Source of the DNA: a virus | Taxonomy: Duplodnaviria; Heunggongvirae; Uroviricota; Caudoviricetes | Length of the DNA: 64,000 nucleotides | Virus record (IMG/VR): IMGVR_UViG_3300021431_000080 | Coordinates: 4,460-68,459 of that record | Direction: 5' to 3' (one strand) | Shown here: positions 1 to 64,000 of the stretch, in pieces | Position numbering within the stretch: the first letter of the stretch is position 1 | How the letters are laid out: the number at the start of each line of letters is the position of its first letter | The notes under the pieces: model-generated | Told to the model about the DNA's origin: nothing | Seen by the model: the letters and a program-made list of their open reading frames with translations, nothing else | Databases searched by the model: none | Made by a program: the position numbers and the translations under genes

Positions 1-272
1 TCTGAACATGATATGATTATGGACTTGATGTTCTTCAACGCAAGTATGACATCGTTTATCCTAATCATCGGATAAACGAGACCGAGTTCTCCCATCTTTG
101 TGTCACCTCCCTGTGTGTCGAAATGCTCAGGTCCGGCATCAATCGACATCTCATCGAACCTTATTGTTTTCTCGACATCTGGATCCTGCACAAGTCTGAC
201 GAGGCTTGAGGAAACTTCATTGTCTTGTTCTACAAATGAAGCGGGTCTGTCTGTTGGATTGTTGAAAACCAT
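1..272 (-). CDS. Virion/baseplate hub-like protein, N-terminal part (runs off window start)
   Basis: Not in the ORF track. ATG at 272-270 abuts the TAA of the upstream gene. Open to the window edge: MVFNNPTDRPASFVEQDNEVSSSLVRLVQDPDVEKTIRFDEMSIDAG...YPMIRINDVILALKNIKSII. Lies in the structural operon. Confidence 0.7.
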   Translation of the reverse strand, partial: MVFNNPTDRPASFVEQDNEVSSSLVRLVQDPDVEKTIRFDEMSIDAGPEHFDTQGGDTKMGELGLVYPMIRINDVILALKNIKSIIISCS

Positions 273-881
273 TTATGAGTTTCTCAGTGTTGCGTTTAGG
301 AATTCTCCGAGCGAGGTTCCGTTTGTTGCACAGTCGACGATTGAGGAATCCACACTTTCGAGGCTTTCGTCTATTGCACCGAAATATATTTTGCCGTTTT
401 TCATGGTAAGTCCAGATCCACCCTTCTTTGATATATTGGCTTCTGATGGTGATTCGCCGTTTTTTGGTGAGGAAACTGGCACATGTACGCTGTCTGAACC
501 TGCTTTGTCTGGAACCTTGCTCTTGTCTATGTATTTGTGATAATTCTTGACTGCATCGAATGCTCCTGTTGTATCGGAACTTGTTTCTTTGACTGGGTTG
601 TATATGTTATCTATAGATGCTGAGTATATAAGATCCCCACACTCGATTGAAAACGGGTTGTTTATCAATGAGTATTTTAGTATCATCTCGGTATAGTCTG
701 TCGTTCCGTAGAGTGATTTTGAAACCAAGTCGGGTCTCATTTCCAACTCCTTGCTGACCTTGTATAGACTGCATATCTGAGTCATTGCTATATTGCTATC
801 GAATATGCTCTCTGCAAGATCCACGACTTCTATATCGTCGTACATATATGTTTCTTTATGATCGAGTGTCCTTGAAAACAT
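273..881 (-). CDS. Baseplate wedge subunit, T4 gp53-like (LysM-like)
   Basis: Motif MRPDLVSKSLYG..DY..MILKYSLINNPFSI..GD typical of gp53/tail-X proteins. Confidence 0.65.
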   Translation of the reverse strand: MFSRTLDHKETYMYDDIEVVDLAESIFDSNIAMTQICSLYKVSKELEMRPDLVSKSLYGTTDYTEMILKYSLINNPFSIECGDLIYSASIDNIYNPVKETSSDTTGAFDAVKNYHKYIDKSKVPDKAGSDSVHVPVSSPKNGESPSEANISKKGGSGLTMKNGKIYFGAIDESLESVDSSIVDCATNGTSLGEFLNATLRNS

Positions 882-898
882 TTTCTTGAAAGATTAGA

Positions 899-1633
899 TT
901 ACGGGAACATGAGGAACCAGTCTGGTTGGTTTCTCTTGTCTATTGTTTCTTTTATTTCATCTCTTTCCGCTTTTCCCTGTTCTTCATACATTGAAGTTAT
1001 ATTGACTCCGCCTACAAGATTGTATTCATATGTTTTCAGTACTCTGTGTACCTGTCTCTTGCATGTGGCGATAATCCATCTCTGGAAATAATAGTCATCA
1101 TATAAAGCTGAATCCTCTATCTGCATATAAACCTGTATAAGCACAGGATTAAGAGGATCGTGACCTATCACCTTCAATCGTTTCGTGTTTAGGTTGAAAT
1201 CGAAGTTAACATCATAAAGAGTGAAACTTCTAGCCAAATCGAAGAAACTGTAGCTTGTTATTCTCGATGTTATAATATCGCTCATGAATGGACCAGCTAT
1301 ATAGAGGTCTGAGTTCATAACCCTGTCGAAGTTTAGGTCTGGATCGTTTATACCGAAAAGTCTAGCTGAGTCTTTTATTTCCCTGAACTCCCTTATACCC
1401 CATACACAGTCTGGAAGCTGTATGGTTCTTGATGATCTGAATTCAGCTGACCTGAAAGATTCGACAGGGATTATGCCGTATTTCAACTCAACGGTGTCCC
1501 TCCACTCCCTGAATACATATTTCTTTTCCGCATCTATGATACGGTTTATTTCTTTCTTGTTTACCTGGATTTTCAGATCTCCAGATATTGTGAGATCGTC
1601 TACAACAAAGTTTACAAGTTCGTCTTTTGTCAT
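899..1633 (-). CDS. Neck/head-tail adaptor protein, T4 gp13-like
   Basis: 244 aa; IQLPDCVWGI, YDDYYFQRW, C-terminal GGVNIT...EQGKAERDEI resemble gp13 neck proteins; structural operon. Confidence 0.55.
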   Translation of the reverse strand: MTKDELVNFVVDDLTISGDLKIQVNKKEINRIIDAEKKYVFREWRDTVELKYGIIPVESFRSAEFRSSRTIQLPDCVWGIREFREIKDSARLFGINDPDLNFDRVMNSDLYIAGPFMSDIITSRITSYSFFDLARSFTLYDVNFDFNLNTKRLKVIGHDPLNPVLIQVYMQIEDSALYDDYYFQRWIIATCKRQVHRVLKTYEYNLVGGVNITSMYEEQGKAERDEIKETIDKRNQPDWFLMFP

Positions 1634-1651
1634 TTTTCTTGTATTTTGTTT

Positions 1652-3865
1652 TTACATGGTGTAACCCATCATCCATGGGTTCACATAGTAGTTTGGTATC
1701 GTCTGGCTGACGTTTGTTGCCGATGTAGGTTGCAAAGATTTCAGGTTTTGTGTGTTGCCTTCGTATTTTGAACCTTTGTTCTTGAGGTCTGAGTGTTGTG
1801 TTTTTGCTATGAATGCAGTTCCTCCGCCATAGTATGTGTTTCTAGTTTCTTCGTATAATTGTCTTCCTTCCTGTGTGTTTGGTGTGTTTCCTGTATTCTC
1901 GTCAACTCTTGTCTCACTGTCTGCTGATGAGCGGAATTTATCAGAAAGCGTGTAGATTCTTCCGTAACCACGGTTGAACATCGACTCTATTGCATCCCTG
2001 TCCCTTCCGAGACCATGATCGAGTTTCACAACAGCCTTGAAACCTATTGGGAAATCGTCTGGTCCGAGTTCGTCTTCAAATGTGACAGTTAGATCTTTTA
2101 CGACAAGGTTTCCTATCATTGCTATCGGGTTGAACGGGTTTCCTATGGTAAGATGCCAGTCTCCGACAGGTTCGCCAGTGAGAAGTGCCCTCTGGTTTTG
2201 TATAAATGGAACGGTTGTTCCCTTCAGAGCCTTTGCTGCAATAACCTTCTGTATAGCGGACATTGTCCTTGTTTCAAATGCTGCGTTGAATTTAGCCTTT
2301 GCTTGTGCTCTTTGTTCTTCCTTGTTTGTAGATGAATCCCCACCCGAACTTCTTGAGAAGAAGCTTTTTATTCCGTCTACAGCACCAGAGAATATGTTCG
2401 ATATCATACTAAGTGCATCAGGTAATACTGTTGATAATGAATTTCCGCCGTCAGCGAATACGTTCTTTGTAAGAGAGTCGATAGCGCCTTCTTTTCCGAA
2501 TATCTTTCCTTTATACAGTTTGTTCATTGTATCTCCGTATTTGAATGGGTAGACTGCTGGACTTTCTGATCTGAATCTCCACATTCCGCCGAACCAAGTT
2601 CCAGAAGAATAGCAAAGAACGAGCATGTTTGCAAGAAGGTCAAGAATAACAGCCTTGTTGTTTATTCCTGCTATGGGTCTCGCGACATATTCGAACGTTA
2701 TGTTCAGTCCGTCTTGTGTGAACTCAAGTCCCCTGTCCCTTCTCAGTGTCTTTGTTATGACATTGATTGGACCGAGTATCCTGTTCTCATATGGACCGTC
2801 TTTGTAAGGATCGGGTGGCATGGTGGCTGCACCTTCGAGGTTGATTGTCTTTCCGTTAGATATTTCCCCGAGGAATCCCATTGTTTTTGCAATGACACCG
2901 AGACCGGATGAGACGGCTCCGAGGATTCCACCTCCGTTTCCGTTTACAAGGTTGCTTCCTTCATCGTTTTGTGCTGCAGATATGGAAATTGGATCTTTTC
3001 CGTCGCCTGTTGAAAGTTCAGCCCATTTATATCCTGCGCTAAAGGATAGTATGTCTGACAGTTTGTTTCCTGTGTCTTCTCCGAAATATGTCACGGCTGT
3101 GGCAAGAGGAACGAACGGTGAAAGCGAATTCGATCCTTTAAACTTCTCGCCAGCTGCGTTTGTGAACGAACCGTCATTGTCGGAAGCGTTCTTTTCAACA
3201 TCATAGTCAGAAAACTCTATATTGTCGGTAACAGGCATAGCATATCTCCTGAGAGTTATCATCCTGTTATTCTCTATCTTGTTCCACCATTTGCAAAAAA
3301 CGAAGTCTTGGAAAGAGTATGGAGTCTTTCCTCTGTCTGATTCCTGTCCGAACCTTATGATTGATGTCGTGGTAGGAGTTTTTGAGTAGTTTCCACTGAA
3401 TGAATCGTCTCCGTCTATTTCATAGTATTTTCTTGCATTGTACCTGTCGTATGTAAGACCTTTTTTGACAGTTTCAGGATTTCCGTATGCGCCAGCAAGT
3501 TTCACCAATGCGTATGGATGTATGAACGATCTTGCAGAAAGAAACTCTTTCTGGTGTTTGTTGATGAAACTCTCGATTCCTTCTTTTCTCTTTTGCAGAG
3601 CATCCTTGTCATCCTGACTTGCACCAGGAGACGCTTCGATGGCATTCTGTATGGAGCTAGGAGTCTCGTAGTAATCCATAGCATATGAACCATAGTCGTA
3701 ATGAGGATAGAAAGTATTTACCATGGCCTGTTGGTTCGCTTGCTCGTATATGGCAAGTGTTCGATACAGTCGAGTATCGAAGAAAGCCATTTTTTCCTTG
3801 AGGAAATCTTCGCTTCTTTCTACAGTTTCGTATGCAGAATCCAGTATTACGTTTTCGTCTGCCAT
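1652..3865 (-). CDS. Virion structural protein (tail/baseplate, possibly tail-tube initiator-like)
   Basis: 737 aa ORF between neck genes; C-terminal beta-rich IGNPFNPIAMIGNLVV...DDFP...VKL segment resembles tail-tube-fold proteins. Confidence 0.45.
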   Translation of the reverse strand: MADENVILDSAYETVERSEDFLKEKMAFFDTRLYRTLAIYEQANQQAMVNTFYPHYDYGSYAMDYYETPSSIQNAIEASPGASQDDKDALQKRKEGIESFINKHQKEFLSARSFIHPYALVKLAGAYGNPETVKKGLTYDRYNARKYYEIDGDDSFSGNYSKTPTTTSIIRFGQESDRGKTPYSFQDFVFCKWWNKIENNRMITLRRYAMPVTDNIEFSDYDVEKNASDNDGSFTNAAGEKFKGSNSLSPFVPLATAVTYFGEDTGNKLSDILSFSAGYKWAELSTGDGKDPISISAAQNDEGSNLVNGNGGGILGAVSSGLGVIAKTMGFLGEISNGKTINLEGAATMPPDPYKDGPYENRILGPINVITKTLRRDRGLEFTQDGLNITFEYVARPIAGINNKAVILDLLANMLVLCYSSGTWFGGMWRFRSESPAVYPFKYGDTMNKLYKGKIFGKEGAIDSLTKNVFADGGNSLSTVLPDALSMISNIFSGAVDGIKSFFSRSSGGDSSTNKEEQRAQAKAKFNAAFETRTMSAIQKVIAAKALKGTTVPFIQNQRALLTGEPVGDWHLTIGNPFNPIAMIGNLVVKDLTVTFEDELGPDDFPIGFKAVVKLDHGLGRDRDAIESMFNRGYGRIYTLSDKFRSSADSETRVDENTGNTPNTQEGRQLYEETRNTYYGGGTAFIAKTQHSDLKNKGSKYEGNTQNLKSLQPTSATNVSQTIPNYYVNPWMMGYTM

Positions 3866-5394
3866 TAGTGTTGTCTTCCTACATATTCTTTGTTGAGATA
3901 GATATCCGCGCTGTCGTTCACGATAGCGTAGCTGTCGTTCTTTGCATTGTATGACAGCAGGTCTTCAATCTGCTTATCTATCTCCTTGTTGTATACTGTG
4001 TAAAGCCTGATGTTTGTCAAATCTGCGTTTCCTGCAGTCAACATGAGTTTTCCTGTCTTGACTTCACTGTACACGTTGTTGTCTATTTCCTCTATATGTT
4101 CTATTCTCTTGAAGTTTCCTTCTGTCGAGTACACGTCAACTGAGAATTTCTCTCCGTAGTTCACAACTAACCCATACCATCTCATCTCGGTCATCTGTGA
4201 CGAGAACTGGATATTGCACTCGTTGTCACCGTCTTTGATGCACAGTACACATCCTCCCTTTACTGAGATTGAGAATGTTGAACCAGATATTATATTCACA
4301 GCGTCTCCTTTGTACATCGCAAATCCCGGCATTGTGTACCAGTTCGGGTTCATTTTCGCGAGTTTCTTCGCAACCGTGCTGTCTATCTGTATTCTGTTCT
4401 CGCCGACTATCTTTCCCGATATCGTGATGACTCCCCTCTTTATAAGGACATCGTCACCTTCCTTGAAATTCTTGCCGGTTGTTGTTATCAGGTAGTATTT
4501 TCCGTTAATTGTTTCGAGTGATATGTTCTTCAGGTTCTTTACGACATCTCCGCTGTTTTCATGCAGCCTTAGCCAGAACGATAGGCATCTGTTGTCCTCC
4601 TTCGTAAAGTTGTCCTCCCTGTTGTATTCTACAACGACACGTGAAGTCTGATCTAGGTTGTAGTAGCTTCTTGCGACAGTATGTCCGTCGACTATAATGT
4701 CCTCGTCTATTATGGATGTGAACTTGAGCATCACACCCTCTTCCCTCTGTGGATTTACTTTCTTCTGTTCGTCCTGTGAATCCGAAGTGTGAATTGAAAG
4801 TTGATCTGGATCGACAATGTCCTTGAGTGTCCTTTCGATGTCCTCGCCGAACCTCTCGTCGAGATTCGTAGTGGAGTTTGTAATTGATTCCTTGAGATTC
4901 TCTCCGACAATCCTGCTTCTAGTGGGCTTGTAGATTCCGAGATTGACTTTGTATGAAGTGAGCTGACCTCCGAGTTGTTTGACCGGTGTCATCGAGACGA
5001 CTTCCATTAGTTTCCTTGTCATGGGTATGAACACAATGTCGTGTTCCTGTGGGATTGTTCCGTCGTTTCCTGTCACGGTTTCCCATGTCTTCAACGCGAT
5101 GTCCATTGTCATAGGAATTGCGAAGTTGAGTCCCATGATGTTGTATGTTATTGCTCCGTCGTCGTATCCGGTGTCGGAATACATAGCCTTGAAGGTCAAA
5201 GGACAGTCCTCCACGCCGTACAAAGTGTACGACTGGAAAATCACGTCCTGGTTCCTTTTGTCTGGTGTGGCTCTGAACCACATCACCTCGACACCAGCCG
5301 TCTCAGCGGCGTTGGCGTTCATCGAAGCCAGAACCGTGTTCGCAAACTGCGCAGCAGCTTCCTGAATAGATGATGGTAAATCGTAGCCTGCCAA
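3865..5394 (-). CDS. Neck/head-closure protein (gp14-like N-terminus) with C-terminal beta-sandwich domain
   Basis: Track ORF 3865..5433. Likely start is TTG at 5394 because an ATAAATA late-promoter motif lies at 5415-5421. TAATG overlap with the next gene. N-term EVMWFR...DVIFQSY...GL resembles gp14. Confidence 0.5.
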   Translation of the reverse strand: MAGYDLPSSIQEAAAQFANTVLASMNANAAETAGVEVMWFRATPDKRNQDVIFQSYTLYGVEDCPLTFKAMYSDTGYDDGAITYNIMGLNFAIPMTMDIALKTWETVTGNDGTIPQEHDIVFIPMTRKLMEVVSMTPVKQLGGQLTSYKVNLGIYKPTRSRIVGENLKESITNSTTNLDERFGEDIERTLKDIVDPDQLSIHTSDSQDEQKKVNPQREEGVMLKFTSIIDEDIIVDGHTVARSYYNLDQTSRVVVEYNREDNFTKEDNRCLSFWLRLHENSGDVVKNLKNISLETINGKYYLITTTGKNFKEGDDVLIKRGVITISGKIVGENRIQIDSTVAKKLAKMNPNWYTMPGFAMYKGDAVNIISGSTFSISVKGGCVLCIKDGDNECNIQFSSQMTEMRWYGLVVNYGEKFSVDVYSTEGNFKRIEHIEEIDNNVYSEVKTGKLMLTAGNADLTNIRLYTVYNKEIDKQIEDLLSYNAKNDSYAIVNDSADIYLNKEYVGRQH

Positions 5395-5405
5395 AATGAT
5401 ATAGT

Positions 5406-5421
5406 TGTTTTCTGTATTTAT
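5406..5421 (-). promoter_or_regulatory. Class III late-promoter motif before the neck/baseplate operon
   Basis: ATAAATACAGAAAACA, an identical 16-mer to the one before portal. Confidence 0.65.
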
Positions 5422-5432
5422 TTGAGCCCGCA

Positions 5433-5470
5433 AAAAATCGTTTTTTAATATTTGATATATAATTTATAGA
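5433..5470 (+). promoter_or_regulatory. Class II bipartite promoter before uvsW
   Basis: AAAAATCGTTTT-N13-TATAATTTATAGA. Confidence 0.75.
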
Positions 5471-5506
5471 GGTTTGTAATGTGAACCGAACGTTTTTACG
5501 ACGCAG

Positions 5507-7066
5507 ATGCTGACAGCGAGATTGATAGAAGACAACAGGTTTCTCATCGTGGAGGGAAATCCCGATGAGCTTGCCCATGTTAGGATGGAGTTCACGAAGA
5601 AGATCAACAACTGGTATATAATCAAGAGTAAGAACAAGGATGCCAATGTTGACGAGTCTTTCATGAACAACGTCGGCATGATCCCTGTCGGTCTGTGGGT
5701 GGAACTTATCAACGCCTGCAAGAAGTTCAACTATGTGCTTACTTTCTACAGCGACTTTGAAGATAGGACAAGGGATATGTCCGTCACATACGACGGTTTC
5801 AAGGAATATGTCGACAACCTCTTCAGTAAGTCTGGAATGACTCTCAGGGAGTACCAGATTCAGGGTGCCTTCAACATGCTTTCCTACAAGAATTGCTGTG
5901 TTGAGATTTCAACTTCTGGTGGTAAGACCGTCATCTCTTATGTCCTGTTCAGGTATATGATTGATGTTCTGAAACTTAAGCATATTTTGTTTGTTACTCC
6001 AAAGACAAACCTCACTACACAGTCCGCTGACAAGTTCATACTCTATGACAAGGACAACCAAATAGAGTCCAACTGGACGCATTCTGAGATACATGCCGAC
6101 GCAAAGAAGAAGAAAGTCTACGATGACAACATTGTTTTCGGAAACTACCAGTCTTTGAGATCCAAGAAGCCTGAGTTTTTCGACCAGTTTGACGCTGTGA
6201 TTCTCGACGAGGCTCATCACGGTCAGAACAGATCCTGCAGGACTATTGTAAAGAAATGCAGAAACGTCAAGTACAAAATCGGCATGACAGGAACTTTTCC
6301 TGATGATGGTTCCTATGACAGTTTCGTCTTGCAGTCATATTTCGGTCCTGTTGTGTTCAGGTTTACTTCATACGAGCTTATCAACGTCGAGAAATTCGCC
6401 ACTCCCGTTCATGTGACGATGGTTGGTCTGAAATATCTCGACGAGGAGAAGAACAAGGCTCTGTTTGACCTCAGGAATGTCAGCAAGAAGGATGATCCGA
6501 CAATAGGCAACAAGATTCTCAACGAGGAGAAAGTTCAGGTCAGGAAAGATCCGAAGAGGTTCAGCTTCATTGTGAATATGATAAGCAAAGTAACGAAGAA
6601 TACACTGGTGCTCTTCTCGGATATCCAAAACGAGTATGGAAGGAATGTGTACACTTCTTTGAAGGAGAATACAACGAAGGATGTGTTCTATATCGACGGT
6701 AACATCGCCACATCGACGAGGCAGAAGATGATTGACTCGATGGAGAACGATCTTAGCGGAAACACAATCATTGTAGCTTCTATACAGTGTTTCTCCGAAG
6801 GTATCGACATAGCTAATATGTGGAACATATTCCTGATAGAGACCACTAAGTCTGAGAACACCATAGCCCAGATCCTTGGTCGAGGTATGAGGCGTTTCGA
6901 GGGAAAGGAGAAGACGATGATGATCGATTTCATCGACGACTTCAGGTATGGTGGCGGTTTCTTCTCTGAGAACTATCTGTGGAAGCACGGTATGGACAGG
7001 ATGTCAATCTACCAGAAGAGGGGGTTCCCCTGTAATCTAATTTCTGTTGACTTGAACGAGAAATAA
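5507..7066 (+). CDS. uvsW: SF2 DNA helicase, UvsW-like
   Basis: LREYQ Q-motif, Walker A STSGGKT, DEAHH, GMTGT, QILGRGMR; N-terminal domain like T4 UvsW. Confidence 0.85.
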   Translation: MLTARLIEDNRFLIVEGNPDELAHVRMEFTKKINNWYIIKSKNKDANVDESFMNNVGMIPVGLWVELINACKKFNYVLTFYSDFEDRTRDMSVTYDGFKEYVDNLFSKSGMTLREYQIQGAFNMLSYKNCCVEISTSGGKTVISYVLFRYMIDVLKLKHILFVTPKTNLTTQSADKFILYDKDNQIESNWTHSEIHADAKKKKVYDDNIVFGNYQSLRSKKPEFFDQFDAVILDEAHHGQNRSCRTIVKKCRNVKYKIGMTGTFPDDGSYDSFVLQSYFGPVVFRFTSYELINVEKFATPVHVTMVGLKYLDEEKNKALFDLRNVSKKDDPTIGNKILNEEKVQVRKDPKRFSFIVNMISKVTKNTLVLFSDIQNEYGRNVYTSLKENTTKDVFYIDGNIATSTRQKMIDSMENDLSGNTIIVASIQCFSEGIDIANMWNIFLIETTKSENTIAQILGRGMRRFEGKEKTMMIDFIDDFRYGGGFFSENYLWKHGMDRMSIYQKRGFPCNLISVDLNEK

Positions 7067-7069
7067 ATA
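7063..7069 (+). promoter_or_regulatory. Class III late motif before the ferritin-like gene
   Basis: ATAAATA 22 nt before ATG. Confidence 0.45.
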
Positions 7070-7091
7070 AAGAAATGAATTTTCTTTTTCA

Positions 7092-7616
7092 ATGAACAGA
7101 ATGAACAGAAAAGACAGGGTGATTCTTGAGGAATTGCAGTCGAAATATGGAATGGATGCGCTTGCCACCGCTATAATGAACGTGCAGAACGCTGTGGCTC
7201 CAGAAGCTGTCAGCGACGGTGTCCAGCAGGTTCAGATGTCTCCAGCAGAAATTGTACTTGAGTATATCAAGAGAATCGAGGGTTACAGAATTAGGCTCAG
7301 GGAGATTCACTGGATGTCGGATCACAGATCGACACACGAACTTGCAGACTCGTTGATGTACGACCTCGCTTCATACGAGGACTCCATCGCTGAGGACATG
7401 ATGGGAATAATCGGCTACAGGATAAAAATCGGAACAATAATCCCGAAACTTCCGAAAGCCACCGAGTTGAAGGCTCTCATCAATGAGATTGTGAACGACA
7501 CAATCTGTGTTAAGCAGAATATAGAGGAGTTTCCTGTGTGGACAGGTATATGCAACATTCTAGACGAATGTGTCCATATGCTCAACAAGTCACAGTATCT
7601 TTCTGATTTCAAATAA
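7092..7616 (+). CDS. Ferritin/Dps-like four-helix protein (DUF5856-like) with N-terminal KYG leader
   Basis: EIHW...THELAD...D...YEDSIAEDMMG pattern of Dps/ferritin-like di-iron folds. Confidence 0.6.
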   Translation: MNRMNRKDRVILEELQSKYGMDALATAIMNVQNAVAPEAVSDGVQQVQMSPAEIVLEYIKRIEGYRIRLREIHWMSDHRSTHELADSLMYDLASYEDSIAEDMMGIIGYRIKIGTIIPKLPKATELKALINEIVNDTICVKQNIEEFPVWTGICNILDECVHMLNKSQYLSDFK

Positions 7617-7644
7617 GAGACATTTTCTTTCATTTCTTTTCTTC

Positions 7645-7682
7645 AAAAATCGTTTTCTTGAATTTGCGATATAATTTATAGA
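7645..7682 (+). promoter_or_regulatory. Class II bipartite promoter before the glycosyltransferases
   Basis: AAAAATCGTTTT-N13-TATAATTTATAGA. Confidence 0.75.
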
Positions 7683-7700
7683 AAACGATTTTTTCTTTTA

Positions 7701-8558
7701 ATGGCTGATAGAAAGGATGTCAAAATCGGACTTGGCATCATAGCGTTCGATGACACGTGCCATCTGAAGAGCATTGTGTCGGAGGTAAGGGACTTGTGTG
7801 ACGAGATTGTGATATGCCTGCAGAAGGAGTCTTGGCACGGCGATCCGATAGAACAGGAAGTTGTAGACTATGTCGATAATCTTCTTCAGGAAAAATTCAT
7901 AGACGATGTTATCTGGTTCGAGTCTAAAAACGACTACGACGACAAGGATCCTGCGAAACCGAGGATGATAGAAACTGACAAAAGGAACTTCCTTCTCGAT
8001 TTTATGCAAGAAAAAGGCTGTACTCATGCCCATGTAATTGACAGTGATGAGTTTTATGACCACGATGATTACAAGAACACCATAGATGTCATTTTGCAGA
8101 ATGACATCAAGGTGACGTATTGTCAGTATATAAACTACTACAGGGACTACTGTCATGTTCTGGTGTGGCCGTTCCTGTGCTATGTTCCTTTTATAAGCGA
8201 CATTCACTATAGGTTTGACTTTAAGAATGGAAGTTTCGACAAACCGAGTGATCCGACAAGAAGGTACAAACTGCAGGATGGTGAGCAATATTGTATACTT
8301 TCATTCAAGCTCATAAAGATGCACCACTTGTCTTGGATAAGGAAGAATATCGAGGACAAGATAAAGAACTGGAGTGCGAAGAGATATTTCGAGAACATAG
8401 AGAATCTGAAGGAGAAAGTCATAGATAGGTATAACAACTACAAGGACGGTCAGAATGCGATTATATTGTTCAATACACCAGAGTATAATGTTGCCGTCAA
8501 CAGGTTGAATGATGCCTATATAAAACCTAAATATAGTTTGTTGGAGGATATCGCATGA
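7701..8558 (+). CDS. Glycosyltransferase, GT-A fold (GT2-like)
   Basis: N-term IGLGIIAFD..HL.SIVSEVRDLCDEIVI, DxD motif IDSDEFY, late MHHLSW. Confidence 0.7.
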   Translation: MADRKDVKIGLGIIAFDDTCHLKSIVSEVRDLCDEIVICLQKESWHGDPIEQEVVDYVDNLLQEKFIDDVIWFESKNDYDDKDPAKPRMIETDKRNFLLDFMQEKGCTHAHVIDSDEFYDHDDYKNTIDVILQNDIKVTYCQYINYYRDYCHVLVWPFLCYVPFISDIHYRFDFKNGSFDKPSDPTRRYKLQDGEQYCILSFKLIKMHHLSWIRKNIEDKIKNWSAKRYFENIENLKEKVIDRYNNYKDGQNAIILFNTPEYNVAVNRLNDAYIKPKYSLLEDIA

Positions 8559-9496
8559 ATATTTGTGTAATGATTATGTCGACTGAGATGCAGCCGAGCA
8601 CAAGGAACGTTGAGATGTTCAAGAACACTGTTGTCAAGAACTACTTGGACAACAAGGACAAGTTCAAGCATATCTACGATTTCTGGGAGTATACCGCAGA
8701 TAATATGCAGGACAGGGATTTTACAGGATACGGTTCTCCTCATTTTAATGTGATTTCTGTTCATGAGCAGGAGAGTGTATATAGGACATGGGAGAAGACA
8801 TACAAGGCTTTCCAGATAATAACCGATAGAAAGAAATATGATCTCTATGTCAGGATAAACATATCGTTGTGGCTTAATCTTGAATTGCTTGACGCTGTCG
8901 CTGATCAGTTCAAGGATGATATGGTGTATTGCAATGCGATAAACAGCCATGTGAACGTGACATCTAAGTATCTGAACGATGTATATCCGAGAGGTGACAT
9001 GTACATCTTCGGGAACAAGACAATGAACGGTATACTGGAGCATGGCTGGAAGTATATGTACTGTGATCAGGACATGAAGGAGAGGATAGGTGTGGATCAT
9101 GTCGACGACTGTATACTTGGTGTGGCGATGATTGACACATATGGTAAGGATTACTACAAGCACATCGAGCAGCTGAAATACATGTTCATCCCAACTCCGT
9201 CGATAAAAGGTATCGGAGAGATTGACAAATTGTCGATAGGATTCAGGGTGAAGACAACACCAGAGGGAATGACATCAGGGTACTCGTGGGATGATAATGA
9301 GTACAGACTAAAGGATGCTGTGAAGATGAAGGAACTTCAGGATTATTTCGGAAACATTGATGTTTCATATTCTGATGTGAAGTTGAAAGATTTGATTGCC
9401 GACGAGAATAATGCCAGACCGACGTTGTTCGTGCAGGCTGTGAACTGTGGGGTGAAAAAGGTGTTTTGGCAATATCTCGCGATGAAGAGAAAATGA
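8555..9496 (+). CDS. Putative glycosyltransferase (GT-A, GT31-like)
   Basis: ATGA overlap with the GT2 gene; TWEKTYKAF...YDLYVRINIS, RGDMYIF, VDDCILGV resemble viral galactosyltransferase-like proteins. Confidence 0.45.
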   Translation: MNICVMIMSTEMQPSTRNVEMFKNTVVKNYLDNKDKFKHIYDFWEYTADNMQDRDFTGYGSPHFNVISVHEQESVYRTWEKTYKAFQIITDRKKYDLYVRINISLWLNLELLDAVADQFKDDMVYCNAINSHVNVTSKYLNDVYPRGDMYIFGNKTMNGILEHGWKYMYCDQDMKERIGVDHVDDCILGVAMIDTYGKDYYKHIEQLKYMFIPTPSIKGIGEIDKLSIGFRVKTTPEGMTSGYSWDDNEYRLKDAVKMKELQDYFGNIDVSYSDVKLKDLIADENNARPTLFVQAVNCGVKKVFWQYLAMKRK

Positions 9497-9522
9497 AAAA
9501 GAGGTCAAATCGACCTCTTTTT
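9496..9522. terminator. Bidirectional intrinsic terminator
   Basis: AAAAA GAGGTC AAATC GACCTC TTTTT between convergent genes. Confidence 0.8.
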
Positions 9523-9524
9523 GT

Positions 9525-10496
9525 TTAGAAACTTTCGTCTATCTGAACTTGTGCCGCGCTTGGTGCATTTGATGTCGGTGAAGCGTTGAGTATGAAACTG
9601 AGATCAAGTTCAGATATCACAGATTTCTTGATGAAGTAGTCTCCCTTCGTGTAAACACATAAGAAGGCTCTTGGATTCGCTTTGTATCTCCTGAGTGGTT
9701 CAGCCATCAGAGGTATTGAGTTTGTGAAGTATTTTGATCCGATTCCGTCGTTGTAGTCCTTGATTGTTATTGAGAAATTCTCAAGTCTTTCGTCGTCGAA
9801 ATTGATTATTTGTCTGTTTCCATTATAATCTTTTATAGCATAAGACTCTATGTTTCCTCTATATGTATTTGTATTTGAATCAAATTTTGTAAAAAGCGCA
9901 CTGTCCATCTGTGCTGATTGTATTGTATAGAATTCCAATGTAATTTTTATGTCTGATGTAAAAACATAATTCGATGTTGATGGAACAGTTATTGAGAAGT
10001 CGTATAGTAGATTGTATGTTGTTTGTAAGGATCTCCTTGCGTATATATAATAATCATAATCTCCGTTTCCAGAATAAAGTTCACCATGTGAATTTATGTT
10101 TCTTACGTTTCTTGACCATGCTCTGCTGACAATATTAAGGGTGAAGTTTGTTGCTTCGGAAGACGACGATTCTGTTTGTGACAAATCTATCTTGTCTATC
10201 TCTTCTACTTTGCAATTGTTGTATCCTCCAGACGAAGTTACGTTTTTTATCAGATAGATGTAGTCATAACTGTTTTCTGTGTAAAATATATAATCATATT
10301 CTTCCGGTGTTTCGCTTACGTTCCTTCTGGCATATCTAGTTTCTCCGTTTACAGTAAAACGAATATTGTTGGTTGTTGTGTTTCCTGAAAGTTTACTGTT
10401 TCCATAGAAAAACAACCTTGCTCTTGAACCACCACCTCCTTCTATTCCGGGTAAGCTTATGGATGTACTTCCGTGTAATATGTCTGTGTTTTCCAT
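9525..10496 (-). CDS. Virion (tail/baseplate-associated) protein, paralog 3
   Basis: 323 aa, N/S/T/Y-rich beta protein, N-terminal LPG..G.GG motif, last gene of the structural operon. Confidence 0.55.
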   Translation of the reverse strand: MENTDILHGSTSISLPGIEGGGGSRARLFFYGNSKLSGNTTTNNIRFTVNGETRYARRNVSETPEEYDYIFYTENSYDYIYLIKNVTSSGGYNNCKVEEIDKIDLSQTESSSSEATNFTLNIVSRAWSRNVRNINSHGELYSGNGDYDYYIYARRSLQTTYNLLYDFSITVPSTSNYVFTSDIKITLEFYTIQSAQMDSALFTKFDSNTNTYRGNIESYAIKDYNGNRQIINFDDERLENFSITIKDYNDGIGSKYFTNSIPLMAEPLRRYKANPRAFLCVYTKGDYFIKKSVISELDLSFILNASPTSNAPSAAQVQIDESF

Positions 10497-10506
10497 TCTG
10501 TAAAAA

Positions 10507-11445
10507 TTAGCTTACGTTTATGTTCATTCTGTATATTTCGCCGTTATGTGAGTATTCAAAATACATGTGGCACATAGAGACAGAATATCCTGTTTTTAAG
10601 CTGTTTTTTATTGTGCTTGTATTCAAAGATGCGTCCAATTCGTCTTTGAACGTTTCGTATTCTTTTAGTGTGGTAATATTTTTGTCAATTGACTCGATGT
10701 ATCCTTTTTCCACAAAAATTCCCCATCCGTTGCTACTTGATGGGATAGATTCTATAACAAGACCGTTGTTAAGTACGGCACATATCTTACAGTATTCCTC
10801 GCTGCTTGCGATATATTCGATGAAATTCTTGCTGTCAGAGAACGTGAGGGTTTCTCCGTTGTCGTCTTTACCTGTTAAAGTATAAGTACTTGGATCTGGA
10901 ACTACATAGTATCCTGTTGGAAAATTTAAACTTCCGCCATATGTTTTGCGTCCGAAATATCTATATCTCCATAATTTCCATTCGCCCCACGCAAGCGCAT
11001 CGATTGTGCCTCTTTGTGAATAAGCATTTTCCAGTGCGTTATTTGTGTAAGGTGGATATGTTAGATTGTTCTCTACTTTGAATTTTAACTCTGTTGTGTT
11101 ATGTGAGTTTGAAGGAACTTCATATCCTTGGGTTGCACTATCCTGAAATGCAATGTTTCCTAAGGAATCTAATGTGATAATGTTTCCGTAAATATTTGTT
11201 ATTTCAAACAATTGACCGTATGTGTCAAGAATATAATCGTTTATTTTATATTTCTCGTCAGATATAGCTTCAGTGTTATTGGATAAACTCTGGTTGTTTC
11301 TTATTCTTTCTTTTATGATATTTGCGTTTATAGAAACATCAATGGATGAAAAATGTATAGAATTTCCGTTATTTCCCTGAATGCCTATACGCCCAGGTGC
11401 GGAATAACCGCACGATCCTTTCCAAGTTTCCAAATTGTAATCCAT
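10507..11445 (-). CDS. Virion (tail/baseplate-associated) protein, paralog 2
   Basis: 312 aa; N-term PGRIGIQGNNGNSIHFS shared with the neighbouring 514-aa gene. Confidence 0.6.
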   Translation of the reverse strand: MDYNLETWKGSCGYSAPGRIGIQGNNGNSIHFSSIDVSINANIIKERIRNNQSLSNNTEAISDEKYKINDYILDTYGQLFEITNIYGNIITLDSLGNIAFQDSATQGYEVPSNSHNTTELKFKVENNLTYPPYTNNALENAYSQRGTIDALAWGEWKLWRYRYFGRKTYGGSLNFPTGYYVVPDPSTYTLTGKDDNGETLTFSDSKNFIEYIASSEEYCKICAVLNNGLVIESIPSSSNGWGIFVEKGYIESIDKNITTLKEYETFKDELDASLNTSTIKNSLKTGYSVSMCHMYFEYSHNGEIYRMNINVS

Positions 11446-11448
11446 TGT

Positions 11449-12993
11449 TTATGTTGTTGTTTTTACTCTTGTGTTCATTATTTTTATTGCGCCAGTTTTT
11501 TTGTTGACACACACAAGTTCATATATGTTTTCTGAATTTAATAAGAAACTTCTTAATCTGCTGCAAATATATGATTTTTCCAAGTTCAATCTTGCTGTGT
11601 ATCCGATCATATTATATGTAGAAGAATCTTTTAACAGTGGAGTTTTGTCGTTTAAGATCATTTCGTGCTTTATGAAATTGTCATATGGAACCGTGCTGCT
11701 TACAGCTGTATCTGCAACTTTGCAATTTCGCTGCCATTGTACAGGACCAAATGATTCATAAGGATACATGTTTGTATACATTCCTGAGAAATATGCAGAA
11801 TCTCCGCTTCTGAAATTTGGATTGTCAATGCTATATAGTGAGTATTGAATATATCCTCTTAGATTGTCGTATGAAAGAGTTTGAAATTGTTGCATAGACC
11901 ATTCTGAGAACAAGTTTTCAGCTTGTGCTGGATTTGTACTGTTTTTTTCTCCTGTTCTGATAGATCCTGGTCCAATCACTAAACCATACCAAGAAAGATG
12001 AAGGTTGTCTATTCCACCAAACCTATATCTGTATGGTGTTCCCCAGAAATTCTTTGTTATAAAGTTGTGTGGGTGTATGAAGTTTGAATTTATATTGTTT
12101 CCTGCGGGATGAAGTTTGTCACAAGACATGTCTGTGATATTGTAAATAGCCGATGAAGAATCTATATGTTCTTGGTATGTGTTTGATCCGTCTAGTTTTG
12201 CATTCAGTTTTATTTCTGCATATTTGTAAAATTCAAACGCTCCTTGCATATTCCTATGTACAGGATCCATTAGACTCTCATATCCGCTGTCACCGAGGAT
12301 ATATGTGTCATATTGTGGTGATTTATTGATTTTTGTATATATTCTTAGATAAAAATTCCAATAGTTTAATATACTGGAGTCTGTTACATGTATTATCGGT
12401 TTGAAACTGAATCCGAAAGTTTTTTTGAATGCTTTGTCATAAGTTATTCTTGTGGATGAATCCGGATAATCTTCTATATGATACGGAGACGTGTAATCAC
12501 AACCCTTCAACCTAATGCTTGCGGATGAATCTATACATCTGTTGCTTGGAATAGGTATATTGAAAACATTCTCTGTAAAGTTCATGAATTCGACTTCACC
12601 GATGCTGTTTATAAGATTCTCATCGGATACAAGTTTAGCTTCTTTCTGCTTGTCTGTTAGTTTTCCTAGATATGTAAAATCTATATTGTCTCCGTTAATA
12701 TCAAGCCTGTATACAAGAAGATCCTTTGATAATATCAAATCACCGTCTACATATTGTATTCCCTGAAGACTTATTGTATTCCCAGAAGAAAGAACAAGGT
12801 TGTTTTTAATCTTTTCCCTTATCATTCCTTTTATATAGTCGTTATTTGGGGAATAATCAGAAAAATGGATTGACGGACCATTTGTTCCGTTCTCTCCTGT
12901 TGAACCGTTGATTCCTGCAGTTGCTCTACCTGGAATCAAATCATTCCTGAAAATAGGCTGTTCTTTTGTCTTACACGTGAAATGTATTCCCAT
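11449..12993 (-). CDS. Virion (tail/baseplate-associated) protein, paralog 1
   Basis: 514 aa; N-term PGRATAGINGSTGENGTNGPSIHFS; TAATG-coupled to the 1839-aa gene. Confidence 0.6.
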   Translation of the reverse strand: MGIHFTCKTKEQPIFRNDLIPGRATAGINGSTGENGTNGPSIHFSDYSPNNDYIKGMIREKIKNNLVLSSGNTISLQGIQYVDGDLILSKDLLVYRLDINGDNIDFTYLGKLTDKQKEAKLVSDENLINSIGEVEFMNFTENVFNIPIPSNRCIDSSASIRLKGCDYTSPYHIEDYPDSSTRITYDKAFKKTFGFSFKPIIHVTDSSILNYWNFYLRIYTKINKSPQYDTYILGDSGYESLMDPVHRNMQGAFEFYKYAEIKLNAKLDGSNTYQEHIDSSSAIYNITDMSCDKLHPAGNNINSNFIHPHNFITKNFWGTPYRYRFGGIDNLHLSWYGLVIGPGSIRTGEKNSTNPAQAENLFSEWSMQQFQTLSYDNLRGYIQYSLYSIDNPNFRSGDSAYFSGMYTNMYPYESFGPVQWQRNCKVADTAVSSTVPYDNFIKHEMILNDKTPLLKDSSTYNMIGYTARLNLEKSYICSRLRSFLLNSENIYELVCVNKKTGAIKIMNTRVKTTT

Positions 12994-15900
12994 TACAGAT
13001 AAATCTTCATTTTTACCGTATAGATGTAGTCTTTAAGGTTGTTAAGTGCAAGATAGTATTTTCCTTTGTCGTTGAAAAGGTTCTTGTTAATTCCTTGAAG
13101 TGTCATCATGCCATTTGTAGATGTACTGTTGTCGTCAAACGATAATTCCTGTGCTTCGTTGAACCATATTTCCACTTTGCAGTTTTCATCTATGTTTATG
13201 AATTTTAATATACTGTTCTCTATGTATCTTTGTTTGCTTTGCGGGTTGTTGACGGTTCTCCCTATCCAGTTGCCCATGTATCCATCCGAATACATGATAA
13301 GGTTGATTAAACTGTCTGTTATATTCAACGTTATCTTTTTCTTGTTTCTGTCTATTACAGTATTTGTCCAGTTTGTTATCTCGATGAAATTAACGATATT
13401 GCCGTCTTCGTTTTCTGATTTCAGGTTTAGGCCACGTGATGCAAAGAAAATATTCTTCTCATATCCAGATTCTATTCCGTTGTTTTCAACAAAAACATCG
13501 TGTCCTGTGAATGTCCTGTATATATTAGCATCCCAGCAGTCGACAAGAGGATTCAAATTATGTAGAACATTCAGGCAAGTTGATGATGTCATTGAACCTG
13601 ATGTTACTGTTTCTGTGTATGTTTCAGGTAAACTTTTTATTACGGAAGCGTTGAATTTTATCAATCTGTTACTGGATATTTCCAAACTTGCATCTGCTCC
13701 AGCAGGAGAGAATGAGTCTCCAACAGATCTGGCATTAAACGAACCACATTCCCTATAAGTGAATGTGGATTCTTTGATCCATATTGAAGAATCAATTCCA
13801 GATATAACTGTTCCGTTTGCTACATTAATTTTTGGATATCCTTGTATATCGAATATTAAGCTGGTGTAGAAATAGATATCAGCAACAATTGATAATGTTG
13901 AAGAATCCACGTTGTTTATCTGATATGTTTCTCCGTTTATTATAACATCATCTCCTGATTGAATATATCTATTGTATGATATTGCGGACGAATCAAAAAC
14001 AGTTAACGATATTGATGAATCCATCGAAGACACGTCTGTGATTTTGTATAGTTTCTCATTGTCTTCATCTGTTACATCATAAATATTTTCTCCTACTCGT
14101 AGTTCATAATTCAATGGTGATGTTGATGGTATATTAAACTCGGTTACAAGTATTTCTGTCTCTACGGTTGTGCTTTTTCTGTTGTCAATGGTAAGTGGAA
14201 TCTCTGATACTTTTCTCAACCATGTCTGCGGAATCGTATTGACGTTCCCTACTCTGAGGTTACACCCGTCGAGAGAAGTCTCAAATATTGAATTTATACC
14301 GTCAATCTTGTTTTCAAACGCAAGAATGTTTCTTGTGACTGGTTCGCAATATGAAGGATATGCCGTTCCACTATCTGTCTGTTCAAAATCTGAATTTTCT
14401 ACATTGATTTCGACAGGATCCTTTATTTCAACATGGATTATATCGTTCAGATTTGAATAGTTTAGTGTTCCGTTCTTTGTCTTCACGAACACAAGAGGAG
14501 TCTTTATATACTCCTTTATCATTCTCAAAGGAAGGGTTGCATAGTCTGTCTGTTTGTTGAACTCTGGATCCGTAGGTTCGTTGTTTGAACCTGATATGAT
14601 GAACATGTCTATGTTGTCGTCAAGTTGGTTGACACATTTCATGAATTCTGATGTAAACGGCTCTATTCTTGATGAGTCAACATACAACGAAGCGTCCCAT
14701 GAAGCAATATATTCATTTGTGAAATCTGGTTTGAATGATTCGACACCGATCTTTCCGATCAACAATGAGTATTTTTCCTTTGTGAAGCATTCCTTGTCTA
14801 TTGAATCTGACATCAGAAACACAAACCCGTTTGCGTTTTCTTCTGATGTAACTATCTGGGCGAATCCCATCGAGCAATCCCTGTTCCATAATTCTGCGTT
14901 ATCTGGTATCAGTGTGAGTTTGGATGAATTGAGGGTGTTTACTTTGCATTCTGACAGCGATGATGTGTGGAAAGATGAATAAATCATCGGAATACGGACG
15001 CTTCCGTCTATCGTCATCTTGGCATTGTCGTCGTTGTAGAACATGTTCCAAGGAGCGGAACCGTTGTATATGAATATAGCCAACTGTTCATTTTCCTCGT
15101 CGAACAGGATTTCGCAAGGGTTGAGATTGTTCGGGTTGTTGCCAGATGTACAGATGATAATAGCGGAGTAACCGATATATTTCTTTATATCGAGTACCTT
15201 GGATTCCTTGACCTGTATACTTACCTTCACTCCACCGGCGATGAATTCGATTGTGTCGTTGCCGTTGCTGTATACAGTGGACATTTTTGCTGTTCCTCCT
15301 CCGTCGTTGGTGAGGAGTTCGTCAATTGAACCTGTGCCGTTGAAGAGATAGTCTTTGAATTTTCTGTGTATTCTTGGATCAAACTTGTCATTTAAGTATT
15401 TTGGATATCCGTATGTGCACGAGTCGAATGAGCAATCCACATATCCGCTTCCGTCGGAGACAGTCACGTTTCCGATATAGAAATCGGTGTCCTGTGGTAT
15501 GAAGTATGATCTGTTTTCAGATTCGTCGCTGTATTTGAACATTACTCTCATGTCGTCTCCTCTGCTGTCTGTTCCGACAACTTTCCATTTGCAACAGTAA
15601 GGTGACAGCATGGCGACATCGGAATACTTGTGATCGGCGTTGTTCAGTGTGCTGAGGTATCCTGTCAGGTTGAGTGGTTCTAGGTTTTCGATTTCCACAA
15701 CTTCTCCGTCGGCGTTCTTGTATGTCTTGAATCTTTCGTACTTGTCTATGTAGTTCATCACAGACTCTTCTGGTGTCTGGACGGTAAGAAGGCTTTTTCC
15801 GAAGACGTTATTCCTTGTTCCGAATTCTCCGTTGTCCTTCGATATGTAGTCGGATGAGATTGTAGATATGCTGTTTATTGGATCTATGACATCTGTGTTT

Positions 15901-18512
15901 ATATCCTTTACTTGAAGTATGGAGCACAAACCTGCATTTATAGGAGGAAGGTTATAGAACAATACCTTCCCTTCGATGAGCTCTGGTGTTTTAGACACAA
16001 CGATGATGCTGGATCCGTCTCCTCCGAATCCGCTCAGTGACTGGACAGGAGCATTTTCAAACTCACATTCACTGTTCAGTTTGATTATGCTTATCTTTTC
16101 AAGATATGAATATCCTTCCTCGTCTTTGTATATGACGTTCCTCTCCTTGGAAACCTCCATGTCTATGTTGGAATCTATATGGAAAAGCCTGTGTGTAGAG
16201 TCGACGGTAAAAGGAATAAATGAGCAGGCAAACGCTATTCTTGAACCCAAAGCCTCGAATCCTGTTGGATACAGAATCTTCTTCAATCCTGTGTCTTCCG
16301 TCGGTATCAATTTTATTTTCTCTATGTCGCTCAGACCGAACAGATATGCTGAATCGTCAGTGTATCGATCTGAGTTGTATGTGTTGTCATAATTGGTATC
16401 GAAGTCATAGAAAGAAGACACCTTTTCTATATACACCGAGTCTGAACCATAGACGAATGTTGAATTGTATATCAGGCATACACTGTCATTGTTGACATAA
16501 GCCTGTACAATATCTTCTCCGAACGAGTTGAACGCTTCGACAAGAAGATTAACCTCGTCCTCTTTCGTTATGGAAGAGTCACTTATGTTCAGTCTGTAAG
16601 GTATTCCGTATACAGTGACTCTCTCTATTTCGTATTCGTCTGACTCTATTGTCTCGTTGTAATGGTTGATTTCGCTTATGTCGAAGATGTCGTTCTCATA
16701 GTTCGAGATTACAACTTCGTATATCTTTTTGTCCTTAACATCGACAATTCTGAAATGCTCACCAGGATCCATCACATCGTTGAACTGTACGGTGGCGTAG
16801 CATTTTTCATAGACGGATGTATCTGTGTCAACTGCATCTGGAGAAACTATATTCTCATAAGGAGCCTTCGCGTAATTTTTCAGCAAATCATATACTGATG
16901 CATCGGTTACGTTGAACGGAAGTCTCGTGAAACCATCTGGTGTTGTAAGTCCGTATATTAGATCGTTGAATGAACTGTCTGATGGATTGAACGAAGATCC
17001 GTGTATCTCTGTGTCGAATATCGGAACATTGTCGTCGAAACCGAGGCAGTTGAAGTCGCCATCCTCTCCGTTGAGTTTGATATAGATTCCGAAATATGTG
17101 TCGATGCTGAACAGATCCCTCGAAGTGTCGTCGAACATGAACTCGAAGTTGACGATGTTCTTGCTAACAATCCTGTTTCTCTCGAAACCGAGTGTGAACC
17201 AGTCGTTCATCGCAACCTGATTCTGGATGTTCCTACACAACGAAGCTGATTCGTAAATCTGTGAGACGACACCGCTGTCGAGTGATATTCCGTTGTATAT
17301 GTTGCTCTGGTCGTAGTCGTATGAGACATACAGGTTTCCTACGAAATTCTTTGAGTTCTCGTATATTTTTCTTATGAGTTTTCCTGCGTTCGATGTTTCC
17401 CTTAAATCGAACACCTTCACTATTTCGCCGTCGGTGAGAAATTTCTTGATTTTCTCTGGGTTTGTCTCTATGTTCTCATAATCGGAGATTCTGAATACAA
17501 CGAAGAAATCGGGAATGTTCTTCTTTATACACAACGGAGCCAAAATAGAGTAGTTCTCCGTGTACATCTTGTCGCTGTTTGTCCTGACTCCAGAGTTGTA
17601 TGTGTCGTAATATTGTTCACCCAAGTTGTTGGCCAGAGAGAACAGGCTGTAGCATGAATCCTCGATTTTGTAGAAATCCGTCGAAGTAATGCTAGACATC
17701 TTGCTCATCAGCGTTCTTCCATAGTATTCGTTAGGATTGATGCTGATTTTTCTGTATTTTCTCTGTGACAGTGCTTTTGACACCTTGAATGTGTCAAGAT
17801 ACAGGTTCTGACTTGAATCGACGACGACCTTTACGTTTCCTGTGAGTTTTGGATTCACCCTCAGAAGCTCATAGGAAGCAGCGTTGTCAATCATCTTTAT
17901 TGTTTTCTTGTAACTGAGTTCTGTTATTTCTTCGGGTCTGTAGTTTATTACGGTAAAATCGGATGAACTTGTTGTTTTCGCTGCTCTTGTGTGGATAGCT
18001 ATATCGAAAGCCTCGTTGCAATCTATATGTATATGAAGCAATGATCCGTTTATGTTTTCTGTATGTATCTCATAAATGGAGCTCATTGGTATATTGTACC
18101 ACCTGTATTCGTTTATGTACGATACAAATGGAGGGAGGTTTTCAGAAATATAAAGCGACGTGTAGTATTTTTCAATCTCTTCGCCAAACGGAAGATCTTT
18201 TGTAGGCGTTGTAGTCAAGGATCTGAACATGTATTCGGCAGATCCTTTTGGTGTATAATATGAACTATCTTCTTTGTATGAATTGTTCAAATAAACAGTG
18301 ACTCCGACGTTCGGTTCGCTTCCTTTTGGAAATTTCACATAAACAGAGTTCTCGTCTGGTTTGTAACTGCTGTCTGTTACGTCGCCAAGACAATAACCGT
18401 TTATATACACATACTTTTCATAACCAGTTGTTACTATTATTTCTGGTACATATTCTTGAGATAGAACAAAGAAGTCCCTTCCAAATCCAGATACCAATCC
18501 TACATCTATCAT
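12993..18512 (-). CDS. Very large virion structural protein (baseplate/tail)
   Basis: 1839 aa uninterrupted ORF, acidic and beta-rich, in late minus-strand block; no enzyme motifs recognised. Confidence 0.65.
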   Translation of the reverse strand: MIDVGLVSGFGRDFFVLSQEYVPEIIVTTGYEKYVYINGYCLGDVTDSSYKPDENSVYVKFPKGSEPNVGVTVYLNNSYKEDSSYYTPKGSAEYMFRSLTTTPTKDLPFGEEIEKYYTSLYISENLPPFVSYINEYRWYNIPMSSIYEIHTENINGSLLHIHIDCNEAFDIAIHTRAAKTTSSSDFTVINYRPEEITELSYKKTIKMIDNAASYELLRVNPKLTGNVKVVVDSSQNLYLDTFKVSKALSQRKYRKISINPNEYYGRTLMSKMSSITSTDFYKIEDSCYSLFSLANNLGEQYYDTYNSGVRTNSDKMYTENYSILAPLCIKKNIPDFFVVFRISDYENIETNPEKIKKFLTDGEIVKVFDLRETSNAGKLIRKIYENSKNFVGNLYVSYDYDQSNIYNGISLDSGVVSQIYESASLCRNIQNQVAMNDWFTLGFERNRIVSKNIVNFEFMFDDTSRDLFSIDTYFGIYIKLNGEDGDFNCLGFDDNVPIFDTEIHGSSFNPSDSSFNDLIYGLTTPDGFTRLPFNVTDASVYDLLKNYAKAPYENIVSPDAVDTDTSVYEKCYATVQFNDVMDPGEHFRIVDVKDKKIYEVVISNYENDIFDISEINHYNETIESDEYEIERVTVYGIPYRLNISDSSITKEDEVNLLVEAFNSFGEDIVQAYVNNDSVCLIYNSTFVYGSDSVYIEKVSSFYDFDTNYDNTYNSDRYTDDSAYLFGLSDIEKIKLIPTEDTGLKKILYPTGFEALGSRIAFACSFIPFTVDSTHRLFHIDSNIDMEVSKERNVIYKDEEGYSYLEKISIIKLNSECEFENAPVQSLSGFGGDGSSIIVVSKTPELIEGKVLFYNLPPINAGLCSILQVKDINTDVIDPINSISTISSDYISKDNGEFGTRNNVFGKSLLTVQTPEESVMNYIDKYERFKTYKNADGEVVEIENLEPLNLTGYLSTLNNADHKYSDVAMLSPYCCKWKVVGTDSRGDDMRVMFKYSDESENRSYFIPQDTDFYIGNVTVSDGSGYVDCSFDSCTYGYPKYLNDKFDPRIHRKFKDYLFNGTGSIDELLTNDGGGTAKMSTVYSNGNDTIEFIAGGVKVSIQVKESKVLDIKKYIGYSAIIICTSGNNPNNLNPCEILFDEENEQLAIFIYNGSAPWNMFYNDDNAKMTIDGSVRIPMIYSSFHTSSLSECKVNTLNSSKLTLIPDNAELWNRDCSMGFAQIVTSEENANGFVFLMSDSIDKECFTKEKYSLLIGKIGVESFKPDFTNEYIASWDASLYVDSSRIEPFTSEFMKCVNQLDDNIDMFIISGSNNEPTDPEFNKQTDYATLPLRMIKEYIKTPLVFVKTKNGTLNYSNLNDIIHVEIKDPVEINVENSDFEQTDSGTAYPSYCEPVTRNILAFENKIDGINSIFETSLDGCNLRVGNVNTIPQTWLRKVSEIPLTIDNRKSTTVETEILVTEFNIPSTSPLNYELRVGENIYDVTDEDNEKLYKITDVSSMDSSISLTVFDSSAISYNRYIQSGDDVIINGETYQINNVDSSTLSIVADIYFYTSLIFDIQGYPKINVANGTVISGIDSSIWIKESTFTYRECGSFNARSVGDSFSPAGADASLEISSNRLIKFNASVIKSLPETYTETVTSGSMTSSTCLNVLHNLNPLVDCWDANIYRTFTGHDVFVENNGIESGYEKNIFFASRGLNLKSENEDGNIVNFIEITNWTNTVIDRNKKKITLNITDSLINLIMYSDGYMGNWIGRTVNNPQSKQRYIENSILKFINIDENCKVEIWFNEAQELSFDDNSTSTNGMMTLQGINKNLFNDKGKYYLALNNLKDYIYTVKMKIYL

Positions 18513-18546
18513 TTGTGAATCATTGTGTTATAGTTTATATAGGTAA

Positions 18547-20961
18547 TTAAGCGTTTGTGCTTGTGTCAAAAACCTTCTTGTTGATGTAAGGAAGAACCTT
18601 GTCATCGAGGAATGTCATGAGAGCCTTGTTAGCCGATGTCTTCTCGTCAGCACTCAGGTAAGGAGCCTTGATTTCGAGCTTGCCCTTGAACTCAGACAAC
18701 GAGGCACCGTCCTTGAACGCATATTCAATAGAAGGCACGTTGTTGATTGTCACCGAGCTTGTACCAGCGATGAGGTTGCCGTAAGCGTCCAAGCTTATTC
18801 CGAGACCGTTTGCCAGAGCCTTCAGAGTGTTTACTATGGATCTCATCTTCTCGGCAAGAGGTATAGTGTTTGTGGTTGAAATGCCTGTGCTTGAATCTGT
18901 TGATGTTTCTGTGTATTGTATATTTTCAGAGTTGTGTTTGTACTTGGAGTTCATGTCGGCGATGTGTGAGTAGAAACCTGCGCTTGACAGAGTCTCCTGA
19001 AGGACAACGGATGTCATGTCAGACTTGACGTTTTCAAGAATCTTTGTAACAGAGTCGTCGGTAGTGAGGTTTGTCGGGAAATCCATTATGATGGAGTTGC
19101 TCCATTCTGACTTCAATGGACAGTATGGATATCCAGCCTCTGATATACTTCTGACTTTTATTTCCACCTTTTCTCCATTCCTTATAGGAATGTCAATCTG
19201 GTTTATCACGATGTTTGAACCATCAATCTTCTCTTGTGACCAATAATATGAGTCACTTGATTCGTCATACTTCTTTTCAAGGAAAGGTGAAGTGTAGATG
19301 TTCCAGTCGGTGAATGTGCCTGACAATTTTGCCTCACTCTTTATATCTTTGAATTTGAATGTGTTGAGTGCTGTTCCTGTTTCATCGGTGTGTAGATATC
19401 TGTACATCACGTCGAATCCGATAATCTGCTGTTTTCCAGATTTCTCATTTTCAATTACGTATCTTGGCGAAGGAATGGAGAAGAATCCCCTGACGTGGTA
19501 CTTTGGGGAATAACCGATTGCGCCAGCGTCATTGAGCATGGTGTTGAGCTCCTCTACTAATGAACTCAGCTGTGTGGTCAGGTTGTTCATCCTTGTAGTA
19601 TCAGAGTTGATTGTGTTCTGAATGGATTCCCTTGAATCGGGATTCGACTCCTTGATGAGTTTGTCCTTGTTTGCTGATATTGTTGTCCTGACTGCAGAGA
19701 TGTTCGATTTCACAGAAGCAATCTCCGATGTTACTGTAGTATATTTCTCGTTGTCGAGTGTCACGTTAAGCTGGGTGTTGATCTGGACAACCCTGAGATC
19801 GCTTTTGTTTAGGACAGGTGCGTTCGGTATGAGACCTCCGTATGCCGGGATGTGCCCCTCTTTTGCGTGGGCGATGAGTTTCTTTCCGAAGTCGGCGACG
19901 TTGTTTGTGTAGAAGCTCTCGAAGTTCTGTGAGGTATTTCCTTCATAAACCAAGTCGTTTGTGGTGAAGATAACTGGGTTAGACCACTCCCTCGACATGA
20001 GGTTGTAGTTCTCGTTGACACCTTTCACATAGACGATGTCCATCTCGTTGATTCCGATACCGACGCTTATGACTTTTTCCGAGAACGGGCTGTTGTAGTA
20101 TTCGAGGTAGTCGTACAGACCGACATTCTCGTAGCCTACACTGTATTCGATTCTTATTCTCTTCTCTGTCTGGTTAATCTCCCTTATCCTGTACAACGAG
20201 TTCTCGAATCTCAGATAGTCTCCGACAGTAAGCGTGTTGTCGGTGTTTGTTATGATACCATCTTCGTTCACTGTTGAGTATTTGATTGTTGACAGATAGA
20301 GCCAGTTTTCATCTATTCCAGACACAGTGTTCTTTATAAGAGATGTTCCTATGATCTGGAACCTTCCGCTGTATCTTTCATATGTAAGAGGAAGACTAAC
20401 CTCGTCCCTGTCCTCCTTGTACTCAATGAAGTTGTCGTTGAGGAAGTCAATCATCTTTCCGTATTCATAGTTGGACGAGAGTATCTTCTGCTTTACGTCA
20501 TCGGTGAGCCTTTTCTGGTTGGTGTCGATTATGATCCTTCCGACGAACACCCTGTCGGAATCATCGTCAATCTTGTCTTTGAGGTCAATTTTCACGACAC
20601 ACCTCGGGTACTGCAGTGACTCGAAGAACCAGTTCGGGTTTATGCTGAACACAGTCGTCGAAGGAAGATCCATTATGGTCTTCGCTGGTTTCGATATAGT
20701 GTCCACTCTTATCTTCCTGAAAGTTCCGTCGTCGGTTTCCACTATTCCCTTTCCCTGTGTGAATGCGGCGACAGTCTCTTCAACCCTGCTGAGTCTCTTT
20801 GAAATGTTTGTCGATGACATTAGTTTGGTGCTACCGTCGACAACGACATATTCGTCGTTTCCTGCAACAGCCTCGTTGAATGCATTCGCGACAGACAGAA
20901 GTTCCTTCGAACTTTCAGTCAGGCTTTTCATGTTTTCTGCGTAAGAATTGAAATTACCCAT
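18547..20961 (-). CDS. Virion structural protein with central coiled coil
   Basis: 804 aa; GATAAATA late motif upstream; heptad segment VTSEIASVKSNISAVRTTI...LSSLVEELN. Confidence 0.6.
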   Translation of the reverse strand: MGNFNSYAENMKSLTESSKELLSVANAFNEAVAGNDEYVVVDGSTKLMSSTNISKRLSRVEETVAAFTQGKGIVETDDGTFRKIRVDTISKPAKTIMDLPSTTVFSINPNWFFESLQYPRCVVKIDLKDKIDDDSDRVFVGRIIIDTNQKRLTDDVKQKILSSNYEYGKMIDFLNDNFIEYKEDRDEVSLPLTYERYSGRFQIIGTSLIKNTVSGIDENWLYLSTIKYSTVNEDGIITNTDNTLTVGDYLRFENSLYRIREINQTEKRIRIEYSVGYENVGLYDYLEYYNSPFSEKVISVGIGINEMDIVYVKGVNENYNLMSREWSNPVIFTTNDLVYEGNTSQNFESFYTNNVADFGKKLIAHAKEGHIPAYGGLIPNAPVLNKSDLRVVQINTQLNVTLDNEKYTTVTSEIASVKSNISAVRTTISANKDKLIKESNPDSRESIQNTINSDTTRMNNLTTQLSSLVEELNTMLNDAGAIGYSPKYHVRGFFSIPSPRYVIENEKSGKQQIIGFDVMYRYLHTDETGTALNTFKFKDIKSEAKLSGTFTDWNIYTSPFLEKKYDESSDSYYWSQEKIDGSNIVINQIDIPIRNGEKVEIKVRSISEAGYPYCPLKSEWSNSIIMDFPTNLTTDDSVTKILENVKSDMTSVVLQETLSSAGFYSHIADMNSKYKHNSENIQYTETSTDSSTGISTTNTIPLAEKMRSIVNTLKALANGLGISLDAYGNLIAGTSSVTINNVPSIEYAFKDGASLSEFKGKLEIKAPYLSADEKTSANKALMTFLDDKVLPYINKKVFDTSTNA

Positions 20962-20988
20962 CTATAAAACAAATATAACTGTTTTGTT

Positions 20989-20996
20989 TATTTATC
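20989..20996 (-). promoter_or_regulatory. Class III late motif before the 804-aa virion gene
   Basis: CAGATAAATA. Confidence 0.65.
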
Positions 20997-21011
20997 TGTA
21001 AAAACATATAA

Positions 21012-21035
21012 GGGCTGTTTTTTAATAAACAGCCC
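21012..21035 (-). terminator. Intrinsic terminator after the 535-aa gene
   Basis: GGGCTGTTT/AAACAGCCC stem, followed on the minus strand by TTATATGTTTT. Confidence 0.6.
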
Positions 21036-21063
21036 CGTTTTGTATAGCAAATTTTAGTTGAAA

Positions 21064-22671
21064 TTAGCTGTGGTACAGGTTGGTTTTCGCTATAAGTAGA
21101 CACACTATTTTTGTAAGATCGATATAGTCTTTGCCGTCTATTTTCCTTATCATACTGTCGGCGAAGCTCAATGCGTCTGCGCTTAAAGCGGATCTTTCTA
21201 TGGTTATTGTAAGATCCTTGTTATCATTGGCTGTTACCTTCGTGTTCTTCAGTATTTCCTCAGCCATAGACTCTATTGGATGAACAGGCTGATTGTACGA
21301 TCTCATGAGCATGTTGTTTGTGGCAAGTGTGTCGTATATGCTTGAGTCTGTTGTTATTGCTGAAACAGTCTTCGATATGTCATCAACCTTCTCCAGCGCT
21401 TCTTTTGCGAAATTCTTCAGATCGAGGTTGTCGTTGACAATCTTGTTGAGAACCCTTGCGTTTGTCTTGAGGATCTCTGTGGCTGTCGAAAGGTTCTTGA
21501 TTACGTCATTGAAATCTGTAGATTCCGCGAACGCGGTGGTTGAGTTGTCTGACACCACGATGTCTCCGCTGTATGCGGATGTCGGTTTGATGTTGAGCCT
21601 GAACGAGAACGACGTTCCAGTCTGTACGTTTGATGTCTTTATCTTGTTGTACTCGGGGAACAAGAACAGGTATGCATCATCTGCAGCTATCGCGTTTCCG
21701 AGTATGTACAGACCGAACGCATTTGTGGAGATGAGATTCTTGCCTGTGGTGTCGTATATTGAATAGTATACAAGTATTGCGTTGAACCTGAATTCTTTTA
21801 TTTTTGCTTCATCGACAAAATTGCCGCCTCTTTCGACATTTCCGAATCCGATGTCATCGTATGTGAGTCCAGTCTGGTTGTCGTAATAGGATGTCAAATT
21901 TGCCAAGTCGAATTCAACTTCAAACTGATCGGATTTTGACTTGTAATGATATGTGTAATCTGTCGGATCTTCTCCGTCGAATCTTCCCCATGCAGGTATT
22001 CTTGTTGATATTATGTTGTGATCTTCGTCGAATTCATCGGATTTTATGCCTTCAATCAAGTCTCCATTCGATGAACTGTATATCTTGTTCTTCGAGAAGT
22101 TCTCATCGTTCACTTGTTTGAAGAGTACTCTCATCTGTCCATATGACGACGGAATCTGCACGAAAGTTTCGTTGTATATTCCTTCGGAATCTACTCTTTG
22201 TGCTCCAGAAATAATTCTTCCGAAACTCTTTGCATATGCGTTTTGTGTGTCTTTTTGGTAAAAATATCCACCATCTTGAACAAAATCGTTTTCAAAGTCC
22301 AAATCTTTGAACAACCATTTCCAGAAAACTCTTTCGGATACCGTATGTGGAGAGGCATAGTTGTATTCCGAGTTGTTTCTCAGAACGGTTTCCATATTTA
22401 ATATTGCATTTTGGAAGTAGTCTGTGAATATACAGTCTCCTATATTTTCCCCAAAATATTCCCTATCAGTGGTGTCTATCTGGATTATGCCGGATTTGCT
22501 CGATTCGTCTCCAAAATAAGGAATGTCCAAAAGTACATAGTGTGACAAGGAAACTTTGTTGTTGGTTTCGTTTATGTTCAATCCGATATCCTCAAGAGCG
22601 GATCCGAATGTGTAGAATGTTCCGCCTTGGACTCTTGGTTTGATGAACGGTGTTCTCTGTTTTACAGCCAT
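21064..22671 (-). CDS. Virion structural protein
   Basis: 535 aa in late operon; N-term RTPFIKP..QGGTFYTF; no enzyme motif. Confidence 0.55.
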   Translation of the reverse strand: MAVKQRTPFIKPRVQGGTFYTFGSALEDIGLNINETNNKVSLSHYVLLDIPYFGDESSKSGIIQIDTTDREYFGENIGDCIFTDYFQNAILNMETVLRNNSEYNYASPHTVSERVFWKWLFKDLDFENDFVQDGGYFYQKDTQNAYAKSFGRIISGAQRVDSEGIYNETFVQIPSSYGQMRVLFKQVNDENFSKNKIYSSSNGDLIEGIKSDEFDEDHNIISTRIPAWGRFDGEDPTDYTYHYKSKSDQFEVEFDLANLTSYYDNQTGLTYDDIGFGNVERGGNFVDEAKIKEFRFNAILVYYSIYDTTGKNLISTNAFGLYILGNAIAADDAYLFLFPEYNKIKTSNVQTGTSFSFRLNIKPTSAYSGDIVVSDNSTTAFAESTDFNDVIKNLSTATEILKTNARVLNKIVNDNLDLKNFAKEALEKVDDISKTVSAITTDSSIYDTLATNNMLMRSYNQPVHPIESMAEEILKNTKVTANDNKDLTITIERSALSADALSFADSMIRKIDGKDYIDLTKIVCLLIAKTNLYHS

Positions 22672-22679
22672 GTCTCAAA

Positions 22680-23045
22680 TTAAATTTCGTTTATTACAAT
22701 AAGGGCAGACGAATCGAGAGTGTCGAGTTGCTGCTGTGTGATAGGAACGATGGAGTTGACCTTCTGTCTGAGTTCTGTGAGTATTGTGGCGATGTCTTGG
22801 TAGTTGTACAACTCTCCTCCCTGTCCCTTGAAAGTCAGGTTCTGTGCCACGATTGTGGTAGCGTCAATATATCCTGCTTTCAATCTTGTGCATTCTATTT
22901 CATTTTTGTCCGGGTTGTAGAATGTCATTATACAGTTATAAATCAACGTAAATACTTCATTCAGCATTCTCGGAACATCGGGAATGAAATTCTTGATAGA
23001 GAACGCATTTTTTATTTTTGCAAATTCTGCAGAGGTTATTGCCAT
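22680..23045 (-). CDS. Hypothetical virion protein
   Basis: 121 aa directly downstream of the CAGATAAATA late motif. Confidence 0.6.
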   Translation of the reverse strand: MAITSAEFAKIKNAFSIKNFIPDVPRMLNEVFTLIYNCIMTFYNPDKNEIECTRLKAGYIDATTIVAQNLTFKGQGGELYNYQDIATILTELRQKVNSIVPITQQQLDTLDSSALIVINEI

Positions 23046-23065
23046 CTTGTAAAAATTCTTTTCTG

Positions 23066-23073
23066 TATTTATC
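23066..23073 (-). promoter_or_regulatory. Class III late motif before the 121-aa/535-aa genes
   Basis: CAGATAAATACAGAAAA. Confidence 0.65.
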
Positions 23074-23092
23074 TGTTACAAAAATATCGGCG

Positions 23093-23130
23093 AAAAATCA
23101 TTTTGTTGAAATCAATATATAATTTATAGA
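23093..23130 (+). promoter_or_regulatory. Class II bipartite promoter before uvsX
   Basis: AAAAATCATTTT-N13-TATAATTTATAGA. Confidence 0.75.
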
Positions 23131-23165
23131 CGATAGTCTATTGATAAAACATAATTCAAAATAAC

Positions 23166-24401
23166 ATGGCAAAGAAAAAAGAAAACGCAGCAAATTCAGG
23201 AACAAGTTCAATTTTCAATCTTATCAAATCATTTGATGATTCTGTCGAGGTTCTGTCGGAAAGCTCAACTGCAGTTATCAAGGAATATGTGAACACTGGT
23301 AGCTATATGTTGAATGCCTGTATGACTGGATCGCTGTTCAAAGGTATTCCTTCTGGAAGGATAATAACATTCAGTGGTGATCCTGCGACTGGTAAGAGTT
23401 ACCTTGCTGTATCTGCTTGCAGGGAGGCTCAGAAAATCGGATATGTTCCAATCTATATGGATTCCGAGGGTGCCATCGACATAGAGTTTGTTTCGAGACT
23501 CGGATGTGATCCGAACAGATTCTTGATCAAACAAGTGTCGACTGTTTCAGAGGTGAGTACGTTTATGACGAGAACCTTGAAAAGTATTCTTGATCAGCCT
23601 GAGGATCAGAGAGAGAAGGTAATTTTTGTACTTGACTCTCTCGGAAACCTTACATCAACTAAAGAGCTTAACGATGCAATGGAAGCCACAGGCAAGAAGG
23701 ATATGCAGCGTGCTCAGGACATCAAGGCTCTTTTCAGGATGATTGCCACTCCTCTCTCGAAGGCACAATCCCCTATGATTGTTTGTACACACACCTACAG
23801 TACACAGGATTTATACGCAAGGAAGATAGTAACTGGAGGCACAGGAATTGGATTTGGGTCATCTATAACTATCATGTTATCGAATGCTAAGCTTGATGAT
23901 AAGGCTTCTGACAAGACAGCTGCACAGAAAGTTGGTGACTTTACGAAGACTGGAACGATAGTGACGGCAACACCACACAAATCTCGTTTCACTATTCCAC
24001 AGAAGGTACAGTTCCAGATTCCATTTTTCAAAGCTCCGAATCCATATATTGGACTTGAGAAATATTTGACATGGGAGAACTCTGGTATTGTCCGTGGTGA
24101 TATGCTTACGAAAAAGGAATATGATAAACTTTCCGAGGATGACAAGAAAAAGTGTTACGAGATGGCTGATGAGAATGGCGAGGTGTGCTATGCAAAACCG
24201 AAGGACACTTCTAGGAACATTGTCGTGAAGCATCTTGGAACAAAGATTCCTGTGTCTGAACTTTGGACACCGAAGGTGTTTACGGATGAGCTTCTTCATA
24301 AACTTGACGAGGAGATTATTAAACCTAGTTTCGAGCTTCCTTCCAGTGATAGTTTCGCTGATGTTGAGGAATTGATCGATGTTGAAGATGATGGAGAATA
24401 A
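23166..24401 (+). CDS. uvsX: RecA-family recombinase, UvsX-like
   Basis: TGSYMLN...G.PSGRIITFSGDPATGKS (Walker A), DSEGA, VLDSLGNL (Walker B region). Confidence 0.9.
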   Translation: MAKKKENAANSGTSSIFNLIKSFDDSVEVLSESSTAVIKEYVNTGSYMLNACMTGSLFKGIPSGRIITFSGDPATGKSYLAVSACREAQKIGYVPIYMDSEGAIDIEFVSRLGCDPNRFLIKQVSTVSEVSTFMTRTLKSILDQPEDQREKVIFVLDSLGNLTSTKELNDAMEATGKKDMQRAQDIKALFRMIATPLSKAQSPMIVCTHTYSTQDLYARKIVTGGTGIGFGSSITIMLSNAKLDDKASDKTAAQKVGDFTKTGTIVTATPHKSRFTIPQKVQFQIPFFKAPNPYIGLEKYLTWENSGIVRGDMLTKKEYDKLSEDDKKKCYEMADENGEVCYAKPKDTSRNIVVKHLGTKIPVSELWTPKVFTDELLHKLDEEIIKPSFELPSSDSFADVEELIDVEDDGE

Positions 24402-24882
24402 TAATCAGCAAATGGACAATCTTACTCCCGAGCAGAGGGTGAAGTTGTTGGAGGACACTTTCACCCAACGCAGGGAATATTGGATGAACTGGATAACTGA
24501 AATGTCCAAGTGTTTGAAGCACATGGACAAACTTGCTGATCTTCAGGTTGAGATTTATTCAAGGAGACAGGAAGCACTTGAAAACTACCACACTTTGTCC
24601 AATATTCTTGCTAAACGTACTAAGCTGTACAAGGAGAGATGTGCCCAGATTTACAATAGTCTCAGACCACTGAAAGTTTCCCCAGGTTCAACAACCTTCA
24701 TGTATGGAACCGAAAGGGCTATAAATGATCAGATTGAAGCACAGTTGTCTTCGGATAAATATATCATCGATCTTACAGAGTCCCAGATGTCTTATATGGA
24801 TGGGACAATAAAAACAATCGATGGTATAATATACTCGATTAACAACCGCATTAAGATCGAAGAAATCAAGATAGGAAGATAA
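24379..24882 (+). CDS. Recombination mediator, UvsY-like
   Basis: All-helical 167 aa immediately after uvsX; C-term ..IDGIIYSINNRIKIE resembles UvsY; true start may be 24388 or 24391. Confidence 0.45.
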   Translation: MLKMMENNNQQMDNLTPEQRVKLLEDTFTQRREYWMNWITEMSKCLKHMDKLADLQVEIYSRRQEALENYHTLSNILAKRTKLYKERCAQIYNSLRPLKVSPGSTTFMYGTERAINDQIEAQLSSDKYIIDLTESQMSYMDGTIKTIDGIIYSINNRIKIEEIKIGR

Positions 24883-25460
24883 TGGCAAATAGTTCATTAT
24901 ATAAGAAATCTCATCCGCCAAAAATGATGGTAGAGAACGAATCTGGGAAGCCGAAGCAGGGTATATATGTACCGAAGCATCCAGAGAAAGTTGTCGGAGG
25001 GGAGATCATATGCAGGTCCGGATGGGAGATGTCCTTCGCAAGATGGTGTGATGACAATCCAAATGTAGTCGAGTGGGGAGGTGAGCCTACGTCAATTCAA
25101 TACAGGAATCCAGCGGGTGTCGATTTCGACGCTTGCAAGAAGACTGGAGCAAACCCAGCGGATCCGTGCAACTGGCCAGTCAACAACTACTATCCTGATT
25201 TTTATGTGAAGCTGAGGGATCCAGACACGGGAGATGAGAGAAACCTGATGATTGAAATAAAACCAAAGTACCAGACAGAGAGACCGGTGGCCCCTCCGAC
25301 TGGTGCAAAACTTCAGGAACAGAAGAAATATGTTGCCTCAGTGAAGACATACTTGCAGAACATAAAGAAATGGGAAGCTGCTGTAAACTGGTGCAAGCCA
25401 AGAGGGTTTGATTTCGAGGTATATACCGAGGTCACTCTTCAAAAGATGGGTATAATCTAA
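24882..25460 (+). CDS. Head completion nuclease, T4 gp4-like (TnsA-like PD-(D/E)XK)
   Basis: RSGWE..FARWCDDNPNVVEWGGE...YYPDF...IEIKP..QT, KWEAA..WC. Confidence 0.85.
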   Translation: MANSSLYKKSHPPKMMVENESGKPKQGIYVPKHPEKVVGGEIICRSGWEMSFARWCDDNPNVVEWGGEPTSIQYRNPAGVDFDACKKTGANPADPCNWPVNNYYPDFYVKLRDPDTGDERNLMIEIKPKYQTERPVAPPTGAKLQEQKKYVASVKTYLQNIKKWEAAVNWCKPRGFDFEVYTEVTLQKMGII

Positions 25461-26104
25461 TGGGATATCTTGAAGACTATCTGAAGAACAAAAGCGGGAA
25501 GCAGGAAGCTCTCGCTTTTGATTATCTTATAAATGACCTGCTTCGTGACAATCTTACAGGGAACGACAAGCAGAAGAATATAGGTGGATTGAACATGGAG
25601 AAGGACGCTCCTACGAGCTTCGTCCCTTCGATGTTTTACATATTTGTGTACTTCAATGGAGAGAAATCCGTTCTTGGAAACGCTGAGTTCTATGATATGG
25701 TTCCGTTAATCTTTTGTACAAGCTTCAGTGCTGAATCGATAACAGGGATAAATTTTAACTATGTTCCGAATGATGTTAGGGCTGCTTTCCTTGATATACT
25801 GTCTGGAAGTTATCCGTCGTTCTATGGGCACGATATGTACGATGACGGATTCCGAGTCAACGAGAAGCTTTCTGGAAAACTTGTGGATGCTACAACCCTT
25901 ACTTCTGTCTTGAACCTTATGAAGACACGTCTTGGTGTCGATCTTAACAAGTGTATAAGGACATATAATAGGAAGAATGTTCTGAAGGCAAGGATGATTG
26001 AGATGGATATGTGGCAGTACATACCTTATCTCTCGTTCAAGGACGCTGTCCGTGGGATAAATCTTGCTAAAGTGCAGATGAGTTTGGTTCACGATAGCAA
26101 ATAA
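25460..26104 (+). CDS. DNA end protector protein, T4 gp2-like
   Basis: FYDMVPLIF...GINFNYVP, IRTY motifs; adjacent to gp4-like gene and portal. Confidence 0.6.
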   Translation: MGYLEDYLKNKSGKQEALAFDYLINDLLRDNLTGNDKQKNIGGLNMEKDAPTSFVPSMFYIFVYFNGEKSVLGNAEFYDMVPLIFCTSFSAESITGINFNYVPNDVRAAFLDILSGSYPSFYGHDMYDDGFRVNEKLSGKLVDATTLTSVLNLMKTRLGVDLNKCIRTYNRKNVLKARMIEMDMWQYIPYLSFKDAVRGINLAKVQMSLVHDSK

Positions 26105-26116
26105 ATACAGAAAACA
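26101..26116 (+). promoter_or_regulatory. Class III late motif before portal
   Basis: ATAAATACAGAAAACA. Confidence 0.65.
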
Positions 26117-26129
26117 TTTGTGCAAATAA

Positions 26130-27902
26130 ATGCCTAAGTATATACTAAAGACACTTGATTCCAACACGAACAGTAATTTCAGGGGATCCAATCGACCAAT
26201 AGAGAGGAACCTTCTGAATCTCAGTGCACTTGGAATCAGATGGAATTCCGAGGTCATCAGCAAGGTCAGGACGGATATCGACACCAACTATGACCAGAAC
26301 GGAATGGGAGGTCAGGGCACCGGCATGATGTTCCGTGGCGAGGACATGTACACGAGAGCCCACCAGAACATCGCTGGAAACAACAAGTACATCGCCTTCC
26401 ATGACCAGTCCTATATAATGAGGAGGGATTTCCTAAGGAAGTTCGCCCTTCAGGACGAGATTGACAATGTGCTTGAGACTATCGCCGATGAGGTCATAAT
26501 CAACGATGATATGCACTATTTCGCATATCCAAACACAACTCAGCTGAGATCCATACTCAAGCCGGACAAAGGCAAGAAGATAGTCGATGAGTTGAACGCC
26601 GCCTACAGGAGGGTGTACCACATGTTTCACTTCAATGAGTCGAACGATGCGTGGCACTATGTGAAGAAACTCCTCGTCGACGGTTTCCTTGCGTTTGAGA
26701 TTGTCTATTCCGACTCAAGCGACGGTAAACTCGCCAAGGATATCATAGCGTTCAAGGAACTTGATCCTATAACTCTGCAGCCTGAAATCAGGAAAGGTGA
26801 GAAAGGTGACTACAAGGTATGGGTTGTCAACAAGGGTGATAAGCAGAACCAGAGGGAGCTTCCAGACAGTAACGTTATTTACATCTCGTGGGCTAAGAAC
26901 AACTTTGTCAGCAATTTCTCATACTGCGAGAGGCTCATCCGTCCTTTCAACATGCTCAGGACAATTGAGAACTCAAGGATTATCTGGAATGTCCAGAACG
27001 CTCAGAAGAGAATCAAGATTGTGGTTCCTGTCGGTTCCGAGAGTGAGCAGGTTGCTAGGACAAGGCTCCGTGAACTTGAGGCTTACTACAAGGAGGACAT
27101 TACAATTGACAACATGTCTGGTGAACTCACTGTGAACGGTCAGCCGAAGTTCAGTTTCGCTAAGACAATGGTGTTTCCATCGAAGGACGGTACGTCTACA
27201 GAAATTGGAGAGATTGGAATCGAGGGACACGATCTCAACTCGACAGAGCCTTTGAAGTGGTTCTGGCAGAGGTTCATCATAGCAACCAGACTTCCGAAGG
27301 ATCGTTTCAACATGATCTTCGACGGAAACGAGACATCTGCCATCCCCGACAACAGCAACATGACAAGGGAGGAGTGGAGATTCTCTCTGTTCATCGACAG
27401 AATCCGTGGTATATTCAAGGAGATTCTTGTGAAGCCGATGTGGATTCAGTTCTGTCTGCACAATCAGGAGTTCGCAAGCAACGATGTTCTAAAGAACGCC
27501 ATCGGTCTCACCTTCACCGAGGAGAATATCTTCAGACTCGCAAAGGAAGCCGCTAACCTCAACGCTGGTGCATCGCTTATCCAGACTCTCTCTGGACTGA
27601 ACGGCAGCGACGGAAAGCCTGTTTTCAGTATGAAGTTCCTTGTCCAGAAGTATCTGAATATGACGGATGATGACTGGAAACTGAACGAGAAGATGAAAGC
27701 TGACGAAGCCAAGGAAGCTGCCAACAACGCTGCCCAAAATCAGGGAGCACCGGGAGCTGCTCCGATGGGTGGTGACATAGGTGGAGGCTTCGATATGGGA
27801 GCCGCTGGTGGAGAGTTCGGTGGAGAACCAGCTCCTCCCCCAGAACCTGCGGAAATTCCAGAGGAACCACCAGCAGAACCAGCCCCCACACCAGAGGTAT
27901 AA
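26130..27902 (+). CDS. Portal protein, T4 gp20-like
   Basis: EIDNVLETIADEVI, KKLLVDG.LAFE, RPFNMLR.IE.SRIIW, YFW-like KWFWQR, P..R; low-complexity C-tail. Confidence 0.9.
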   Translation: MPKYILKTLDSNTNSNFRGSNRPIERNLLNLSALGIRWNSEVISKVRTDIDTNYDQNGMGGQGTGMMFRGEDMYTRAHQNIAGNNKYIAFHDQSYIMRRDFLRKFALQDEIDNVLETIADEVIINDDMHYFAYPNTTQLRSILKPDKGKKIVDELNAAYRRVYHMFHFNESNDAWHYVKKLLVDGFLAFEIVYSDSSDGKLAKDIIAFKELDPITLQPEIRKGEKGDYKVWVVNKGDKQNQRELPDSNVIYISWAKNNFVSNFSYCERLIRPFNMLRTIENSRIIWNVQNAQKRIKIVVPVGSESEQVARTRLRELEAYYKEDITIDNMSGELTVNGQPKFSFAKTMVFPSKDGTSTEIGEIGIEGHDLNSTEPLKWFWQRFIIATRLPKDRFNMIFDGNETSAIPDNSNMTREEWRFSLFIDRIRGIFKEILVKPMWIQFCLHNQEFASNDVLKNAIGLTFTEENIFRLAKEAANLNAGASLIQTLSGLNGSDGKPVFSMKFLVQKYLNMTDDDWKLNEKMKADEAKEAANNAAQNQGAPGAAPMGGDIGGGFDMGAAGGEFGGEPAPPPEPAEIPEEPPAEPAPTPEV

Positions 27903-27905
27903 AAG

Positions 27906-27932
27906 AAAACCTGAGCAAATCGCTCAGGTTTT
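27906..27932. terminator. Bidirectional intrinsic terminator
   Basis: AAAACCTGAGC AAATC GCTCAGGTTTT between convergent portal and lysozyme genes. Confidence 0.8.
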
Positions 27933-27958
27933 TATATTGTCCTTCCTTTGGACATTCG

Positions 27959-28678
27959 TCATAGCTTGTGTGAGGGGATCTGTGCTGTGTTGTAATCTTG
28001 TGCAAGTTCTGGATATTCCCTCATTATTTTATTCCTTGTTAACCTGATGTCTCTCTCGTAATGAGGATTTCTTGCATATCGTTTCCTATCTTTGTTGACA
28101 AACTGCCCAGATTTCAGCAATTCGTCTACACTGACTTTTCCATCCTGAAGATAGTCCGATTTCATTATTTGTATGTATGGTTCGAAACAGTCGTCCTGTG
28201 TGTCATAAGTGACAGTTGTCCTGTCATCCCATTGACCGATTGATATCACCGAACCAGTTCTCTGTGCTCTCGGATCAGTTCCGAAGTGTGATTCGCATTG
28301 CATCTGGGCGAGCATCAACGGAAGATCGAAATTGTGCTTGTAGCATAGATATACGACGTTCTCAGGATTGAATCTGATATTGTCTATCGATTTCCCATTT
28401 CTTTTTAGGTTGGTGTCAATAAGACTGATAACGGAGTTCAATTTCTTGAGGAACAGGTCGTAATCTGATTTTTCCATACCATACGGATTGTCAGCTTCCT
28501 GTCTGTGTTCCGCATTATGCTTGTTTACAGCAGTGTCTATGCCCTTGACACCACCTATGACCATACCTCCAGCGAGAACATAAGGAAGAATCTTCCTGTA
28601 GTTTATAGCTTCGAGAAGAGCATCCTGACCGTATTTCGACACAAGATCCTCGATTGTGTCTTTGTCCTTCCTGTCCAT
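27959..28678 (-). CDS. Lysozyme-like peptidoglycan hydrolase (glucosaminidase/GH73-like) with KYG leader and hydrophobic segment
   Basis: LMLAQMQCESHFGT catalytic Glu motif, C-term RYARNPHYE (YAxDPxY-like). Confidence 0.7.
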   Translation of the reverse strand: MDRKDKDTIEDLVSKYGQDALLEAINYRKILPYVLAGGMVIGGVKGIDTAVNKHNAEHRQEADNPYGMEKSDYDLFLKKLNSVISLIDTNLKRNGKSIDNIRFNPENVVYLCYKHNFDLPLMLAQMQCESHFGTDPRAQRTGSVISIGQWDDRTTVTYDTQDDCFEPYIQIMKSDYLQDGKVSVDELLKSGQFVNKDRKRYARNPHYERDIRLTRNKIMREYPELAQDYNTAQIPSHKL

Positions 28679-28679
28679 C

Positions 28680-28910
28680 TTATTTCTGAAAGGTTGCGGA
28701 CCCCCATTCGTAGTTCACTCCGCCGATTGTGAAACCTGGTGTGAATCCATACGAAGTGGAAGCTTTGAATGTTCCAGATGATTTGTATGCGTTGTCGAGA
28801 TCCTTCATCATCGCTCCAAGAGATCCTGGCTGGTTAGGATTGAGGTTTCCCTGAGGGATGAGTCTTCCACAACCAACATCTACAGGTGTCATATCATTGC
28901 TGTTTTTCAT
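28680..28910 (-). CDS. Small hypothetical late protein
   Basis: ATG at 28910, 76 aa, downstream of GATAAATA and upstream of the lysozyme. Confidence 0.5.
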   Translation of the reverse strand: MKNSNDMTPVDVGCGRLIPQGNLNPNQPGSLGAMMKDLDNAYKSSGTFKASTSYGFTPGFTIGGVNYEWGSATFQK

Positions 28911-28931
28911 AAAAAACAATTTTCCTTTTTC

Positions 28932-28939
28932 TATTTATC
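28932..28939 (-). promoter_or_regulatory. Class III late motif before the lysozyme operon
   Basis: TGATAAATA. Confidence 0.6.
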
Positions 28940-28950
28940 AAAAAAATCAG

Positions 28951-28960
28951 TATCTTTGCA
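28951..28960 (+). promoter_or_regulatory. Class I: Bacteroidota sigmaA -7 element before ligA
   Basis: AAAAAATCAG TATCTTTGCA matches TAnnTTTG. Confidence 0.8.
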
Positions 28961-28981
28961 GTAGAAAACACATTTTCTGAG

Positions 28982-31072
28982 ATGGATAAAATTCAAAAAA
29001 TAAAGGAACTTGTTGATCTTCTTAACGAAGCGAACCATGAATATTATGTTTTGAACAATCCTAAGTTGATGTCTGACTATGATTTCGACATGAAGTTGAA
29101 GGAACTTGAGGTTCTGGAGAAAGAGACGGGATACATTCTCCCTTATTCTCCTACACAGAGGGTTGGATCAGATCTTCAGGACGGGTTCAAGGAAGTCCAG
29201 AGAAAAAGGATAATGGGTTCGATTGCAAATTGCTACGACAGGAACGAACTGAAATCTTGGCTCGAAAAGTTCGGAGACACTGTTATCATAGCTGAACCGA
29301 AGTACGACGGAAGCTCATGTTCTATAATATATAAGAACGGTATATTTACACAGGCATCGACACGAGGCTCTGGATATTCGGGTTCTGATATAACACTGAA
29401 CGTCAAGACTATCGGAAATGTTCCGTTGAAACTTTCATTTGACGATAACCTTCCTATTCCAGAGTATATAGAGGTGAGAGGTGAGGTGCTTCTTCCTAAA
29501 TCCGAACTCAAAAGGATAAATGCTGAGAGGGAATCACAGGGACTTGAACCTTTCGCCAACGAGAGAAATGCTGCCGCAGGATCATTGAAGCAGCTTGATC
29601 CTTCAGTTACAGCTTCAAGAAAACTTATTTTTAAGCCATATGGAGTATATAGCGAAAGTTTGACATTTTCGGAGAATCTTCTTGGTACACAGAAGGATAT
29701 GCTCGATATGGCTTATTCTTTTGGTTTCGGTAAGCCTTATTACAGGCTTTTCAGAGCCAACGACTATGAGTCAATAGACGCTTTCCTCGACGAGTTCGAG
29801 AACGAATATCTGAAGACACAGGATTTCTGTATGGATGGGTGTGTGATAAAGATAAACGATTTTTCCAAGCAGGAGGAACTCGGATACACACAGAAGGTTC
29901 CACATTGGGCGAAGGCTTTCAAGTTCAAGCAGGAGCAACAGTCGACCAAACTCAAGGGAATCATACTTCAGATGGGAATGTCTGGTCAGCTTGGTTTCGT
30001 AGCAGATTTGGAACCGATAGAGATAGATGGCACGGTCGTGTCGAGAGCCACTTTGAACAATATTGATTTTATACGTGAACTTGACATACAGATAAACGAT
30101 TATGTTTATGTTACCAAAGGCGGAGCGGTTATTCCAGGTATTACGGGTGTCGATTACGAGAGAACTCTTCGTGAGAACTGTGATGTGAAGCCGTTCGACG
30201 AACCTCAGATTTGTCCGTTCTGTGGAAACCCACTTTCTCGCAAGATAGCAGGTGGTGCCCATCTATACTGCACAAATCCTGAGTGTGAGGAGAGATGTAT
30301 TCAGAAACTCAACCATTTTGTTAAGAAAGAGTGTATGGACATTGACGGATTGTCCGAGAAGACTCTGAGGAAACTTTTTGAGGCTGGGGTAGTCAGGGAC
30401 TGGAAGGATCTCGTACTGTGTGAGAAGATTGATCTGTATTCGGCTGGTCTTGGTCCGAAAGTTTCGGAGAAAATAGTCGACAACATCAAGAAATCCATTG
30501 ATGAACTTGGACCAGAAAGGACACTTGTATCACTCGGCATTCCCATGATTGGAAAAGTTTCCGCTCAGAAGATAATGGAACAATATGAAAGTCTGCCTGC
30601 CATATGGGAGGCTTTTTCGAGGGGGGATTTGCATGTAATGGGGATAGGTGATGTTGCAAACGAATGTTTCGCTAAATACATAGATAATAACACAGATGAG
30701 TTCCTTGACGCTATAGAATTCCTTCCGAATAAGAAAAAGGAAACACCTAATGACAATAAGGAAAGCGATTCTCTTGCTGGATTGAAAATCCTTGCAACGG
30801 GAAACCTGAAGAATTTCAGCAGGGATGGAATCAAGAAATCTGTTGTAGGTAATGGTGGAACATATGCTTCTGGAGTGAGTGGAAAACTTGACATTCTTAT
30901 CGTCGGTTCAGACGCAGGTCCAAGCAAGTTGTCAAAAGCTAAGGAACTTGGGATAAGGATGATCGACGAGGATGAATACATAAGGATGATTGGAGGTATA
31001 GTTGCCCAGCAGGAAGAAACAAACATTGAAAAATCAATAGAGTACACCGACATCTCGGTTCCTCTTTTCTGA
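28982..31072 (+). CDS. ligA: NAD-dependent DNA ligase
   Basis: EPKYDG adenylation motif, EVRGE, NERNAAAGSLKQ, C4 zinc finger CPFC...C...C, C-terminal BRCT. Confidence 0.95.
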   Translation: MDKIQKIKELVDLLNEANHEYYVLNNPKLMSDYDFDMKLKELEVLEKETGYILPYSPTQRVGSDLQDGFKEVQRKRIMGSIANCYDRNELKSWLEKFGDTVIIAEPKYDGSSCSIIYKNGIFTQASTRGSGYSGSDITLNVKTIGNVPLKLSFDDNLPIPEYIEVRGEVLLPKSELKRINAERESQGLEPFANERNAAAGSLKQLDPSVTASRKLIFKPYGVYSESLTFSENLLGTQKDMLDMAYSFGFGKPYYRLFRANDYESIDAFLDEFENEYLKTQDFCMDGCVIKINDFSKQEELGYTQKVPHWAKAFKFKQEQQSTKLKGIILQMGMSGQLGFVADLEPIEIDGTVVSRATLNNIDFIRELDIQINDYVYVTKGGAVIPGITGVDYERTLRENCDVKPFDEPQICPFCGNPLSRKIAGGAHLYCTNPECEERCIQKLNHFVKKECMDIDGLSEKTLRKLFEAGVVRDWKDLVLCEKIDLYSAGLGPKVSEKIVDNIKKSIDELGPERTLVSLGIPMIGKVSAQKIMEQYESLPAIWEAFSRGDLHVMGIGDVANECFAKYIDNNTDEFLDAIEFLPNKKKETPNDNKESDSLAGLKILATGNLKNFSRDGIKKSVVGNGGTYASGVSGKLDILIVGSDAGPSKLSKAKELGIRMIDEDEYIRMIGGIVAQQEETNIEKSIEYTDISVPLF

Positions 31073-31081
31073 AAAAATCCG

Positions 31082-31091
31082 TATCTTTGCA
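31082..31091 (+). promoter_or_regulatory. Class I promoter before the DinG-sigma operon
   Basis: AAAAAATCCG TATCTTTGCA, 3 nt before ATG. Confidence 0.8.
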
Positions 31092-31094
31092 TTA

Positions 31095-32861
31095 ATGAAA
31101 GAGAAAATTGAATTAGACAGGATAGATAAACAGGTAGAAGCGGCAGCATTAAGACATTATGGATCGACATTTAGGTTCAGACCGAACCAGAAGGAGGCAA
31201 TTGTAAACACAATATTCAATTGGCTTACAGGTAATACAACAGATGTGATTCTTCAAGGTCCGACAGGATCCGGTAAATCGGCTATAGGTATGCTTGTTGC
31301 GGCTGTTCTTTCTGAGGATTATGGGAAGACGGGATACATTGTAATAAGCGATTTATCTCTTATACAGCAATACGAAAGGGATTGTGAGAAGTTTTTCAAT
31401 AACTATGCTGTATTAAAGGGACAGCAGACATACATGTGCAGTCAGAATGGATTGACTTTCAATAATGGAACATGCAAATTGAGCGGATGCAAGTCATATG
31501 GTGATATATATAGTAAATTTCCTGTATGCTCTGAGGAATGTGAGTATCTTCTTGAGAGAAGGAAGGCAATAAAATCCCCTGTTGTTGTATGCACATACTC
31601 TTTTTGGCTTATCCAACAGAATGTAGTGAAACCAAAAGTAGACGGACCAGTTCCGTTTGACACAAGGGATTTTGTTATATGTGATGAGGCACACAAACTT
31701 GTCAGTATTGTGCAGTCTCACTTTAGTCCAGCCCTTAGTGAAAGCGACACCGGAAAGTTCAGGAGCATTATAGAAGCGGCAAGTGAGAATGACATTTCTA
31801 CAGTAGATAATCTGTCTATGATAAGGGAAAGAATCAAATTTTGTGAGCGCAATGATGTTATTCTTGATCTTTTAAGGGAATATGTAGATGCTCTTGCTGT
31901 TGTTGTGGATGCAGCGGATGTAGTGAAAAGGGATATCGGAGAAAGGCTTGAATCTGGGGAGAAAGTCAGCAAAAGCGACAGAGCGCTTGTACACAATGCA
32001 GATTTTATAGAGGATCACTATGAAAATTTCAAAGAGTATGTAAAGATTATAGACAAGTCCGGTATTTCTGCTATGGTAAAGAACCCAAACGGTGACAAGA
32101 TATTGTTCAACTGTATAGATGAAAGCTACTTGATGGGTAAGTATTTTCACTCGAACTGTGGATACAAGATGTACATGTCCGCCACGATAGGCGATCCTCA
32201 GGCTTATGCTAACGACATATCGGCAAGCGGTTTCGTCAGCATAGACATCCCTTCCACTTTCGATTTCACACAGTCCCCTATATTCTATGTGAACAATTAC
32301 AAGCTCTCGTATAATGACAAGAAATATACCTTCCCGAAGATTGTGGATATGATAATATCCGTAATAAATATGTACGCTGGAAAAAGAGGCATTGTGCAGA
32401 CTGGAAGCTACGAGTTCGCGAAACAGTTGATTGAGTTCGTACCAGACGACATAAGGAGAAGGATGATAATATACGACGGATCAAAAGAAAAGGACGATGC
32501 TATAAGTCTTTTCAAGTTGAAGGAGGACGGAATCCTTGTCGGTCCGACTCTCGTAGAAGGTCTGTCGTTCGACGATGATCTATGCAGGTTCCAGATAGTG
32601 ATGAAGGTTCCTTATCCGTCGCTTGCAGACAAGTTCGTCAAGGCTAAACAGGCGCTGAAACCAGAATGGTACTCAAATACAACAGCAATATCAATCCTGC
32701 AGGGTGTTGGTAGGGGGATAAGAAGTGAGAAGGATTGGTGCGTTACATTTATACTTGACGGCTGCTTCGCATATCTTATGCAGAAATCATATAAGATGTT
32801 TCCAAAGGAATTCATGAATAGAATAAAAACAATAACGCCGGGTGTTCTCGGTTGCAACTAA
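31095..32861 (+). CDS. DinG/XPD-family SF2 helicase
   Basis: GPTGSGKS, Cys cluster (FeS-like), DEAH, MSAT, EGLSF, QGVGRGIRSEKD. Confidence 0.85.
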   Translation: MKEKIELDRIDKQVEAAALRHYGSTFRFRPNQKEAIVNTIFNWLTGNTTDVILQGPTGSGKSAIGMLVAAVLSEDYGKTGYIVISDLSLIQQYERDCEKFFNNYAVLKGQQTYMCSQNGLTFNNGTCKLSGCKSYGDIYSKFPVCSEECEYLLERRKAIKSPVVVCTYSFWLIQQNVVKPKVDGPVPFDTRDFVICDEAHKLVSIVQSHFSPALSESDTGKFRSIIEAASENDISTVDNLSMIRERIKFCERNDVILDLLREYVDALAVVVDAADVVKRDIGERLESGEKVSKSDRALVHNADFIEDHYENFKEYVKIIDKSGISAMVKNPNGDKILFNCIDESYLMGKYFHSNCGYKMYMSATIGDPQAYANDISASGFVSIDIPSTFDFTQSPIFYVNNYKLSYNDKKYTFPKIVDMIISVINMYAGKRGIVQTGSYEFAKQLIEFVPDDIRRRMIIYDGSKEKDDAISLFKLKEDGILVGPTLVEGLSFDDDLCRFQIVMKVPYPSLADKFVKAKQALKPEWYSNTTAISILQGVGRGIRSEKDWCVTFILDGCFAYLMQKSYKMFPKEFMNRIKTITPGVLGCN

Positions 32862-32872
32862 ATATACATATC

Positions 32873-33190
32873 ATGGCCAAATCTAATGAAATGCCTGAAC
32901 CTCAGGTGCTTGATTACAATTCTTATTACAAGGTTACTCCATTGTTTATCAATGATCTAAAGATTGTTTTTAATAATGGAAATGTGGCATATTGGGATGC
33001 AAAGGAAATGTTTGACATCATAACAAAACATAACGGTATTCTCCCAGCTGCGATACTTAATGAGTTTATCAGGAAATTAGGTAACTTCCCTTACAAGGTC
33101 GTAGCGGGCATAATGGGTGTAATCGATAAAAGCGAGAATTTCGCAAAGTATTTTGAACTTATCGATCTTAATAAAGAAAAGGTTAAATGA
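32873..33190 (+). CDS. Hypothetical protein
   Basis: ATG at 32873; ATGA-coupled to the sigma factor gene. Confidence 0.6.
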   Translation: MAKSNEMPEPQVLDYNSYYKVTPLFINDLKIVFNNGNVAYWDAKEMFDIITKHNGILPAAILNEFIRKLGNFPYKVVAGIMGVIDKSENFAKYFELIDLNKEKVK

Positions 33191-33939
33191 TGCAAAATGG
33201 GTTTGATATATTCAATCTGCCGCCTGCTACAAGGAGGAAAGAGAGGGAGAAAGCAGAAAAAGATATCAATAAACTTGCTTTGATGTTTGTCTCTGATCCT
33301 ACAGAAATCAACTTTGAGAGGTTGATGAGGCGTGTAAATTGGGGCTTGAGATCTTTTATGTACAATATACTGAAAGATGATTCTGCTGTTGATGAATGTA
33401 TGTCACGCACAATGGAAAATGTGTATTACAAGAGGGATACCTTTGATGAAAATAAAGGTCATTTCTCTACGTGGCTATACAAGATAGCGTACCATAATTG
33501 TATAAAGTACAAGAGAGGTGAATTTGGAAACGATATAAAGGATATTGTACCGACTGATTTTTCGGAGATATATGATTCGTATGTGGATATAAACGATTCG
33601 AAATCTGAGAATCCTCCGATAGACACCGAATTTATAGACACATTTGACATGGTGTATGAGAACGGTGAATATAGGATGTACGGAAGGAGCCAGATTATAA
33701 GCGAAATCTACGACGCTTCGATACAGTGCATGGACAAGCTTCCTGACAATCTGAGGATTGTGATGAAGGAGAGATATATAAATATGAAGAAGGTTGATGA
33801 TATAGCTATAGACAATAAAATTCCTGTAACTTCTGTAAAAAACTGGCTCAGGAAAGGAATAATGGCGCTCAATGATGAATTGAAAACGAGTGTTCCAGAT
33901 CTGTATAAAATGTACATTGACTTGAAAACGGAGAAATAA
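33187..33939 (+). CDS. RNA polymerase sigma factor, sigma70/ECF-like
   Basis: Region 2 (..YY...FDENKGHFSTWLYKIAYHNCI) and region 4 HTH (LPDNLR.VM..RY....IA....IPVTSVKNWLRKG). Confidence 0.85.
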   Translation: MMQNGFDIFNLPPATRRKEREKAEKDINKLALMFVSDPTEINFERLMRRVNWGLRSFMYNILKDDSAVDECMSRTMENVYYKRDTFDENKGHFSTWLYKIAYHNCIKYKRGEFGNDIKDIVPTDFSEIYDSYVDINDSKSENPPIDTEFIDTFDMVYENGEYRMYGRSQIISEIYDASIQCMDKLPDNLRIVMKERYINMKKVDDIAIDNKIPVTSVKNWLRKGIMALNDELKTSVPDLYKMYIDLKTEK

Positions 33940-33942
33940 AAT

Positions 33943-34380
33943 ATGGGAATGATTCAATCTTATAGGGATTTCAAGAATTTTATCCAGTTCAAGAAGGATG
34001 TGAAATCAGAATTGAAGCGTGCTAGCTCAAAGATGACGCGGTTCAATATAAAGAGTAACAGACTTGGAAACATCCTTTATGTTCAGATAAACTGCACTGA
34101 TGCTGATTTGATGAACAATGACTATGATTATGATAGGATGCTCATGATGAGAATGAAGCCGATTGTGACTTACCTCAGTCAGGAACTCGGGTGGGGAGAA
34201 TACTTGGTTCCGCAGATCAACAACTTTGTTGATGAGAATGGTGAACCGACTCTTTCATACGGTGTCCTGTTCGTGTTCACTGGATATAGTCTTACGATGA
34301 CGAAGTTTCTTCTGTACACTATATTCAACATAGCATTGGTTGCAACAGGCATATGGGCTTTGGTACACTACGTAATCTAA
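33943..34380 (+). CDS. Hypothetical protein with C-terminal transmembrane helix
   Basis: 145 aa ending FLLYTIFNIALVATGIWALVHYVI. Confidence 0.65.
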   Translation: MGMIQSYRDFKNFIQFKKDVKSELKRASSKMTRFNIKSNRLGNILYVQINCTDADLMNNDYDYDRMLMMRMKPIVTYLSQELGWGEYLVPQINNFVDENGEPTLSYGVLFVFTGYSLTMTKFLLYTIFNIALVATGIWALVHYVI

Positions 34381-34595
34381 AAGTATACAGGAATATCTAC
34401 GTCAAGGGATATAAAAGGTTTCCTCACCAGAAACTTACAGGGAGAAACTGTCTCGTATACTCTGGTGATATAATCCTTGGTGTAGAGGAGCTTCCAGATG
34501 AATATGACAAGAAGAAAGACTTGTATCTGAACTGTGAATGTGATTTTTCAAAATACAGAAACGTATACAAAATTAAAACTAAAGATAAAAAGTAG
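34353..34595 (+). CDS. Small hypothetical protein
   Basis: 80 aa fills an otherwise empty gap; one of only two TAG-ended genes. Confidence 0.5.
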   Translation: MGFGTLRNLKVYRNIYVKGYKRFPHQKLTGRNCLVYSGDIILGVEELPDEYDKKKDLYLNCECDFSKYRNVYKIKTKDKK

Positions 34596-34597
34596 AC

Positions 34598-35281
34598 ATG
34601 TCTAAAAAAGAAGTAAAAGACGCAGCAAAGGCTGCAGAGATGCAGGAGCAGGAGCGCAGGAAAGCAATCGCTGACTTCAATGTGAACCAGATGGGAAAGA
34701 TGTGGATTGATCCCGACAAGATTCCAACAGACGAAGACATCGCTGCCGCAAAAAAGGATTTTGAGGAGTTCACAAAAGGTCTTCAGGAGAAACATGATTT
34801 CCTCATCGCCGACAAACCAAATGCACTGAGGGTTGCCAAGTTTATGATGGATGTCATCGACAGAGCACCTTGGAAAGGTATGTATTATGTGGGTATCCTA
34901 AGATTCCACGCCCAGATGGAGGACTTCATCAAGGATTTCGACGAGAACAACCCTGTGGATCTCGTTCTCGACTATGGAGCGATGCAGTTTGCCTACATCA
35001 TGTTTAAGGATTTCGGCGGCACAGGCATCGAGTCGGCCAACTGGATGGCTGAGAACAACGAGCAGTTTGTTCCTATTCTTGACACGCTTCATGAACACAA
35101 TGACTGGTACGAGTTCCAAGTGAGGAAGTCGGAGAACCTGAAGCAGAGATGGGCTGCAATGGAGCAGGGATACTTCCTGACCATTCTCGAAGGAAACGAC
35201 GAGGACACCATCGATCCTTCAACTGTCGCAGGAAACGACGATGGCACCGAAACCGTTTCTGAGGAAACTGCACAGGAGTAA
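34598..35281 (+). CDS. Hypothetical protein
   Basis: 227 aa helical protein with acidic tail, followed by a terminator. Confidence 0.7.
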   Translation: MSKKEVKDAAKAAEMQEQERRKAIADFNVNQMGKMWIDPDKIPTDEDIAAAKKDFEEFTKGLQEKHDFLIADKPNALRVAKFMMDVIDRAPWKGMYYVGILRFHAQMEDFIKDFDENNPVDLVLDYGAMQFAYIMFKDFGGTGIESANWMAENNEQFVPILDTLHEHNDWYEFQVRKSENLKQRWAAMEQGYFLTILEGNDEDTIDPSTVAGNDDGTETVSEETAQE

Positions 35282-35298
35282 CGATTTGCTCAGATACG

Positions 35299-35328
35299 AA
35301 AAAGGAGGTTCATTTGAACCTCCTTTTT
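35299..35328. terminator. Bidirectional intrinsic terminator
   Basis: AAAAAGGAGGTTC ATTT GAACCTCCTTTTT between convergent genes. Confidence 0.85.
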
Positions 35329-38300
35329 CATTTGATAGTGATGGCACCGATTAGTTCTCTTGTGAATTTGTTTCCGTGTTTGTCGTAGATTGTCATGTCA
35401 ATATCGTATATTCCTTTTTCTGTTAAGTCAAGTGTCAATATTTTGTTGAAGCATTCGAAAAGAAGTTCGTGTGTGTAATTGTTCTTTTGTTTGTAGATTT
35501 TCCATGATACTGTGCAATCTTCGCTTTGTAATATGTCAAATTCTCCTATATGTGTGAATTCTTGTGAAAGTATCGGTGTTACCATCACTTTTCCGTTTGT
35601 TGTTATCACAGGCTTCCTGTATGAGTACATCGATGATAGCCCGGTAGAACTGTCGTTCCAGTATATTATTCCGTTTCTTACGTTGAAGTTCCTGAACGAC
35701 ACCGAGTACGTCGAGTCTAAATAGTATCCGAGTTCCTTGTTCACCGCAGTTTCGTCTATTGTTATCTCTCCTCTTTGATAGTTTGTTTTTTCTATGTCGT
35801 TCTTTAATATGAATTCAGAATATTCTTTGTTCGAGTGTGTAACGAACGTTTTTTTTGTGAGTTTGTTCGTTATGTTGATACTACAGTCCATATATACCAA
35901 CGGATTCCATAACGAGTCTGTACCTCCTGTTTCTTGTTTTTGTTGTTTTGTAAGGTGGAAGTCAAATTGACCGAAACCTTTTGGATTGTCCGACTTTTTT
36001 GAACCGTAAGGTCTTCTCTGATTTGATGTCCATGATTGTGAATCGTTGTATGGGCTTTCTGGTATATCTTCTTTGTCGATAAACATCAATTTGTAGTTAT
36101 CATATGGAATAAGAGATTTCACAAAAGGATATTTTAAATCGATATATCCTTTTATTTTTACTTGTTTCGATGAACTTGGTTCACATTCCAGCGACCATGC
36201 TGGAACCATGTATATGCTTATGTTTGGTTGTAAAGCATAATGCTCAAAATAACCTATGTCGTCAGGTGACAGAGAATCATCGAAGATCACTCTGTATTCA
36301 TAAAGATTGAACTTTTCTAGTTTGTTGTATTCTTTTGTCGGGAGACATACTGCAGGATACGACAAAATCGGATATTCACGCGCATCGTCATATAGAATGA
36401 TGTTCACATTTGCCAATGTTCCTATGCAGTTGTTGCATTTGTTGTCTGTTGGATCGGATGGGTTGTATGGTCTCGATACAACATTGAACTGTGAGAGGAC
36501 ATCGTCGATATACCGTATATTCGATGATGGATCTTCAAGTGTCACCCCTGGTTGAAGATGTGTCGAGTTTACAACGTCTGTGTAATAGTCCATCGAAACA
36601 AATCCTTTATTTTCATAGATGAAAGAACGTTTGATAAACGAGAACACAGTCTTGTTTTCCGGAATGTATCTGTATTTCGCAACAAGAGCGAACCTGTCTG
36701 AAAGATTGTTTAACTGGCTGTATAGGAAAGATGTTTGGTTCTTGTAGAATTCGGATTTTGAATTTTTGTCTCCGTTTGATAAGTTTCCTAATGATTCCTC
36801 TGTTATAAAATATGTTCCGTCGTCTTTCAGCACTTTCTTTTTCTGTGTATACTCATATATACACATGTTGTCCTCATCGCCTGTTATGTTTGTTATTTTC
36901 TGTACACTTTCCTGATTGATCGCTGTGCCTCTGTTTTTCTCATTTGATGTGAATGACGAATCATAGGTGTATATGCTTGTGTCTATTTCAGGAGTGACAA
37001 CATTCACTGTTTTCGTGGCTTTCGCACAGAACAAGTTGTTGTATTCATCCGATATCACAACATCCAACTCATATTCCCCCGTGTTCTGTACATTGATGGT
37101 CTTTGTCTTGTTCATGAACACGACAGATTCGGCGTTTTCCTTGTAGTGTTCGATGAAATAATCGTACCTATCGTTTGCCCTGAACCTGTTTATCGTATCT
37201 GAGTTTGATATTTTGTATTCGTATGTGTTGATTCTGCTCTCTGTATTGAATGTGGTTATGTCTATCTTCCTTGTTTTCCCGTCATAGCTGAAGTTTACGG
37301 AAACCATCCTGTCGTTCTCTGTGTCTGGGAACAACAATGATCCACTGAGTATATCAACATAGAATTCGTTTATCTTACATTTTTCCTCTGGTGCTTCCCC
37401 GTAGTTGTTTTCATTTTGTCTTGGGAAACATTTTCCAGATTCAAGAGTGAACTGCGGTGTTGTATATCCTGCAATCATGAACGTTGGTGTTCCGTCGAAT
37501 GTGTCGTTTGTAAATCTCAATCCGTATGTTGTCTCATCAAACAATATATATTGTATTTCGCTTGATTCATCTGTGTTTATTACATACTGACCTTTTTTGC
37601 TTCTTATGTTGTTCAGTACATCTCCAGATGGATCCGTCATATAGTAGTATATATACGCCTCATCCTCGTTTGTCGAAGGGGGTATAAGGATGAATTCTCC
37701 GTCTACAACATAGTCTGTTTCTTCTGTATGTTCTTCTCCGTAATAAACGTTCTGGACATGTGTATATGATCCTTTAGGATTGATCGCGATATAATCTAAT
37801 ACTTTTCCTTCGTTGTAATAATCGAAATCATATCTCCTTATCATTCCATGGTGTATCTTTATTATAGGAAGCGTCTTGAAAACAGAGTTCTTCACTTTCT
37901 TCGTTATGTCTTTTGGATCGAAGAATATTCTGTCGTTGTCTATGACAAGCTGTGGGTAGTTCGGATCTATATATTCACTATTATTGAACTTGAATGAATT
38001 GAATTTTCCTTTAGCCCTTAACTCGAACGAATCCATGTGGTTGTCGAGTTCGAATGTTTTTCCAAAACTGATTACAGAGTTGTAATCGACATACTCTATT
38101 TTAAGTTGGTTGTCTGCATACACTCCTCCGTCAAAGAATCCTTCTACAAAGTCAAAGAACGTTTTCCCTTTGAAATCACCGAATGTTTCAAATGAATTTG
38201 ATGTGTTTATGTCTACAGATATATTTGCGGAACCGTCTATGATTGTTTCTGTTTCTCTGTTGACTTTTATTGATAGCTGTTTCTCGTTTGTGTAGTCGAA

Positions 38301-39836
38301 TACCTGTTGGATTTGCCCATATTTGTAGTTATTATATCTCTCGAAGACTATCCCTTCTCCGCCGACATCGGTTATCTTGCAGTTCACACCGACGACGTAC
38401 TTGTCAATCCAGTCCTTCAGGGACATAAGTTTCATCAGGTTCCCTGTGTTGTAGTAGTTGATGTTCTCCTTTGTCATCGGGAATCCCCATTTGTCAACTG
38501 TCCCGTCTACCTCCTCGTTGAGCTTGTACATCATGGAGAGCCAGTTCATTTTCCTCAGATGGATCCTCTCCTCTATCGGCTTTGTGTTTATGGAGTTCAG
38601 TTTGCTGCTCGACTTGAATGTCACGTCGTATGTGACGTATCCGTCGTCTTCGTTAGTCTGGTTTGTAAGATCCTTGTACCACTCCTTGAAGAATATGTCG
38701 TTATACCCGAGAAATTTCATCGCGTTGGTGAGTGCTTTGTATGAACCTGCATATGGGAATATGTCTGAATACGCAAGGAACATCTTCTTCGCGTGCTTGT
38801 TTCTGGATATGTAGTCTGGGTAGTCGTCGTTTATGTCGGAATCCTTGAACGCAGCATCGACTTCGTCGATTGAAGGAAGACCGAAGTTCGTGAAGAATGT
38901 CCTGTACCTTTCATCCTCACCCTCCGTCTCAGCGGTCATGTTTATTGTTCCTATGACCGTGACTTCATGTGTACTGACATCTATTAGGCAGACGTACATC
39001 TTCTGGTCATACACACCTTCAAGTTCTCCCCTGAATCCGATGTCAACTCTGAAACCATTATCTGACACAGGAAGCTTTCCATTCTTGAAATCAACAACAT
39101 GTCTGTCAGACCATACCACAGAGTCGCCGTCTATAGTAAAGAACCTGAAGTCTTTCTGATCCCTACAGTCTATGAAGAAAAACAGGTTGCAGTTGCTCAT
39201 GAATTCCTCTGCTGCAGAGTTTATTGTAGCATTTGTAGACACATCCACTATACCGTGTATCCCGAAGACATTCTCGTATTCATTCTCTGTTTCTGACAGG
39301 ACGAATATGCTCTGTGTCTCGACAAGTTCAGTTGACACTCTGTCGAACACGAGGTTTGCCTCGAATGATGCCATGTCTGATGAAAGATCGGTGTCTGGAT
39401 CTATTCCTATCATTTCAAGGAACAACCTCTTCTGTGAAGCGTCATATTCATTGTACTTCAAATCGACGCATGATTCCATCACACCGATTGTGTTGCCATT
39501 CTCGTCCTTGTAGCCTTTGTTGGATGAATATTGTGTGGTTTTGAAATATGAACTTGGAACCTCTGTGTATATCGGATCGTTGCCCCCTATCTTGACAGAC
39601 ACATTATAGCTTTCGTGCTGCTTGAATCTAGATCCATCCTTCACCCTCATTACCGATGAGTTTTCGTAAGTCCCGTTTGCTCCAGGTATAAGCAGATATG
39701 ATACTCCACCAGAGGAGAAGTCCTCGTTCACGACATCTATCTTTATCGTGCTTGTATAATTGAGCATAAGTTCCGTTCCAGACTTGTCGAAGAAACGGAG
39801 GTTGCTTTGGTTGAATGTGTATGTTGAAACTGCCAT
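35328..39836 (-). CDS. Large baseplate wedge-like virion protein (gp7-like N-terminal region)
   Basis: 1502 aa; IFPYAGSYKAL.NAMKFLGY.DIFFKEWY resembles the baseplate-wedge motif; C-terminal PKD/Ig-like GIYDIDMTIYDKHGN. Confidence 0.55.
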   Translation of the reverse strand: MAVSTYTFNQSNLRFFDKSGTELMLNYTSTIKIDVVNEDFSSGGVSYLLIPGANGTYENSSVMRVKDGSRFKQHESYNVSVKIGGNDPIYTEVPSSYFKTTQYSSNKGYKDENGNTIGVMESCVDLKYNEYDASQKRLFLEMIGIDPDTDLSSDMASFEANLVFDRVSTELVETQSIFVLSETENEYENVFGIHGIVDVSTNATINSAAEEFMSNCNLFFFIDCRDQKDFRFFTIDGDSVVWSDRHVVDFKNGKLPVSDNGFRVDIGFRGELEGVYDQKMYVCLIDVSTHEVTVIGTINMTAETEGEDERYRTFFTNFGLPSIDEVDAAFKDSDINDDYPDYISRNKHAKKMFLAYSDIFPYAGSYKALTNAMKFLGYNDIFFKEWYKDLTNQTNEDDGYVTYDVTFKSSSKLNSINTKPIEERIHLRKMNWLSMMYKLNEEVDGTVDKWGFPMTKENINYYNTGNLMKLMSLKDWIDKYVVGVNCKITDVGGEGIVFERYNNYKYGQIQQVFDYTNEKQLSIKVNRETETIIDGSANISVDINTSNSFETFGDFKGKTFFDFVEGFFDGGVYADNQLKIEYVDYNSVISFGKTFELDNHMDSFELRAKGKFNSFKFNNSEYIDPNYPQLVIDNDRIFFDPKDITKKVKNSVFKTLPIIKIHHGMIRRYDFDYYNEGKVLDYIAINPKGSYTHVQNVYYGEEHTEETDYVVDGEFILIPPSTNEDEAYIYYYMTDPSGDVLNNIRSKKGQYVINTDESSEIQYILFDETTYGLRFTNDTFDGTPTFMIAGYTTPQFTLESGKCFPRQNENNYGEAPEEKCKINEFYVDILSGSLLFPDTENDRMVSVNFSYDGKTRKIDITTFNTESRINTYEYKISNSDTINRFRANDRYDYFIEHYKENAESVVFMNKTKTINVQNTGEYELDVVISDEYNNLFCAKATKTVNVVTPEIDTSIYTYDSSFTSNEKNRGTAINQESVQKITNITGDEDNMCIYEYTQKKKVLKDDGTYFITEESLGNLSNGDKNSKSEFYKNQTSFLYSQLNNLSDRFALVAKYRYIPENKTVFSFIKRSFIYENKGFVSMDYYTDVVNSTHLQPGVTLEDPSSNIRYIDDVLSQFNVVSRPYNPSDPTDNKCNNCIGTLANVNIILYDDAREYPILSYPAVCLPTKEYNKLEKFNLYEYRVIFDDSLSPDDIGYFEHYALQPNISIYMVPAWSLECEPSSSKQVKIKGYIDLKYPFVKSLIPYDNYKLMFIDKEDIPESPYNDSQSWTSNQRRPYGSKKSDNPKGFGQFDFHLTKQQKQETGGTDSLWNPLVYMDCSINITNKLTKKTFVTHSNKEYSEFILKNDIEKTNYQRGEITIDETAVNKELGYYLDSTYSVSFRNFNVRNGIIYWNDSSTGLSSMYSYRKPVITTNGKVMVTPILSQEFTHIGEFDILQSEDCTVSWKIYKQKNNYTHELLFECFNKILTLDLTEKGIYDIDMTIYDKHGNKFTRELIGAITIK

Positions 39837-40087
39837 TAGTTTACTCTTGTGTCTTTTTTGTCAAGCGAGAACATGAACTGGAGCTTCACCTGCTTGGTGG
39901 CTTCTATCAGATATTCTACTATTGGTTCCACCCTTTTCAGGATGGCGTTGTTCACTTTGTTGCGAAATATGACAGGACTTACTGTCTTGGAGAGAATTTT
40001 CCCCTTGTAGTCAAATCCCAAATCGGTATACATGTCCTGGTGTCTGGACGCATACCATCTTGCGCTTTTCTTGTTTGGTACGTACAT
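39836..40087 (-). CDS. Small virion-associated protein
   Basis: 83 aa, TAATG-coupled to the 1502-aa gene, late motif upstream. Confidence 0.6.
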   Translation of the reverse strand: MYVPNKKSARWYASRHQDMYTDLGFDYKGKILSKTVSPVIFRNKVNNAILKRVEPIVEYLIEATKQVKLQFMFSLDKKDTRVN

Positions 40088-40113
40088 ATTTATAACGGCA
40101 AAATACCTTTTCT

Positions 40114-40121
40114 TATTTATC
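40114..40121 (-). promoter_or_regulatory. Class III late motif before the 83-aa/1502-aa genes
   Basis: CTGATAAATA. Confidence 0.6.
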
Positions 40122-40124
40122 AGT

Positions 40125-40162
40125 AAAAATCGTTTTTCGTATTTTTGCGTATAATTTGTAGA
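40125..40162 (+). promoter_or_regulatory. Class II bipartite promoter before the small membrane protein
   Basis: AAAAATCGTTTT-N13-TATAATTTGTAGA. Confidence 0.75.
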
Positions 40163-40180
40163 AACATAACTTTATTGAAA

Positions 40181-40399
40181 ATGACAATGTTCCTTTTAAT
40201 CTACCTGTTGACGGCTGCAATGATAGCCTCTGTTCTGCTGATGACGACAGTAGAAGGGTTTAAGGCGATGGAGAGAAAAAAGGCTGTATCATCAATAATT
40301 CTTATCGTTCTACTTGCCGTGATATGGTTTCCTGTGCTGCTTTATATTACAATTTGGACGGCAGCGAGAAAAATAAAACGGAATAATTTTCAAAATTGA
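40181..40399 (+). CDS. Small two-TM membrane protein
   Basis: ATG at 40181 after a class II promoter; two hydrophobic helices and basic C-tail. Confidence 0.6.
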   Translation: MTMFLLIYLLTAAMIASVLLMTTVEGFKAMERKKAVSSIILIVLLAVIWFPVLLYITIWTAARKIKRNNFQN

Positions 40400-40410
40400 A
40401 AAATATTCAG

Positions 40411-40420
40411 TATCTTTGCA
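40411..40420 (+). promoter_or_regulatory. Class I promoter before the NUDIX-guaC-phosphoesterase operon
   Basis: AAATATTCAG TATCTTTGCA. Confidence 0.8.
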
Positions 40421-40444
40421 CCAGAGATACTAAAAGTTTTTAAA

Positions 40445-40669
40445 ATGAGTTTTTTAAGAGATGCCGCGTTCACCGCGATTGGTTATGGACTCAACAGCTT
40501 GGTCCACAGTAATGAACGGAAGAATTCTTCCAACAAGTACGACAACCTTGAAGAGATGATTCTTGACTATGCACACAAGCATGATGTGTACGGTAGGGAT
40601 CAGGATTTCTACAGGAAGCTGATGAGAATCGCAGAACAATTCAAAGATCCTTACGCGAGCAATGAATGA
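40445..40669 (+). CDS. Small hypothetical early protein
   Basis: 74 aa downstream of the TATCTTTGCA promoter. Confidence 0.65.
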   Translation: MSFLRDAAFTAIGYGLNSLVHSNERKNSSNKYDNLEEMILDYAHKHDVYGRDQDFYRKLMRIAEQFKDPYASNE

Positions 40670-41135
40670 AAATTGTAAGATAGTGGAGGGGAAGAAAGTC
40701 ACTGCAGCTGTTGTAATCATAAACAGTGCTGGCGACATTCTCGGTTGCAAGGTGACCTGGAAAAGTACATATGACTTTCCGAAGGGTTGTGTTGATGATG
40801 GTGAATCTGATATCGACGCAGCATTCCGTGAACTCTATGAGGAAACTGGAATTCGGGCGATGGCTCCTGAAACATATGACAACATCATAGACTGTGGAGT
40901 ATATAATCACAACAGGGAGAAGAACATCCACATTTTCATGTGGAGGACGGAAAGTTTCCCAGATCTTTCTGCGCTAAAGTGTGTCTCCTGTTTCGAAAGG
41001 GACGGCAAGATGATTCCAGAGGTGAATGGGTACAAAATTATATCAAAATCAGAAAGGAACCTGTTCAACAGGATATTGTGGGACAAGTTTCCGTTGATAG
41101 ACAAAACTAACGAAGCTTTTGATGAAAATCGCTAA
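40662..41135 (+). CDS. NUDIX hydrolase
   Basis: Nudix box PKGCVDDGESDIDAAFRELYEETGI. Confidence 0.9.
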   Translation: MNENCKIVEGKKVTAAVVIINSAGDILGCKVTWKSTYDFPKGCVDDGESDIDAAFRELYEETGIRAMAPETYDNIIDCGVYNHNREKNIHIFMWRTESFPDLSALKCVSCFERDGKMIPEVNGYKIISKSERNLFNRILWDKFPLIDKTNEAFDENR

Positions 41136-41733
41136 GTTCATAAGAACAAACCTTTTTATATCAATAGGAATATCTCTGTTGATATCACTTTCATATTACT
41201 TTCTGAAACTGGATCCGAATGATATTTTCGGTTTGGTTTCATCATTTTTTAGTTGTTTTGGTGCATGTGCCATGTTTGTTATTCTGCTCGGTATCGTATT
41301 TCCAGATAAGTTTATCAGGGATTATGTGAAGGAGGTTGATCCAGAGAATTATGTGACAGTGTACTTTTATGAAGGATACAAGAATGATCTATCGAAAGTG
41401 ACAAGGTTCTATGGAAACCCGAACGATCCAGAAAACATGCAGCAAATGTTCTCATTTGTAGATCTCAACGGAAACTACATAACCGACAAATGGTTTTATA
41501 TGACTGGCGAGTTCAAGGATGACAGATGTATTGTGTGCCTTGGCGAGTATGAATTCAACATAATAGACGAGAAAGGAAATCTCATATGTCACAATAGCTA
41601 CAAAGGCATGGCTGATGAGATTGTCGGTGGATATGTGAAGGTCGGTGACGGTGAAGGAGGTATAAATTTCGTTGATGTCCAGACTGGGAATGAAATCTGG
41701 CCTTCGTTCAAAAAAGAAATGTACTACGAGTGA
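41122..41733 (+). CDS. Membrane protein with WG (KWG)-type beta repeats
   Basis: Two N-terminal TM helices; repeats FVDLNGNYI, IIDEKGNLI, FVDVQTGNEI. Confidence 0.65.
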   Translation: MKIAKFIRTNLFISIGISLLISLSYYFLKLDPNDIFGLVSSFFSCFGACAMFVILLGIVFPDKFIRDYVKEVDPENYVTVYFYEGYKNDLSKVTRFYGNPNDPENMQQMFSFVDLNGNYITDKWFYMTGEFKDDRCIVCLGEYEFNIIDEKGNLICHNSYKGMADEIVGGYVKVGDGEGGINFVDVQTGNEIWPSFKKEMYYE

Positions 41734-41996
41734 CAATGATTGGAGACAGGATAAACCTGATGTCAAGAAGGGGGACTATAAACTCTTTCTTGGTCGAGAT
41801 TGAAGATAATGTTTATGAGTGGAATACAAATTGCTTGAGTTTCCATGTTTCATTTAATAATGATGATGTATATATGCTTGATCCTGAAGATGGTCCTGCA
41901 ATTTATGCTGGGTTTGAGTTCAGGAACAAGACAATTGATTGCATAAAAAGGGAGACGAGAGATGGTTCTGAAAAATATATCGTGTATGTGAAATGA
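41730..41996 (+). CDS. Hypothetical protein
   Basis: 88 aa, GTGA and ATGA overlaps with both neighbours. Confidence 0.6.
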   Translation: MTMIGDRINLMSRRGTINSFLVEIEDNVYEWNTNCLSFHVSFNNDDVYMLDPEDGPAIYAGFEFRNKTIDCIKRETRDGSEKYIVYVK

Positions 41997-43168
41997 ATAT
42001 AAAGGGTCAGAAGTATAACTATGATGATGTTTCAATTGTCCCGGATGTTGCCACAACAATAAAGCATAGAAGAGAATGTTCATGTGAGGTAGAGGAAGGA
42101 ATGTGTCCGATATGGGCTGCTCCGATGGACACAGTGATAAGTGAGGATAACTGGAAAGTTTTCTATGATGCTAGTATTAATGTTGTGATTCCTAGAAACG
42201 TAAGCTATGAAAAAAGGATTTCTATGCTTATAGATTTCTCTTCTTTGTCTGCAAATAAATGTTTTGTTGCATTCTCGTTGAATGAGGTGAGAAAGATGTT
42301 CAATACAAAGAATGATGTTACATCTATACTGAACAGTAAGAGCAGATCTACGATGTTCAAAGGATTCAGGATTTGTATAGATGTGGCAAACGGTCACATG
42401 ATGGATCAAATAAACCTGATTTCTTCTATAAAGAAGAAACATGGAGATCTCGTTAAGATAATGGGAGGAAATGTTGCAAATCCAAACACATACAAATTGT
42501 ACAATGACGCTGGATGTGACTATCTTCGAATTGGCATAGGTGGAGGATCTGGCTGCTTAACTAGCTCGAATTCAGGTACTTACTATCCTTTATTCTCTCT
42601 TATGAAAGATACATACTATGTCAAAAAGAGCGTAAATGGAAAATGCAAGATTATCGCCGACGGAGGGATAAAAGGTTTCCGTGATATACAGAAGGCTCTG
42701 ATATACGCTGACTATGTCATGATAGGAAGTTTGTTTAACAAAGCTATCGAGAGTGCAGCTAAGACTACATATGGAAGTTTTTATTGGAATATTCGTGGAA
42801 TGAAAGTGCGCAGACCGTTGAAGTCTCTTCTTTATTACGGTAGGGTTGTCCCTGCTAAGAAATATGACAAAGTTGTTGAGTTGATAAAGAAGAATGAACT
42901 TTCTGTGTGGAAGGAGTTCTATGGCATGAGCACGAAGAAAGCCCAGATGAACATAATCGAAGGAAACGGTGGATATGTTTCTCATGAAAAACTCAAGACA
43001 TCGGAGGGAAAGGTAATGCATCAGAAGGTCGAGTATTCGGTGCAGGGATGGATGAGGAATGAACTCGACTATCTAAGATCCGCTATGAGTTACACGAATT
43101 CGAAAAATCTCGAGGAGTACAAAGAAAGCGCATGGGTTTCAGAAAACCGAATTGCGTACAACAGATAA
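41993..43168 (+). CDS. guaC: GMP reductase (IMPDH/GMPR family, no CBS domains)
   Basis: YDDVSIVP, APMDTV, IDVANGH, GIGGGSGCLT (catalytic Cys), IADGGI, FYGMST, SEGK, LRSAMSY. Confidence 0.8.
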   Translation: MNIKGQKYNYDDVSIVPDVATTIKHRRECSCEVEEGMCPIWAAPMDTVISEDNWKVFYDASINVVIPRNVSYEKRISMLIDFSSLSANKCFVAFSLNEVRKMFNTKNDVTSILNSKSRSTMFKGFRICIDVANGHMMDQINLISSIKKKHGDLVKIMGGNVANPNTYKLYNDAGCDYLRIGIGGGSGCLTSSNSGTYYPLFSLMKDTYYVKKSVNGKCKIIADGGIKGFRDIQKALIYADYVMIGSLFNKAIESAAKTTYGSFYWNIRGMKVRRPLKSLLYYGRVVPAKKYDKVVELIKKNELSVWKEFYGMSTKKAQMNIIEGNGGYVSHEKLKTSEGKVMHQKVEYSVQGWMRNELDYLRSAMSYTNSKNLEEYKESAWVSENRIAYNR

Positions 43169-43186
43169 AACTATTTTACATCATAA

Positions 43187-44395
43187 ATGGAAAATAACAA
43201 AGTGATACCGAGCATTGGAAACAAAATTGTAAACGAAGAGGGAAAAATCTACAACTCAATACGTCAGCTTTCCAGAGACATTCATTGTTGCAGGGAAAGA
43301 ATCCGTGAGGATTTAAACTCAAAAGGTTATTTTATCCACGGTGGGCACACTTACATTCTTGCGGATGTGAATATCGCGACGAGAGTGGTATTTCCTGAAA
43401 ACGATGAAGGTGCAAATGGAATAGAAGTCACCGAGGCTCCAGCCAAAGTCGTCACCGTCGAGAAAGAGCGCGAGGATGAAAAAGAATATCAGGAGTACAA
43501 GAAGATGAAGGAGGAGATCAAGAGCATCAACGATCTTCCAATCACCAACTACAAGTTCAAACTTGCAAAGCACAAAAACGGTTCGAGATACTGTGTTGCC
43601 CTGTTCTCGGATGTCCACCTTGAACAGACAGTTGACAAGGAGAGTGTTCTCGGTGTCAACGAGTATAACATTGAAATTGCCAAGCAGCGCGTGAAGAACT
43701 ACTTCAACAACCTTGTTCTGTGCCTGAAGGACGATCGTGTCGATACGTTGATTTTCGCATGTCTCGGTGATATCATCAACGGATTGATCCACGAGGAGTA
43801 TGTGTCTTCCAACGGACTGATGCCTATGGAGAGCACACACCTTGCCCAAAGCCTCATTTACAGCGGACTGAAGTTCATCCTTGACAATACCGACATAAAG
43901 AAGCTTCTCTTTGTTGGTGTGGTAGGAAACCATTCGAGAACCACAAAGAAGATTTGGACAAGCGGAGCGTACAGGATGAGCTATGAATATCTGATGTACC
44001 TTAACATTAAGGGTATGTGTGAGATGCAGGGACTTCCAATAGAGTTCAATATACCGAATGCCGACAAAGCCATCATCGACATGGAAGATGGAAACAGATT
44101 CCTGTTCGAGCATGGCGACGCTGTGAGAAGCACAGGTCAGGGAATCTGTGGAATATATCCAGCCCTCGGTCGTTATCGTCTAAAAGTGAAGGAAACAATC
44201 CACCAGTCGAAACTCTATATCGGGCACTATCACCAGTGTGTGCAGATGGACGGCGTGACTGTGAATGGAAGCATTGTCGGGCAGGACAACTATGCTCTGA
44301 GAAACGGATTCGCCCCGGAGCGTCCTGCACAGATGTATGAGGTCTACGACAGCAGTATGGGATTGTTGAACACACGTAAAATCTACTGTGACTAA
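43187..44395 (+). CDS. Calcineurin-like metallophosphoesterase with N-terminal NUMOD1-like HTH
   Basis: SDVH, LGDIING, GNHSR, HGD, GHYH motifs; N-term IYNSIRQLSRDI. Confidence 0.75.
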   Translation: MENNKVIPSIGNKIVNEEGKIYNSIRQLSRDIHCCRERIREDLNSKGYFIHGGHTYILADVNIATRVVFPENDEGANGIEVTEAPAKVVTVEKEREDEKEYQEYKKMKEEIKSINDLPITNYKFKLAKHKNGSRYCVALFSDVHLEQTVDKESVLGVNEYNIEIAKQRVKNYFNNLVLCLKDDRVDTLIFACLGDIINGLIHEEYVSSNGLMPMESTHLAQSLIYSGLKFILDNTDIKKLLFVGVVGNHSRTTKKIWTSGAYRMSYEYLMYLNIKGMCEMQGLPIEFNIPNADKAIIDMEDGNRFLFEHGDAVRSTGQGICGIYPALGRYRLKVKETIHQSKLYIGHYHQCVQMDGVTVNGSIVGQDNYALRNGFAPERPAQMYEVYDSSMGLLNTRKIYCD

Positions 44396-44396
44396 G

Positions 44397-45128
44397 ATGA
44401 GAATAGCGTTCATGTCAGACTTGCATGGATATCTTCCAGAGATTGAATGGGAGGTGGATGTCGTCGCCATATGCGGCGACATCTTCCCTCTTGAGATACA
44501 GAGTGACAAGGTCAAGTGTATAGTCTGGTTTACAAGGAAGTTTGTTCCGTGGGCTGAAAAACTTAATTGTCAAAAAGTTATATTTATTGGAGGTAATCAC
44601 GATTTTGTCTTCCAGAATATAGTTAGAGATTATTTAAGGAACACTACATTTTCAGATGATCATGATTATATTGAAAGGATTTCTGCTGAATTGATAAAGG
44701 ATAAACTGATGCTTCCGAAGAAACTTGTCTATCTTCAGGACACAGAGTATTCATTCAACCGCGTCAAGTTTTACGGGACACCGTGGATTCCTGATCTTCA
44801 GAACTGGGCTTTCTACAAGTCACATGAGGATCTGGAGAAGGTTTTCTATAACATTCCAGACGACTGTGATGTACTTATAAGTCATGCTCCAGGAACCGAA
44901 TGTGATATGGGAACTTCATTGTGGATACCTGGTATGCCGATGTATGGTTGCCAAGAACTAAATGACAGGGTTGTCAAGACCAATATCAAGTTCTGGGCTG
45001 CTGGCCATGTTCATACTGGGAATCATAAAATCAATGTCCTCAGCAACGGCGTGACGAGGTTTGCAAACGTAAGCTTGAAGGACGAGAACTATAAAGTTAA
45101 TTTTGAATCTTTGATTGTTGAGTTATGA
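44397..45128 (+). CDS. Metallophosphoesterase (Icc/calcineurin-like)
   Basis: SDLHG, CGDI, GGNHD, ISHAPG, GHVH. Confidence 0.9.
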   Translation: MRIAFMSDLHGYLPEIEWEVDVVAICGDIFPLEIQSDKVKCIVWFTRKFVPWAEKLNCQKVIFIGGNHDFVFQNIVRDYLRNTTFSDDHDYIERISAELIKDKLMLPKKLVYLQDTEYSFNRVKFYGTPWIPDLQNWAFYKSHEDLEKVFYNIPDDCDVLISHAPGTECDMGTSLWIPGMPMYGCQELNDRVVKTNIKFWAAGHVHTGNHKINVLSNGVTRFANVSLKDENYKVNFESLIVEL

Positions 45129-45481
45129 CTATAAACATCAATTACGGTAAATACACTTTGTTCGACATCGAATGGTGGATAACTGAGAATGAAATACACA
45201 GAGACAGGTGGCATTCTGAACTTGATTGTGTTGTCTGTGTGAAAGGACTGTGTATGTTCCTCAAAGACAATATTGGAAAGGAAGGCTTCGATCTTGACGA
45301 ATTCATAAAAAATTCGTATGAGATACAGGAACTCAGAGGTTGGCTATGGGAGAGGCATTCCAACACGAATATTCCATTAGATGAATGTTCAAAGAGACAT
45401 TATCATACATTTCAGCCAGAGTTGTATAAGATAATAGACAGTTACTGTGAAAAATATGGTTTTTACAAAAATATCGACTGA
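45125..45481 (+). CDS. Hypothetical protein
   Basis: 118 aa, ATGA-coupled. Confidence 0.6.
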   Translation: MTININYGKYTLFDIEWWITENEIHRDRWHSELDCVVCVKGLCMFLKDNIGKEGFDLDEFIKNSYEIQELRGWLWERHSNTNIPLDECSKRHYHTFQPELYKIIDSYCEKYGFYKNID

Positions 45482-45717
45482 TGAACACAAAAGTTGAATT
45501 TGAATGGAGAACAGAGGATCCTGCAGAATGGAACGAACCGATTCTTGCTTGTACGGAAAAAGGAAAACTAATTGTGTTCAAGGATACATTAAGTTTCTAT
45601 GGAGGAGATCCTTCAAATAACCCACATAGCAATTTTTCTTGGCTGAAGGACAAGTACAATTTAAAATGTTGGGTATATTGTAGGGAACTCATTAAACAAG
45701 AAAGCCGCTTGTATTAA
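45481..45717 (+). CDS. Hypothetical protein
   Basis: 78 aa, TGATG-coupled, followed by a terminator. Confidence 0.6.
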   Translation: MNTKVEFEWRTEDPAEWNEPILACTEKGKLIVFKDTLSFYGGDPSNNPHSNFSWLKDKYNLKCWVYCRELIKQESRLY

Positions 45718-45725
45718 GCGGCTTT
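45701..45725. terminator. Bidirectional intrinsic terminator
   Basis: AAAGCCGCTT GTATT AAGCGGCTTT at the convergent junction. Confidence 0.75.
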
Positions 45726-45729
45726 TCTG

Positions 45730-47370
45730 TTACATTGTGTATGCTTGATAGACATCCTTCGTTTCATCGTCTGCAGAAGGGTTTTTTGTTATGTACACTT
45801 TATGATCAAATTTGAAAGGTTTCCAGTCTTTTACAGGAATAGTCTTACACACAGGTTTCTTTATAAGATCTCCAAACTCATCAAGGAAATCTTCCAGGAT
45901 ATAATCGTTCTTGTTCATTCTCATTACAGCGAGAGCAGCATTGAGTTTTGCTGTATGAAGCTTCATCGACCAGTCGATTGCTGTAGCGTAATCTATTGCA
46001 TATATGTAGTATAGATCTTTGTCGCCCATAGTGACTTTGAATTGTTGACAAGTTCTTCTTGTTGCTACATTCTCTATTGCTGACAGGACAGGTTTTGCGT
46101 AATTTGAGTAGAATTGTTTCACCATATCGTCTACTTCACGTGCATCGAATGCTGGAAAATGGATTTTACAATTCATGAACTTTACGCTGTAGTCTTTCAT
46201 GTCGCCGTAGGCATATGCTGGATATTTTATCTTTTTGCTTTTTGTTTCCTTTTTCTCAGGTGCAGTCAACGAGACACTCATGTTATTTTTATCAGGAAGT
46301 GGAATTTCTTCACCTTTCTTCGGATGTGTCGAACCATAAATGTGAGGTATAATGAGAGGATCGACTTTCATCAGATCTCCGTCAGAGTTGTTCATAAGCT
46401 CACAAAGTTCATGTCTGTATTGCTTTGCTGCCTTTAGTGCTTCTTTTTGGTCTTTTCCTGCAGCGTAACACATCTCTCCATCATCGAAGAAGAATTCAAA
46501 TCTCCTGTAATTTCCTCTCTTTATTTCATTATTGAGTCTTTCGTACCATCCGCCTGCAAGAAGTGATAATGCCACAATTTCCTTTCCGAGAAGTTTTGCA
46601 TTCTGTTCATTGTCAGCTTTCACTCTAAGAACCTCATTATTGCTGAGTGTGACATAGTATTCTTTGAAATCTATATTCTTGACTTCCTCTGGAGTCATTA
46701 TTAGACTGTCATCGTAATATATAGACGAGTTGACTGAAGAATCTTTCTTTGCATTTGTGGATGCAGCGGCTGCGCCTATTCCTGCAGCAGTGCCTATTCC
46801 GATGAGTTTTTTTAACCAGCTTGGTGAATTCTCCTTCATTTCGCTGTATTTCTCTTTTAATTTCGGCCATGCGAATGGACCGAGTGATGCACCAAGAAGA
46901 GCAGCCGCTGTTCCCTTTATGACTTTCCCTGTTCCGCTTACAGCCCTGTGTGGGATGCTGTAGTTTCCGGGGTTTGCAAGGTTGTCAGCCCAGAATCCAG
47001 GCATGAGCCTGTTTCTCCACGACTGTTTGTCCTCCCATCTCTGTCTGATTCTGTGTGAGAGTGCTCCGACACCTGCGAGTGCAGCCAAAGCTGGTGATAT
47101 AAGTACGGTTATCGCGAAACTCGGAATCGACTGGAGTTTTCCGCTTAGTCCCCTTACGGTTGAACCGCCTGTCCTGTCGAACTGGCTCGAAACGGTTGGA
47201 TGGTATTGGGTATTGAAATCCCTGTCCTTCCTCTTTTCGTTGAGTTCGTCGAATATTTCCGTGGCTCCGTATTTCTCTGTAAGGAGTTTGACTGCGGAAA
47301 GATCCGATTCATTTATCTCCTTTATTTCCTCGTTTGTATTTTCCTGTGAATACAGTTTTTCTACTATCAT
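45730..47370 (-). CDS. Late protein with KYG leader, hydrophobic segments and repeated beta-beta-alpha modules (candidate ejected/internal protein)
   Basis: 546 aa; CAGATAAATA upstream; see findings. Confidence 0.65.
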   Translation of the reverse strand: MIVEKLYSQENTNEEIKEINESDLSAVKLLTEKYGATEIFDELNEKRKDRDFNTQYHPTVSSQFDRTGGSTVRGLSGKLQSIPSFAITVLISPALAALAGVGALSHRIRQRWEDKQSWRNRLMPGFWADNLANPGNYSIPHRAVSGTGKVIKGTAAALLGASLGPFAWPKLKEKYSEMKENSPSWLKKLIGIGTAAGIGAAAASTNAKKDSSVNSSIYYDDSLIMTPEEVKNIDFKEYYVTLSNNEVLRVKADNEQNAKLLGKEIVALSLLAGGWYERLNNEIKRGNYRRFEFFFDDGEMCYAAGKDQKEALKAAKQYRHELCELMNNSDGDLMKVDPLIIPHIYGSTHPKKGEEIPLPDKNNMSVSLTAPEKKETKSKKIKYPAYAYGDMKDYSVKFMNCKIHFPAFDAREVDDMVKQFYSNYAKPVLSAIENVATRRTCQQFKVTMGDKDLYYIYAIDYATAIDWSMKLHTAKLNAALAVMRMNKNDYILEDFLDEFGDLIKKPVCKTIPVKDWKPFKFDHKVYITKNPSADDETKDVYQAYTM

Positions 47371-47392
47371 TGTGTTATGGGCACAGTTTTAT

Positions 47393-47400
47393 TATTTATC
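47393..47400 (-). promoter_or_regulatory. Class III late motif before the 546-aa gene
   Basis: CAGATAAATA. Confidence 0.6.
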
Positions 47401-47430
47401 TGATTATTTTCATTTTTAAAAAATAATCAG

Positions 47431-47440
47431 TATCTTTGCA
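47431..47440 (+). promoter_or_regulatory. Class I promoter before primase
   Basis: AAATAATCAG TATCTTTGCA. Confidence 0.8.
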
Positions 47441-47447
47441 ATAGTAT

Positions 47448-48557
47448 ATGACGGACAACATCTTTAACATAACACATTCTACATTAACGGATTCGTCTGT
47501 ATCCAACATGAGCAAGGACGAGTTCGTAGCCACCATACTACCCAAACTGCAGAACATACTCAACAGGATTTTTTCTGACAATCCAGCCAAACAGAAGATA
47601 AAGATCTACAGGGACAGGATATCTTTCGCGGCTCCCTGCTGCGGTGACTCCGCCACAGACAAGTTCAAGAAGAGGGGCAATATAATCCTTGAAGGAAGGT
47701 TCAAGAACCTGTATAAGTGTTTCAACTGTGGAACATGTATGTCCATCCAGAACTTTTTCAAGACATACGGAGAGAGCCTTTCCCTTTCGGAGATAGACTA
47801 CATAACAGCCAACAAAGTTAATATATCGGCTTTCCATCAGGCTGTCGGAACTGATTCTGTGAATTATCTTTATGATGTTGAGTCAATAGAAAAATTTGCT
47901 GTAAATAGGGATTATTTCAAATCGGCATTAAGACTTTCTGAATGCTTTGAAAATAACAAAGGACACGACTATCTTGTTTCAAGGAGACAGTTTGACTTCA
48001 GGAAGTTTATGTATTCAGAACAGGCTAACAAACTGTTTGTACTCAATCTTACACCGAAAGGAAACATAATCGGTATGCAGGTTAGAAGATTTGATGGTTC
48101 TGGACCGAAATACAAGACGTATAATCTGCAGAAGATTCACGAGATGATACTTCATGACGGGGTTACTGTTCCTGATGATATTAATTCTTTGTCGATGTTG
48201 TTCAACATATTGCTTGTAGATTGTACAAGGATGATCACGGTCACGGAAGGACCGATGGATGCTTTCCTTCTGAAGAACGCGATGGCTCTGTGCGGTGCTG
48301 CTAAAAACATAGAGTTTCCGTTTATGCACAGGTATCTGTTTGACTCTGACAAGACTGGGCGTGAACATACCATAGAGAAGCTAAAGGAGGGATATCCTGT
48401 GTTCATGTGGGAGAAATATATAGAGGAATCTGGTCTTCCGAACAGGAAGAAATGGGATATAAACGACGTTGTCATGTATGCCGTGCAGAACAACCTAAAA
48501 CTTCCGTCGATAGAGGGTTACTTTACCGATGATGAACTGAATCTAATATTGATTTGA
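47448..48557 (+). CDS. dnaG: DNA primase (T4 gp61/DnaG-like)
   Basis: Zn finger CCGDS...YKCFNCG; TOPRIM VTEGPMDA, FDSDKTG. Confidence 0.85.
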   Translation: MTDNIFNITHSTLTDSSVSNMSKDEFVATILPKLQNILNRIFSDNPAKQKIKIYRDRISFAAPCCGDSATDKFKKRGNIILEGRFKNLYKCFNCGTCMSIQNFFKTYGESLSLSEIDYITANKVNISAFHQAVGTDSVNYLYDVESIEKFAVNRDYFKSALRLSECFENNKGHDYLVSRRQFDFRKFMYSEQANKLFVLNLTPKGNIIGMQVRRFDGSGPKYKTYNLQKIHEMILHDGVTVPDDINSLSMLFNILLVDCTRMITVTEGPMDAFLLKNAMALCGAAKNIEFPFMHRYLFDSDKTGREHTIEKLKEGYPVFMWEKYIEESGLPNRKKWDINDVVMYAVQNNLKLPSIEGYFTDDELNLILI

Positions 48558-48558
48558 C

Positions 48559-49452
48559 ATGCTTAATATAGAAGACATCAAGAAACTACACTACGATTTC
48601 CCTGAACCGAAGGAAGTCAATGAAATAAGGGAGCACATCCTTTCTTCTTTCTCGAATCTTGTTTTCAAAGAGAAAGGTCATACATATCATGTGAAGGAGG
48701 ATGGGAAGACCATCAAGTTACAGAGTGTGAGTTCGATAGTGTCCTCCTTTGAACCGTATGCAAACTGGGATCTGATAACAGAGAACTATGCTGCGAAGAA
48801 TGGAATGACTGTCGAGGCTGTGTCGAGGATGTGGAAGGAGAAGAACATACGATCAACCAACAACGGCACATCGACACATTTGTTCCTTGAGTCGTATATG
48901 TGGTTCTTCATCGGTCATCCTGAGAAGATAGATCCGATTATCAAGCCACAGTATGAGGATGGGTATCTTATTCCATACGGGAACAAACAAATTGCTGGAG
49001 TGAAGTATTTCGAGGATTTGTACAATACATACTATAACGATTCTGTACAAATAAAGGTTTATCCTGTTATTCCAGAAGCAAGGATGTATGTATTCAAGGA
49101 CAATAAGTTTGGACTAAAGAAAAGGTTTGCGGGGACAACGGACATAACACTTGCGTTCGAAGATCCTTCTGATTCAAAATGGAAACTCATTTCCGACGAC
49201 TGGAAGACGAACGAGAGTCTCACTAATTCCTTCAGCAGAAATAAGGGAAAGATGATGGAGCACCCGTTTGAGAATTATGTTGACGAGTCGTTCTCTCACT
49301 ACACGATACAACTGTCAGCGTACCAGATTATGTTAAACCAGCTTGAATATGAGGTTCCGTACAGGAACATCGTGTGGTTGAAGGAGGATTCTACATATGA
49401 CAGATATCCTGTCAATGACGAAACAGAAAAATTAATAGAATTTTACAAATGA
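48559..49452 (+). CDS. PD-(D/E)XK exonuclease
   Basis: H.Y, SVS, GTSTHLF.E, AGTTDI, ISDDWKTN, YTIQLSAY. Confidence 0.8.
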   Translation: MLNIEDIKKLHYDFPEPKEVNEIREHILSSFSNLVFKEKGHTYHVKEDGKTIKLQSVSSIVSSFEPYANWDLITENYAAKNGMTVEAVSRMWKEKNIRSTNNGTSTHLFLESYMWFFIGHPEKIDPIIKPQYEDGYLIPYGNKQIAGVKYFEDLYNTYYNDSVQIKVYPVIPEARMYVFKDNKFGLKKRFAGTTDITLAFEDPSDSKWKLISDDWKTNESLTNSFSRNKGKMMEHPFENYVDESFSHYTIQLSAYQIMLNQLEYEVPYRNIVWLKEDSTYDRYPVNDETEKLIEFYK

Positions 49453-49820
49453 AAAGAATTTTGATAGGTGGAGGCAGGGATTTCTCTGATTATGAGTATC
49501 TTGAGAAATCAGTAGACGAATTTATATCGGAGAAATTTCCAGATGAGAAAGAAATAACGATAATCTCTGGAGCAGCCCGTGGAGCTGACAGGCTTGGAGA
49601 GGCTTATTCTCTTGCAAGGAAATATAACCTTGAGAGATATCCCGCTGATTGGGACAAGTATGGGAAATCTGCAGGTTTCAGAAGGAACGAGGATATGGTA
49701 AAGATAGCGGACGCTGCAATTATGTTCTGGGACGGTTCTTCTCATGGAACGAAACACGCTATTGAAATTTCTAGAGAGAAGGGAATATCATGCGATGTAA
49801 AACTTTATAACCAGAGATAA
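49449..49820 (+). CDS. SLOG-family protein (YspA/DUF2493-like)
   Basis: ILIGGGRDF, ISGAARGADRLG, ADWDKYGKSAGFRRN..M, WDG.S.GT. Confidence 0.85.
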   Translation: MKRILIGGGRDFSDYEYLEKSVDEFISEKFPDEKEITIISGAARGADRLGEAYSLARKYNLERYPADWDKYGKSAGFRRNEDMVKIADAAIMFWDGSSHGTKHAIEISREKGISCDVKLYNQR

Positions 49821-49821
49821 G

Positions 49822-49995
49822 ATGAACCTTTTTGATTTTATAAATTTGATTGACGAGTACAGGGATTTCCCCGAAGAGTCGTTGAGAAAAGTCACCGTTG
49901 GGGTGAAAGTAGACAACTGTGTCCGTGGCATCAAGGGTGTTTCTTTGGAAGTAGACGGATCGATGTCTCCAAAATTTCACATAAACACATTATAA
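49822..49995 (+). CDS. Small hypothetical protein (57 aa)
   Basis: Not in the track (<60 aa): MNLFDFINLIDEYRDFPEESLRKVTVGVKVDNCVRGIKGVSLEVDGSMSPKFHINTL; fills the gap exactly. Confidence 0.6.
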   Translation: MNLFDFINLIDEYRDFPEESLRKVTVGVKVDNCVRGIKGVSLEVDGSMSPKFHINTL

Positions 49996-49996
49996 C

Positions 49997-50482
49997 ATGG
50001 AAACAAATAATTTATACTGCCACCGATGTGGTGCTGAACTAGAAATAATAGAGAACTGCGAGATAAACGAAGGAGGTCGCGGAAAATATTACCGCTTCTA
50101 TTGCCCGAACTGTGGAGCTATGTATGAGGTTGAAGAACCAGACAGTGGGGAAAAGGAGAATTATGAGTTTTGGAAGGATCCAGACATATCAGAGCGTGTT
50201 GGATCCGAGGGAGATCACGTCAACAACGACATCTGTATTAACTGCGGACACAAGGTCTATGTCGGTAATAATTTCATGATGTCTGACTGCACAGGAGAGG
50301 ATCTTCCTGAGGACGAAGACAAGATGAACTATTGCCTCAATACCTGCCAGTACTGTGGTGTCACCGAAACCAGATGGGACAATTCCGAAAATGAGAAGAA
50401 AGATCTCCCGTATTGGGCTGACGACGTGTGGTTGAAACCCCATCTTGAGAATGTATATAAGATAATAAATACTATAAATTAA
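49997..50482 (+). CDS. Zinc-ribbon protein, C-terminus probably displaced by IS607 insertion
   Basis: Four CxxC pairs (CHRC, CPNC, CINC, CQYC); last 8 codons likely IS-derived. Confidence 0.7.
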   Translation: METNNLYCHRCGAELEIIENCEINEGGRGKYYRFYCPNCGAMYEVEEPDSGEKENYEFWKDPDISERVGSEGDHVNNDICINCGHKVYVGNNFMMSDCTGEDLPEDEDKMNYCLNTCQYCGVTETRWDNSENEKKDLPYWADDVWLKPHLENVYKIINTIN

Positions 50483-50493
50483 GTATACTTTAT

Positions 50494-51084
50494 ATGTGGT
50501 TAACACCTAAACAGTTCAGAACAAAGTACAACATTACCCCACAACATTTATATGCACTAAAGAAAGCAGGCAAAATAGAGACGAAAAATTCTGTTGGATC
50601 TGCATATTTAATAAAGGATTCCATACAGGAAAAATCGGTGTGCCTGTATGCAAGAGTTTCAACATCGAAGCAAAAGAACGATCTTTCAAACCAGATAGAT
50701 TACATCAGAAAGTATTGCATATCAAATGGGAACAATCCTGAATATGTGTTTTCTGACGTAGCATCAGGAATGAACGAAAACAGAAAAGGGCTGAATGATA
50801 TGATATCCCATATAATAGACGGAAAAATATCAAAGGTTTATATATCACACAAGGATCGACTGACGAGATTTGGATATGGGTATCTTGAAAGTCTCTTTAA
50901 CAGGTTCGGTACAGAGATTGTTGTCATAAATTTGGAAGACGAAAAAAATTTTCAGGAGGAACTAACAGAAGACTTAATTGCTATAATCCACCACTTTAGT
51001 ATGAAATTTTACGGGAAAAGAAAAAACAAAGTCAAAGAAATTGAGGGATTTTGTAAAAGTTTGGAAGAAATAGAAGATAAATAA
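50494..51084 (+). CDS. tnpA: IS607 transposase, serine recombinase with N-terminal MerR-like HTH
   Basis: LYARVST..QKNDL..Q, DVASGMNENRKGL, HKDRLTRFG, ELTEDLIAIIHHFSMKFYGKR. Confidence 0.95.
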   Translation: MWLTPKQFRTKYNITPQHLYALKKAGKIETKNSVGSAYLIKDSIQEKSVCLYARVSTSKQKNDLSNQIDYIRKYCISNGNNPEYVFSDVASGMNENRKGLNDMISHIIDGKISKVYISHKDRLTRFGYGYLESLFNRFGTEIVVINLEDEKNFQEELTEDLIAIIHHFSMKFYGKRKNKVKEIEGFCKSLEEIEDK

Positions 51085-51109
51085 CATATAAAAGATAAAA
51101 AATATAAAG

Positions 51110-52357
51110 ATGATCAGAAGCTGGAACACAATCATAAAACCAAATGACATTATTTTAAAAATGATGTCGGATGCTCTGGCTATATATGATCAGGCTTTGT
51201 ATTATCAGAGGCAGTCGTATTTCTCTTCAAAGGAGGAAGGGAAGATAAAGACATATAATTTTGCTTCTCTGTACAACATAGTAAAGGAAACACAAGCGTT
51301 TAAGGACACGGATCTGGACCATGTTGTGAAATCTGATCCTATAAGGCAAGTCTGCAAAAACTGGACATCGTTCATCAAAGCTTCTATTTCTTTCTCGAAC
51401 AATCCGTCGAAGTTTTTAGGCAGACCAAAGATTCCGAATTATCTGCACAAAAGAAAGAAATACATGAATATATGCATAGACAAGACGAGATTGAGATTCA
51501 AGAACTGCAAGGATAACGAGTTTCGCGTGCCGTGTACACACATAAAGATAAAGTTTCCTCCGCAGATAAGAAGAGAAACTATACGTCAAGTTGTGCTCCA
51601 ATACTATTATGGAAAAATAAAAGTAAACATTATATACAATGAAGAAAAATCAAAGAAAGTAGAATTTCGTGAAGGTTCGGCTATAGGCATAGATCCAGGT
51701 GTAAACAACCTGTGTACCATAACTAGAAACGACAAACCCTTTTCATGCGTCGTTAAAGGTGGTCCGGTAAAAAGCATGAACCAATACTACAACAAAAAGA
51801 GAGCTGAGATTATGTCAAAGCTTGAAAAATGCAACCATGTGAAAAGAAGCAAGAGGCTCGAGAAACTTTCAATGAAGAGAAACAACAAGATAAAATCGTA
51901 TATGCATCTGGTTTCGAGGAGAGTTGTTGACATGTGCGCGAAAGAAGGGATACAGACGATTGTGATAGGACACAGCAAAAAATGGAAGAATGAGTCGAAA
52001 ATGGGAGACGTGAACAATCAGAATTTTGTGTCAGTTCCGTTTGAAAGTTTATTTAACATGATCGCATATAAAGCTGAAGAGTATGATGGAATGAAAGTCA
52101 TGATTGTGGAAGAAAGTTACACTTCAAAATGCGATCATCTTGCTTTGGAAACAATGTGCCATCATGATGTTTATCTCGGCAAACGATCGAAGCGAGGAAC
52201 ATTCAAGTCGTCCATAGGAAAGAGACTGAACGCGGACTGCAATGGAGCGATAGGAATAATGAGAAAAGGAAACGCAATCACGGACGCTCAATTGATTGGC
52301 TTACGTGATAGAGGTGACGTTGTATCACCAAAGGTGTTAGATTTAACTCTTAAATGA
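51110..52357 (+). CDS. tnpB: RNA-guided endonuclease TnpB
   Basis: RuvC-I GIDPGVNNL, RuvC-II EESYTSK, RuvC-III NADCNGA; KSMNQYYNKK helix. Confidence 0.9.
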   Translation: MIRSWNTIIKPNDIILKMMSDALAIYDQALYYQRQSYFSSKEEGKIKTYNFASLYNIVKETQAFKDTDLDHVVKSDPIRQVCKNWTSFIKASISFSNNPSKFLGRPKIPNYLHKRKKYMNICIDKTRLRFKNCKDNEFRVPCTHIKIKFPPQIRRETIRQVVLQYYYGKIKVNIIYNEEKSKKVEFREGSAIGIDPGVNNLCTITRNDKPFSCVVKGGPVKSMNQYYNKKRAEIMSKLEKCNHVKRSKRLEKLSMKRNNKIKSYMHLVSRRVVDMCAKEGIQTIVIGHSKKWKNESKMGDVNNQNFVSVPFESLFNMIAYKAEEYDGMKVMIVEESYTSKCDHLALETMCHHDVYLGKRSKRGTFKSSIGKRLNADCNGAIGIMRKGNAITDAQLIGLRDRGDVVSPKVLDLTLK

Positions 52358-52399
52358 ATTTATATTGTTTATATAATTTACAGAAACATATGAATTTAA

Positions 52400-52507
52400 T
52401 ACAACTATTATCTCCCATATCTCATAAACATCTGGCAGAAAGCAAACAATGCCACTGACGAGGAACTTGTTTCCGAACTCGACAAAATAATCTCTTATCA
52501 TAAATAA
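52400..52507 (+). pseudogene. Orphan C-terminal fragment of the zinc-ribbon gene
   Basis: Startless frame YNYYLPYLINIWQKANNATDEELVSELDKIISYHK*, joins in frame to 49997..50457 when the IS is removed. Confidence 0.5.
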
Positions 52508-52553
52508 ATAATGCCGAAGGCTACATTAATCAGAAAACCAAGCATTAATATAT

Positions 52554-53069
52554 ATGAACGCATTGGAAATAGCAATGACTCAGGAAGCGTGGACTTGCTT
52601 GGCGTTCTCGGCGATCGTCCTGTGGATGGTGATGATATCTGTCCTTCTGGGGATAAACCGTTACAAGGACAACAAAAGATCGAGGAAAAACGAGAAGGAA
52701 CACGCGGAGTTCAGGAAAATGATGGAGGGAATACAGAAAACCCTCAAGAAAATCGAATTGGGAATTCAGGGAAACGAGGCGGATTTAAAAAAGACGTATA
52801 CGTTCGTCCAGACAAGGATATTGCCACTGATGGAGAAGAACACAGTGGTACAGGAACTCCAGAAACTTCTGAATGTGGAAAAGGAAAAGTTCGCGAGCGA
52901 AAGAAGATTGACAACGGAACTCGGTCTGCAGCTGAAAAAGGCAAACGAGATTTTAAGTCAGCGGGAAGAGGAGCAGAGAAAGAAGGAAAAGAACAGAAGG
53001 GAGCTGATGAGGAGAGAAAGAGACCGCAGGACTTCGAAAGAAAGGAATTTCAAGACTCCTCGGGAGTAG
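52554..53069 (+). CDS. Single-TM coiled-coil membrane protein
   Basis: N-terminal TM (AWTCLAFSAIVLWMVMISVLLGI) then long E/K/R heptads; ends at TAG. Confidence 0.6.
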   Translation: MNALEIAMTQEAWTCLAFSAIVLWMVMISVLLGINRYKDNKRSRKNEKEHAEFRKMMEGIQKTLKKIELGIQGNEADLKKTYTFVQTRILPLMEKNTVVQELQKLLNVEKEKFASERRLTTELGLQLKKANEILSQREEEQRKKEKNRRELMRRERDRRTSKERNFKTPRE

Positions 53070-53083
53070 CCTCACAAAGACCT

Positions 53084-53260
53084 GTGATTCATGGTCCTTA
53101 TCCAACGGACGAGCTGTTCTGTGTTGATATAGTGTTGGATGACGGATATCTCTACAGGGTGTCTGAAGGTTCTGTAAAGGACGGAAAATACATCCAAGGT
53201 CTAGACTCAAGGTTCTTGATAAGCAGGTTCCATCCATACACAAAAAAGGCAATATCCTGA
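53084..53260 (+). CDS. Small hypothetical protein (C-terminal part of the 52511..53260 frame)
   Basis: GTG start; globular-looking VIHGPYPTDELFCVDIVLDDGYLYRV...; followed by a terminator; how it is expressed is uncertain. Confidence 0.4.
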   Translation: MIHGPYPTDELFCVDIVLDDGYLYRVSEGSVKDGKYIQGLDSRFLISRFHPYTKKAIS

Positions 53261-53264
53261 AAAC

Positions 53265-53298
53265 AAAAGGAAACCGAAATTTTACGGTTTCCTTTTTT
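53265..53298 (+). terminator. Intrinsic terminator
   Basis: AAAAGGAAACCG AAATTTTA CGGTTTCCTTTTTT. Confidence 0.85.
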
Positions 53299-53302
53299 TG
53301 TT

Positions 53303-53310
53303 GATAAATA
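53303..53310 (+). promoter_or_regulatory. Class III late motif before the terminase operon
   Basis: TGATAAATA immediately after a terminator. Confidence 0.65.
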
Positions 53311-53333
53311 AGACGAAAATATTCTTTTATATA

Positions 53334-54053
53334 ATGAGTACAATAAAAAGCGACAGAATGGATTTTGAAAAGCTTCTGAACGGAATAGATCCAGTGGTTC
53401 CTCAAGTGAACACCCCTACTGTACCTACTGTCGGGGTGGTTCAGGGGCAGCAGCCCGTTCAGGGGCAGCAGAAAGTTGCTGTGGACAACCCACCTGCAGC
53501 GCAGCTGATGAACGAGCCGCTGTTTGTCTTTGACTATGACGCTGAAAGGAAAGGGATAAGGAAGAAGTGCAGAAAGACGATAATGGGTATCGTAAAGCAT
53601 GTAATTCCTGACAATATGGTGGATGACGAGTACATACAGGACAAGATTGAGCAGGACATAGAGACAATAACTGAGCTCTATATGCAGGTTAAATTGAACA
53701 CTGTAATGCAGAGGGCACATGTCGAGATGACTGCAAGGGGAGGATACACAGCAAGGAATTCCGAGGTGTTTGGTCAGTTGACAGACAAGATCCAGTCGAT
53801 AAACAAGCAGATATTCGATACAGAGCAGAGGATAAGGAAGACATATCTTGACCTGAAGTATGAGATAAGGGACAAACAGAGTGAGGATTTTGCTTTGAAT
53901 GGAGGAAATTCACAAACACCGCAATTAATGAATGGAACTGGACCTAATGGTGGATATTTAGTGTCTTCGTCAAAGGTTTTGGTTGATGAGATAAAAGACA
54001 TAAAGAAAAGAGCTGCAATAGCTAAAGAAACAAAAGTAGAAGTTGTACAGTAA
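53334..54053 (+). CDS. Terminase small subunit, T4 gp16-like
   Basis: Helical; TARNSEVFGQL resembles the gp16 SPRxxEV motif, C-term SSKVLVDEI; upstream of terL; late motif upstream. Confidence 0.5.
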   Translation: MSTIKSDRMDFEKLLNGIDPVVPQVNTPTVPTVGVVQGQQPVQGQQKVAVDNPPAAQLMNEPLFVFDYDAERKGIRKKCRKTIMGIVKHVIPDNMVDDEYIQDKIEQDIETITELYMQVKLNTVMQRAHVEMTARGGYTARNSEVFGQLTDKIQSINKQIFDTEQRIRKTYLDLKYEIRDKQSEDFALNGGNSQTPQLMNGTGPNGGYLVSSSKVLVDEIKDIKKRAAIAKETKVEVVQ

Positions 54054-54054
54054 C

Positions 54055-54426
54055 ATGATTAAGGAGATTTACATAAGAGATGAGAACGATCCCTATTTCG
54101 AGCCGGGGATTATTGACTACTCGAACGAGATGGAAAACATTGTTTCACAGATCAAGATGATACTGGGGACGCGGAAGGGGCAGGTTCTCGGAGACTATGA
54201 CTTCGGTGTAGACCTTGAGTATATGGTGTTCAACACCAAGGTCGCCGCGAACGAAGTTAAGAAAAAGATTGATGAGCAGATTTCCCTGTATGTCAAACAT
54301 AGTCCGAAAATCACGATAACGACAGATGTCAACTTCGGTGACTCTGGACTGGGTTATGATTACGCTGTTATCGACATTTATATAAATGGTGGAAAGGCAA
54401 TTGGATTCCTTATCGATAAGGACTAA
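54055..54426 (+). CDS. Baseplate wedge subunit, gp25-like
   Basis: QIKMILGTRKGQVLGDYDFGVDLEYMVF. Confidence 0.8.
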   Translation: MIKEIYIRDENDPYFEPGIIDYSNEMENIVSQIKMILGTRKGQVLGDYDFGVDLEYMVFNTKVAANEVKKKIDEQISLYVKHSPKITITTDVNFGDSGLGYDYAVIDIYINGGKAIGFLIDKD

Positions 54427-54443
54427 AATGATCTGTTTTTGTG

Positions 54444-56504
54444 ATGGGAAAGGAAAACGATAAAAATAGAAGAATATACTCAACCGCCGTTATCGAGCAA
54501 ATGCTTGAAGATAGAAATAACGGATATGATATCGATTTCTCCCCGTTCTTTGAAAGAGATCTTGAATTGAGGGCACCGAATATAATTTTTGAGATGACAA
54601 GAGAGGAGAAGGAAGAGTATATGAAATGTGCCCAAGATCCTGTATATTTTATTGAAAATTATTGTAAGTTCAGAACTGACTACGGTGATACACTTGTTAC
54701 ATTGAGAGACTTCCAGAAGGAGATTATACATATAGCAACAGATGAAGAATATAATGAGGAACTTGATTTGTTTATTCCTAAGAACAGGAATGTGATCTGG
54801 ATGGCTGCACGTCAGAGTTCGAAAACAACCACACTTTGTGCTATTCTTGCTCATAAATTGATCTTTTCATATAGCAACTGTATTTGCTACGCAAACAAGG
54901 AAGATACTTCTAAAGAGTTGATATCCAAGACAAACCAGATTTTTAGAGGACTTCCTTTCTATATGAAACCTGGATGTTTGACATTTGGTAAGACTGGATT
55001 CCAACTTGACAATGGTTCTCGTCTTTTGTCTTCCGCAACGACAAATACGGCATCCATCGGTTTCACTATTCATTTCATGATTCTTGACGAGTTTGCACAT
55101 ATTCCTGAGAACATAGTCAACAATTTCTGGAGATCTGTTTATCCTACACTGTCTTCGTCTCAGGTTTCTCAGTGTATGATTATCTCGACACCCAATGGGG
55201 CAACGAATAAATTCTATGACATATGGAGTGGAAGTATTGAAGGGAAGAACAGCTTCAAGAATTACAGGGTTGACTATTGGCAAGTTCCTGGTCACGATCA
55301 GGCTTGGGCTGACAAGATGAGGAAGGACTTCGGTGAGGAAGAATTCGCACAGGAATTTGAGCTTCAGTTCAACAAGAACTCAAAGATGTTGATGAAACCA
55401 GAGGCTGCAGATTATATTTCTAGGATGATCACAACATTTGTTCCGAAACAAATCTATATCCAGAACCAGTACCTTAACGATCCATGTCTCCTCTGGCACC
55501 CCGATTTTGATCCGAACAACATAGATCCGAACGACAAGTTCCTCATGCTTGTCGACCTTGCTGAAGGAAACGGTGAAACCGACGAGAAGTTCGCTTCGAA
55601 GAAGAGGACACCAGACTCCAACTCAATCAACATATTCCGCATCCGCCCGAACTCCATAGCGAACATCCGAAGATTCTCCAACATTTCGTGCAAGATAACT
55701 GATTGTTTCAGGTTCGAGCAGATAGGAAGGTATTCCTGCAACACGGAGGACGAGGTCTACTGTGCCCGCGTGTGTTCAGCCCTTTCATATAACCTTTTCC
55801 ATGATAATGAGAGGGATTCTGTAAGGGTTGCTGTGGAGATGAACTTCAACGGAAAGTCGTTTTTCGAGGAGTTCAAACGTCACCAACAGTATTCTGGTGC
55901 GACAGTTGTCCGTACTTACCATACCAAGCCTATACCAGGCGAGAAGCAGAGGAAACGCTACGGAATAAAGACGACGCAAAACAAGGAGTCGTATTGTATA
56001 AAGGGTAACAAGATGCTCTCGAAGCACAGGATAATAATCCACTGCAAGGACACCTTCGAGCAGATGAAAGCTTTCGGATATCTGAGAGGGAAACTTACTG
56101 GAATAGCCTGCCACGACGACCTGTCGATGCCTGTGTTCAACCACATACCGAGGATGCTCGACGAAAGTGGGTTCGTATCATGGCTACAGGATTACCTGTT
56201 TATGTACAAGGATCAAGGTTTGGTATACAGGATAAACAGCATTATACAGCAGTGGGCTATGGAAAATCCAGATATGAGTGATGGGGACTTCGCTGCATTA
56301 TATGGGCTGAACGAGATGAGAACAAATCCTTACCAGCAGCCCATGAACACCAACCCGTACTCTGATTCAGGAGGATTGAGTCCATATGCGAACCAAGGTG
56401 GTGGATTGAGTCCGTATGCTGGACAGGGTGGATTGAGTCCGTATGCCGATCAGGGATCGTATTTTAATCCATATAGCAATGGTATACCGTCTACTTACAG
56501 ATAA
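54444..56504 (+). CDS. terL: Terminase large subunit, T4 gp17-like
   Basis: LRDFQ, Walker A ARQSSKTTT, Walker B ILDEFAH, ISTPNG, nuclease VDLAEG, HDDL. Confidence 0.92.
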   Translation: MGKENDKNRRIYSTAVIEQMLEDRNNGYDIDFSPFFERDLELRAPNIIFEMTREEKEEYMKCAQDPVYFIENYCKFRTDYGDTLVTLRDFQKEIIHIATDEEYNEELDLFIPKNRNVIWMAARQSSKTTTLCAILAHKLIFSYSNCICYANKEDTSKELISKTNQIFRGLPFYMKPGCLTFGKTGFQLDNGSRLLSSATTNTASIGFTIHFMILDEFAHIPENIVNNFWRSVYPTLSSSQVSQCMIISTPNGATNKFYDIWSGSIEGKNSFKNYRVDYWQVPGHDQAWADKMRKDFGEEEFAQEFELQFNKNSKMLMKPEAADYISRMITTFVPKQIYIQNQYLNDPCLLWHPDFDPNNIDPNDKFLMLVDLAEGNGETDEKFASKKRTPDSNSINIFRIRPNSIANIRRFSNISCKITDCFRFEQIGRYSCNTEDEVYCARVCSALSYNLFHDNERDSVRVAVEMNFNGKSFFEEFKRHQQYSGATVVRTYHTKPIPGEKQRKRYGIKTTQNKESYCIKGNKMLSKHRIIIHCKDTFEQMKAFGYLRGKLTGIACHDDLSMPVFNHIPRMLDESGFVSWLQDYLFMYKDQGLVYRINSIIQQWAMENPDMSDGDFAALYGLNEMRTNPYQQPMNTNPYSDSGGLSPYANQGGGLSPYAGQGGLSPYADQGSYFNPYSNGIPSTYR
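56370..56456 (+). repeat. Three tandem GGATTGAGTCC(A/G)TATGC repeats encoding GGLSPYAxQG
   Basis: Copies at 56373, 56403 and 56430 (periods 30 and 27 nt, in frame). Confidence 0.9.
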
Positions 56505-56524
56505 ATAAAAGAAAATACTTGGTG

Positions 56525-56881
56525 ATGAAAGACGATAAATGCCACTGTATAGTATGTGACCGTCCGTTCGACTACATGGATGAGTGGAGCCCGATGCTTC
56601 GTGACGATATCTGGAATGAAGTAATAAGATTCTACTGTCTTGAGGACGTGGAGAAATCTAACGCTGAGTTGTTTGACTACTATTATGATCTGTACAATAA
56701 GTATTATGGGACGAAACTTGGTGACGAGTGTTTCGACAAAGCTGGCGACTACCAAACTTTTATATGTTATCCTTGTATGGAGCGGGCATTAGGAAGGGAA
56801 CTCACCGTAGATGATCTGAACGGGGCGGATGTTCCTATAAACAGACGGTTTGTACAGAATGTGCTCAAATGGAGAAAATAA
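56525..56881 (+). CDS. Hypothetical Cys-containing phage protein
   Basis: CIVC...ML.DDIW...ICYPCMERALGRELTVDDL. Confidence 0.65.
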   Translation: MKDDKCHCIVCDRPFDYMDEWSPMLRDDIWNEVIRFYCLEDVEKSNAELFDYYYDLYNKYYGTKLGDECFDKAGDYQTFICYPCMERALGRELTVDDLNGADVPINRRFVQNVLKWRK

Positions 56882-56886
56882 AAAGA

Positions 56887-56920
56887 TTGCCTTGAAAAAA
56901 ATCAAGGCAATTTTCTTTTT
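56887..56920 (+). terminator. Intrinsic terminator
   Basis: TTGCCTTGA AAAAAA TCAAGGCAA then TTTTCTTTTT. Confidence 0.7.
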
Positions 56921-56934
56921 ATTGAAAAAATCAG

Positions 56935-56944
56935 TATCTTTGCA
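56935..56944 (+). promoter_or_regulatory. Class I promoter before the clpX operon
   Basis: AAAAAATCAG TATCTTTGCA, just after a terminator. Confidence 0.8.
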
Positions 56945-56956
56945 AAAAGAAGTGTC

Positions 56957-57235
56957 ATGAATCACGGAAGATGTAAAAACTGCTGGTGGTACAAGATGAA
57001 GCAAGGGACTCACTTTGTCGTCAGTGAGAGTTTACATAAACTTGTTGAGATTGAGGGGCGTGGAATATGCTTCATGCACAGTACAGGTATCGGGAAAGAG
57101 GGGTGTGAGGAATACCACGAAGTGAACGAATCTTCATGGTGTCCAGACTATGTGAACAGGAAGAAGGAGAAACAGACACTCGACGACTGGATTAAGTCGT
57201 GCTACGAAAAAGAACAAAACGAATCAAAAATATAA
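56957..57235 (+). CDS. Small Cys-rich hypothetical early protein
   Basis: CKNCWWY...C...WCPDY; downstream of TATCTTTGCA. Confidence 0.65.
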   Translation: MNHGRCKNCWWYKMKQGTHFVVSESLHKLVEIEGRGICFMHSTGIGKEGCEEYHEVNESSWCPDYVNRKKEKQTLDDWIKSCYEKEQNESKI

Positions 57236-57619
57236 ATGTTCAAAGAAGGAAAAAGATATTTCTATGACGGTTATGGAAATTTTATATTTATAAGACCTTT
57301 TACTGGAGAACGTGTGTCGATTTGTCTTGACAAGTCTGTTGTTCTTGAATACAAGAGTGGGAAGATGTGGAAAGGTGAGATATATTTCTCGATGGAAGGG
57401 TTCAAGGATCCAGAGAAGTTCGTGGAATATCTCAGTGAAAGCGAAAAGAGAAGAATAAAGGATTTTGAAAACGAATATGCGGGGTTCGCTCTGCAGGGAA
57501 TCCTGTCAAATAGAGAACTAGTGAACACAATAGATGGGAATATATACAAGAGGGTTGCTGAGTTGACAAAGCGGTTTGCACATGAAACCGCGAAACTGAT
57601 GATGTCGGACAACCAATAA
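57236..57619 (+). CDS. Hypothetical protein
   Basis: 127 aa; YAGFALQGILSN...AE...A..LM C-terminal motif common in phage proteins. Confidence 0.65.
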   Translation: MFKEGKRYFYDGYGNFIFIRPFTGERVSICLDKSVVLEYKSGKMWKGEIYFSMEGFKDPEKFVEYLSESEKRRIKDFENEYAGFALQGILSNRELVNTIDGNIYKRVAELTKRFAHETAKLMMSDNQ

Positions 57620-57636
57620 AACTAAGTGAGAGTGGT

Positions 57637-58752
57637 TTGAAAGAGGTTAAATTACCTAACGGATCTGAATTCAGATTTTATACACCGAAAGAGATAAAGG
57701 ATCACCTTGATGAGTACATAATAGGGCAGGAGGAAGCCAAGAAGACGCTCTCTGTCGCGGTGTATAATCATTACAAGAGAATTATACTGACATTCAACGC
57801 ACCTGATTCTCAGGTTGACAAGTCGAATGTTTTGATGGCTGGTCCAACAGGATGTGGAAAATCTGCCATGATAAAATGTATCGCCGATTTTATGGGTGTT
57901 CCGTGCTACATAGCCGATGCTACAACATTGACACAGGCTGGCTATGTCGGTGACGATGTCGAGAGTATATTGTGTGGACTGCTGAGGAACGCGGGATCGA
58001 GCGTTTCGCAGGCGCAGCTTGGAATTGTAGCAATAGACGAGATTGACAAGATTGCAAAACGCGGAAGCAACGAGCACATATCGAGGGATGTCGTCGGTGA
58101 GGGTGTCCAACAGGCTCTCCTGAAGATGGTGGAGGGCGATCTTGTCGGCGTTCCTCCCGCAGAGGGAAGGAAGCATCCAGAACAGCCTTTGATTTACATT
58201 GACACGAAAAACATCCTGTTCATAGGAATGGGCGCGTTCTCAGGTATAGAGGATGTGATTGAGGGGAGAATAACCCCGAATAAGAGAATCGGTTTCAAAG
58301 ACGGAAGCGATGATGAAGGTATAGAATACAACGGCAAAGCTTTCGAGTACATGTGTCAGGAAGACCTGATCAAGTACGGAATGATACCAGAGTTCATCGG
58401 TCGTTTCCCTATTCTTTGTAATGTGAACAAACTGAACAAGGAGGATTTGATGAGAATCCTAGTGGAACCGAAGAACTCGATATACAAGCAGTACAGGACT
58501 TTGATGCTTCTCGACAACATTGATCTTGAGGTGTCGGACAATGCACTGAAGCTTCTGGCTGAACTTGCCATAGAGATTGGTACAGGAGCAAGGGCGTTAA
58601 GAAGCCTGTTCGAAAGTGTCATGAATGAGTTCGTGTATGAATTTTCGAGTATGGAGATCAATGAGATTAAGAAGATTACCATAACTACGAAGATGATTAG
58701 AAAATATTTGAACAAAAGGTTCAAAAAATATATGGATAAAGTTTCAAAATAA
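57637..58752 (+). CDS. clpX: ClpX-like AAA+ unfoldase lacking the N-terminal zinc domain
   Basis: IIGQEEAKK.LSVAVYNHYKR, GPTGCGKS, GYVGDDVE, DEIDKI, GEGVQQALLK, RKHP, IGF loop, GARALRS. Confidence 0.92.
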   Translation: MKEVKLPNGSEFRFYTPKEIKDHLDEYIIGQEEAKKTLSVAVYNHYKRIILTFNAPDSQVDKSNVLMAGPTGCGKSAMIKCIADFMGVPCYIADATTLTQAGYVGDDVESILCGLLRNAGSSVSQAQLGIVAIDEIDKIAKRGSNEHISRDVVGEGVQQALLKMVEGDLVGVPPAEGRKHPEQPLIYIDTKNILFIGMGAFSGIEDVIEGRITPNKRIGFKDGSDDEGIEYNGKAFEYMCQEDLIKYGMIPEFIGRFPILCNVNKLNKEDLMRILVEPKNSIYKQYRTLMLLDNIDLEVSDNALKLLAELAIEIGTGARALRSLFESVMNEFVYEFSSMEINEIKKITITTKMIRKYLNKRFKKYMDKVSK

Positions 58753-58764
58753 AGAAAAAATAAG

Positions 58765-58774
58765 TATCTTTGCA
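58765..58774 (+). promoter_or_regulatory. Class I promoter before the gmk-clamp loader operon
   Basis: AAAAAATAAG TATCTTTGCA, 2 nt before ATG. Confidence 0.8.
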
Positions 58775-58776
58775 GT

Positions 58777-59301
58777 ATGAAGGATAAAGTTATCATATGT
58801 GTAGTCGGACCGTCGGGCAGTGGGAAAACCACGATGGGAAGGGTTCTCTGTGAGGCAACGGGGTACAACTGGATATGCAGCTACACAACTCGCCCGATGA
58901 GGGATAACGAGACGGACGGTGTGGATCACAGGTTCGTTAATGAATCCGACATGCCTGACAAAGACAAGATGATGGCGTACACGTTGTTCGGCAACTATCA
59001 TTATTGGACTACATTCGATCAGTTTGACGGCAACCGTCCGAATGTTTACATCATAGACGAGAAGGGTGTGGTTGAGATGGAGAGGATAATCCGCGAGAAA
59101 CAGCTTGACGGATACAAGCTTCTTAAAGTGTATGTGAAGCGAAGCAACATAGACGTTGATTTAGACAGGGTGAAACGTGATGATGAGAGGGATCTTCTTC
59201 CAGATGAAATCTACGATCTCATCATAGAGAACAACGGAACGCTTGAGAAATTCCTTGAGAACTCCACCAAGGCAATCAAGGAACTTGTCAGAAATATTTG
59301 A
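58777..59301 (+). CDS. gmk: Guanylate kinase
   Basis: GPSGSGKTT, SYTTRPMR..E.DGVDHRFV. Confidence 0.85.
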   Translation: MKDKVIICVVGPSGSGKTTMGRVLCEATGYNWICSYTTRPMRDNETDGVDHRFVNESDMPDKDKMMAYTLFGNYHYWTTFDQFDGNRPNVYIIDEKGVVEMERIIREKQLDGYKLLKVYVKRSNIDVDLDRVKRDDERDLLPDEIYDLIIENNGTLEKFLENSTKAIKELVRNI

Positions 59302-59324
59302 GAAAAACTAAAGCATAATATAAA

Positions 59325-60275
59325 ATGCCTGCTACAAATAAATTATTCACTGAGCTGTTCAGGGCTAAGAACATAGACGGATTGATTCTCCCTGAAAGAG
59401 TAAAGAACGATGTCTCGAAAGGACTTACGCAGAATATAATGCTATACGGACCACAGGGTGGTGGAAAGACTACCATAGCAAGAATCCTTACAGAGGGATA
59501 CGATGTCCTGAAGTTGAATGGTTCCGCAGAGAACGGTATCGATATCATTAGGGACAAAGTTGTCTCCTTTGCCAGTGCCATGTCAATCATGGGTGGTGTA
59601 GAGACAATCAAGGTCGTGTTCATCGACGAAGCTGACGGTCTGACGGCAAACGCATGGGACGCTCTCCGCGAAACTATAGAACACTATTCTTCGTCTGTCA
59701 GGTATGTCTGTACATGTAACAAGATAGACAAGATTCCTGCGCCCATCAGGAGCAGGTTCAACTGCGTACCCCTGTATCCTATAAACAAGGAGGAAGAGAA
59801 TTATATGTTGAACGGTTACTGTGAGTATGTTGCGAAGATTCTCACTGGATTCAAAATCAAGTTCGACAACGAGACTTTGATGCAGTTTGTGAAGAATAAC
59901 TTCCCTGACATGAGAAGTATTCTCAACTCAATACAAACTCTCTATGTACAGGATGCAACCGAGCTTAACAGAGAGAGTCTCATAAAGACGTTTGACTGTT
60001 CTGATCTATTCAACTTGATTGTGAACGGTGCTGATCCTGTCGAGAATTATAAGTTCATGATGGAGAACTACTCAACGAGTCCAGATGAGGCTATGTATGA
60101 GTTGAGCAAGAGTTTCTGTGACTTCATCAGGATGAACTATCCTGCATATGCGCAAAAAATCCCTTATATTATCATAACCATAGCTGAATATATGTCCCAG
60201 CTTCCTACCGCTCCAGACAGACTTCTTGTCCTTCTGGCTTGCTGTTTCAAGCTTCAAACTTTAATCAAAGGATGA
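59325..60275 (+). CDS. Sliding clamp loader ATPase subunit (gp44/RFC-like)
   Basis: GPQGGGKTT, NGS..NGIDIIR, IDEAD, CTCN, IRSR, FPDMR. Confidence 0.9.
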   Translation: MPATNKLFTELFRAKNIDGLILPERVKNDVSKGLTQNIMLYGPQGGGKTTIARILTEGYDVLKLNGSAENGIDIIRDKVVSFASAMSIMGGVETIKVVFIDEADGLTANAWDALRETIEHYSSSVRYVCTCNKIDKIPAPIRSRFNCVPLYPINKEEENYMLNGYCEYVAKILTGFKIKFDNETLMQFVKNNFPDMRSILNSIQTLYVQDATELNRESLIKTFDCSDLFNLIVNGADPVENYKFMMENYSTSPDEAMYELSKSFCDFIRMNYPAYAQKIPYIIITIAEYMSQLPTAPDRLLVLLACCFKLQTLIKG

Positions 60276-60276
60276 T

Positions 60277-61458
60277 ATGCGCAAGTTAGGGGCTATAATA
60301 GACTTCAACAACATAGCGATGAGATCCATGTTCACATGCCAGTACATGGGTGACGGTTCCGTACAGAATTTCGACACCGAGGAAGAGTGTGGGATTCTAA
60401 TAAGGAAGATTGCGTCTGATTTGTCGCTTGTGCTACGGACATTCTCCCCAGATCGAGTTGTTATCGCGTGTGATGCCAAGGAACCTTGGAGAAACGCGAT
60501 ATACGACGATATAGAGGGGATGACATATAAAGGAAACAGGGAAAAGGACGAGAACAAGAACTGGGTGAACATCTTCGGGGCGTTCGATGAGTTCAAGGAG
60601 CTGCTTAAAGTCAGCGGCATGGTCGTGACTGAACTCGACAATACAGAGGCTGATGACTTGGCTGCGCTGTGGAAGGACGCGATGTTTGCAGACGGGTTCA
60701 ATGTCGTCATGGTTTCATCTGACAAGGATTGGTCTCAGCTCGTATCTTTCGGCAATGGAAAGGACGTGAACGGGAATCAGTTCTGTATTTCATACAACCC
60801 AATCGCGACAAAGCAGTTCAGGAAGATATATGTCACTCAGGATTTCATGGACTGGTACAACACTGAGGATGTCGCCGACATATTTTTCAGCAACTACGAC
60901 GAGGCTAAGAACAAACTCAAGGACACCATGAGAGCTAACCCGAAGACCATTTTCGAAGTAATCGATCCAGATAGGATACTGATGGACAAGATTATGTGTG
61001 GTGACGATGGAGACAATATCCCTGCGTTCTATGAGTACTACAAGAACGGCAGGAAGACAAGGGTTACTCCGTTGAAGGCTGGTCATGTATACGAATCGTT
61101 GGAGGCGAAAAACGTGAATGATCTTGATAAGGGATCGCACGATGGATCCCTGAAGGCTGCTCTTGAGAAAGAGATGAAGAAGGAGATAGATGTCGATTTT
61201 GAGAAGAGGTTGAACAGACAGAGGTCTCTTGTTGAGTTGAACTCGGAGTTCTTCCCGAAAGAGGTCATGGACAGATTCGTCTCCCACGAACACAATATGA
61301 GAGGCACGGGTTTCATCCTTTCTTCGTCGATAAAGATGGAAACTATCCTTAAAGGTAGCAGGTTCCTGACAGAGAACTACAAGAAACCGAGAGAGAACTC
61401 GATATTCGACGATCTCAGTAGCCTTGGTAAGTTCTCCAAAACACCAAGTTTGTTCTGA
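60277..61458 (+). CDS. 5'-3' exonuclease / flap nuclease (T4 RNase H-like)
   Basis: IDFNN, YKGNR, EADD, SSDKDWSQL, GDDGDNIP. Confidence 0.88.
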   Translation: MRKLGAIIDFNNIAMRSMFTCQYMGDGSVQNFDTEEECGILIRKIASDLSLVLRTFSPDRVVIACDAKEPWRNAIYDDIEGMTYKGNREKDENKNWVNIFGAFDEFKELLKVSGMVVTELDNTEADDLAALWKDAMFADGFNVVMVSSDKDWSQLVSFGNGKDVNGNQFCISYNPIATKQFRKIYVTQDFMDWYNTEDVADIFFSNYDEAKNKLKDTMRANPKTIFEVIDPDRILMDKIMCGDDGDNIPAFYEYYKNGRKTRVTPLKAGHVYESLEAKNVNDLDKGSHDGSLKAALEKEMKKEIDVDFEKRLNRQRSLVELNSEFFPKEVMDRFVSHEHNMRGTGFILSSSIKMETILKGSRFLTENYKKPRENSIFDDLSSLGKFSKTPSLF

Positions 61459-62021
61459 TGGCAAAGAAAAAAGAAATAAATGAGGAACCACAGAAGGTTC
61501 AGATAGATCTTCTCGGTGCTATGCATGGTCAAGATCCGAAGATTGTTCCTGTGCCTGAGGAGGAAATCAAGGAGAAGAAATCCAACTCGTTGTTCGAAAT
61601 CATAGATGCTATATTCCGAAATAGGGGATATATAATGAATATGACGGAGCAGCAAGCCAACCAGAACGTGTTCATGGTTTTGAGGAGGATGGCTATAAAT
61701 TATCCCATTCAGGCTAACGTGTTCAACAATGGCAAGGTGAACGCTCTTGATGTGATAAAGTTTTGGTCTGATTATCTTTACTGTGGTACTGTTCCGAGAT
61801 GGGCTTACACATCTGGTGCATCTAAGCAGAAGAAATCCACCAAAGACGACATAACCAAAAACGATATAAAGGAGTATATTGAATTCTACGGCATAGAAAG
61901 GAAAGATTTTGACTTCGCTATGAAAATATATACGGACGAGACGGTGAATGATGTCAATGGATTCAAGGAGTACATGAAAAAAATAACTTCAAGCAATGGG
62001 AAAGAAGAGTCTGATAACTAA
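61458..62021 (+). CDS. Clamp loader A subunit (gp62-like)
   Basis: LFEIIDAIF....FMVLRRMA...A..FN pattern; close to the gp44-like gene. Confidence 0.5.
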   Translation: MAKKKEINEEPQKVQIDLLGAMHGQDPKIVPVPEEEIKEKKSNSLFEIIDAIFRNRGYIMNMTEQQANQNVFMVLRRMAINYPIQANVFNNGKVNALDVIKFWSDYLYCGTVPRWAYTSGASKQKKSTKDDITKNDIKEYIEFYGIERKDFDFAMKIYTDETVNDVNGFKEYMKKITSSNGKEESDN

Positions 62022-62025
62022 CGAG

Positions 62026-62520
62026 ATGATTAATCTTGTGAAATCTTCCATCGCAGAGATAGAGATAGAGAAGGTTTCATTTGATGAATATCGTGCATTT
62101 TCTGTAGGGAGGGTTACATTAACGAAGGAACCCGGCGAAAAAGTCTATATGTATCTTGACGAGACTTTCGACAACGAGTACAAGTCGTTGTGGAAAGCTG
62201 ATGTAGGAGAGGTTCTCAGGAAAGAGATGAGGAAGGAATTCCCTGAACTCTATATCTTGAAGGATTCCAAGTTCAAGGCACTTGTGAAGAAGATTTGCGA
62301 CGATGAGATGGATTCCTTCAAGGAAAACGGGTTCGTCCATTTCAAGATAGGCGATAACTCGTATACAATCATAAGAATAATAAAGCCTTTCCATGTCTTC
62401 TCATACAAGGACAGGTCGAACGACTACGCGATAGAGGAGAAGTTTGAGTCTTATATCATCGAGGATGAGGAAGACAAGAAGATCAAGGAGGAGGATCTAA
62501 AATCAACCGAACTGTTTTAA
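62026..62520 (+). CDS. Hypothetical protein
   Basis: Acidic 164 aa in the replication operon (track start 61996). Confidence 0.6.
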   Translation: MINLVKSSIAEIEIEKVSFDEYRAFSVGRVTLTKEPGEKVYMYLDETFDNEYKSLWKADVGEVLRKEMRKEFPELYILKDSKFKALVKKICDDEMDSFKENGFVHFKIGDNSYTIIRIIKPFHVFSYKDRSNDYAIEEKFESYIIEDEEDKKIKEEDLKSTELF

Positions 62521-63161
62521 TGCAAAACTTTCTATATGCGAACCAGATACAAAACATGCTTGCTCAACAGAAGGTCGACATGTTCGAGAAACTTCTGCAA
62601 TCGACAGGCAGGGAGGGTGTACATGAAGTGATAGAGTTCCTGAGGAAGACCGACTTCTACACCGCTCCAGCGTCGTCGAAGTTCCATTCGAATTACCAGA
62701 ACGGTCTCCTCGATCACTCTTTGGTCGTGTATGTTCTTGCTGATAAATACAAGGATCTTGTCCTGTCGGAGAAACCTGAGCTCAGCGACAAGATCAGTGA
62801 CGACAGGATAATAATCACATCACTTCTGCACGATGTATGTAAAAGCTGTATGTACATCCCGGCGAAGAGATGGAAAAAGGACAGTTCAAACAACTGGATA
62901 GAGTACCAAGGATATGAAATAAACGACACTTTCCCGATAGGACATGGAGAAAAGTCGGTCATAATGCTGCAGAATATAGGATTGGTCATGAACCCTGACG
63001 AGATGCTTGCGATAAGATATCATATGGGGTTCTTCGATGATTCTGGTTCAAACCTTAAGAACGCCCAATATTCGGCTATAAAGATGACACCTCTTGTTCC
63101 GATACTGCAGATGGCTGACTATACTGCATCGACAATGATTGAAAGTACAATCAAATATTAA
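62520..63161 (+). CDS. HD-domain phosphohydrolase
   Basis: APASSKFH...GLLDHS, LLHDVCK, GHGEKS, IRYHMG, ADY. Confidence 0.88.
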   Translation: MQNFLYANQIQNMLAQQKVDMFEKLLQSTGREGVHEVIEFLRKTDFYTAPASSKFHSNYQNGLLDHSLVVYVLADKYKDLVLSEKPELSDKISDDRIIITSLLHDVCKSCMYIPAKRWKKDSSNNWIEYQGYEINDTFPIGHGEKSVIMLQNIGLVMNPDEMLAIRYHMGFFDDSGSNLKNAQYSAIKMTPLVPILQMADYTASTMIESTIKY

Positions 63162-63178
63162 AACGAAATATACGATAT

Positions 63179-64000
63179 ATGTCAAAGAACCAAGATTTAT
63201 TTTCAAACCTGCTTACTGGTTTCCTTTCACCTGATTTCCTGATGAAGTTCTTGGATGCCTTCAAATCCGAAAATGTTTCTGTGAAAAGTGACGGCGACTC
63301 GGTTGTTGTGAATGTGAACACAGATGTTGATGATGAAGACTACGACAATTTTGTCAAGTACCTTCTGAGTGTTGTTTCTGCACACGAAGTCTCACATGAC
63401 TACACAATGAAACTCACCATCGGTAAGAGAGCTACCGACGTGTACAAATATAACCACGAAAGCGGTGAGTTTGAATTCGTGGGGAACGAGACTAAGGAGA
63501 AAGAGCAGAAATCAGAGAAAGATCTTCCTGCAAAGAAGGAGAACAATAAACCTGTTCCTGCAGGTGTGAAGTGCGAGGTGAAGGAGAAGAATGACGGTAT
63601 AGAGGAGATGCCGTTCGCACAATGGTTGAAAAGCAACGTGCAGACCGACATTGACAACGGATTGTACGAATTCGACTCGGATGAGCTGTTCAATGTCGAC
63701 GAGGCAATCAACAACCTGATTGCAATCTACGATACCGAGTCATACGAAATAATGACAAATGAAAAGAACGAGCTGATTGGAATCAGGGTTCCGATTACAG
63801 CATTATGTGACATCATTGAGCCGTGCGGCACAACGATCGACATTGTTCTCGAAAAGGAGGGTGGCAATATTGCTGAGTTTGTGAACAGATGTATCTTCGA
63901 GCTCGGATTCTCGAACGTCATCCCTGAGACTATTGAGGGTGATGAGAATGTAACCAGCACTGAACCTGTTGAAAAATACAAGGACATATTCTTCAAACTG
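63179..64000 (+). CDS. Hypothetical acidic protein (runs off window end)
   Basis: Not in the track; ATG at 63179, open for 274 codons to the edge (MSKNQDLFSNLLTGFLSPDFLMKFLDAF...). Confidence 0.75.
   Translation, partial: MSKNQDLFSNLLTGFLSPDFLMKFLDAFKSENVSVKSDGDSVVVNVNTDVDDEDYDNFVKYLLSVVSAHEVSHDYTMKLTIGKRATDVYKYNHESGEFEFVGNETKEKEQKSEKDLPAKKENNKPVPAGVKCEVKEKNDGIEEMPFAQWLKSNVQTDIDNGLYEFDSDELFNVDEAINNLIAIYDTESYEIMTNEKNELIGIRVPITALCDIIEPCGTTIDIVLEKEGGNIAEFVNRCIFELGFSNVIPETIEGDENVTSTEPVEKYKDIFFKL

Follow-up and report, generated by a model that had tools for sequence, protein, structure and literature searches.

Why should a Dps-type miniferritin and a lysin encoded by the same phage, two proteins with unrelated bodies, open with recognizably similar stretches of amino acids? 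The question is posed by a 64,000-nucleotide stretch of DNA (hereinafter, the window) that comprises bases 4460-68459 of the 164,270-bp IMG/VR record IMGVR_UViG_3300021431_000080. The sequence-only reading of the window attributed a common N-terminal leader to three late proteins, namely, a ferritin-like protein, a lysozyme and a 546-aa protein, and took this leader for an address tag that loads diverse enzymes into the phage head. The translations of all three proteins are as given in that reading; the membership of the set and the mechanism were both overstated. So which proteins actually carry the module, where else does it occur, and what might it do?

The phage itself sets the frame for any answer. 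The completeness of the 164-kb record is estimated by CheckV at 57%, and because a copy identical to the 546-aa protein of the window is found on a 286-kb contig, the size of the complete genome can be put at about 290 kb. The source is an uncultivated phage of this size from gut or rumen, and its clade is best explained as one of T4-related jumbo phages that infect Bacteroidota. Apart from a T4-type portal, the phage encodes neck proteins, RecA/UvsX-like and helicase genes and an NAD-dependent ligase; judged by single proteins, its nearest named relatives are the Prevotella Lak megaphages and crAss-like phages. Promoters of the TAnnTTTG type are found upstream of the plus-strand DNA-metabolism genes, which fits a Bacteroidota host. 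The features that are discussed below are collected in Table 1.

Table 1. Positions in the window of the two module carriers and of the associated genes and sequence elements
Feature	Position	Strand	Basis or remark
Dps-type miniferritin, 174 aa from the ATG at 7092	7092..7616	+	Pfam DUF5856, E 3.4e-6; PHROG 858, a Dps family
Shared module on the Dps, 27 residues, MNRKDRVILEELQSKYGMDALATAIMN	7101..7181	+	phmmer, HMM, alignment; predicted helices
Linker of the Dps, variable, acidic, disordered	7194..7241	+	pLDDT <50 at residues 32-44; identity 0.50
13-mer ahead of the Dps gene, ATAAATAAAGAAA	7063..7075	+	16 nt upstream of ATG 7092; same element before the Dps gene of G001
T4-type portal (gp20 family)	26130..27902	+	Pfam Portal_T4, E 3.5e-55; PHROG 213
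Late-like 13-mer of the portal gene	26101-26113	+	upstream of the portal gene, 26130..27902
GH73 (glucosaminidase-fold) lysin, 239 aa	27959..28678	-	Pfam Glucosaminidase, E 8e-4; eight homologues
Shared module on the lysin, MDRKDKDTIEDLVSKYGQDALLEAINY	28598..28678	-	phmmer, HMM, alignment; predicted helices
Gly/Ala-rich hydrophobic segment of the lysin, 15 residues, ILPYVLAGGMVIGGV	28547..28591	-	signal anchor or SAR-like; basic YRK in front
ORF76, small conserved protein, 76 aa	28680..28910	-	TAA-g-ATG coupling to the lysin
13-mer ahead of ORF76, ATAAATAGAAAAA	28926..28938	-	15 nt before the ORF76 ATG; conserved before the ORF76 orthologue of G001
546-aa membrane protein	45730..47370	-	KYG region 47239-47304; TM residues 79-106 = 47053-47136

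The shared module and its membership

Read from position 7101, the Dps-like protein begins with MNRKDRVILEELQSKYGMDALATAI, and the lysin, read from 28678, with MDRKDKDTIEDLVSKYGQDALLEAI. An in-frame ATG at 7092 extends the former to MNRMNRKDRV..., in agreement with the M-x-R-M-[SN]-RKDRV beginning of the homologues, and this codon is, by comparison with them, probably the true start of the Dps. Over 27 ungapped positions, the two leaders share 15 residues, and when the 29-residue leaders were compared by phmmer to the 2,953 six-frame segments of the whole 164-kb record, each retrieved the other at E-values of 7e-5 to 1e-4, the next match having E>5. Thus, the leader that the earlier reading had seen as common to the ferritin-like protein and the lysozyme is borne out at an E-value of about 1e-4 within the genome. 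In segments this short, and with heptad patterns that recur in helices, a chance resemblance between the two N-termini has to be considered; for this pair, it is hardly credible, given the wide gap between the reciprocal match and the next one, and the conservation of the motif in both families in other phages.

The similarity does not extend to the DNA in the way that would be expected of a recent copy. Different codons are used at 6 of the 15 identical residues, and the upstream DNA of the two genes is unrelated, so the likeness is held at the protein level; a recent DNA duplication and a common expression cassette are ruled out on the same grounds. Taken together, these comparisons indicate that two unrelated late proteins open with a homologous 27-residue module which is under selection at the protein level.

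The 546-aa membrane protein was examined as a third carrier and rejected. It is matched by phmmer only at E-values of 20-37, and is missed by the leader HMMs constructed from two and from eighteen sequences. Furthermore, in five of its nine homologues, the EKYG of the window is replaced by EKYE, so that the glycine of the KYG motif gives way to glutamate, and the family lacks the RKDRV ahead of the motif. The best reading of the resemblance is chance, and the set of three shrinks to two; the regular expression that had been offered as linking all three proteins was derived from these very proteins, and matches them for no other reason. Besides its strong transmembrane segment at residues 79-106, the 546-aa protein contains two more Gly/Ala-rich hydrophobic stretches (residues about 150-165 and 188-203). 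The beginning of the protein, MI[IV]EK-x-Y, is highly conserved across its family, in which EKRKDRD is often found past the family's own N-terminal helices. No Pfam or PHROG match was found for this protein.

Does the module occur in any other context? The leader HMM detected no carrier beyond the Dps and the lysin in the entire 164-kb record, again the Dps and the lysin and nothing else in a related 151-kb record (G001), and no carrier in Lak-C1. A scan of the proteome and of relatives, of the kind that the sequence-only reading had proposed, recovered the Dps and the lysin, in both records, and yielded neither further carriers nor the 546-aa protein. When a profile of the module was run against 1.84 billion representative proteins, 16 matches were obtained at E<0.001, namely, Dps genes or fragments, lysins, and four repeat proteins in which the profile is matched partially, in multiple stretches. 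At the DNA level, a degenerate pattern of the module led to a single true carrier in IMG/VR, the Dps gene of G001, and to four Dps genes when the JGI metagenomes were scanned, the remaining matches being internal or C-terminal chance occurrences.

One apparent leader on a third body (P0025) was traced to a chimeric 1.2-kb scaffold (ENA ERZ922487 scaffold_111431) and rejected: the GC content jumps from 25-43% to 54-59% immediately past the leader. In this scaffold, a phage Dps leader of low GC content is joined to unrelated DNA, and the result is a false protein in a public collection. An unbiased search of the record for other shared N-termini returned only whole-protein paralogues located in a small-gene array. 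The array, located beyond the window at genome positions 145600-156800, includes small paralogues with the start MT[QEN]EEKELLLKDLC, which look like whole-protein paralogues rather than carriers of a shared tag. Thus, as far as sequence searches of this depth reach, the module is confined to two families. The earlier notion of a module that sits on proteins with unrelated bodies holds for the Dps and the lysin, and that of 'diverse enzymes' does not survive, with two families found among 1.84 billion representative proteins.

Conservation of the module in the two families

The module is kept in 8 lysin and 12 Dps homologues, every one of them metagenomic, with the consensus [MIL]-[SN]-RKDRV-[IL]-LE-x-L-x3-YG-x-D-x-L-x2-A-I. 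Within this consensus, RKDRV is steadier than KYG, which is represented by EYG or QYG in many copies of the Dps. The column identity in the Dps family is 0.79 for the leader, 0.77 for the body and 0.50 for the linker between them, and the corresponding values in the lysin family are 0.71, 0.76 and 0.52; judging by these alignments, the orthologues of both families conserve the module as well as they conserve their catalytic bodies. The genomic context is conserved as well. In G001, the arrangement is as in the window, with a helicase followed by the Dps and with the ligase, ORF76-lysin and portal genes together, and the two carriers co-occur in synteny in all three long contigs available (the window, a 122-kb ENA contig and G001).

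The two copies of the module do not evolve in the same manner. Near-invariant RKDRV in the Dps corresponds to NEDIK, KKDRD or RKDKD in lysins, and this faster evolution of the lysin leader is consistent with the two copies being constrained differently. By hand count, in the three genomes in which both leaders are available, they share 15, 10 and 9 identical residues within a genome and 12, 12 and 7 between genomes; the leaders being no more alike within than between genomes, there is no sign of co-evolution with a single partner. Also by hand count, the Dps leader of the window agrees at 18 of the 27 positions with the leader of a lysin from another phage (P0004).

These observations bear on the possibility that the module is simply a mosaic without a common function, whereby one gene captured the 5' end of the other and each copy was then retained for a local reason of its own, for example, to determine the topology of the lysin and to aid the assembly of the Dps. 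The greater drift of the lysin leader, the lack of within-genome co-variation and the existence of leaderless versions of both bodies in other phages are all compatible with such a history. We nevertheless view it as rather unlikely because both families retain YG and the hydrophobic positions while the bodies fall to 40-60% identity, the cross-family identity reaches 18 of 27 positions, and the codon differences show long-term purifying selection for the same residues.

The two carriers and their expression

The first carrier is, by all indications, a Dps. The AlphaFold model of the body is a four-helix bundle, for which all 50 of the 50 best PDB matches are Dps proteins, the ferroxidase His/His/Asp/Glu residues align to those of Listeria Dps, and H70, H79, D94 and E98 are invariant across the alignment of the family. 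Residues 32-47 of the model, between the leader and the body, are disordered. Homologues of the crAss-phage DpsA type align from residue 38-50 onward and accordingly are leaderless. A Sec or Tat signal on the Dps was considered and discarded, given that there is no hydrophobic segment and that acidic residues separate the basic cluster from a short hydrophobic patch. Terminal extensions are used for DNA binding in many Dps proteins, and the protein of the window resembles Dps proteins with N-terminal extensions in its four-helix bundle, its ferroxidase ligands and a flexible extension on the outer side of the subunit; it differs from them in that the extension is a conserved, near-neutral predicted hairpin that is common to a lysin. 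We found no paper that mentions DUF5856 and none that ties Dps to the virion cargo of crAss001. Leaderless Dps-like genes are located within the structural module, between the major capsid and tail tubular protein genes, in the crAss-like phage cr108_1 (MT774385.1 35838-36221), and in a tRNA island in cr85_1.

The second carrier is a probable endolysin of the phage. The AlphaFold model of its body matches LytB, Auto, AtlE and FlgJ. Directly after the leader comes the Gly/Ala-rich hydrophobic segment (mean Kyte-Doolittle value 1.89, with 5 Gly+Ala), which is conserved, with K/R in front, in 9 of 9 members of the family. In the homologue from Lak-C1 (MK250029.1; L005 1273-1872), a classical cleavable-type signal peptide replaces the leader and the anchor, and in a leaderless homologue (L002), there is a plain N-terminal membrane anchor. 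The anchor segment together with the export signals of the leaderless relatives suggests that the lysin is exported to the periplasm, with the leader left in the cytoplasm. The topology that follows from the positive-inside rule and from the signals of the relatives is that of a protein which is probably exported by Sec and anchored N-in, with its leader facing the cytoplasm.

The lysin resembles SAR and other signal-anchored endolysins in that its muralytic domain is preceded by an N-terminal segment that is Gly/Ala-rich and weakly hydrophobic, with the basic residues at its cytoplasmic end. Unlike the SAR endolysins, in which the cytoplasmic tails are very short, it has a conserved, highly charged and apparently structured 29-residue domain ahead of the anchor, so that it lacks the short tail that lets a SAR anchor leave the bilayer. 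Should the module be a docking handle, we know of no earlier case of a structured cytoplasmic domain ahead of the anchor in an exported phage lysin. Perhaps the closest point of comparison is the SAR endolysin gp22 of phage Mu, in which a short cytoplasmic tail sets the dependence on the releasin gp25 (PMC9239132); the catalytic fold of the lysin of the window is GH73 and not T4-lysozyme-like. No DUF2730 releasin or holin was identified adjoining the lysin gene. The gene that does adjoin it, ORF76, encodes a Gly/Pro/Asn-rich protein without a transmembrane segment and without a Pfam or PHROG match; it is conserved in G001, is found also at L001 2759-2989, and is a candidate partner of the lysin.

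How are these genes expressed? According to the earlier reading, each of the three genes that it considered lies behind an ATAAATA motif. There are 22 copies of ATAAATA in the window compared to 12.5 expected, a number that was reached in 0 of 100 shuffles, and the motif is indeed located 22 nt upstream of the ATG both of the Dps gene (7092) and of the 546-aa gene; the lysin, in contrast, is not directly behind the motif, which precedes the upstream ORF76. ATAAATA is part of a longer 13-mer, ATAAATAnAGAAA, that ends 14-21 nt upstream of the ATGs of the Dps, portal, ORF76-lysin, 804-aa and 121-aa genes. Its sites are at positions 7063, 20995, 23072, 26101 and 28938 of the window and 71703, 74762 and 102891 of the genome, and several large genes of unknown function also start behind it. 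This 13-mer, which we take to resemble the T4 late promoter TATAAATA, is, judging by its sequence and placement, likely to be the late promoter of the phage, and its presence ahead of both carriers implies that both are probably late genes. Late control is expected for the lysin and is informative for the Dps, whose gene is otherwise placed in the replication module, downstream of the helicase. The Bacteroidota -7 element TATCTTTG is found at positions 28951-28958 and 47431-47438 of the window on the plus strand, in divergent intergenic regions. There it is directed toward the plus-strand ligase gene and toward the 369-aa gene, while the late-like motif of the minus-strand genes is placed back to back with it.

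Possible roles: capsid targeting, nucleic acid binding or docking

In the AlphaFold models, the leader consists of two helices that are broken at YG (residues 3-16 and 18-31 in the Dps, 3-16 and 18-36 in the lysin), with pLDDT values of about 57-66 (60-66 in the Dps), and in neither protein do they pack against the body. The module is thus predicted to be a helix-turn-helix hairpin. When the leaders of the Dps and of the lysin were co-folded, the score was 0.25 (mark 0.32), a value that speaks neither for nor against binding. The isolated leader has no match in Pfam at E-values up to 10, Myb and HTH included, and only generic two-helix matches were obtained in the ESM Atlas.

The leader profile also retrieved Myb repeats (P0033), which brings up the possibility that the module is a minimal Myb/SANT-like or HTH-like element that binds nucleic acids. 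On the Dps, such an element would take on the role of a DNA-binding N-terminal tail and, on the lysin, it would be a tether to DNA or a sensor of it at the membrane. Apart from the Myb repeats, the basic RKDR cluster at the N-terminus speaks for this possibility. The hhalign comparison to Myb/SANT, in which 15 columns covering helix 1 and the turn (L-x2-L-x2-KYG) are 32% probable, falls low, there are two helices and no third, which is the recognition helix in these domains, and Pfam is silent; what remains is a resemblance to Myb/SANT, not membership. The net charge of the leader, by hand count about +1 on the Dps and -3 on the lysin, that is, near zero on one carrier and negative on the other, favors protein binding over DNA binding. 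We consider a nucleic acid-binding tail quite improbable.

The most obvious precedent for a short N-terminal segment on unrelated bodies comes from the head of T4. The capsid targeting sequence (CTS) of this phage is about 10 residues long, is removed by gp21 after L/I-x-E and occurs on a set of variable head proteins. A conserved CTS is what brings diverse internal proteins of T4 into the scaffolding core (PMC3012670). By analogy, the hairpin could dock the Dps and the lysin on the prohead core, so that both would be packaged and ejected with the DNA; in a variant of this scenario, a cut by the prohead protease behind [ILV]-[IL]-E may shorten the leader.

Several findings are in line with such an address. 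Like the signal on the internal proteins of T4 (PMC3012670), the module is N-terminal and sits on unrelated bodies, the portal of the phage is of the T4 type, a gp21-type S77 protease is present in its distant relative Lak-C1, and both carriers are behind a late-like 13-mer such as that of the portal gene, an element that is conserved in G001. Moreover, in 14 of 17 sequences, positions 8-10 of the leader read [ILV]-[IL]-E, and a disordered linker follows the leader in the Dps. Nor does the lysin anchor on its own exclude packaging, considering that gp45 of crAss001 is a packaged cargo protein with a predicted transmembrane helix (PMC10172136).

The details of the comparison are less favorable. 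Whereas the likeness to the T4 CTS (IPI, IPII, IPIII, Alt) extends to late genes and a T4-type portal, the module is a predicted hairpin of 27 residues, not a 10-residue peptide, and it marks two conserved proteins only rather than many variable ones. The [IL]-x-E triplets noticed earlier are present, yet they are such as any amphipathic helix would give; the tripeptide lies inside helix 1, upstream of the YG hairpin, and a protein cut after residue 10 would still bear the conserved hairpin. The alignments of the lysin and of the Dps show no conserved cleavage site downstream of the leader. One of the carriers is a signal-anchored lysin in which the leader precedes the anchor and whose relatives are Sec-exported. 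Both genes are conserved, syntenic and core-like, unlike a hypervariable cargo locus. Finally, the 164-kb record and G001, both of which are incomplete, yielded neither an S77 (gp21-type) prohead protease nor a gp23-type capsid protein. An attempt to identify a 535-aa late protein as the capsid protein failed. In Lak-C1 (MK250029.1), the S77 domain is embedded in a 595-aa open frame, the Pfam model of the domain having 198 positions.

On balance, capsid targeting in the manner of T4 appears unlikely. We find it rather unlikely, too, that the hairpin represents a structured capsid-loading signal of a new kind, by means of which a Dps cage and a membrane-inserting lysin are brought into the head and ejected with the DNA.

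The reading that we favor, tentatively, is that the 27-residue hairpin is a portable docking or oligomerization handle which acts on the cytoplasmic side and is not a general address for cargo. In the Dps, the hairpin would hang from the disordered linker of roughly 16 residues, and a dodecamer would display twelve copies of it. In the lysin, the same hairpin would be the cytoplasmic tail directly ahead of the Gly/Ala-rich signal anchor; being folded and highly charged, this tail would fix the N-in topology and would be expected to hinder or gate the release of the anchor, comparably to the dependence on tail and partner in the SAR endolysin of Mu. We infer that the hairpin binds either itself or a common partner, and controls the behavior of the lysin at the membrane. 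Against the docking handle stand the faster evolution of the lysin leader, the lack of a sign of co-evolution and the modest pLDDT of the leader (57-66); furthermore, late co-regulation with virion genes and T4-type head machinery would fit capsid targeting equally.

What sets the module apart from known shared tags is that it is structured, is found in two families, and has a signal-anchored lysin and a Dps as its carriers. In either case, the reach of the finding is narrow, being limited to two protein families that occur in a single clade of uncultivated phages. If the module is a capsid-loading tag after all, the known forms of such tags would be widened, with a possible use in cargo loading. 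If, as we tentatively prefer, it is a docking handle, this would point to a route for the timing of lysis other than a holin or a releasin, and the control of lysis would be linked, via the shared module, to the phage Dps.
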